NCBI GenBank assembly: GCA_029819875.1 | Contig: JALGVG010000022.1 | Location: forward strand, 1 to 35,093 | Source of the DNA: Candidatus Zipacnadia bacterium | GTDB lineage: Bacteria > Armatimonadota > Zipacnadia > Zipacnadales > Zipacnadaceae | Direction: 5' to 3' | Length of the DNA stretch: 35,093 nt | Shown here: positions 1 to 35,093 of the stretch, piece after piece | Numbering within the stretch: the stretch's first letter is position 1 | Layout of the letters: each line of letters starts with the position of its first letter | Made by a program: the position numbers and the translations under genes | The notes under the pieces: model-generated | What the model saw: the letters and a program-made list of their open reading frames with translations, nothing else | Told to the model about the DNA's origin: nothing | Database searches by the model: none

Positions 1-6
1 CCATTG

Positions 7-414
7 TCAGTCGGTGTTGAACACCATGTAAGGGTTCGCACTCTTGGTGGCGATGACCTGCGGGTGTCCCAGCGATAGAAAATCGGCGGACACCGGAGCC
101 TTTACGCGGTATGCTCCGTTGTCACCTACATCGGTCGGCCACAACGTAAAGGTACTCCAATTGTCCGACTGGCCGAAGTAGAGCCTGGACTGTGTTCCGC
201 AATTGCACACGAGGTGTCCGTCAATGTCGTAATTAGCCACGAGTGCATAAAAATCATACCATCCTGCCCCTATTCCGCTGTTCACGCTCCATGTTTCTTC
301 ACCGTCGATTTGTACAATCCCTTCGACAGTTGTGTCCTCCGGGTTCAGGTCCCCAATGGTGGCGTATGCCTGAGGAGGGGCGGCCCACGCTGCCATGGAG
401 GTTGACAACAGCAC
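7..414 (-). CDS. hypothetical secreted protein (small, Cys-containing, beta-rich)
   Basis: ORF track gives 135 aa. In-frame codons just upstream of the GTG at 414 read RTRTYSKFIAGIVVAVLVLLSTSMAAWA/AP, a complete signal peptide. AGGAGG lies at 469-474 on the minus strand, but there is no ATG/GTG/TTG between it and 414. The true start is therefore probably between 415 and 465. The gene lies directly downstream of cassette copy 1. Confidence 0.6.
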   Translation of the reverse strand: MLLSTSMAAWAAPPQAYATIGDLNPEDTTVEGIVQIDGEETWSVNSGIGAGWYDFYALVANYDIDGHLVCNCGTQSRLYFGQSDNWSTFTLWPTDVGDNGAYRVKAPVSADFLSLGHPQVIATKSANPYMVFNTD

Positions 415-493
415 GAGGACCGCGACAACAATGCCCGCGATGAACTTGCTGTACGTTCTTGTTCGATACCTCCTCTTACTTACAAGGCGCGAC

Positions 494-550
494 TTTAAAT
501 TTTACTACCCCCCCCGCTGTCAAGAGTGGTTTGAGCAGGTTTGAGGGGCA
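494..550 (-). promoter_or_regulatory. promoter/operator cassette copy 1 (2x CTCAAACC direct repeat, -35 TTGACA, G8 tract, A/T-rich -10 region)
   Basis: Minus strand 550->491 reads TGCCCCTCAAACCTGCTCAAACCACTCTTGACAGCGGGGGGGGTAGTAAAATTTAAAGTC. TTGACA is at 523-518 and G8 at 515-508. TAAAAT is at 504-499, and TTTAAA follows at 499-494. The 35-nt core is identical to copy 2. Confidence 0.55.
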
Positions 551-621
551 TTAGGGCAGGCGGCCGGCGCCGCGCAAGCGCGAGGCAGCCAGGCAAGCGG
601 CCGGCGCAGGCCCGGGGCGTA

Positions 622-1563
622 TCAGCGGGCGTAACGGGCGGGGCGGAGTGTAATCAGGAAGACCTCGCACGGGTACTCCGGAGGCGCGAGGGGCACAAGG
701 CCCACTGCCACCGTTTGGTTGGCCGGGGCGGTGAACTGCACGGGATGGTGAATGACCTGGACGGCGTGCTGACCGCCCGGACCTGGCGGGATGTAAAGTT
801 GCGGGATGGAAGCGATGACAGTCACCATGCCCCCTGTTTCATCAAGCGGCGTGATAGAGAAGGGGACCTCGTAGGACTTGCTGGAGCCCTCGTACCCTTC
901 CCACAGCAGGACAGTCCCGACGGCCGGCGTGCCCGGGGTGACAACTTGGGAACCAGAGAGGGCAAGGGGGCCTTGCAGGAACTTGGCCAGTACTTCAGGT
1001 CGGGGCCATTGGTTGACCGCCACCACGCGCAGGCCGGGACTGGCGGAGGTCGTCGGAAGGACGGCATCTTCAAAGCCCTCGGGCCGCAGTACCATCTTGG
1101 GTATATCCACGCGCCGGCCATTGTCCAACTCCACCTCAAAAGTAGGCGACGGGGGCGCCAGCAGGAGCCCGGGCGTCTTGGTACGCACGACCCGGCACTC
1201 AACACGGATGCGGTTCGCCGGGCTTTCAGCAAGACGGCGGGCTTCTGCTTCCACGGCCGTCACGAGCTGGCGAACGAGATCAATGGTCTCTTCTTCGCCC
1301 GCAACCTCCATCACCGAGTGGGCGCGACCGTGTGCGCATGCCTCGGCGTCTGTGGCAAGCGGCCAGCGCACGGCAAGCCAAGGATGCTGCGAACCAGACA
1401 GCAAGGGGGTCTGGGTAAGCCAGCGGCCGAAGGCAGCACCGCCGATATGCTCAAACTCGAACCGCACGTACTGACGCTCCTCTGGCGGAGGCGTCTTCGC
1501 CGGACACGAGGCTGCCACGGCCAAGACAAGGAGGGCTAACGCTGAACAGCAGCGCATTACCAT
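622..1563 (-). CDS. hypothetical secreted protein, paralog of 2795..3712
   Basis: 313 aa with N-terminal signal peptide MVMRCCSALALLVLAVAASC. AAGGAG lies 9 nt upstream of the ATG at 1563. Blocks shared with 2795..3712: FEVELDNGRRVDIP/FEVELDDGNIVTVP, MVLRPEGFEDA/MVRPRGFADA, VQFTAPANQTVAVG/IQYTAPANQVVAVG, VFLITLRP/VFLIAVQP. Confidence 0.8.
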   Translation of the reverse strand: MVMRCCSALALLVLAVAASCPAKTPPPEERQYVRFEFEHIGGAAFGRWLTQTPLLSGSQHPWLAVRWPLATDAEACAHGRAHSVMEVAGEEETIDLVRQLVTAVEAEARRLAESPANRIRVECRVVRTKTPGLLLAPPSPTFEVELDNGRRVDIPKMVLRPEGFEDAVLPTTSASPGLRVVAVNQWPRPEVLAKFLQGPLALSGSQVVTPGTPAVGTVLLWEGYEGSSKSYEVPFSITPLDETGGMVTVIASIPQLYIPPGPGGQHAVQVIHHPVQFTAPANQTVAVGLVPLAPPEYPCEVFLITLRPARYAR

Positions 1564-1605
1564 GGGTACCAGCTCCTTGTTTCGCGGACACGGACCTTTT
1601 AGAAC

Positions 1606-1659
1606 ACTATATCACCCCCCCCTCGCTGTCAAGAGTGGTTTGAGCAGGTTTGAGGGGCA
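1606..1659 (-). promoter_or_regulatory. promoter/operator cassette copy 2 (2x CTCAAACC, -35 TTGACA, G8, extended -10 TGATATAGT)
   Basis: Minus strand 1660->1601 reads TTGCCCCTCAAACCTGCTCAAACCACTCTTGACAGCGAGGGGGGGGTGATATAGTGTTCT. TTGACA is at 1632-1627 and G8 at 1622-1615. TG-A-TATAGT is at 1614-1606. This is about 40 nt upstream of the ATG at 1563. Confidence 0.6.
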
Positions 1660-2706
1660 AAAAGAGACGGCAAGGCCGGCAGACGGATGCGGGTTGGGGC
1701 TGCCCCACCAGGCGGGGTCGGCAGGGTGGTGGATGTCGGGACGACCGGCGCTGCGGGTAAGGTTAACCTGGCTGGTGCCGTCGGCGTTCATTACAAGGAT
1801 GTCGTTTACCGGCGGTTCGGCATCGGGGTCGCGGCGGCAGAAGGCGATTTGGCTACCATCCGGCGACCAGGCAGGGGACTCATCGAGGGCCGCATGGCGT
1901 GTGAGGTTGACCGGCTCGCCGGTACCGTCGGCATTTATGACGCAGATCTCAAAGTCGCGGTCTTGGGGAAGGCCTTGGAAGGCAATCTTGCTGCCATCCG
2001 GGGACCAGGCCGGAGCAACATCAGGTACCTTATTGTAAGTCAAGCGGCGCCAGTGGGTACCGTCAGCATTCATCACGTAGATTTCGCTGGCGTTTTCGCC
2101 CCGGGGTATGGAGAGGAAGGCGAGGTGTTCGCCGTCAGGCGACCAGACCCCCTCCATGCACTTGCGACGGCTAGGGGTCAGTGGTTTTTGGTTGCTGCCA
2201 TCGGCATTCATCACATAGAGCTGGGAACGGCGGTCGCGGCGGCGGGTGAAAACGATCTTGGTGCCATCGGGAGACCATGCCGGATGGGTATCATCCGCAG
2301 CGCTACGGGTCAAGTTTACCGGGTTCGTGCCGTCGGCGTTCATCACGTAGATTTCAAAATTGCCGTCGCGGTTGGTCTGGAAGGCAATCTTGCTGCCGTC
2401 CGGGGACCAAGTGGGGTGTGTGTCGTCGGCAGGGTTGTGGGTGAGGCGAGTAACGCGCCAGTCGGGGGCAGCCATGACGCAGATTTCCATGTTCGGTGTT
2501 CCATTCTCCGAGTACTGGTTGGCAAAGGCGATCCTGTCGCCGGGGCGCGAGGGGCCATAATCGGAGGGGAGCTTGAGGTCAAGGAAGGGCTTAGCAGGCG
2601 GGCGCGGTATCGGCAGGGGCTGCTGGCGGGGTCGGCTGCAGCCGAACAACAGGCCGACGGCGAGGGTGATCATTATTATGCCACTGGGCCTGAGGGGGCG
2701 AAACAT
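1612..2706 (-). CDS. PD40/WD40-like beta-propeller repeat lipoprotein (TolB-like)
   Basis: 364 aa. The lipobox-like N-terminus is MITLAVGLLFGC. At least six repeats of the PD40 signature are present (HPTWSPDGSKIAF, HPAWSPDGTKIVF, GVWSPDGEHLAF, APAWSPDGSKIAF, SPAWSPDGSQIAF), each followed by Y/C-VMNADG. The last ~17 codons and the stop are encoded by cassette copy 2. Confidence 0.9.
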   Translation of the reverse strand: MFRPLRPSGIIMITLAVGLLFGCSRPRQQPLPIPRPPAKPFLDLKLPSDYGPSRPGDRIAFANQYSENGTPNMEICVMAAPDWRVTRLTHNPADDTHPTWSPDGSKIAFQTNRDGNFEIYVMNADGTNPVNLTRSAADDTHPAWSPDGTKIVFTRRRDRRSQLYVMNADGSNQKPLTPSRRKCMEGVWSPDGEHLAFLSIPRGENASEIYVMNADGTHWRRLTYNKVPDVAPAWSPDGSKIAFQGLPQDRDFEICVINADGTGEPVNLTRHAALDESPAWSPDGSQIAFCRRDPDAEPPVNDILVMNADGTSQVNLTRSAGRPDIHHPADPAWWGSPNPHPSAGLAVSFCPSNLLKPLLTARGG

Positions 2707-2794
2707 TGATCATCATCTCCAATCAGCAAGCAAGCACAAGCCGAGGGCTGCGACTGCGCCGACCGGTGCTAGGCACTTGCGTGCTGTGCAAGGG

Positions 2795-3712
2795 TCAGTG
2801 GGCCGACGGTAGCGGCTGAACGGCGATGAGGAAGACGTAAGTCGGTTCGCTGGTGAGGCGATGGCGCATCATGCCGACGGCAACCACCTGGTTGGCAGGG
2901 GCCGTGTACTGTATGGGCTGGTAGGCGACATCCACGGAAAGCCCGGTGCCGGGCTGCATGGTGGTGTGCAGGTAAGGCAAGCGGGCCAGCACGGTCACCT
3001 GGTTATGGTCCCCCACCCAGGCGAGGATGTAAAAGGGCAACTGATATTGTTGTGTGTCGCGGCGTACCGTCACGGTTCCCGAGGTGGCGCTGCCGGAGAC
3101 AACGACGTCGGAACCATTAAAGACCAGCGCGTTGTTTACGGCCTCGTAGAGTGCCTCGCGCGGCGGCTGGATATTGATTGCCGGCAGAGGGTTAAGGAAA
3201 GAGGCGGCGGCATCGGCAAAGCCACGCGGGCGCACCATTGCGGACGGCACCGTCACGATGTTGCCGTCATCCAATTCGACCTCGAAGTCGGATTGCCGGG
3301 CGGCCAGTAACAGTTCGGGACGGGTGGTCGCCACCACCTGGCAGGTCACCTGCAGCCTGACCGGCTCGACGGTGGCAGGCCTGTCCAGGGCCGTGACTAC
3401 TTGCTGGAGGGCAGAGACCATGTACTCGGTGCCGGAAGCCTGCAGGACGCGGCCTTGTTGACCTGTTTTCCAGCGCAAACCGAGGCGGACGTGGCCGCCG
3501 GGCATTACACCCTTGATGGAGCTTATCTGGTCCACCAATGGGTCCACGTTATTAAAGAACAACTGGCCGTCAATGTAGTTGAAGGGGATGTCCACATACT
3601 CCCGCTGGTCGGGAGGGGGCACATCCTCGTCCTGGGCGCGGGCCGGTCCCGGGGCCGAACAGACTGCGGCAAGTAGAAGCATTGCCGACAGGGCAAAGGC
3701 CTTGGCTTTCAT
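2795..3712 (-). CDS. hypothetical secreted protein, paralog of 622..1563
   Basis: 305 aa with signal peptide MKAKAFALSAMLLLAAVCSAPGPARA. The SD-like AGGGGGGA lies 8 nt upstream of the ATG at 3712. Paralogy blocks are listed under 622..1563. It sits 88 nt upstream of the TolB-like gene on the same strand. Confidence 0.85.
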   Translation of the reverse strand: MKAKAFALSAMLLLAAVCSAPGPARAQDEDVPPPDQREYVDIPFNYIDGQLFFNNVDPLVDQISSIKGVMPGGHVRLGLRWKTGQQGRVLQASGTEYMVSALQQVVTALDRPATVEPVRLQVTCQVVATTRPELLLAARQSDFEVELDDGNIVTVPSAMVRPRGFADAAASFLNPLPAINIQPPREALYEAVNNALVFNGSDVVVSGSATSGTVTVRRDTQQYQLPFYILAWVGDHNQVTVLARLPYLHTTMQPGTGLSVDVAYQPIQYTAPANQVVAVGMMRHRLTSEPTYVFLIAVQPLPSAH

Positions 3713-3889
3713 TGCGTATTCCCCCCTGGTTCATAGTGACTGGATTTTGTGCCGGCGAGACGGCGCATGTGCTGGCAAGATCAAGCATATGCAAATCTCG
3801 GCGGAACGTTCGCCCCTGGTGCTGTTTTCCCCTATTCCAGGGTACAACCCGAGCCGGCGGGGATGTTTCGCCGGTGTAGTTGTCTATCC

Positions 3890-3944
3890 ATAATATCACC
3901 CCCCCCGCCGCCGTCAAGAGTGGTTTGAGCAGGTTTGTGGGACA
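3890..3944 (-). promoter_or_regulatory. promoter/operator cassette copy 3 (CACAAACC + CTCAAACC, -35 TTGACG, G8, extended -10 TGATATTAT)
   Basis: Minus strand 3950->3881 reads GTTCAATGTCCCACAAACCTGCTCAAACCACTCTTGACGGCGGCGGGGGGGGTGATATTATGGATAGACA. TTGACG is at 3917-3912 and G8 at 3906-3899. TG-A-TATTAT is at 3898-3890. This is about 170 nt upstream of the ATG at 3712. Confidence 0.6.
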
Positions 3945-4011
3945 TTGAACACGGCAAAAAGCAGCGCCCGCAGTGCACCTGCGGGCGCCGGAGATGAACC
4001 GGACAGCAACG

Positions 4012-4419
4012 CTAGCAAAGGCCGCGAAGCCGGGCCTTGGCACCAGGGGGAAGCGGCTTGTCAATGCCAATCGTGTCGCTGTTTTCGGCGATGAGCAAGA
4101 CCGCATCTTCACTCATCAAGGTGCCGTGCCAGACGTTGCGGCGGACGTTATAGACCGTGCGAGGCTGCATCGGTATTTCGTGGATGTCGCCGATTTCATC
4201 GTCGCCCTCGGCCACCAGCAGGACGGCACGGCCCTGCAGCAGGACGAACACCTCGTCGCTGTTTGGGTGCTTCTGGAGGGTGGAAAGGCCCTCGAGCGTG
4301 GCCGAGGGAGTGAAGTTCTTGATGGCGGTCATCCAGGTTTCGTTGGGGCTGTCAACCACGATTTTGTATCCTTCGCCGTCCCAGTGTCCGATATCAACAA
4401 GTTCAGCAACCGAGGACAT
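4012..4419 (-). CDS. cupin domain protein
   Basis: The ORF track entry is 4012..4446. I prefer the ATG at 4419 (MSSVAELV...) because AGGAGG sits 7 nt upstream. The small beta-barrel-type sequence has HPNSDEVFVLLQG...WHG, typical of cupins. Confidence 0.75.
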   Translation of the reverse strand: MSSVAELVDIGHWDGEGYKIVVDSPNETWMTAIKNFTPSATLEGLSTLQKHPNSDEVFVLLQGRAVLLVAEGDDEIGDIHEIPMQPRTVYNVRRNVWHGTLMSEDAVLLIAENSDTIGIDKPLPPGAKARLRGLC

Positions 4420-4488
4420 GGCTGGACCTCCTGAAGAAAGAGACAAGCCCGGCCCCCGGGACCGGGCTTATTGGGCGAGGCGCGATGA

Positions 4489-5724
4489 TTACTTCTTCCT
4501 GACGTACTCGCCGAGCTTCTTGTCCACGAACAGCTTGCGCAGGCGCGGGTAAGAGGGCAGGTCGGGTGAAAGTGCGACCTCGCGGCCACGCATCAACGGC
4601 TCGGCGTACTCGATGAACTCCTCGGTGACGCCGTCCTTGCGCTCGTTGATCCAGTCCAGGGGTACGGTCTTGACCTGGTCGGCTACGCTCATCAGCGAGG
4701 TGGCGTCTATTTCGAACTCGAAGGGGTCATTTTGCTTGCGGACGATGGTGACCATGATGTCGGTTTCGCCATCCACGGCGCGATTGACGGCGGCCTCGCC
4801 CACGGCGTAGGCAATCTGCAGGTCAGGCTCGGAGAGGCAGTAGGCGAAGCAGCGCTGCATGTTGCCGAGCCGGTCCCAGCGGCAGCGGGCGCCGATGGTA
4901 TCCTCCACAAGGTCAGCCAGGGCCTGGGCAACGCCGCCGAGCCGGGCATGGCCGAACTCGTCGAGCTTGTCGGTGGTGGCCACGACATCCGAATCAGCGA
5001 ACGCAAAGCCCTCGGAGACGGCGACGACCAGGTAGCCGTACTCGGAGTAGGCGGCCTTGCAGCTTTCCAGGAATTCATCGGGATTTATCTTGACCTCGGG
5101 CAACAGCACCAGGTGAGGGGCCATCCATTCCTCCTTGCGGGGGACCGCGGTAGCACCGGTGACCCAGCCGGCATTGCGCCCCATCACCTCGACAACCTCG
5201 GCGTTGCCGAAGGCCTCGGCATCCTTGGCGACGAACTGGGTGGCGGCGGCGGCAAAGCGAGCGGCACTGCCAAAGCCGGGGCTGGTATCCGTAACCACCA
5301 GGTCGTTGTCAATGGTCTTGGGGATGCCGATGATGTTTATCTCCCAGTCGGATTGCTTGGCCAGCTCGGAGATGAGGTGGCAGGCCAGCTGGGAGTCGTT
5401 GCCGCCGGTGTAGAAGAAATAGCGGATATTGTGGGCCTTGAAAACCTCCAGGACGCGCTCGAGGTCGCGCTCGGTAGGCTTAAGGCGGGACGTTCCGAGG
5501 GCGGCGGAGGGCGTATACCTGAGGGCATTGATGACCTCGTCGTCTTCACGGAACAGGTCTATGAGGTTTTCGTGCAGAATGCCGTCAAGCCCGTGGATGG
5601 CGCCGTAGAAATGCTCGATTTCGTCGCGCGCCTCGGCGGCCTGGATGGCGCCAACGAGGCTGGCGTTGATGACCATGGTGGGGCCGCCAGACTGGCCAAT
5701 TAAGGCATTACCTTTAAGTGCCAT
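4489..5724 (-). CDS. pfp: pyrophosphate-dependent 6-phosphofructokinase (PPi-PFK type)
   Basis: 411 aa PFK-family sequence (GQSGGPTMVINA, YTGGNDS, GIPKTIDNDL). The Asp in GGNDS aligns with E. coli PfkA Gly104. The Lys in PKTIDND aligns with Gly124. Both are the established PPi-specificity signatures. AGGAGG lies upstream of the ATG. Confidence 0.88.
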   Translation of the reverse strand: MALKGNALIGQSGGPTMVINASLVGAIQAAEARDEIEHFYGAIHGLDGILHENLIDLFREDDEVINALRYTPSAALGTSRLKPTERDLERVLEVFKAHNIRYFFYTGGNDSQLACHLISELAKQSDWEINIIGIPKTIDNDLVVTDTSPGFGSAARFAAAATQFVAKDAEAFGNAEVVEVMGRNAGWVTGATAVPRKEEWMAPHLVLLPEVKINPDEFLESCKAAYSEYGYLVVAVSEGFAFADSDVVATTDKLDEFGHARLGGVAQALADLVEDTIGARCRWDRLGNMQRCFAYCLSEPDLQIAYAVGEAAVNRAVDGETDIMVTIVRKQNDPFEFEIDATSLMSVADQVKTVPLDWINERKDGVTEEFIEYAEPLMRGREVALSPDLPSYPRLRKLFVDKKLGEYVRKK

Positions 5725-5946
5725 TTACATCTGACCTCCTGTTCATTTCCTAATCGGCGAATGATATGGCAGCCGGCATGTCGTGCAGTATGCTTCTTTA
5801 TACTATAACATCCCGGCTGGCTTGGAGCAATCCCCACAGTGCCGCGCTGCAGCAACGTGCCCTTTGGCATCCCACGGCTGCACCGAGGCGGTCGACTTGT
5901 CAGCGTTGGGGGCAGAGACTGTCGCTCACAACGGCAAGCGCACAAG

Positions 5947-6927
5947 CTACAGCAAGTCGCTTATGGACAGTACGGCGCCGCCGGCGGCAGCGGACTCGTT
6001 GGCGGCCACGGAGACGGCCAGGCTGCGGTAGCCGTCGGCGTAGTCGGAATAGATGAGCGAGCGGTCGCCGGTGCGGATGGCGTGGACGAAGGCCTTGTCC
6101 TCGCCCGTGTATCCGTCGGCGGTGCAATCCATCTCGCCCTCATCGTCAGGTGATTTCCATTCCAGGTGAGTGCCGACGATCTCCACCATGAAGTCCACGC
6201 AGATGACGGCCAGGCCGCTCTTCCAATGCCCGCGAAGCATGGAGGTATTGGAGATGTTGCCGGTGGCACCGTTCTCGAAGACCAGATTGACCGTCATGGT
6301 GTCGGCCAGGTCGTAGCCCTCGATGATTTCGTGCATGTAGAGGCGGTTATCGAAGGCCTGGACGGTGACAACCTCGCCGGCCAGGTAGCGGGCGAGATCG
6401 ACGATATGGGTGGTCTGCTCGACGATCTGGCCACCGGACTGGGCCTGGACCCTCCACCATGGAGAGCCGGGCGTGCCGGACCAGTAGTAGCCTGACACCA
6501 AGCCGATGGCCTTGCCCTCCAGCAACTCCTTGGCCTTCAGCACATGGTCGTCCCAGCGGTACTTGTACGCGACGACGGTGGTGATATCGTTGGACTGGAC
6601 GGCCTGCAGGATGGGGCGGGCCATGTCCAGGTCAATGGCGACGGGCTTTTCAATCAGCATGGGCAGCTTGCGCTCGCAGCAGGCGATCTCGATATCGCCG
6701 TGGGCGAAGGGCGGCACACAGATGACCACGCCGTCGAGCTCTTCGTTGTTCAGCATGTCCTGGTGATTGTCATAGGCACGCCCGCCGAACTTGTCTGCGG
6801 CCTGCTGGGCGCGTTCCAAGACAACGTCGCAAAAGGCGACGTTTTGGACGTCCTCCATTGCTCCGAGGCGATCCATGTGGCCTTGGGCGATGCCGCCTGT
6901 TCCGATGTAGCCGAGCTTAATAGACAT
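5947..6927 (-). CDS. Gfo/Idh/MocA family NAD(P)-dependent oxidoreductase
   Basis: 326 aa. The N-terminal Rossmann motif is KLGYIGTGGIAQGH, followed by EKP (LIEKPVA), which is typical of the family. GGGAGG lies upstream of the ATG. Confidence 0.9.
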   Translation of the reverse strand: MSIKLGYIGTGGIAQGHMDRLGAMEDVQNVAFCDVVLERAQQAADKFGGRAYDNHQDMLNNEELDGVVICVPPFAHGDIEIACCERKLPMLIEKPVAIDLDMARPILQAVQSNDITTVVAYKYRWDDHVLKAKELLEGKAIGLVSGYYWSGTPGSPWWRVQAQSGGQIVEQTTHIVDLARYLAGEVVTVQAFDNRLYMHEIIEGYDLADTMTVNLVFENGATGNISNTSMLRGHWKSGLAVICVDFMVEIVGTHLEWKSPDDEGEMDCTADGYTGEDKAFVHAIRTGDRSLIYSDYADGYRSLAVSVAANESAAAGGAVLSISDLL

Positions 6928-7119
6928 TTGGTGACCTCCCTGACTTTACTTTCAAATTGAACGTAGTCGCCTATCTTTTACGTGACTGCAGTGACAGCGG
7001 TGTACAGCTACACTATCGCCAGCCCACGGCGGCTACGTGGCCAAGTACGTGGGCTTAATTCGCCGCAATGCACCGCTTACCTGCATGACGGATAAAACTT
7101 GCAAATTCGGCGGCGTTTT

Positions 7120-8055
7120 TCACCTGGCCTCGGCCTTGCCACGGTCATCCTCCGGTGCAGGCTCAATGTGGATGGTCACATCACTGCGCGGCAGGTGGGC
7201 ATTTATGTCGCGGGCGATGCGCTCCGTAATGTCGTGGGAGTCCTGCACGGACATTTGAGGGTTGACGAGCAGGTGCAACTCGATAAAGCGCGCAGAGCCG
7301 GCCTTGCGGGTGCGCAGGCCGTGGTAGCCGCAGACCGGGGCGCCCAAGGCGGACAGGTAGCTTTCTATCCATTGCACCTCGGCAGGGGGCAACTGAACGT
7401 CCAGCAAGTCACGTGCGGAGTAAAGGGTAAGCTTGTAGGCGGCGCGCACGATGAGGAGGGCGACGCCGATGGCGGCGACGGGGTCAAGCCACTGAACGTC
7501 GGTGCCGGGCAACAAGCGCCTGGCCAGCCAGATGGCCGCCAGGGCTGCCATGACGCCTCCGGAGGTCCAAACATCGGTGAGCAGGTGCCAACCATCGGCT
7601 TCCAGGGCGCGGGAGTCGGTTTGACGGCCCACCTTAAACAGCATGCGAGAGACGAAGAAGTTGACTACAACCGACACCAGCATGACACCTACCCCCCACC
7701 CCACCGCTTCCAGGGGGAGGGGATGCAGTAGCTTCTTGACGGCCTCGTAAACTATCCAGCCGGCAGCCACGAAGATGAGTAATGCTTCGATGGTGCCGGA
7801 GATGTTTTCGATCTTGCCGTGGCCGAAGGGGTGATCGGCATCAGGGGGGCGGGCCGCGGTCTTGACCGCAAACAGGGTGATGAGGGCAGCAATCACGTCA
7901 ACCGCCGAATGAAGGGCTTCGGATATCACGGACACGGAACCGATCGCAAAGCCCACGCTGAGCTTGGTCAGCGCCAGGGTGGCGGTTGCAGCCACCGAGG
8001 TGGAGGCGGCGGTTACTTTCCGATGCGTATCATGCATGGCAGAATTATCAGCCAT
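7120..8055 (-). CDS. cation diffusion facilitator (CDF) family divalent metal efflux transporter
   Basis: 311 aa with six predicted TM segments. CDF signatures are present: SEALHSAVDV, DADHPFGHGKIE, HLLTDVW, and a C-terminal cytoplasmic domain (HGLRTRKAGSARFIELHLLV). Confidence 0.9.
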   Translation of the reverse strand: MADNSAMHDTHRKVTAASTSVAATATLALTKLSVGFAIGSVSVISEALHSAVDVIAALITLFAVKTAARPPDADHPFGHGKIENISGTIEALLIFVAAGWIVYEAVKKLLHPLPLEAVGWGVGVMLVSVVVNFFVSRMLFKVGRQTDSRALEADGWHLLTDVWTSGGVMAALAAIWLARRLLPGTDVQWLDPVAAIGVALLIVRAAYKLTLYSARDLLDVQLPPAEVQWIESYLSALGAPVCGYHGLRTRKAGSARFIELHLLVNPQMSVQDSHDITERIARDINAHLPRSDVTIHIEPAPEDDRGKAEAR

Positions 8056-8061
8056 CAGTAA

Positions 8062-8102
8062 TTAACACAAAAAGCTCTGCAGGATACCGTCCTGCGGAGC
8101 TT
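8062..8102 (-). terminator. intrinsic terminator-like hairpin inside the CDF gene leader (candidate attenuator expression platform)
   Basis: Minus strand reads AAGCTCCGCAGGA-CGGTA-TCCTGCAGAGCTT followed by TTTGTGTT. The stem is 13 bp with one C/A mismatch. It ends about 10 nt before the ATG at 8055 and lies downstream of the promoter at 8169-8197. Confidence 0.6.
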
Positions 8103-8168
8103 GATATTCCGCTGCCCGCATCTTGGGCTTTGCTGGATCCCTGAGCTGAGGATTAGTTGCTTGATATC

Positions 8169-8197
8169 TTTATACTGCAAGAATAAGAGGTTGTCAA
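8169..8197 (-). promoter_or_regulatory. sigma70-type promoter for the CDF gene leader
   Basis: Minus strand has TTGACA (8197-8192), a 17-nt spacer ACCTCTTATTCTTGCAG, and TATAAA (8174-8169). Confidence 0.55.
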
Positions 8198-8208
8198 TAC
8201 GCAGGAAT

Positions 8209-9000
8209 TCAGATATCGTCCCGCTTGCCGGCCAGATAAGCCTCCAGGTCGGCTATCAGCGCACGGAAGGTATCGGTGGCTTGCTGCAGTCCGAGGCTGA
8301 CCAGGGGCTGGTCTGCGGCGGCGGCGGGGGGCATGCCGCGGGCGATGGCCTCCAGCTTAAGGCCGACGGCGGCCCGGTGCAGGGGCAGCACGTGGAGATG
8401 GTAGCGATGGCGCACGCGCCACTGGATGCGGGCGGGAGCAAGGGGAACGAGCAGGTCGGCGATCTCGCCGAAGCTGATGTTGGGGGGGCCGACACCGTTG
8501 ATGATGCGGAAAATCTGCCCCCAGCCGAACTGGGTTTTGAAAAAGGTTGCGACATAAAAGGGGTCAAGGTCGCGCAGGCGCACCAGGTCCACGAATGAAC
8601 CGACGACAGCCGGGAAATCCTCGCAAAAGACGCAGATGCGGTTCTTGCCCAACGATCCGGCGCCGCTGCGGGCCAAGACCAGGTCGTTGTATTGCAAGCG
8701 CGCGCGGGGAGCGTCCCACGGACAGCCGGCCGGCACAACGAGCGCATCGGTGATGTCCACGCCCGAAAAGAGCAGTTGACCCTGGTTGATGATGGCGACT
8801 GCGGGGCCGGCCGCCGGAGGCGGCGGGGGCTTGCGGCCGGTTACAATGGGGCCGTAGGTGATGTGCTCGATGTAATCGCCCAAGGGGACAAGAGGGTGGC
8901 GGCAACCGTCCAGCAGGCGGCTGTAGGCCGGGTCCCAGTAGGCGGGATCCAGGCGCTTGAGCAGGGCGGGATCGGATTGCAGCCGGGAGGTGACTATCAT
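8209..9000 (-). CDS. orphan HsdS-like protein (single type I restriction-modification specificity/target-recognition domain)
   Basis: The ORF track entry is 8209..9177. I prefer the ATG at 9000 (MIVTSRLQS...) because the extension would overlap the divergent gene at 9152. The TRD-like layout is RLDPAYWDP, LGDYIEHITYGP, INQGQL, NDLVLARSGAGSLGK, DPFYVATFFKTQFGWGQIFRIINGVGPPNISFGEIADLLVPLAP, then a helical tail. Confidence 0.6.
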   Translation of the reverse strand: MIVTSRLQSDPALLKRLDPAYWDPAYSRLLDGCRHPLVPLGDYIEHITYGPIVTGRKPPPPPAAGPAVAIINQGQLLFSGVDITDALVVPAGCPWDAPRARLQYNDLVLARSGAGSLGKNRICVFCEDFPAVVGSFVDLVRLRDLDPFYVATFFKTQFGWGQIFRIINGVGPPNISFGEIADLLVPLAPARIQWRVRHRYHLHVLPLHRAAVGLKLEAIARGMPPAAAADQPLVSLGLQQATDTFRALIADLEAYLAGKRDDI

Positions 9001-9151
9001 CTTCGCCGGTCCTGGGTGTACTATTTCGGCGCCGGGGCGCTGCAGACCTTGGGGCCGGTCGGCGGCAGAAAAAAATGGCACTTTCCAAGGACCGGATTGT
9101 TTGTTAAGATAGAAGCGGCAGGCACAGCAGCGCCGGTAGCGAGGTGACAAG

Positions 9152-9994
9152 ATGAAAAGGGTTATATATGCCACCATAATTTGCGCTTTGGCAGCTTTCT
9201 GGCTGGTGGCTGCACAGGGCCAGCAGCCCCAGGAGTACTTGCTGCGCTACACGCCACAACCAGGGCTTGCGGACGAAGGGATGCTGAAGGTAAAGGTGGT
9301 AGACGTCACCTACCAAGGCACGCCCATGGGCGTCAGTGCCACGGCAGGGGCGACATACAAGATAAAAGTGGGTGCGGTGGAAAATGACATCGCCAGTGTC
9401 AACATAGCTGTCAGCAACACCCAGGTCACTTCAGGAGAGGGGACCTGGAACATCGCCAATCCACCTGCCTTGACAGTGAAGGTGAACCCTGTGGGCTTCT
9501 TTGTAGGGGGCCAATTCAATGGGCAAGTGGTGATGGGGCAGATAGACGCCGGGGCGATACCACTGCAGTTGCTCACAGCGCTGATGGTGACCGGTCGTTT
9601 CCCCGATGAGCCGGTGGAGGTGGGTGCGAAGTGGGAGATGAAGGACAGCTACGACATTCCGAACGTGGGCCGGGCGGTAGTGCGTACCCAGTCGACGCTG
9701 GAGGCGGTAGAGGGGTCCACGGCAGTGGTGAAGAGCAGGATCGAGATCTTGGTGCCGGATTTTTCGGGTCCCAATCCCCTGCTTCAGGACGAGCTGATCC
9801 CGTACACCGACGGCCACATCGTCATTGCAAAGCTGGTGCGCCTGTATGACATGAACCGCTCGGCCGTGCTGAGCGCCCGCGGGCAGATGGAAATGACCTT
9901 CACGGCGGTATTTCCCGACACGCCGGCGCCGATGGGCGTGACAGGGGATTTCGAGCTGCGCTCCGCCTCGCTGCCGAAGCCCGGCAGTGAATGA
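9152..9994 (+). CDS. hypothetical secreted beta-rich protein
   Basis: 280 aa with signal peptide MKRVIYATIICALAAFWLVAAQG. GAGGTG lies 6 nt upstream of the ATG. I do not recognise a family. Confidence 0.75.
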   Translation: MKRVIYATIICALAAFWLVAAQGQQPQEYLLRYTPQPGLADEGMLKVKVVDVTYQGTPMGVSATAGATYKIKVGAVENDIASVNIAVSNTQVTSGEGTWNIANPPALTVKVNPVGFFVGGQFNGQVVMGQIDAGAIPLQLLTALMVTGRFPDEPVEVGAKWEMKDSYDIPNVGRAVVRTQSTLEAVEGSTAVVKSRIEILVPDFSGPNPLLQDELIPYTDGHIVIAKLVRLYDMNRSAVLSARGQMEMTFTAVFPDTPAPMGVTGDFELRSASLPKPGSE

Positions 9995-10090
9995 GCGGCC
10001 CAGGTGAAAGCGCAGGGAGTGCGGTGGGGAAGCTGCCAATCGGCCATGGAGGCGGCGCCGAGGGATAGGGCGGCGCGCGGAGAGCACAAC

Positions 10091-10120
10091 TTGACACCTT
10101 CGCAAATGCGAAGATATAAT
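10091..10120 (+). promoter_or_regulatory. consensus sigma70 promoter of the mla-like operon, with a palindrome in the spacer
   Basis: TTGACA (10091-10096), an 18-nt spacer, and TATAAT (10115-10120). The spacer contains the perfect inverted repeat CTTCGCA-AA-TGCGAAG (10098-10113). Confidence 0.6.
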
Positions 10121-10149
10121 GACGAAGCGGGACAGAGTTCTCGCTTCGT

Positions 10150-10941
10150 TTGTTCCTCCCGGGTGGTGTCTCCTTGCTTTCAGCCACCGGCCGGCAGGTC
10201 ATAGCCTTCTTCAGCTACTTTGGCCAGATAGCCCAGCTTCAATGGGACATTCTGGTGGGGCTGGTGAAGGGTCGGCTTGAGTACGCAACTACCATTGCCC
10301 AGATGGCATTTACGGGAGTGGCGTCGCTGCCCGTCGTGGCAGTGACGATGCTGTTTTCGGGGATGGTGATAGGGTATCACATGGCCATCGTGACCGGCCA
10401 GATGGGCATCAGCAACTATGCCGGGCGGGTGGTGGCGGAGACGATGTGCCGGGAGCTGGGGCCGGTGCTGGTTTCCATCGTGGTTTCGGCGCGGGTAGGG
10501 GCGGCGATGGCGGCCGAGATAGGCACGATGAAGGTCACCGAGCAGATAGATGCCCTGCGGGCACTGGCCACCAATCCAGTGGACTACCTGGCGCTTCCCC
10601 GGTGGGTAGCGTGCGGGACGATGGTGCCCACGCTGACATTTCTGGGCGACACGATCGGGGTCATCGGCGGGTACCTGATGGCAGTGCTTGCACCCCAGCT
10701 CAACGCGGGGGCGTACTGGACGAGTATTCCAGGGGGCTTTGCACCTTCTACGCTCATTGCAGGGGTCGCCAAGTCAGTGGTCTTTGGCATCATAATAGCG
10801 CTCGTTAGCTGTCACCAGGGGTTGACCTGCCGGATGGCGTCGGAGGAGGTGGGGCGGGCGACGACGCGTTCGGTGGTATATTGCATTATGCTGATTTACG
10901 GTGCCAACTTGTTCCTAACCTCTCTCATCTTCCGCGGCTGA
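10150..10941 (+). CDS. mlaE: MlaE/YrbE-family ABC transporter permease
   Basis: 263 aa, colinear by eye with E. coli MlaE (shared blocks RELGPV, TEQIDAL, and K-SVVF-, read KSVVFG here and KSVVFA in E. coli). The start is uncertain: TTG at 10150 or TTG at 10174, and there is no clear SD. Confidence 0.85.
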   Translation: MFLPGGVSLLSATGRQVIAFFSYFGQIAQLQWDILVGLVKGRLEYATTIAQMAFTGVASLPVVAVTMLFSGMVIGYHMAIVTGQMGISNYAGRVVAETMCRELGPVLVSIVVSARVGAAMAAEIGTMKVTEQIDALRALATNPVDYLALPRWVACGTMVPTLTFLGDTIGVIGGYLMAVLAPQLNAGAYWTSIPGGFAPSTLIAGVAKSVVFGIIIALVSCHQGLTCRMASEEVGRATTRSVVYCIMLIYGANLFLTSLIFRG

Positions 10942-11705
10942 TGGAGTCACAGCGCAGGCCGATAATACAAGTACGCAATTTGACGTACACTGTGGGCGGC
11001 GAACGCGTGCTGGACGGGGTGAACCTGGAGGTATGGCCAGGGGAGATTTTCGGGGTGATGGGGATGTCGGGGGCAGGCAAGAGCACGCTGCTGCGCAATA
11101 TCATGGGTTTGGTGCGGCCCGACAGCGGCGACATCCTGGTGGATGGAGAAAGCATCATCGGACTGAGCGAGCGGGAGCTGAACCGGGTGCGGGCGAAGAT
11201 GGGGATGTGCTTCCAGTACTCGGCGCTGTTCGATTCGATGACGGTGCGGGAAAACGTGCTGTTCGGCCTGCGCAAGCGACGTGACCTAAGCCCTGCCGAA
11301 AAAGAGAGGAAATGCAGGCAGTACTTGGAAATAGTAGGCTTGGCGGGGACGGAGGAGTTGATGCCGGCGGAGCTTTCAGGGGGGATGCGCAAGAGAGTAA
11401 GCGTGGCACGCGCCCTGGTCATGGAGCCGGCAATCATGTTGTACGACGAGCCGACAGCCGGGCTGGACCCGGTAATGTCGGCGGTGATAGATCGCTTGAT
11501 CAGCCGGCTGCGCGATGAATTCGGGATGACCTCGATAATAGTCACCCACGAGGTGGAGGAGCTGTTCGGGCTGGCGGACCGCGTGATGATGCTGTACAAG
11601 GGCAAGGGCATCGTGACTGACACACCGCAAGCGTTGCGCGACAGCGATGAGCCGGTGGTCAGGCAATTTGTAACGGGATCGCCAGTAGGCCCCATCAGGG
11701 TATGA
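10941..11705 (+). CDS. mlaF: MlaF-like ABC transporter ATP-binding protein
   Basis: The ATG at 10941 shares one nt with the mlaE stop (TGATG). Walker A is GMSGAGKST, the signature is LSGGMRKRV, and Walker B is MLYDEP. The ORF track start at 10881 is rejected as an overlap extension. Confidence 0.9.
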   Translation: MESQRRPIIQVRNLTYTVGGERVLDGVNLEVWPGEIFGVMGMSGAGKSTLLRNIMGLVRPDSGDILVDGESIIGLSERELNRVRAKMGMCFQYSALFDSMTVRENVLFGLRKRRDLSPAEKERKCRQYLEIVGLAGTEELMPAELSGGMRKRVSVARALVMEPAIMLYDEPTAGLDPVMSAVIDRLISRLRDEFGMTSIIVTHEVEELFGLADRVMMLYKGKGIVTDTPQALRDSDEPVVRQFVTGSPVGPIRV

Positions 11706-11733
11706 GGCCAGGGCAGGTGGAGGTGGGGTTCGG

Positions 11734-13374
11734 GTGGTGAAGTCTATGTCGCCAGAGACAAAGGTGGGTCTGTTGTTCTTTCTGGTACTGTTACTGGTAG
11801 GTGCGACAGCGGCATTTTTGGGGGACTGGGTGGGGAGGCTGAGCAGTTACCAGATTGTGGTGCATTTTGCCGACGTAAAGGGCCTGCAGCCGGGGGCGGA
11901 CGTGAAGCTGGCGGGGGTGCGCATAGGGAAGGTGACGCATGTCGCCTTAGCTCCCAGCGCCAAGTTTCCAGACCAACCGGTGGGGGTGCAATTGGCCATC
12001 AACCGCCGCGTAGCGTTGTACGACAGCGACAAGTTCTTCATCGAACAGGCCACGTTGCTGGGTGAAAGCTTCGTGAGCGTGCGGCGGATGCCGGCGAGCA
12101 AGGAGGGGCGCCGGCCCCTCAAGCGATTGAAGGTGGGAATGGAGATAGCCGGCAGTGGAACAGCGGGCTTCAGCGCCCTGCCGGACACGGTAGAGCGCGT
12201 CATGAAGCAGGCGGAGCTGGCGGTGGCGGGCGCGCGCGCAACGTACTTCAGTGAATATAATGCGCAGCAAGTGAAGGCGATTTTGGATAACCTGGTAGCG
12301 GTGACCGCGCGGGCCAATCAGATAGCCGGCCAGGCAGCGCAGCTGGTGGAGGCGCTAAGCAGCGTGGAGGCGGGCGGGCGGCCGAAGATCGGCGCGATAC
12401 TGGACAAGCTGAACGGGGCGGCAAGCGATATTCAACAGATCACCAAGTCACTGCGGCAAGCACTGGCGATAAACCCCATTCCCATGCAACTGACGATCGC
12501 GGCCACCAACATCCGCCAGGCATCGGAGGACCTGCGCGGGACGATGGCGGAAGTGCGAAAGCTGACCACCAGCGAACAGACACAGGCAAGGCTGCAGGGG
12601 CTGCTCGAGAACATGAGCGCGGCGGCCCAAAATATCGAGCAGTTGACAGGGGGGCTGCAGGAACTGACCGCGGACGGCCAGTTGGTTGCAGGTATAAAGC
12701 AGACGGTGGCCAACCTGCAGGAGGCATCGTCGAGCATCAAGCGCACCAGCGCCAGCATCGAGCAGATGCTGGGTGAGCCGGCATTCCAGGAGGACGTCCG
12801 CACAACGGTTCAAAACCTGCGCCAAGCCAGCGAGAGGGGCACGGAGGTGGTAAGGAAGGCGGATGCGACGCTCACGCGCGTGGATGCGACCATGGACCGG
12901 GTGTCGGCGCTGGCCAGGCAGTTTCAGCCGACGCGGACGACGGCTATCAGCAGGATAGAAGGCACCGACGATCGCGGGTTGCGGGCGGATCTGGACCTGC
13001 ACCTGCAATACGGGCTGGACCCGCGCAAGTACTGGCTGATTGGGATCCGTGACATCGGGGATGCAGAGGGGTTGGATTTGCAGCGCGCCATTCCCATCGG
13101 CGGCCGCAGCGTGGGCCGGATGGGCATAATCGGCAGCAAGCTGGGCGTGGGCTATTACCACCAAGTCAGCGACCGCCTGGGGATAGAGGGAGAATTGTGG
13201 GACCCGCAGGAACTGTTCCTGGACCTGCGGGCAGTGATGGGATTGCGTGACGGCTGGCGGTTGACGCTGGGGTTGGCGGATGCGCTGGGCGAAGTGAAGC
13301 CGCAAATAGGGGTGCGCAAGCACATAGTGATCAGCGATCATACATCGGAGTTGCAAGCAGCGGGCAAGCAATAG
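11734..13374 (+). CDS. MlaD/MCE-domain protein with long helical and beta-rich C-terminal extension
   Basis: 546 aa. It has an N-terminal TM segment (VGLLFFLVLLLVGATAAF) and an MCE domain (YQIVVHFADVKGLQPGADVKLAGVRIGKVTHVAL). GGAGGTG lies 8 nt upstream of the GTG at 11734. Confidence 0.85.
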   Translation: MVKSMSPETKVGLLFFLVLLLVGATAAFLGDWVGRLSSYQIVVHFADVKGLQPGADVKLAGVRIGKVTHVALAPSAKFPDQPVGVQLAINRRVALYDSDKFFIEQATLLGESFVSVRRMPASKEGRRPLKRLKVGMEIAGSGTAGFSALPDTVERVMKQAELAVAGARATYFSEYNAQQVKAILDNLVAVTARANQIAGQAAQLVEALSSVEAGGRPKIGAILDKLNGAASDIQQITKSLRQALAINPIPMQLTIAATNIRQASEDLRGTMAEVRKLTTSEQTQARLQGLLENMSAAAQNIEQLTGGLQELTADGQLVAGIKQTVANLQEASSSIKRTSASIEQMLGEPAFQEDVRTTVQNLRQASERGTEVVRKADATLTRVDATMDRVSALARQFQPTRTTAISRIEGTDDRGLRADLDLHLQYGLDPRKYWLIGIRDIGDAEGLDLQRAIPIGGRSVGRMGIIGSKLGVGYYHQVSDRLGIEGELWDPQELFLDLRAVMGLRDGWRLTLGLADALGEVKPQIGVRKHIVISDHTSELQAAGKQ

Positions 13375-13398
13375 ACATTCCATACGCGGAGGGAAGCG

Positions 13399-13983
13399 AT
13401 GCAAGTAATACTACGTCAAGATATGCCAAACCTCGGGCACGAGGGTGACGTTGTGACAGTGGCGGACGGCTATGCACGCAACTACCTGCTGCCGCGGAAA
13501 TTGGCGGTAGAGGCCACGAAGGGGGCGCTGAAGGACCTCGAGCAGCAGAGACGCGCCATACAGAGGCGGCGAACGGAGAAGCAGCAGGCGGCCCAGGCGA
13601 TGGCAGAGCGCCTGGCTGAGCAGACGCTGGTGATTCGTGCAACAGTGGGCGAAGGGGGACGGTTGCACGGCCAGATTACCCCTCAGCAGATAGCGGCTGC
13701 GATCAAGGAGCAAATGGGAATCGAGGTGGACCGCCGCAGCGTGGAGATCGCCGAACCTATTCGCCAGACGGGAGACTACCTGGTCAGCGTGGAGCTGTAC
13801 AAGGGCGTGCGGACGAGGATAGCGCTGTCAGTAGTGTCGGAGGCGGCACAAGCGGAGGAGGAGGGCGCAGCGGCGCAAGAGCAAGCAGAGGAGCAGCCGC
13901 AGGCCGAGGAGGCCCCGGTAGAGGAGGAAGCAGTGCAGGAGACAACCGGGACAGCGGCCGGCGAGAGCACCGAGCAGTCCTGA
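13399..13983 (+). CDS. rplI: 50S ribosomal protein L9 with acidic C-terminal extension
   Basis: MQVILRQDMPNLGHEGDVVTVADGYARNYLLPRKLA is the canonical L9 N-terminus. GGAGGG lies upstream. The protein is 194 aa. Confidence 0.92.
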   Translation: MQVILRQDMPNLGHEGDVVTVADGYARNYLLPRKLAVEATKGALKDLEQQRRAIQRRRTEKQQAAQAMAERLAEQTLVIRATVGEGGRLHGQITPQQIAAAIKEQMGIEVDRRSVEIAEPIRQTGDYLVSVELYKGVRTRIALSVVSEAAQAEEEGAAAQEQAEEQPQAEEAPVEEEAVQETTGTAAGESTEQS

Positions 13984-14041
13984 CATCACCGGAAAGTCGT
14001 CCCCATAAAGGAGAGAGCAACGCGGCGGGGAGCTGATAAGG

Positions 14042-15463
14042 GTGGCAATGGACAAGGCCGGCAGGGAGGTCAGCGAGGCACGGCAAGCGCTGCCACCGCA
14101 AGATATTGATGCCGAGCAGGCGACGCTGGGCGCGATCCTGATCGATCCGGGGGCAGCGAGCCGGGCGATGGGCATTGTGCGAGAGGAGGACTTTTATCCC
14201 GAGGCCCACAGGCTTATCTTTCGTGCCATGCAAGCCTGCCACAACCGGGGAGAGCCGGTTGACATAATCACGGTCAGCGCCGAATTGCGCCGGCAAGGGA
14301 AGCTGCAAGAGGTAGGGGGCGCGGAGTACCTGACGGCGCTCATCAACGAGGTGCCCACGGCAGCGCACGTGACGCGGTACGCCACCATCGTGGCGGAGAA
14401 GGCGGTACTGCGGCGGCTGATCAGCGTGGGGTCCGAGATCCAGGCCATCGGGTACGAGAATCCCGAGGACGTGGGCGAGGCGCTGGACCGGGCTGAACAA
14501 AAGATATTCGACATCGCCCAGCGGCGGGTGACCAGTGATTTTACACCGATAGGCCCGCTGGTGATGGAGACTTTCGAGAAGCTGGACCAGGTGTTCCGGC
14601 GGCCGGGCTATATCTCGGGGGTACCGACGGGCTTGCGGGACCTGGACAAGCTGACCTCGGGGCTGCAGAACGGCGACCTGGTAATCATAGCCGGCCGCCC
14701 CTCGATGGGCAAGACCTCACTGGCCATTTCCAATTTCGCGCTTCATGCCGCCATTCAACACAATATCGGCGTGGCCATTTTCAGCCTGGAGATGTCGCGG
14801 ATGCAGCTGGCGGAGCTGATGTTGGGGTCGCAGGCGCAGGTGAACGTGGCGGCACTACGCAGGGGGATGGCGCGGGAAGAAGAGTGGACGAAGATCGGCA
14901 GGGCGCTGACGTACCTGCCCAATGCACCCATCTTCATTGACGACACGCCGGGCATCCCGATCATGGAGTTGCGGTCGAAGGCCAGGCGGCTGAAGACACA
15001 ACATGACATCGGGCTGGTGATAGTTGATTACCTGCAACTTATCACTACCGGCGAGCGGACTACCAGCGAGAGCCGCCACCAGGAGGTGTCGCTGATTGCG
15101 CGTTCGCTGAAGGCGCTGGCCAGGGAGCTAAACGTGCCGGTCGTGGCACTGTCGCAGCTCAGCCGCCTGGTGGAGCGCCGCGAGGACAAGCGGCCGATTT
15201 TGTCAGACCTGGCCGAATCAGGCTCCATCGAGGCGGAGGCCGACCTGGTGTGTTTCCTGTACCGTCCCAGCTACTATCGCCGCAAGCGGGACGCGGAGGG
15301 CGAGGAGGCGGTGGCGCAAAAAACCGACGACGGCCCGGACAAGGCGGAGATAATCATCGCCAAGCATCGCAACGGGCCGGTAGGTACTGTTGACACGATT
15401 TTCCATCCCCAGTACCGGTTGTTCTTCGGAGTAGACCAGTTTCGAGAGGACGAGATAGTTTAA
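14042..15463 (+). CDS. dnaB: replicative DNA helicase DnaB
   Basis: 473 aa. The N-terminal motif is PPQDIDAEQATLGAIL, Walker A is GRPSMGKTSLA, and DYLQL and IAKHRNGP are present. The start is GTG at 14042 or ATG at 14048. Confidence 0.95.
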   Translation: MAMDKAGREVSEARQALPPQDIDAEQATLGAILIDPGAASRAMGIVREEDFYPEAHRLIFRAMQACHNRGEPVDIITVSAELRRQGKLQEVGGAEYLTALINEVPTAAHVTRYATIVAEKAVLRRLISVGSEIQAIGYENPEDVGEALDRAEQKIFDIAQRRVTSDFTPIGPLVMETFEKLDQVFRRPGYISGVPTGLRDLDKLTSGLQNGDLVIIAGRPSMGKTSLAISNFALHAAIQHNIGVAIFSLEMSRMQLAELMLGSQAQVNVAALRRGMAREEEWTKIGRALTYLPNAPIFIDDTPGIPIMELRSKARRLKTQHDIGLVIVDYLQLITTGERTTSESRHQEVSLIARSLKALARELNVPVVALSQLSRLVERREDKRPILSDLAESGSIEAEADLVCFLYRPSYYRRKRDAEGEEAVAQKTDDGPDKAEIIIAKHRNGPVGTVDTIFHPQYRLFFGVDQFREDEIV

Positions 15464-16740
15464 TGAAGGTGCTAGTCGTGGGATCAGGAGGCCGGGAGCA
15501 CGCGCTGGCATGGAAGCTGGCGCAAAGCCCGGCCGTGGAAACCGTCTATTGTGCGCCGGGTAATGCCGGCTGCAGGCAAGCTGGCAAGGTGGTGGATATT
15601 GACGTGGAAGATGCCAGCGCCCTGGCCGATTTTGCCAAGGCTCAGCATGTGGACCTGACGGTGGTAGGCCCGGAGCTGCCGCTGGTAGGAGGCATTGCCG
15701 ACCTGTTCCAGCAGCGCGGGCTGGCGCTGTACGGGCCCACTCGGGCGGCGGCACAGGTGGAGGGCAGCAAGCGGTTTGCCAACGAGCTGCTCCACAGGCA
15801 CGGTATCTCCAGCAAGAAGTTCGCGGTGTTCGATGATGCTGCTTCGGCCAAGGCGTACGTGCGCCGGCAGGGAGCACCGATAGTGGTGAAGGCCGACGGG
15901 CTGGCGGCAGGCAAGGGGGTCAAGGTGGCACGGACGGTCGAGGAGGCGGAGCGCCATATTGATGCCTGCCTGGTGGAGGGAGTGTTCGGGGAGGCGGGCG
16001 AGGTGGTGGTGATCGAAGAATGCCTGGAGGGGCAAGAATGTTCCATAAAGGTGTTCACGGACGGCGAGACGGTAGTGCCGATGGTGCCGTCACAGGACTA
16101 CAAGCGCATCGGGGATGCAGATACGGGCGACAATACGGGGGGAATGGGCTGTTATTCGCCCGTGCCGGCGGTGGATGACGAGATATTCCGCCACATTGTT
16201 GAGAACATGATCACGCCCGCGGTGCGGGGTCTGGCCGAGGAGGGAATCGTGTACCGGGGGACACTGTACGCCGGCTGCATACTGACGGCGCAGGGGCCGG
16301 AGATACTGGAGTTCAACTGCCGGTTCGGCGATCCGGAAACGCAGGTCGTGCTGCCGCGGCTGGACGGTGACCTAGTGGAGATATTGCAAGCCACGGTCGA
16401 GGGGCGGCTGAGTGAGGTCGAGGTGCGGTGGCTGAAGGAGCGGGCGGTGTGCGTGGTAGTGGCGTCCGGGGGGTATCCGGGCAGCTACGAAAAGGGCAAG
16501 CCGATCAAGGGGCTGCAAGAGGCGGAGAGCGAGGCAGGGGTGGTCGTTTTCCACGCCGGAACGGCACTGCGGGACGGGCAATTGGTGACAAACGGCGGGC
16601 GGGTGCTGGGAGTGACGGCACTGGGCGCAAGCTTCGCAGAAGCCAGAGAGCGCGCTTACCGGGCGGTAAGCAAGATTGAGTTTGAAAAGATGTACTACCG
16701 CAAGGATATTGCATTGAGGGCGGTGCAGGCGGCAGAGTGA
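15463..16740 (+). CDS. purD: phosphoribosylamine--glycine ligase
   Basis: 425 aa. [19 protein letters not shown] is the canonical PurD N-terminus, followed by ATP-grasp blocks. The ATG shares one nt with the dnaB stop (TAATG). Confidence 0.95.
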
Positions 16741-16768
16741 ACACCGCCAGCGAGGCAAGGAGGCCGCA

Positions 16769-17257
16769 ATGGTCGGCATCGTAATGGGCAGCGACTCGGA
16801 CCTGCGGGTAATGCAGGCATGTGCAGATCAACTGCGGGAGCTGGGTATTCGCTACGAAATGACAATCGCCTCGGCTCACCGCACGCCGCAGCGGGCGATG
16901 GAATATGCCAAGACGGCACGGCAGCGGGGATTGAAGGTCATCATTGCCGGCGCCGGAGGAGCCGCGCACCTGCCGGGAGTGCTGGCGGCGCACACGACAC
17001 TGCCTGTCATCGGCGTGCCCATTGCCAGCTCTGCGCTGCAAGGCGTGGACGCGCTGTATTCGATAGTGCAGATGCCGTCAGGGGTGCCGGTTGCCGCGGT
17101 GGGCATTGATGCGGCCAAGAACGCGGCGCTGTTGGCGGCCCAGATTCTGGCCGTCGCCGATGCGCAGCTTGCCGAGGAGCTTGCCCGGCAGCGGGCCGCG
17201 ATGGCCGAAAAGGTGCAAGCGAAGGCGGCAGAGCTGGAGGCGCAGGGGGCGAAGTGA
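16769..17257 (+). CDS. purE: 5-(carboxyamino)imidazole ribonucleotide mutase (class I PurE)
   Basis: 162 aa. [15 protein letters not shown] and [10 protein letters not shown] are class I PurE motifs. Confidence 0.95.
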
Positions 17258-17328
17258 CGGCAAGGTTGGGGGGCGGCGGGAGCGTGCGGCTGCGATGAGA
17301 CGGTCATGTAAGAACCAGAGGTGTGCTG

Positions 17329-18801
17329 ATGAGGGAGTTTTCATGCCCTGACAGAGGGAAATGTCTGTTAGCCTGTCATCACACGTGGCGTGATGCGTGC
17401 GGGGTGTTCGGCATCTACGCCCCCGGCCAGGACGTGGCGCGACTTGCGTATTTCGGCATCTTCGCCCTGCAGCATCGCGGCCAGGAGAGTGCAGGTATTG
17501 CTACCGGCAACGGACACACATTGCAATGCAAGACAGGCTTGGGACTTGTTACGCAAGTATTCAACGAGGAAGATATCGCGCAACTGCAAGGCGACGTGGC
17601 ATTAGGCCACGTGAGGTATTCTACGACAGGCAGCAACGTACTTGCCAACGCCCAGCCCGTAATAGGTGAGCATCGCAGCGGGCTGTTCGCCTTGGCACAC
17701 AACGGCAACCTGATAAACGCAAGGGCCCTTCGGGATGAACTGGCGGCGGAGGGGGTGCAGTTCGAGGGGAGCAGCGACACGGAAATCATGGCGCACCTGA
17801 TAGCGAGGTCGAGTGCCGATTGCATCGAAGAGGCAGTCGAAGACATGATGTCGCAAGTGAAGGGCGCCTATTCGCTGGGCATTATCACGCCCACAAAACT
17901 GTTGGCGATACGCGATCCCAACGGCGTCAGGCCGCTGGCGGTGGGACGGTTCAACAGCGCCGGGTGGGTGATAGCGTCGGAGACCTGCGCATTGAACACC
18001 ATCAACGCCAGCTTTGTGCGCGAGGTGGAGCCGGGGGAGATGGTCATCATAGACAAGAAGGGGATGAACGCCGTCCAGGTTTTGCCGCCGCAGCGCAAGG
18101 CCGTTTGCATTTTCGAATTCATCTACTTCGCACGACCTGACAGCCATATTTACGGCAAGAGCGTGTACATGTCGCGGGTGCGGATGGGACATATGCTGGC
18201 ACAGCAGGCGCCGGCGGAGGCGGACCTGGTCATCGGGATCCCGGAAACCGGCATTCCGCACGCCATCGGTTTTGCCCAAGTGTCGAAGATTCCCTTCGGC
18301 GAGGGGTTCATCAAGAATCGCTACATTCATCGGACATTCATTGCGCCGGGCCAGAAGCTGCGGGACCTGGGCGTGCGCATGAAGCTGCGGCCGCTGGAGG
18401 AGTCAGTAGCCGGCAAGCGCGTGGTAGTGGTAGACGACTCGATCGTGCGGGGGACCACTACCGGCCCGGAGATTGCACTGCTGCGCGAGGCGGGAGCACG
18501 GGAGGTGCATCTGCGCATCAGTTGCCCGCCCATCAAGTGGCCATGCTTTTACGGGATTGACACCTCAACACGCAGCGAGCTTATCGCCTCGCGGCTGACC
18601 GTGGAGCAGATCCGCCAGCACGTGGGGGCCGATACCCTCGCATACCTGAACATGAAGAACCTGGTTGCGGCGGTGGGCTTGCCCAAATCCAACTTCTGCA
18701 CCGCCTGTTTCGATAACGACTACCCGATACCAATTCCGCCGGATCTCAGGATCAGCAAGTTCGAGCTGGAGGCGGAGCCCGCGGCGCGGGGCAGCAAGTA
18801 G
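17329..18801 (+). CDS. purF: amidophosphoribosyltransferase
   Basis: The CGVFGIY N-terminal nucleophile follows a propeptide, and the PRTase motif VVVVDDSIVRGTT is present. The Cys cluster (CPPIKWPCFYGID, CTACF) suggests the 4Fe-4S type. I chose the ATG at 17329, which has AGAGG about 10 nt upstream; the track start is GTG at 17323. Confidence 0.9.
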   Translation: MREFSCPDRGKCLLACHHTWRDACGVFGIYAPGQDVARLAYFGIFALQHRGQESAGIATGNGHTLQCKTGLGLVTQVFNEEDIAQLQGDVALGHVRYSTTGSNVLANAQPVIGEHRSGLFALAHNGNLINARALRDELAAEGVQFEGSSDTEIMAHLIARSSADCIEEAVEDMMSQVKGAYSLGIITPTKLLAIRDPNGVRPLAVGRFNSAGWVIASETCALNTINASFVREVEPGEMVIIDKKGMNAVQVLPPQRKAVCIFEFIYFARPDSHIYGKSVYMSRVRMGHMLAQQAPAEADLVIGIPETGIPHAIGFAQVSKIPFGEGFIKNRYIHRTFIAPGQKLRDLGVRMKLRPLEESVAGKRVVVVDDSIVRGTTTGPEIALLREAGAREVHLRISCPPIKWPCFYGIDTSTRSELIASRLTVEQIRQHVGADTLAYLNMKNLVAAVGLPKSNFCTACFDNDYPIPIPPDLRISKFELEAEPAARGSK

Positions 18802-18874
18802 CATCAGAAGGCCCCTGCCCCAGGCGTCAACAGGCGGGGAGTGGCAGCCCCCAGGTCCACGAGCGGCAACAACG

Positions 18875-19918
18875 ATGAAGCGACTCACCTACAAGGAAGC
18901 CGGCGTTGATATTGAGGCTGCAGACCGCGCGGTGGAGATGATGAAGGAGGCGGTGGCAGCGACGCATAACGCCAACGTGGTGTCGGCGCTGGCCGATTTC
19001 GGCGGCATCTACGCCCTCGGGGACTTAAGGCAGCCACTGCTGGTTGCCGGAACCGATGGGGTGGGCACCAAGCTGAAAATAGCGTTCGCCCTGGACAAGC
19101 ACGATACCGTGGGCCAGGACGTAGTGGCGATGTGCGTTGACGATATCGTGTGCCAGGGGGCACGGCCGCTGTTTTTCCTGGACTACATCGGCATCGGGCA
19201 ACTGGTACCCGAGAAGGTTGCACAGATCGTCAAAGGCGTGGCGATTGGCTGCCAGATAGCAGGCTGCGCCCTGCTGGGCGGCGAAACCGCCGAGCTTCCC
19301 GACCTGTACGCCAAGGGCGAATATGACCTTGCGGGGTTTGCCGTGGGAGTGACGGAACGCGACGGGATCATAGACGGAAGAGCCGTGCAGGCCGGGGATG
19401 TTGTCATTGCCTTGCCGTCGTCGGGTTTGCACAGCAACGGCTACTCGCTGGCGCGCAAGGTGCTGCTGGAGGTGGGCAAGATAGGCTTGGAGCAGCACGT
19501 CCCGGAACTGGGACGAACGCTGGGCGAGGAGATGCTTCAGCCCACGCGCATCTATTGTCGCAGCCTGGTGGCATTGTTCGAGGCCGGCCTGCGCCCCCAC
19601 GGCTTGGCACATGTTACGGGGGGCGGTATCGCGGGCAACTTAGCGCGCACGATTCCACCCGGGTTGTGCGCCCGGGTGGATGCCGGGAAGGTGGAAGTGC
19701 CGGCCATCTTCGAACTGATCAGGACGATAGGGAACATAGAAATTCAGGAGATGTACCGGACCTTCAACATGGGTGCGGGGATGTTGGTAGTGGTGGCGGC
19801 AGGGGAGGCGGAGGCAGTGATGCGGAGCCTCCAAGACAGCGGCGAGAAACCCGTTGTGGTGGGTGAAGTGGTGGTCGGAGATGAGCAAAGGGTGGAGCTG
19901 ACCTATCCTGCGATGTAA
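18875..19918 (+). CDS. purM: phosphoribosylformylglycinamidine cyclo-ligase (AIR synthetase)
   Basis: From the ATG at 18875, MKRLTYKEAGVDIEAAD... is the canonical PurM N-terminus. The track ORF start at 18665 overlaps purF and is an Arg/Pro-rich artefact. Confidence 0.95.
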   Translation: MKRLTYKEAGVDIEAADRAVEMMKEAVAATHNANVVSALADFGGIYALGDLRQPLLVAGTDGVGTKLKIAFALDKHDTVGQDVVAMCVDDIVCQGARPLFFLDYIGIGQLVPEKVAQIVKGVAIGCQIAGCALLGGETAELPDLYAKGEYDLAGFAVGVTERDGIIDGRAVQAGDVVIALPSSGLHSNGYSLARKVLLEVGKIGLEQHVPELGRTLGEEMLQPTRIYCRSLVALFEAGLRPHGLAHVTGGGIAGNLARTIPPGLCARVDAGKVEVPAIFELIRTIGNIEIQEMYRTFNMGAGMLVVVAAGEAEAVMRSLQDSGEKPVVVGEVVVGDEQRVELTYPAM

Positions 19919-19962
19919 GGAGAGTAAGCCTGCGCGGCGGCAGTGAGGCAAAAGGGCGCAGC

Positions 19963-19991
19963 TTGCAGGCCAAGGTGAGAGGCGCTATAAT
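19963..19991 (+). promoter_or_regulatory. sigma70-type promoter upstream of the GT-C-like gene
   Basis: TTGCAG (19963-19968), a 17-nt spacer, and TATAAT (19986-19991). This would give a ~165-nt leader containing two C7 tracts. Confidence 0.4.
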
Positions 19992-20163
19992 AACAAACAA
20001 CAAGTCAGTGAACACAAGGAATTCATAGCTCGGCACAATTTTCTCCCCCCCTTGTGTCGGGCATCAAAAACTCCCCCCCAACATAACTTGAGCATCCGGG
20101 AAAAAGGCCCAGGAGGGCAAAGCGCTGGGCGGCATCAAGCTGCCGCAGTACGCCTGCACATTG

Positions 20164-21792
20164 ATGAACGTGACGGGCAAAGCCTCATCAACACAGGAGC
20201 AAGCACGCAGCGAGCCGGAGCCGCGGCGCGTGGCGTGGCTGCTGTTCGGGCTGCTGGTGGTGACCTACCTGGTCACCGCCAAGGGGTTCACGGAAATCAC
20301 CGACGCGGAGAATTATCTTACCGTGACGCGTTCGCTGGTCAATCATGGGTGGGTGGACATAAGCACGGATGATGCGCTCACGCCGCATACTTTCAGGGCG
20401 ACGTGGCACGTGCAGGGACCTGATGGTCGGACCTACTCGCTGTGGGGGCTGGGGTACTCGCTGGCGCAGGTGCCGTTTTATGCGGCAGGGAAGGCGGCAG
20501 CCGGCCTTGCGGCCCGCTGGCTGCCCTCAATAAGGGGTCTTGAGCGGTTCTTGCCACGGGCGGCAGTCAGCCTGGTGGGGCCGCTGGCCACGGCCCTGAC
20601 AGCGCTGCTGGTGTTCTACGTGCTGATGGGCATGCGCCTGACGCCGACGTGGGCGACCGTCGGGGCGCTGGTTTATGGAGTGGGGACGCTCGCCTTTCCC
20701 TACAGCAAGATCGGCTTTTACGAACCATTCCAGGCACTGTGCGCCTTCGCGACGTTCGCCGCGGCCATCCATTACCGAAGGCACAGGCAGCCGTGGGCAA
20801 TCTGGGTGGCGGGCTTCGCCCTGGGATGGGGTGCATGCACGAAGTTGGTGTTGCTGCCGTTGCTGGTGCCGGTGGGGGCATACCTGGCATGGGTGATATT
20901 CGCCGGCAGCGCCGGAGCGGCCGGGCGCGGGAAGCGGTACCGGGACATAGCGTGCTTCCTGGCCGGCGTGGTGCCGTGGATCGCGGTGATCCTGTGGTAC
21001 AACTGGGTGCGGACAGGGAGCGTGTGGCAGACCGGCCAGCGGGCTGCGGACTTGGTGTTTTCCGCGGCCCCGGGGGTCGTGGTTTCGCGCTTCATTTATT
21101 ACTTCTTCAGCCCGGGTTCGGGGCTGTTCATCTACAGCCCGCTGCTGTTGCTGTTCTTCCTGGGCTTACGGCCGGCGTGGCGACAGTGGAAGATCGAGGT
21201 GCTGATGGGCGCAGGGATAGCGGCATGCCTGGCCGGCCCGTACATGCTGCAGGTGAACCTGCTTGACACGTGGTCGTGGGGCCCGCGGTACATGGTTCCG
21301 CTGGTGCCGCTGCTTTTCATACTCACCATGCTGGCGGTCGTCCGCCTGTGGGAGACGACACGCGGGCGGCGAGTGGCGGCGGCGTTCGTGGCCCTGAGTA
21401 TCGTGGTGCAGCTATTGGCCATTGCGACGCCCTACGGCAATCACTACCGGCGGGTGCGGCAGCAGTACGGAACAGTGGCGGCGATTGCGTACCAGCCGGC
21501 GGCGTTTCCCTTGGCGGGGCAGGTGAGGTCGTTGCTGCAAGCCTCCTTCAAGCGCATCGTCGTGGACCGGCGGGAAGTGGCAAGCGGCATCATCCCCGAG
21601 CACATCAAGTCCGAAGTGCGTCGGAGCCTGGATTTCTGGTGGGCATATGCTTATCGCCTGGGCCTGCCACGCGGGGTGATAATCGGGCCGCTGGGGCTGC
21701 TTATCGCCTTGGTGGGCCTGTTCTCACAGCAGCTTGTTGCTACACTCCGCAGGCCTCGCGTTCGTCGCCCCACTGCAACGGCCGGGCATTAA
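20164..21792 (+). CDS. polytopic membrane protein, GT-C fold glycosyltransferase-like (ArnT/PMT-like)
   Basis: About 542 aa with many TM segments. The first extracytoplasmic loop has an acidic motif EITDAENY, reminiscent of the DE-type motif of family 39/83 glycosyltransferases. The family call is tentative. Confidence 0.5.
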   Translation: MNVTGKASSTQEQARSEPEPRRVAWLLFGLLVVTYLVTAKGFTEITDAENYLTVTRSLVNHGWVDISTDDALTPHTFRATWHVQGPDGRTYSLWGLGYSLAQVPFYAAGKAAAGLAARWLPSIRGLERFLPRAAVSLVGPLATALTALLVFYVLMGMRLTPTWATVGALVYGVGTLAFPYSKIGFYEPFQALCAFATFAAAIHYRRHRQPWAIWVAGFALGWGACTKLVLLPLLVPVGAYLAWVIFAGSAGAAGRGKRYRDIACFLAGVVPWIAVILWYNWVRTGSVWQTGQRAADLVFSAAPGVVVSRFIYYFFSPGSGLFIYSPLLLLFFLGLRPAWRQWKIEVLMGAGIAACLAGPYMLQVNLLDTWSWGPRYMVPLVPLLFILTMLAVVRLWETTRGRRVAAAFVALSIVVQLLAIATPYGNHYRRVRQQYGTVAAIAYQPAAFPLAGQVRSLLQASFKRIVVDRREVASGIIPEHIKSEVRRSLDFWWAYAYRLGLPRGVIIGPLGLLIALVGLFSQQLVATLRRPRVRRPTATAGH

Positions 21793-21875
21793 ACCGACCG
21801 TTGCGCACCACAAGGGATTGTGTTATTCTTCTGCCCCGGCATATTCCCACTTCATTTCTTCATAGACGGCTAGCA

Positions 21876-22850
21876 ATGCAGGACCGACAGGGCAAGTCAA
21901 AGTTTAACGCAGACACTGCTCGTCCCAAACGTCGCGGCAAGGGCCAAAGCCACCTGGGAGCTTATTGGTTTCTTGCTCCCAATGCCATTGGCTTTCTGGC
22001 GTTCACCTTCATCCCCATCATCGCGGCGTTCTGGATTTCGCTGTATCGCTGGGACCCGGTAGAGGGCTGGCGGGGGATGAGATGGGTCGGGTTGCACAAC
22101 TACCTGGATATCCTAGGGTTCTATCGCGATGCAGTGGGCAGCATAAAGGCCTCCGATGAGCGGTTCTGGGCGTACATGTACAACACCGTGTATCTGATGC
22201 TGGGTATTCCCATCGGAATGGTGTTGTCGCTGATGACGGCGCTGTTGCTCAACCACCGGCTGCGGGGTATCGTCTTTTTTCGGACAGTTTTCTTCATTCC
22301 CACGATATGCTCATCGGTGGCCGTGGCAGTAGTCTGGCGGTGGATTTACCAGCCCGACAACGGCCTGCTCAACCAGCTCTTGCGCATGGCAGGGGTGACC
22401 AATCCTCCCAACTGGCTGATGGATCCGACATGGGCCAAGCCGGCGCTCATCCTGGTGGGCCTGTGGATGGGGATCGGGGGGTACAACTGTATCTTGTACC
22501 TTGCGGGATTGCAGAACATTCCGCGGGAATTGTACGAGGCGGCCGAGATAGACGGGGCAGGATGGTGGGCGAAGCTGCGGTACATAACGTGGCCGCAACT
22601 GGCGCCGACCACGTTCTTTATCCTGGTGACGTCGGTGATAGCAGGCTTCCAGGGGCATTTTACGGCGATTCACATCCTGACGCGGGGGCGGGCGGGGACG
22701 ACGAACTTGCTGTACTATATCTACCAGAACGCGTTCGAGTGGCACAACATGGGCTATGCGTGCGCGCTGGCGGTAATATTGTTCTTCATCATCTTTGCGT
22801 TCACGTTGGTGCAATGGAAATATGGCAAAGAAGCGCGGCAAGAGTGGTAA
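21876..22850 (+). CDS. carbohydrate ABC transporter permease (MalF/UgpA-like)
   Basis: From the ATG at 21876 the protein is 324 aa. The N-terminus YWFLAPNAIGFLAFTFIPI and the EAA loop LYEAAEIDGAGWWAKLRYITWPQLAP are present. The track ORF start at 21270 overlaps the previous gene and is rejected. Confidence 0.9.
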   Translation: MQDRQGKSKFNADTARPKRRGKGQSHLGAYWFLAPNAIGFLAFTFIPIIAAFWISLYRWDPVEGWRGMRWVGLHNYLDILGFYRDAVGSIKASDERFWAYMYNTVYLMLGIPIGMVLSLMTALLLNHRLRGIVFFRTVFFIPTICSSVAVAVVWRWIYQPDNGLLNQLLRMAGVTNPPNWLMDPTWAKPALILVGLWMGIGGYNCILYLAGLQNIPRELYEAAEIDGAGWWAKLRYITWPQLAPTTFFILVTSVIAGFQGHFTAIHILTRGRAGTTNLLYYIYQNAFEWHNMGYACALAVILFFIIFAFTLVQWKYGKEARQEW

Positions 22851-23376
22851 CAAGACACGGCGACGGCTGCCTGCCAGGTACGCTCCCAGCCGCGGGTCGC
22901 AGGCGCGGCTGCTTTCCCACGGGGTGTACTATCTATTCTACCTGGGCGTAGCGGGCCTGGTGCTGATGGGCCACAGGCTGTTCGGCTGGAGCATGGGGAC
23001 CGCCGTCATCATGGCCGGAATCTGGCTGATCCTGGTGGGATTGATGGTACGGGTGGATATCGGCAGAGTGATCGCCGCGGAGGTGACCGAAGAAAGGTTG
23101 CGGTTGCGGCGCCTGTGGGGGTGGAGTGAGTACCCGTGGGGGCGCATTCGCGGGTTTTTGTACAAGCGCCCCGAGGACGGCAAGCTGGTAGTCGTGAAGG
23201 TGGTTCCCAAGTACGCCGACGGCCGCATCCCGCGGTTCACGACGCTGGTGCTGTCCAACAACCGGCGGATTCGGATTGACAGGCGGGCCATTCAGAACAC
23301 CCCCGCGTTGTTGGAAGATATTGCGCGGATGGTCCGTCGAACAGCGGAGGGCGACGATGCAGCGCAGTCGCAGTAG
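22822..23376 (+). CDS. small membrane protein (2 TM + possible bacterial PH-like domain) nested between ABC permease genes
   Basis: From the ATG at 22822 the sequence is MAKKRGKSGNKTRRR.... It has two hydrophobic segments (VYYLFYLGVAGLVLMG, AVIMAGIWLILVGLMV) and then a ~100-aa soluble domain. It overlaps the upstream gene by 29 nt and the downstream gene by 20 nt. Confidence 0.55.
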   Translation: MAKKRGKSGNKTRRRLPARYAPSRGSQARLLSHGVYYLFYLGVAGLVLMGHRLFGWSMGTAVIMAGIWLILVGLMVRVDIGRVIAAEVTEERLRLRRLWGWSEYPWGRIRGFLYKRPEDGKLVVVKVVPKYADGRIPRFTTLVLSNNRRIRIDRRAIQNTPALLEDIARMVRRTAEGDDAAQSQ

Positions 23377-24532
23377 GCAGCGGCTTTGGGCAAGTATAGG
23401 CGTTTACGTGCTCCTAAGCGTCGGAGGGGCGACCATGGTAGTGCCGCTGCTGTGGATGATAAGCACGTCCCTGAAGGAGCCGGCCTCGGTGATGACATAC
23501 CCGCCGCAGTTCATTCCGCGCAAGCAGCGCATGTGGCGGGATCCGCAAACCGGAGCCAAGCTGCCGCTGTTCACCACCGAGATAGACGGCAAGGTTGTAA
23601 CGGTGGCACGTGTGCGTAACCTGCTGGACAGCGCGGAGGTGAAAATCATCGGGCCGGCGGGGACGGCGGTAGGCAAGGCGGTGGTGCCGCTGTACGTGGA
23701 GCGCGAGGGGAGGATGCGGCCGAACCTGCGGCCGGTGATGGACGTATACTTGCGGTGGCGCAATTACGTGGAGGCTGCCACTGCAATGCAGTTGGACCGC
23801 AACTGGCTGAGCTTCGAGGTGCCGGCGTATCGCTTCAAGCTGCTGGGAGCCACCTACCAGACCAGGCCGTGGGGGTGGGAGGGCATTCCCCTGCGCAACG
23901 CCTTCGCGGCCTTCTACCTCAACTCGCTCATCGTGTCCATCAGCGTAACGGCGCTGGCGGTACTGACCTCGACGCTGGCTGCCTTTGCCTTCGCGCGCTT
24001 GCATTTCCCGGGGCGCGACGCCCTGTTTTTGGGGTACCTGGGGACGCTGATGGTGCCCACCGTGGTGACGATGATCCCCGTGTTCATGCTGCTGAAGACC
24101 CTGCACATGATTGACACGTACGCGGCGCTGATCCTGCCCGTCTCCTTTACCGCCTACGGCACGTTCCTGCTGCGGCAGTTCTTCTTGAGCATTCCCCACG
24201 AGCTGGAGGACGCCGCGCGGATAGACGGCTGCGGGCACTGGGGAGTGTTGCGGCACGTGGTACTGCCGCTGTCGAAGCCGGCCCTGGCGACGCTGTCCAC
24301 GTTCATCTTCCTGGGCACGTGGAACAGCTTCATGTGGCCGCTTATCGTAATCAACTCGATGCAGCGCCGCCCGCTGATGCTGGGGCTGTATGCCTTCATG
24401 GGCCGCTACACGGCGGACTGGCACCTGATGATGGCGGCCTCGGTGATGGTCATCGTGCCGGTGCTGATCGTGTTCGTCCTCGGCCAGCGATACTTCGTCG
24501 AAGGCATCCGAATGACGGGGCTGAAGGGATAG
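23357..24532 (+). CDS. carbohydrate ABC transporter permease (MalG/UgpE-like) with enlarged periplasmic loop
   Basis: From the ATG at 23357 the protein is 391 aa. The EAA loop is LEDAARIDGCGHWGVLRHVVLPLSKPAL. There are about 150 aa between TM1 and TM2. Confidence 0.9.
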   Translation: MQRSRSRQRLWASIGVYVLLSVGGATMVVPLLWMISTSLKEPASVMTYPPQFIPRKQRMWRDPQTGAKLPLFTTEIDGKVVTVARVRNLLDSAEVKIIGPAGTAVGKAVVPLYVEREGRMRPNLRPVMDVYLRWRNYVEAATAMQLDRNWLSFEVPAYRFKLLGATYQTRPWGWEGIPLRNAFAAFYLNSLIVSISVTALAVLTSTLAAFAFARLHFPGRDALFLGYLGTLMVPTVVTMIPVFMLLKTLHMIDTYAALILPVSFTAYGTFLLRQFFLSIPHELEDAARIDGCGHWGVLRHVVLPLSKPALATLSTFIFLGTWNSFMWPLIVINSMQRRPLMLGLYAFMGRYTADWHLMMAASVMVIVPVLIVFVLGQRYFVEGIRMTGLKG

Positions 24533-24628
24533 CAGGTCGCGTTGTCGCCCCCGAGGCACTCGGTATGACAACGGATGGTTCGTTCCCCGACTGTCGGCCG
24601 CAGGCCCTCTAGGTGGGCGGTTATCGCC

Positions 24629-25417
24629 TCATCTTACGTTGTCCAGCAGTCGCTGCATGTTCCGGCCTAGGATAAGCTCCTTGTCGGTTTCAGATATGTG
24701 TGCGGCCATCACCATTCCCAGGCGCTGGCCCGGGTCGGAGGCAGGCAGGTCGGAGCCGTACAGGATGCGCTGCGGGCCGATCTTGTCGCATAACAGCTCC
24801 AGGGTGCCGGCAATCATCGTAGTGGCCGACATGTCACAATAGACGTTGGGCAGCTTAGCCATTGAGATGCAGAAGTCGGGAACGGCCGAGCCGTGGGCGA
24901 CGATAAAATTGGCGCCCGGATAGCGGCGGGCGATTTCGCCGGTCACGATGCCGTGGCAGAGGATGGGAGCGCCACGCTGCTGGGCGAACTCCCAGGTGGG
25001 CTGCAGCGGGTCATCGAGCTCGAAGTACCGGCAGGCAAGGGGGTAGGATTCGTTGACGTTTATCACCTTGATGCCCTTGAAGCCGAATTCGTCGAAGCAG
25101 CGCTTCAGCTCGGCCTGCTGCACCTCTTCCCCACCTTCGAAGTAATTGATGTAGCAAAACCCCACTACGCGGTCGGGATACCGCCGCACGCAGTCAGCCA
25201 CTCGGTCGTTGCCCAGGCGCATCTGAGGGCAGGCGGCATAGTTGACGCAGATCTTGTCTATCCCCACGGCGTCGCAGACCTCGAGGATGCCTTCGATGTG
25301 GCGGTCGATGGCATACATGCCTATCCAAAGATCGACATGGCAGTGGCCGTCGATCACCAGGCAATCGGCAAGCGGTGCGTCAGTGCCGCACATATCAATG
25401 AAGCGGTCGGTCGCCAT
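24629..25417 (-). CDS. amidohydrolase-2 (PF04909-like) family metal-dependent hydrolase
   Basis: 262 aa. IDGHCHV is the metal-binding start, followed by TIM-barrel hydrolase features (HGS..., D at the C-terminal strand). AGGAGG lies 10 nt upstream. There is a one-nt overlap with the upstream gene. Confidence 0.8.
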   Translation of the reverse strand: MATDRFIDMCGTDAPLADCLVIDGHCHVDLWIGMYAIDRHIEGILEVCDAVGIDKICVNYAACPQMRLGNDRVADCVRRYPDRVVGFCYINYFEGGEEVQQAELKRCFDEFGFKGIKVINVNESYPLACRYFELDDPLQPTWEFAQQRGAPILCHGIVTGEIARRYPGANFIVAHGSAVPDFCISMAKLPNVYCDMSATTMIAGTLELLCDKIGPQRILYGSDLPASDPGQRLGMVMAAHISETDKELILGRNMQRLLDNVR

Positions 25418-26181
25418 CAGCAGCCCACCTCCTGCAGGAGTGTGCGAAGATTGTCAGCGGCTATCATCTGCCGTTCGCGGGCAGGGCGCAAGGTGCGGGC
25501 CACCATGGACATGGCCTGGCCCACCTGGTAAGTGGGGCAGCGGGTGCCGAAGAGCATGCGCCGCGGGCCGAACAGCCGGCAGATGCCCTCCAGGCCGCGC
25601 CAGCCCTGGTAGCCGGCAGTCTCGATGTAGAAGTTGGGGTACTTGCCCAGCAGCGGGTACCAGTTCCGCTCCCACTGGGTGAGCTTGGAATGCGTGAGGA
25701 TGACGGGCAGGCGGGGGTAGGTGGCGCAGATGTGGGCGAGGTCATTCCAGACGGGAGGATGGTTCTCCCACTCTATCATCACCGGCATGCGCACCTGTTC
25801 CAAGGCTGCCAGCAGGTCTTCGTAGGCCCAGGGCATGTACTCTTCGCTGGAGCCCCAGATGCCGAAAAACAGGCGCACCATCCTGACGCCGGCGTCGAGC
25901 GCCCGAGCGACGAGTTCGGGGCCGTGCGGCAGTTGGCCGGTGTAATGGTGCATCACCGTCCAGACCGGGTGCAGGCGGTCGCGGCCGTCCAGTTCACGCA
26001 GAAGCTGTTCATTGCCCATGGGAATGTCCCAGCGATTGGTCCAGGCATGCCAGACCATGGCTTCTTCCACGCCGAAGAGGTCCATCTCGCGGAGCAGCTC
26101 GTCCGCGGTGTAAAAGTGACGGGGATTGAAGTCGGGAACAGGGCCGATACGCGCATTGGCATCAAAGAATTGAAAGCGCAT
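25417..26181 (-). CDS. amidohydrolase-2 (PF04909-like) family protein
   Basis: The ATG at 26181 (MRFQFFDANARIG) has GAGGAGG 7 nt upstream. The protein is 254 aa and is related in layout to its downstream neighbour. Confidence 0.8.
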   Translation of the reverse strand: MRFQFFDANARIGPVPDFNPRHFYTADELLREMDLFGVEEAMVWHAWTNRWDIPMGNEQLLRELDGRDRLHPVWTVMHHYTGQLPHGPELVARALDAGVRMVRLFFGIWGSSEEYMPWAYEDLLAALEQVRMPVMIEWENHPPVWNDLAHICATYPRLPVILTHSKLTQWERNWYPLLGKYPNFYIETAGYQGWRGLEGICRLFGPRRMLFGTRCPTYQVGQAMSMVARTLRPARERQMIAADNLRTLLQEVGC

Positions 26182-26321
26182 GATAACGCCTCCTCGCTCG
26201 GTCGGTGGTAGCAAACACAGTAGTTCCCTGCAGAAGCCGCGTCATCCTTTCCGGCAAGCAGGTACGGGAGTAAGAGGCGGGGAACCGGGGATGTGGCATG
26301 ATTGCAAAGGAGGCAGACAGC

Positions 26322-27326
26322 ATGTTAAAGGGCGGAATTATCGGCTTTGGAGCGGTGGGGCAAAACCTGACAAACGTTATCCGTCAATACTTCGATGACG
26401 TTGATATCGTGGCAGTGTGCAACCGCAGTGCGGCCAAGCTGGACATCGCGCGGGAGCAGTTCGGCATCATGCAACTGACACACGACCCGGAGGAATTGTG
26501 CTCGTGGGACGTGGATTTCGTGATGGTATTGTCCAGCAACTACGCACACCGCCAGCACGTGGAGATCGCCGCCCGGCACGGCAAGCACATTTTTTGCGAA
26601 AAGCCCATCGCCACCAGTATCGAGGATGCCGACGCGATGATAAGGGCTGTGGAGAAGGCCGGGGTGGTCAACTCGGTCAACTACTCGCTGCGATTTATCC
26701 CTGCCTACATCAAGCTGCGGGAGCTGTACCGCAGCGGCATGCTGGGCGACCTGCTCAGCATTTCGTGCCTGCGGCTGCGAGGCTACGGGCTGTATGCATC
26801 CGGGGTGAGACACCGGGCGGTCGTGAACCCCCAGGAGTCGGGCGGCTGGGTGGTGCACCACGCCTGCCATGCCATTGATTTCATCTACTGGACGGCAGGG
26901 GAGTATGAGACGGTGTATGCACGCACGGAGAGCACGGCCCCCGAAGGTCCGGAGCTGGTATGGGGGATCGGGAAACTGAAAGAGGGCGGGACCGGCATCG
27001 TGACGGACTCAGTGTGCGCGGCGCGGGAGCACTACGCGACCATCATCGGCACCAAGGCAACGGCTATCATGCACGGGGAGGGGCAGACGCAAATCGTGGT
27101 CACCAAGGAGACCAGCGAACACGACGCGCGGGTGCAGGAGACCTACGAGGTGGAGGACTACAAGTACAATCAAGAGTCGCTGGCACACTTTTTCGAATGC
27201 ATTCGCGAGGGGAAGCAATCCCGGTCCACCATTCGCGACGCGCGCCACTCGCTGGCGGTGGCGTGCTGCATGATGGAGTCGGCAGCGACGGGCAGGCCGG
27301 TGGACATCCCGCCCGTGCAGGCGTGA
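26322..27326 (+). CDS. Gfo/Idh/MocA family oxidoreductase
   Basis: The ATG at 26322 has AAGGAGG 8 nt upstream. The sequence starts MLKGGIIGFGAVGQN, and EKP is present (FCEKPIA). Confidence 0.9.
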   Translation: MLKGGIIGFGAVGQNLTNVIRQYFDDVDIVAVCNRSAAKLDIAREQFGIMQLTHDPEELCSWDVDFVMVLSSNYAHRQHVEIAARHGKHIFCEKPIATSIEDADAMIRAVEKAGVVNSVNYSLRFIPAYIKLRELYRSGMLGDLLSISCLRLRGYGLYASGVRHRAVVNPQESGGWVVHHACHAIDFIYWTAGEYETVYARTESTAPEGPELVWGIGKLKEGGTGIVTDSVCAAREHYATIIGTKATAIMHGEGQTQIVVTKETSEHDARVQETYEVEDYKYNQESLAHFFECIREGKQSRSTIRDARHSLAVACCMMESAATGRPVDIPPVQA

Positions 27327-27400
27327 TGCGCTGCGAGGACGCCAACGGCGCTGCCGGCAGCGGGCTGTGCATTTGAGCAGGCCTGCGAGGAGGCCAAGCA

Positions 27401-27634
27401 ATGGGAAAAGAAGAGGTCAGGATCGCGATATTGAGCGCCGAGGAGGTGGCGCGAGTGGAGGCGTTGGAGCGCGAGCTGGGCGAGGATTACGTGGTCATCG
27501 CCTACGACAAGCCCCTGCAGCCGGCGGAGTTGGACGACGAGCAACTGCGCGAGCTGAGGCGGGCGGAGGCGGAGATAGGCAAGGCGTACCTGGTGGCGTA
27601 CAAGAAGCCGCAGGCCCCAGCGCAAAGTGATTGA
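27401..27634 (+). CDS. small acidic hypothetical protein with internal tandem duplication
   Basis: 77 aa. GAGGAGG lies 9 nt upstream of the ATG. It contains two ~32-aa units, each ending in AY(D/K)KP. Confidence 0.55.
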   Translation: MGKEEVRIAILSAEEVARVEALERELGEDYVVIAYDKPLQPAELDDEQLRELRRAEAEIGKAYLVAYKKPQAPAQSD

Positions 27635-27732
27635 ACACGCAGGGGCGGGCAAGCTGGTCGCAGCAGCGCGGCAATACGAAGAGTCGTCCGGGCCTTCACC
27701 CGCCCCTGTCAGGCGTTGGCGCTAGGGGCGGA

Positions 27733-28515
27733 CTAGCTGTTGATGATGGCCTCGAGCTGGGCCGCGGTGTCGTATATGAAGCGCTCGGGGAACTGCTTGT
27801 AGGGCGAGACCTCGGCGGTCAAGTAGCCGTCATAGCCGACGCCCCGCAATGCATTGACCACCCGTGGGTAGTCCACATCCCCCTGAAGCAGGCCTACGAA
27901 CTGGCGGGTGTTGACGTTGAAGTCCTTGACATGGACGCGCTTGATGCGGCTGCCGAGTATTTCTATCCACTGGTGAGGGTAGCCGTACAACAGGATGTTG
28001 CCTACATCGAAATAAGCCTGGATGAACGGAGAATCGAAACTGTCAATGTAATCGCGGCACTCCAAGGGGCTGAGCAGGAACTTGTTCCAGACGTTTTCTA
28101 GCAGCATCGTCACGCCCAACTGTTCAGCGACGGGCAGCAGCTCCTGGAGACTCTTGCGGGAAATGTCGTATGCGGCGGCGTAGGAAGTGTGCTCGTTGAC
28201 GACGCCCGGGACCACCAGTACCGCATCCGTGCCCACAGCCTGCGCCATCTGCAGTGCCTGCTTGATTCCCTCGACCCCCTTGACGCGCACGTCCTCGTCC
28301 GGGGAGGAGAGCGGTAGTTGCCAATGAGTGCCAGCCATGATCCCGGAGATTTCAATTCCGATGTCCTTGGCCAATTCGGCGATCTGTTCGGCCTGGCGGA
28401 TATCATCTATCCCGGTCAGCTCCACCCCGTCAAGTCCTGCTTCCTTGGCTAGTTCCAAGCGTTCGCGATGGGACATCTTGGCCGGCAACACACCATAGCA
28501 GATTCCCTTCTTCAC
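27733..28515 (-). CDS. sugar phosphate isomerase/epimerase (xylose isomerase-like TIM barrel)
   Basis: 260 aa. The GTG at 28515 has GGAGG 7 nt upstream. GLDGVEL, VVPG and LLENVWN are typical of the AP_endonuc_2/xylose-isomerase-like family. Confidence 0.88.
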   Translation of the reverse strand: MKKGICYGVLPAKMSHRERLELAKEAGLDGVELTGIDDIRQAEQIAELAKDIGIEISGIMAGTHWQLPLSSPDEDVRVKGVEGIKQALQMAQAVGTDAVLVVPGVVNEHTSYAAAYDISRKSLQELLPVAEQLGVTMLLENVWNKFLLSPLECRDYIDSFDSPFIQAYFDVGNILLYGYPHQWIEILGSRIKRVHVKDFNVNTRQFVGLLQGDVDYPRVVNALRGVGYDGYLTAEVSPYKQFPERFIYDTAAQLEAIINS

Positions 28516-28704
28516 TTGAATGCCTCCTTGGTTATATGGATACAGCTAGATTCGTGTGGCAGTATTCGCATCAGGGCACGACGATACCTGCTTGGGACGG
28601 GCACAAATGTCCGCGCAAGCCCCAATAAACCGGCGGTCAAGAGGGCCGCAGGCTGAGGCGGTCGATTCAACGACAGGCAGGTAATTGTTGGGCCCGGGGG
28701 AGTT

Positions 28705-30024
28705 TCAGGACACCTCGTCCGGTCGCTCGGCAGCGTGGCGGATAACCTTGGCCACGGCTACGACAGTCGAACCCTCGTCGGGGGTAGCAATTCGCACGCC
28801 TTGGGCCAAACGGCCTGTGCGCCGGATGTTGGCGACCGGCAGGCGGATGAGGACACCTTCGGAGGTGATGCACATAACCTCGTCATCTTCGTCCACCACC
28901 ACGGCGCCGATGACGTTGCCGTTTCTCTGGGTGATGGTAAGCGTCCTTACCCCCTGGATATTGCGGCCCTTGCGGTGGTATTCGGCCAGGGGGGTACGTT
29001 TGCCCAGGCCTTTTTCAGACACGACCAGCAGGTCACGCTTGTCGTTCTTGTCGACGGCGACTGCAGCGACCAGCGCGTCATCCGGGGCGAGCTTGATGCC
29101 GGCCATCCCGGCGGCATTGCGACCCATGGGCCGGACCAGGGCTTCATCAAAGCGGACGGCCTTGCCCAGCTTGGTGGCGAGAATGATGTCCTTGGTGCCA
29201 TCGGTCCACAGCACCCACCTCAATTCATTGCCCTCGCGCAGGTTGATGGCGATAAGCCCCTTGGATTTGAAGGAAGTGTCGTAGGCCTTGAGAGCGGTCT
29301 TCTTGATCATTCCTTGGCGAGTGACCATGACCAAGTACCCGCCGATGTCGTAGCTTTCGACCGGAATCATTGCGGTCACGCTCTCGCCGGGTTCCAGCGG
29401 CACGACGTTGACGATGGGGGTGCCGCGGGCCGTACGGCTGGCCACCGGCACCTCGTAGGCCTTCACGCGGTACACTTTACCGGTGTTGGTGAAGGCCAGA
29501 ATGAGGTGGTGGGTAGTAGCGACGAAGAGGTCCTGGACGGTATCCTCTTCCTTCTTGGAGAGGGCCACCACACCTCGGCCCCCCCGGCGCTGCACCCTGT
29601 AGGTATCCAGGGGCAGGCGCTTGATGTAGCCGTCGCGTGTGATGGTTATGGTCATGTCTTCCTGGGCGATGAGGTCTTCCATGCTGATGTCATCAGCCTC
29701 GTCGGGGATGATGCGCGTTCTGCGTTCATCGCCCAGCTTGCGCTTTATGTTGCGCAGTTCTTTCTTGATGACCTCGGACTTGACGCGTTCGGACCCGAGT
29801 ATCTCCTTGTACTCGCGGATGTTGCGCTCAAGCTGCTCGTATTCTTGCTGCAACTCGGAACGCGACAGGCGGGTGAGGCGCCCCAGTTGCATGTTGAGGA
29901 TTTCCTCGGCCTGGGCCTGGGTGAAGCCCAATTCGTTCATCAAGCCGTCCCGGGCGGCGGAGCGGTTCTCGCTGCCGCGGATGAGGGCGATGACCTCGTC
30001 GATCATGTCGAGGGCCTTCAGCAC
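28705..30024 (-). CDS. gyrA: DNA gyrase subunit A, C-terminal fragment (frame-shifted relative to the N-terminal part)
   Basis: (V)[18 protein letters not shown]...[13 protein letters not shown] is followed by beta-pinwheel repeats. It continues the GyrA sequence exactly where 29828..31192 loses homology. Confidence 0.92.
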   Translation of the reverse strand: MLKALDMIDEVIALIRGSENRSAARDGLMNELGFTQAQAEEILNMQLGRLTRLSRSELQQEYEQLERNIREYKEILGSERVKSEVIKKELRNIKRKLGDERRTRIIPDEADDISMEDLIAQEDMTITITRDGYIKRLPLDTYRVQRRGGRGVVALSKKEEDTVQDLFVATTHHLILAFTNTGKVYRVKAYEVPVASRTARGTPIVNVVPLEPGESVTAMIPVESYDIGGYLVMVTRQGMIKKTALKAYDTSFKSKGLIAINLREGNELRWVLWTDGTKDIILATKLGKAVRFDEALVRPMGRNAAGMAGIKLAPDDALVAAVAVDKNDKRDLLVVSEKGLGKRTPLAEYHRKGRNIQGVRTLTITQRNGNVIGAVVVDEDDEVMCITSEGVLIRLPVANIRRTGRLAQGVRIATPDEGSTVVAVAKVIRHAAERPDEVS

Positions 30025-31192
30025 CCTCGACGATATGGAGGCGTGCCTCGGCCTGGTTGAGCAGCCAGCGAGTGCGCCTGGTTACGACCTCGCGGCGATG
30101 CTTGAGGAATTCGGCCAGCAGATCCTTGATGCTGCATTGCTGGGGAATGAGCTTGCCGTCGGGCGTCGGTATCAGGGCAAGCAGGTTTGCGCCGAAGGTG
30201 GTACGCAGGGTGGTGTGCTTGTACAACTGGTTGAGCACAACCTGGGGGTTGACGTCACGCCGCAGCTCGATGACCACGCGCATCCCCTTGCGGTCTGATT
30301 CGTCGCGCAGGTCACTGATGCCCTCGACCTTGCCCTGAGCTACGAGCTTGGCGATTTGCTGGAGGAGGGCGGATTTGCCCACCTGATAGGGTAACTCGGT
30401 TATGACAATGGCGTTGCGTTCGCGTTCGATGGGTTCAATGATGGCGCGGGCCTGCATGGTGACGGAGCCGCGACCGGTTTTCATGTATTCTTTGATACCC
30501 TTGATGCCGATGACCAGGCCGGCGGTGGGGAAATCGGGCCCCTGAATGTGCTGCATGAGCTGTTCGATGGAGATATCGGGGTTGTCCAACAGGGCGATGG
30601 CGGCATCCACGACCTCGCCGAGGTTGTGGGGCGGGATGTTGGTGGCATATCCGACAGCGATACCCGAAGAGCCGTTGCACAGCAGGTTGGGGAACGCGGC
30701 GGGCAATACCTTCGGCTCCTGGTTGCGCTCGTTGTAGGTGGGCTGGAAGTCGACGGTGTCCTTGTCGAGGTCTTCGAGCATGGCCATGGCAACCGGCGAC
30801 AACCGCGCCTCGGTATAGCGGGCGGCGCCGGGAGGATCGCCGTCAACCGAACCGAAGTTGCCTTGGGGGTCGATCAACGGGTAGCGGGCGTTGAAGTCCT
30901 GCCCCATGCGCACCAGCGTATCGTAGATGGGCAAATCCCCGTGGGGATGGTAGGTCTTCATCGTCTCACCGACGATGGCCGCGCACTTGGAATGGGGGCG
31001 GTCGGGGGTGAGACCCTCATCGTTCATCGCCACGAGGATACGGCGCTGGGAGGGTTTCAGGCCGTCGCGCACATCGGGCAGGGCGCGCGCGACGATGGTG
31101 CTCATGGCGAACTGCATGTACGAGGTGGTCATCTCCTGCGAAACGGAGATGGGTTCGATGTTGTCTGCGTTCTCTACGATAGTTTCAGCCAT
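29828..31192 (-). CDS. gyrA: DNA gyrase subunit A, N-terminal fragment (authentic GyrA sequence only from 31192 down to about 30023)
   Basis: [17 protein letters not shown] and AARYTEARL (catalytic Tyr) are present. After ...[10 protein letters not shown] the translation becomes an Arg/Pro/Gly-rich out-of-frame tail. Confidence 0.92.
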
Positions 31193-31337
31193 TGCTCGTC
31201 CCTTGACTTAAGAATAGTGAAATTCCAGGAATGTGCAGCATTGTTAAAGCCCGTGGAAGGCACACATTATCTGCGGGCTACGCCTGCGGCTCGTCGTGCG
31301 CCGGATACCGGTTGTGGGGGCGCGGGGCGGGAGCCTG

Positions 31338-33299
<1,962 letters not shown>

Positions 33300-33792
33300 G
33301 CTGCATGTGTACTCCTTTGTATTAGTCGGCGTTGTACAGGTTCGCAATATTACCCGTCAGCAGCTCAGCAGTCAGCGGCATAATGCACAGTAATGGCGGC
33401 CTTGTGGGCGGCCGCCGGGGGACACGAGAGGCAAGTACCGACCTCCGCAAGATGTCCAGTGCATAATCATGCTCGTCCGCTATGATTACGCGCTCACACC
33501 AGTGTCCGGGACCATGACATCACGCCATTTTGATGTGTTGAATGCAGCAATGCGGCGCGTGTACCCGATGCTCCCGGCACCACTTCTAATCCCGTGCTAA
33601 TGATACCAAAAAACCGCCTAAAAGTCAACAAAAACCGGCCATCTGGCGGGGTCGTACGGCAGTGACGGCGACGGCGGTTTGTGCAGGGGCGGAGGGGGTA
33701 CCGACCGGGCCAAGGCGGGACAGGATCAGTGCCGATCACGGCGGACTGACGCAGTAAGCAGGTACTGGCCGGAAAATGAGATGCTTAAGGTC

Positions 33793-33822
33793 TTGACAAA
33801 CACAGATGCAAAGGGATATACT
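33793..33822 (+). promoter_or_regulatory. sigma70-type promoter upstream of rpoB
   Basis: TTGACA (33793-33798), an 18-nt spacer, and TATACT (33817-33822). This implies a ~210-nt leader before the rpoB ATG. Confidence 0.5.
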
Positions 33823-34042
33823 ATGAGCTTGGCATTGGAAGTTGAACACAAAAGAGAAGCTGCTATTTTCACCTATTCAGTGCTTGACCTACCCCACAGA
33901 GTATCGCCATGGAATGTGGGGATATTGTCGTTCTGCCGCAAGGTTAGTGACCAGGAACACCAGTAAGGACCACCCAGTTTTTTCGCCCCCCGAGATGGCA
34001 TTGTACTGACCACATAACCTGAAGAGGAGGCTATCGTCGCCT

Positions 34043-35093
34043 ATGGCTGTTGGACAGGCGCAGCTACGCAAGCTACAACGCCGGAGCGATGAGGAATTGC
34101 TCCCGTTGCCGAACCTCATTGAGATCCAAACAAAGTCGTACGAATGGTTTTTGACTACGGGCCTAAGGGAGCTGTTTGACAACTTCTCCCCTATTGAAGA
34201 CTACACGGGGACCGTCAGCTTGGACTTTTTGGACTACTGGTTTGGGAAGCCCAAGAAGACGATAAAGGAATGCAAGGAGAGCGATTCGACCTACGAGGCG
34301 CCCATGTACGTGCGCGTGCGGCTGGTATTCAAGGAGACGGCGGAGATCAAGGAGAGCGAGATTTACATGGGCGAGCTGCCGGTGATGACCGAGTGGGGGA
34401 TGTTTATCATCAACGGGGCCGAGCGGGTGGTCATTAGCCAGCTATCCCGCTCACCAGGGGTTTATTTCAAGGACACCATTGACGCGGCCGGGCGTGTACT
34501 TTACGCGGCCCAGGTGATTCCCGCCGAAGGGGCATGGGTGGAGATAGGCATTGCGGCCAGCGGCTCGGTGGGCGTGAAACTGGGCCAGACGCGCAGGTTT
34601 CCCATCACGGCCCTGCTGCGGGCGTTAGACTGGCTGGACGACGGGACCGGTGATACACCGCGGACCGGCACAGACCTGGAGATACTGGAATGTTTCGGGC
34701 GGCACGTGGCAATCAGTGTTGAGGAGCTGGTTAAGAGCTTCACGCGCCGCGAGGAGCTGACCATGCCCGGGGTGGAAGGCCGGGAGGTATACTACTCGCT
34801 GGAAACCATCACCGATGACGAGGGTGACCCGATTGTTACGGCGCATGAGCCTATCAGGGAGCGAGCGGCCAAGCAGATTCAGCGGATAGGGCGCAAGCGG
34901 GTGCGATGTATCGCCGTACCGTACCAGATTCATGCCACGTTGCAGGACGACTCCACGCACACGGCTCTGGAGGGGCTGCTGGACGTATACCGCAAGATCA
35001 GGCCTGGAGACCCCCCGACCGAGGAAAGCGCCGAGGCGCTGCTGCAGTCGTACTTCTTCGACCCCAAGCGGTACGACCTTTCCCGCGTCGGAC
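34043..35093 (+). CDS. rpoB: DNA-directed RNA polymerase subunit beta (5' part; continues past the window end)
   Basis: This gene is absent from the ORF track because it is open-ended. Manual translation from the ATG at 34043 (GAGGAGG at 34024-34030) gives MAVGQAQLRKLQRRSDEELLPLPNLIEIQTKSYEWFL...GELPVMTEWGMFIINGAERVVISQLSRSPGVYF...FFDPKRYDLSRVG. These are the conserved RpoB N-terminal blocks. Confidence 0.95.
   Translation, partial: MAVGQAQLRKLQRRSDEELLPLPNLIEIQTKSYEWFLTTGLRELFDNFSPIEDYTGTVSLDFLDYWFGKPKKTIKECKESDSTYEAPMYVRVRLVFKETAEIKESEIYMGELPVMTEWGMFIINGAERVVISQLSRSPGVYFKDTIDAAGRVLYAAQVIPAEGAWVEIGIAASGSVGVKLGQTRRFPITALLRALDWLDDGTGDTPRTGTDLEILECFGRHVAISVEELVKSFTRREELTMPGVEGREVYYSLETITDDEGDPIVTAHEPIRERAAKQIQRIGRKRVRCIAVPYQIHATLQDDSTHTALEGLLDVYRKIRPGDPPTEESAEALLQSYFFDPKRYDLSRVG

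Follow-up and report, generated by a model that had tools for sequence, protein, structure and literature searches.

The UP elements of strong sigma-70 promoters are long A+T-rich tracts; in Escherichia coli rrnB P1, the element offers two alpha-CTD subsites, a proximal one centred near -42 and a distal one near -52. Among operators built from direct repeats, the PhoP sites of Mycobacterium tuberculosis consist of 7-bp repeats separated by 4 bp (PMC4832192), and KdpE sites of 6-bp direct half-sites (PMC3264566). In Bordetella, the promoters of fim2, fim3, fimX and fimN contain a conserved "fim box", a BvgA activator region and a C-stretch; gain or loss of a single base in the tract shifts the spacing and, with it, expression, the difference between C7 and C8 altering that of fimX 3.8-fold (PMC1891110). 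Treponema pallidum tp0126/tpr and Neisseria meningitidis porA, which are outer-membrane protein genes, have a poly-G tract of ~8 nt between or beside the -35 and -10 elements; spacing relative to the 17-nt optimum decides the activity of these promoters, and 8 G residues or fewer are permissive for tprE/G/J (PMC7864442). Finally, putative mobile promoters, by the definition of Matus-Garcia, Nijveen and van Passel (2012), are upstream segments of one genome that share 80% identity or more over 50 nt or more (PMC3575422).

The window considered here (the whole stretch of DNA that was analysed, 35,093 nt, from a Candidatus Zipacnadia bacterium) carries on its minus strand three copies, in the same orientation, of a promoter-like module of ~55 bp (499-550, 1606-1659 and 3890-3944). 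Judged from its sequence, this repeat is probably (roughly 0.6) a sigma-70-type promoter module of ~55 bp, copied to three places in one envelope gene cluster of ~4 kb. The relevant features, in the direction of the minus strand, followed by promoters found elsewhere on the contig, are:

3962-3990, minus strand: intrinsic terminator, with a 12-bp GC stem and a T tract, of the cupin gene upstream; 17 nt before copy 3
3890-3944, minus strand: copy 3, with TGTCC (3944-3940), repeat R1 CACAAACC (3939-3932), TG, repeat R2 CTCAAACC (3929-3922), ACTC, predicted -35 TTGACG (3917-3912), linker GCGGC (3911-3907), G8 (3906-3899), TGA (3898-3896) and predicted -10 TATTAT (3895-3890)
2795-3712, minus strand: secretin-like secreted protein, 305 aa, first gene after copy 3
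1612-2706, minus strand: PD40 (TolB-like beta-propeller) lipoprotein, 364 aa, second gene of the putative copy-3 unit
1606-1659, minus strand: copy 2, with TGCCC (1659-1655), R1 CTCAAACC (1654-1647), TG, R2 (1644-1637), ACTC, predicted -35 TTGACA (1632-1627), linker GCGA (1626-1623), G8 (1622-1615), TGA (1614-1612) and predicted -10 TATAGT (1611-1606)
622-1563, minus strand: secretin-like secreted paralog, 313 aa, downstream of copy 2
499-550, minus strand: copy 1, with TGCCC (550-546), R1 (545-538), TG, R2 (535-528), ACTC, predicted -35 TTGACA (523-518), linker GC (517-516), G8 (515-508), TAG (507-505) and predicted -10 TAAAAT (504-499)
7-471, minus strand: small secreted protein of ~150 aa (154 aa), downstream of copy 1, unrelated to the other products
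10091-10120: promoter TTGACA-18-TATAAT
33793-33822: promoter TTGACA-18-TATACT
33628-33600: promoter TTGACT-17-TATCAT

In all copies, a 35-nt block (block A; 3 of 35 columns variable) has the order TG(C/T)CC, C(T/A)CAAACC, TG, CTCAAACC, ACTC, TTGAC(A/G) and GC, and is followed by a linker of 0, 2 or 3 nt, exactly eight G residues, T(A/G)(G/A) and a TAnnnT hexamer. Since the linker joins the two halves of the module, the -35/-10 distance is 13 nt in copy 1, 15 nt in copy 2 and 16 nt in copy 3. The window contains the 27-nt core CWCAAACCTGCTCAAACCACTCTTGAC at exactly three places, always on the minus strand (519-545, 1628-1654 and 3913-3939), and none of 100 dinucleotide shuffles gave a match, even with three mismatches permitted. 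The octamer CTCAAACC is found five times in the window (0.89 expected in 35 kb), in every case inside a module copy, and a repeat finder recognized the module as one 55-nt family with 80-85% ungapped identity. The three near-identical copies described in the first-pass annotation are therefore real, in every sequence detail including the spacer lengths, and the sequences flanking them are, as it had claimed, unrelated to each other on both sides. Beyond the final base of the -10 the copies no longer resemble each other, so that the transcribed leaders are unrelated. Variable columns amount to 3 of 44 in block A, G8 and the following T, versus 5 of 8 in the -10 region (Fisher p = 0.001), where only T, A and the final T (T-A---T) are invariant.

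Several observations argue for promoter function. The -35 is the consensus TTGACA in two copies and TTGACG in one, two copies have an extended -10, and a generic promoter scan rated copy 3, with its 16-nt spacer, as a good stand-alone promoter (10/12 plus TG). Canonical TTGACA-17/18-TATAAT promoters precede the mlaE, rpoB and gyrB genes of the same contig, and the module hexamers match this type. The term "promoter cassette", used in the first-pass annotation, is thus well supported by sequence logic (hexamers, orientation, the terminator before copy 3 and the conservation edge). The fold of this terminator (-36.3 kcal/mol, z = -3.9) was equalled by none of 200 shuffles, and its position just ahead of copy 3 suggests that a new transcription unit starts there. 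On the other hand, spacers of 13 and 15 nt fall outside the usual range of 16-18 nt and would count against a promoter; copy 1, above all, could be a non-functional promoter, or its block could work in some other manner.

The module copies predict three transcription starts in one orientation (P3, P2 and P1). P3, with a start near 3883 and a leader of ~171 nt to the ATG at 3712, would serve the 305-aa secretin-like gene and the PD40 lipoprotein gene; P2 (start near 1599, leader of ~36 nt to the ATG at 1563) the 313-aa paralog; and P1 (start near 492, no TG motif, RBS GGAGG at 473-469) the small unrelated secreted protein. Each copy had been placed just upstream of a signal-peptide gene: all of them do face a downstream gene, but copy 3 lies ~171-178 nt before its ATG, and the product encoded after copy 1, although secreted, has a signal peptide whose coding sequence lies ahead of any canonical start codon, the first being GTG at 414. 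As previously stated, this 154-aa protein has no relation to the 313-aa protein. The AlphaFold2 model of the 305-aa protein (pLDDT 68.5) gave InvG, GspD, PilQ and BfpB secretins as top Foldseek matches, with E values down to 2e-6 but TM scores of 0.2-0.3, and another member of its family (P0126) matches Pfam Secretin_N at 2e-6. Copy 2 overlaps coding sequence: the upstream PD40 ORF reads through it, the last 29 codons running through the copy (by comparison with the PD40 protein of locus L095, which ends in DPAWGR), and its stop codon is the TGA of the extended -10.

In the proposed mechanism, the 35-nt block would dock RNA polymerase, with sigma region 4 on TTGACA; the phased repeats (approximately -39 to -56) may be bound by one dedicated DNA-binding protein or by alpha C-terminal domains; and the downstream half would consist of G8, three bases and the TAnnnT -10. 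The three promoters would share a common input and differ in basal strength (P3 > P2 > P1).

The module was detected in four contigs of near-identical strains (L088, L093, L094 and L098; 98.6-99.6% DNA identity where aligned). Copy 3, with G8, has the same sequence in L093, L094 and L098; copy 2 has G8 in L093 and G9 in L088; and copy 1 is identical, with G8, in L088. The other 31 kb of the contig do not contain it, nor does a sister species (PFK 82% identical) when up to 9 mismatches are allowed, and no match came from 185,579 species genomes (GTDB), JGI metagenome contigs, viral contigs, plasmids or phages. It is also missing from distant loci that carry members of this gene family: the PD40 and secretin-like gene pair of L095 is separated by a 42-nt junction with an RBS only, and the cassette is likewise absent from L096, which contains tandem paralogs. 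The module is thus restricted to this species and cluster. A motif scan had been proposed as a means of defining a regulon; it revealed no wider regulon, the motif being confined to the 3.5-kb cluster, although the host genome was represented by the single 35-kb contig, and a genome-wide regulon beyond it is possible.

Between the two secretin-like paralogs identity is only 34%, whereas their promoter blocks agree at 32 of 35 positions, and copy 1 fronts an unrelated gene. Together with the cassette-free loci L095 and L096, this indicates that the promoter has had a history different from that of the genes behind it. Local promoter reuse is the most plausible account, and the copies probably spread by duplication or conversion. 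With three copies only, block A could be nearly identical because of recent gene conversion and not because of function. For copy 2, comparison with L095 (only 35-40% identical, and perhaps a paralogous locus) is compatible with insertion here or loss elsewhere.

A more specific role may be considered for the CTCAAACC repeats, namely that they form an operator for a winged-helix response regulator of the OmpR/PhoB family, bound head-to-tail and required at all three promoters as part of a genome-wide envelope regulon. The layout is only compatible with this idea: the repeats, 10 bp centre to centre on one helix face, end 4 nt before the -35 and resemble the M. tuberculosis PhoP and KdpE sites, the sub-optimal 13- and 15-nt spacers would fit a need for activator help, and the candidate targets are envelope or secreted proteins. 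However, the period is 10 nt (8 + 2) instead of the usual 11, and the predicted site adjoins a -35 that is consensus rather than weak or replaced. The repeat sequence matches no described box and, to our knowledge, no family consensus. The consensus -35, two extended -10s and the scan result for copy 3 mean that strict activator dependence is not implied. Moreover, the linker bases (TG, ACTC and GC) vary no more than the repeats do, so that common descent by promoter duplication is at least as likely as operator constraint; the Pfam scan gave no DNA-binding or response-regulator domain in the window ORFs that it covered, in line with the earlier remark on regulator genes; and no more degenerate sites (up to 3 mismatches over both half-sites, spacing 9-11) were found in the other 31 kb or in related Armatimonadota loci. 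We therefore regard this operator as doubtful. An equally good reading is a UP-element-like role, since AAA triplets lie at approximately -41 to -43 and -51 to -53 (numbered from the copy-3 -10), one turn apart upstream of the -35, although these A runs measure just 3 nt and are embedded in G+C-rich sequence.

It is improbable that the module is a contingency promoter, in which slippage of G8 shifts the distance between the halves and so switches or tunes surface-protein expression. The three G tracts of the module exceed every other homopolymer of the window in length; all lie within a promoter spacer and are followed by genes for exported or outer-membrane-type proteins, a layout shared with known phase-variable promoters (PMC1891110, PMC7864442). 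Strain comparison over ~9 kb showed only three indel events, among them the G9 of L088, by which the copy-2 spacer grows from 15 to 16 nt. Nevertheless, the tract was G8 in 8 of 9 observations from five assemblies (copy 3 four times, copies 1 and 2 twice each), i.e. stable rather than hypervariable, and since the sequences are metagenome assemblies, a lone G8/G9 difference could have been introduced artificially during assembly or consensus calling. With eight residues, the tract belongs among the shortest for which switching can be measured, the three G8/C8 runs of the window, all in the module, are no excess over composition (6.5 in shuffles), and the spacer differences among copies sit in the linker, not in the tract. 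Even less probable is a non-promoter identity, as a short mobile or recombination repeat (MITE/REP-like, or a site-specific recombination site) or an RNA hairpin in which CCCC pairs with G8. The repeated segment is sharp-edged and confined to a small region, and its CCCC and G8 ends can pair in copy 1 (-18.5 kcal/mol, z = -2.2), but copies 2 and 3 fold no better than shuffles (z = -1.3 and +0.2), and in copy 3 two 5′-edge substitutions weaken the pairing without compensation. The lack of an Rfam match and of a significant hairpin argues against an RNA element or MITE-like palindrome. Terminal inverted repeats and target duplications are absent, no copies were found in public collections, plasmids or phages, all copies have a single orientation upstream of genes, and the 3′ edge coincides with the TAnnnT hexamer.

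Compared with the described systems, the promoter module shares with OmpR/PhoB-family operators a pair of direct repeats spaced by about one helical turn beside the -35, and with Bordetella fim an element common to several exported-surface-protein genes, composed of an upstream block, a G/C homopolymer and a -10 (PMC1891110). The tracts of Bordetella reach greater lengths (7-22) and have been shown to be polymorphic, with a known activator, BvgA, of the NarL/FixJ type (PMC1891110), whereas the module has a consensus -35 and a nearly constant G8. A poly-G of ~8 nt in the promoter spacer also occurs in tp0126/tpr and porA, where the tracts vary within isolates (fragment analysis; PMC7864442), in contrast to one inter-strain difference here; the hosts of those promoters are host-restricted pathogens, and that of the module is an environmental member of the Armatimonadota. 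With 80-85% identity over 55 nt, a position before unrelated or distantly related coding sequences, and no association with a known IS or RNA family, the module resembles putative mobile promoters as defined in that account (PMC3575422), but its copies all lie in one cluster within 3.5 kb, with no between-genome transfer seen. Given this proximity and the old paralogy of two downstream genes, "mobility" and local duplication or gene conversion are equally likely. The triplicated module most likely arose by duplication of a promoter and serves local co-regulation, a known and rather ordinary occurrence.

The anatomy of the module was established by aligning its three minus-strand copies (copy 1, 499-550; copy 2, 1606-1659; copy 3, 3890-3944) part by part. 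A repeat finder placed them in one 55-nt family, with ungapped identities of 80% and 85% relative to the reference copy. The 27-nt core (CWCAAACCTGCTCAAACCACTCTTGAC) is located on the minus strand at 519-545, 1628-1654 and 3913-3939, with 0, 0 and 1 mismatches, respectively; no further core site was found in the rest of the 35,093-nt window, nor in shuffled windows. All five CTCAAACC octamers of the window and all three of its G8 runs belong to module copies. The parts, in the order in which they are read on the minus strand, are:

Block A, 35 nt: TG(C/T)CC, C(T/A)CAAACC, TG, CTCAAACC, ACTC, TTGAC(A/G) and GC
Linker after block A: 0, 2 (GA) or 3 (GGC) nt
G tract: exactly G8, at -23 to -16 in all copies, then T
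-10 region: 8 positions after the G8 and T, of which 5 are variable, the invariant part being T-A-n-n-n-T

Block A contains only three variable columns, and every change is in copy 3. The direct repeats (CTCAAACC-TG-CTCAAACC) have a 10-bp period and end 4 nt before the -35, which is TTGACA in copies 1 and 2 and TTGACG in copy 3. The -10 hexamers (TAAAAT, TATAGT and TATTAT) follow the G8 tract at a constant distance and are preceded by TGn in copies 2 and 3. The resulting -35/-10 spacers are of 13 nt (copy 1), 15 nt (copy 2) and 16 nt (copy 3), the lengths that had been reported in the first-pass annotation. Its description of three near-identical segments composed of these parts was accurate, as judged from the core search, the octamers and the G8 runs, and the flanks are indeed unrelated: a MAFFT alignment including 60 nt on either side of the copies revealed no similarity between them, and the leaders differ. 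The leaders of copies 2 and 3 (1570-1585 and 3857-3872, minus strand) both contain C(C/G)GCGAAACA, approximately 20-29 nt past the -10, which may reflect shared descent or chance.

Conservation between the copies ends at the last base of the -10 hexamer. Variable columns make up 3 of 44 in block A, G8 and T, versus 5 of 8 in the -10 region (Fisher p = 0.001). Such unevenness is what a promoter acting at the DNA level should show, its transcribed leaders being under no constraint to match, and it is not the pattern predicted for a freshly duplicated, evenly conserved segment or for an RNA element. Three further promoters of canonical form were recognized on the same contig:

TTGACA-18-TATAAT, before mlaE
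TTGACA-18-TATACT, before rpoB
TTGACT-17-TATCAT, before gyrB

The hexamers of the module are therefore of the kind used by this organism, and its spacers are shorter than the 17-18 nt of these promoters. Judged from the sequence features, the best-supported reading is a putative sigma-70-type promoter module that was copied within one gene cluster, i.e. promoter reuse, which would provide three co-oriented transcription starts with a common upstream block. The earlier designation as a promoter cassette is supported by the hexamers, position and orientation; as regards the spacer, copy 3 (16 nt) fits 17 +/- 1 nt, copy 2 has 15 nt (16 nt in strain L088) and copy 1 (13 nt) does not fit. Since the linkers set the -35 and -10 at 13, 15 or 16 nt, differences in strength between the three promoters are predicted, and copy 1, which combines the 13-nt spacer with the lack of a TG, is a doubtful promoter.

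The module is embedded in the following gene cluster:

Minus strand, before copy 3: cupin gene, then strong intrinsic terminator (3990-3962)
3712-2795, minus strand: 305-aa exported protein, after copy 3
2706-1612, minus strand: PD40/TolB-like lipoprotein, after the 305-aa gene and before copy 2
622-1563, minus strand: 313-aa exported protein, after copy 2, 34% identical to its 305-aa paralog
Minus strand, after copy 1: small exported protein, unrelated to the other cluster proteins

All three copies are located upstream of a gene and are co-oriented with it. The near-identity of the promoter blocks, set against paralogs sharing only the above level of identity and a third gene that the protein comparison confirmed to be unrelated to the other two, indicates that the promoters have a history separate from that of the genes (duplication, capture or gene conversion). 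This agrees with the earlier statement that the conservation is not a mere by-product of gene duplication.

The 29 C-terminal codons of the PD40 ORF span copy 2, and the stop of this ORF is the TGA of the extended -10. The corresponding junction is shorter in L095, a distant locus of the same protein family, where the PD40 protein ends with DPAWGR* and a 299-aa gene follows 42 nt further, the junction containing an RBS only (L095 1000-1066). This difference fits a scenario in which the operon junction was once tight and copy 2 was inserted later, although a loss of the copy elsewhere would give the same picture. In the window, the PD40 ORF runs 29 codons beyond the conserved C-terminal DPAW(W)G motif (1612-1700, minus strand). 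Another distant family locus, L096, carries two tandem paralogs, 153 nt apart.

We also considered whether the copies belong to other known classes of repeated or regulatory sequence. No Rfam match was obtained at E <= 1 for positions 1-6000 on both strands, which argues against a structured RNA; a hairpin was likewise rejected, since the fold z-scores (-2.2, -1.3 and +0.2) are not significant and the change in copy 3 is uncompensated. A MITE or REP-type element is contradicted by the lack of terminal inverted repeats and of any inverted-repeat pair at the copies, by the presence in the window of three copies in one orientation, each before a gene, and by the lack of copies in public collections; the scattered distribution that would have pointed to such an element was thus not observed within the window, where the copies are always gene-facing. 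By inspection, (i) no -10 element of the CGT/GTC type was found at a fixed distance, as required for an ECF-sigma promoter (-35 AAC... / -10 CGT), (ii) no GG-N10-GC element of sigma-54 was present, (iii) the integron attC/core site (RYYYAAC/GTTRRRY) was unmatched, with no hairpin, and (iv) the IHF site (WATCAANNNNTTR) was unmatched. The repeats and the G tract are also separated by a variable distance, which counts against ECF-sigma and sigma-54.

The function of the CTCAAACC repeats allows two explanations of equal standing. The AAA triplets of the repeats are placed at about -41 to -43 and -51 to -53 (numbered from the -10 of copy 3). In E. coli, the alpha-CTD contacts UP-element subsites near -41 to -43 and -51 to -53, and owing to this coincidence the repeats may equally well constitute an UP-like element contacted by alpha-CTD. 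It is also plausible that they are bound by a dedicated DNA-binding protein, and their 10-bp period and their position adjoining the -35 fit the layout of OmpR/PhoB-type direct-repeat sites (PMC4832192, PMC3264566). Against such a regulator, no regulator gene is present within the 35-kb contig, and the core promoter of copy 3, with its consensus -35 and extended -10, should work unaided. Pfam identified no DNA-binding or receiver domain in any of the window ORFs scanned, in agreement with the first-pass annotation, and no degenerate form of the repeat motif was found at other promoters, either elsewhere on the contig (31 kb) or at six related loci of Armatimonadota. The weak or absent -35 that characterizes activator-dependent core promoters was not found. 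The activator dependence proposed earlier is weakened by the consensus -35s, the extended -10 in two copies, and the score of copy 3 (10/12 plus TG), and a winged-helix operator is a candidate reading.

Four contigs of sibling JGI samples contain the cluster, three of which were aligned and show 98.6-99.6% DNA identity, and a literature search found no papers naming these samples. Block A is unchanged in all four; however, with strains differing by only 0.4-1.4%, zero SNPs are expected in this block and the strain-level conservation is uninformative. In one strain contig (L088), 9 nt of the leader separating copy 1 from the RBS are deleted (window 478-486); in another (L093), the cupin gene is 21 nt longer through an in-frame insertion (window 4093). 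Several strain contigs break inside the cluster, which suggests microdiversity at this site. The module was not detected, at up to 9 mismatches, at the phosphofructokinase (PFK) locus of the sister species (L089/L090), whose PFK is 82% identical and which shows partial synteny, or at the more distant Armatimonadota PFK loci L091/L092, nor was it found at up to 10 mismatches at the family loci L095 and L096. A further family locus (L097) is truncated where its gene begins and lacks the upstream region.

A scan of other genomes was run with the relaxed pattern CAAACCNNCNCAAACCNNNNTTGAC on GTDB species genomes (185,579), JGI metagenome contigs and viral contigs. It yielded 26 matches in the first collection, 61 in the second and 0 in the third, the module itself being absent. 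The matches are single chance matches or unrelated repeats, and none has the G tract or the -10 half. A blastn search with copy 2 gave no match in plasmids and phages. Evidently, the samples with the strain contigs are not part of the JGI collection, so the absence there says little on close relatives. Three of the 55 distinct matches resemble real promoters of other phyla, which is attributable to the TTGAC demanded by the pattern, and they are too few to judge the layout. They carry phased CAAACC repeats directly upstream of TTGACA-17-TAnnnT (L002 1104-1160, L012 6684-6740, L022 141-197 and L069) and were found in two Ktedonobacter species, where the sequence is identical, in a Spirochaetaceae MAG and in a single metagenome contig. 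Many JGI contigs of Ga0307509 to Ga0307517 (L028, L032, L034-L038, L042, L044, L046-L048, L055, L061, L062, L065, L072, L077, L080-L084) contain several copies each of an unrelated repeat (…CATATAATCAAACCAGCACAAACCCCAATTGAC…GGCTCAAACCAGAATTC), which probably represents a transposable element from a different organism.

The family of the 305- and 313-aa proteins has only 7 members among 1.84 billion representatives (full HMMER scan), and exact-protein look-ups of the 313-aa and PD40 proteins gave no match. An AlphaFold2 model of moderate confidence (pLDDT 68.5), in which the C-terminal beta domain scored better, was placed by Foldseek nearest to the secretins InvG, GspD, PilQ and BfpB. With E-values down to 2e-6 at low TM-scores, and one family member matching Pfam Secretin_N at 2e-6, the label secretin-like is tentative. 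Approximately 300 aa would be unusually small for such proteins. Members pair with a PD40 lipoprotein both in the window cluster and in L095, and together they look like a cell-envelope module.

The contig is otherwise an ordinary chromosomal stretch (rplI, dnaB, purD/E/F/M, gyrB, gyrA and the start of rpoB) of an uncultured member of the Armatimonadota, the phylum to which PFK homologs of 60-67% identity are assigned. The small protein after copy 1 has an apparent signal peptide (RTRTYSKFIAGIVVAVLVLLSTSMAAWA) upstream of its first canonical start (GTG, 414). Its RBS (GGAGG, 473-469) is good and is followed in frame by no ATG, GTG or TTG, only by ACG, ATC and ATT; in L088 the arrangement is the same, and the gene caller set the start at an ATG much further downstream. 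Translation may begin at a non-canonical codon. The gyrA gene (28705-31192, minus strand) is split into overlapping ORFs, N-terminal (31192-29828) and C-terminal (30024-28705). The frame changes near 30024-30030, after ...ARLHIVEG, within GTCGAGGGTGCTGAAGGCC, where there is no homopolymer; the split is due either to misassembly or to a genuine frameshift. Upstream of the gene that starts at 20161, the leader (19962-20135, plus strand) contains a promoter-like site (TTGCAG-17-TATAAT) followed by two CTCCCCCCC repeats (20043-20051 and 20071-20079), which are complementary to the GGAGGG RBS just before the start and may form an anti-Shine-Dalgarno arrangement.

A homopolymer of at least about 7 nt inside the promoter, before the -10, is characteristic of phase-variable promoters, and all copies of the module contain G8 at this position. 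In Bordetella, the fim2, fim3, fimX and fimN promoters have the same order of parts (conserved upstream block, homopolymer, -10), and a one-base change in the C-stretch of fimX alters the transcript 3.8-fold (PMC1891110). Similar poly-G promoters precede outer-membrane protein genes of Treponema pallidum and porA of N. meningitidis (PMC7864442). The tract lengths observed were as follows:

Copy 3: G8 four times
Copy 2: G8 twice, G9 once (L088)
Copy 1: G8 twice

These nine observations come from five assemblies, whose consensus hides within-population variation. The single G9 allele, one of just three indel events in approximately 9 kb of strain comparison, hints at slippage and extends the copy 2 spacer from 15 to 16 nt; against this, G8 was found in 8 of the 9 cases and the lone difference could be an artefact. 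For these reasons, phase variation by slippage of the G tract is kept as a minority hypothesis, which we regard as unlikely. It would be part of a wider proposal, equally improbable: a contingency-type promoter in a free-living, uncultured member of the Armatimonadota, of fim-like architecture, in which a direct-repeat block for a regulator is coupled via a slippage-prone G8 to the -10, a copy stands before each unit of a cluster encoding a previously undescribed family of ~300-aa 'mini-secretins', and tract and linker length set which units are on. The chance of finding such a mechanism in an environmental phylum is small, and it would be more interesting than promoter reuse.

To our knowledge, almost nothing is known on transcription signals in Armatimonadota. 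If confirmed as a promoter, the module would offer a clear-cut case of promoter reuse in nature, in which a single 55-bp sequence would join two old paralogs and a third, unrelated gene in one unit of expression. It points to a small envelope cluster (secretin-like proteins and a PD40 lipoprotein) that is probably co-regulated. The natural spacer variants (13, 15 and 16 nt), together with the G8/G9 allele, form a ready-made series for the study of promoter geometry; in practical terms, the module has modest value as a candidate promoter part, strong or regulated, for use in this lineage. The findings challenge no current models. Promoter reuse in this cluster would be a fresh instance of a known phenomenon, that of duplicated or putatively mobile promoters (PMC3575422). 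Putative mobile promoters are recognized when upstream regions of the same genome share at least 80% identity across 50 nt or more, while the coding sequences downstream are dissimilar at the nucleotide level. The 55-nt family shows the former, and the latter is seen in the unrelated small protein and the divergent paralogs.
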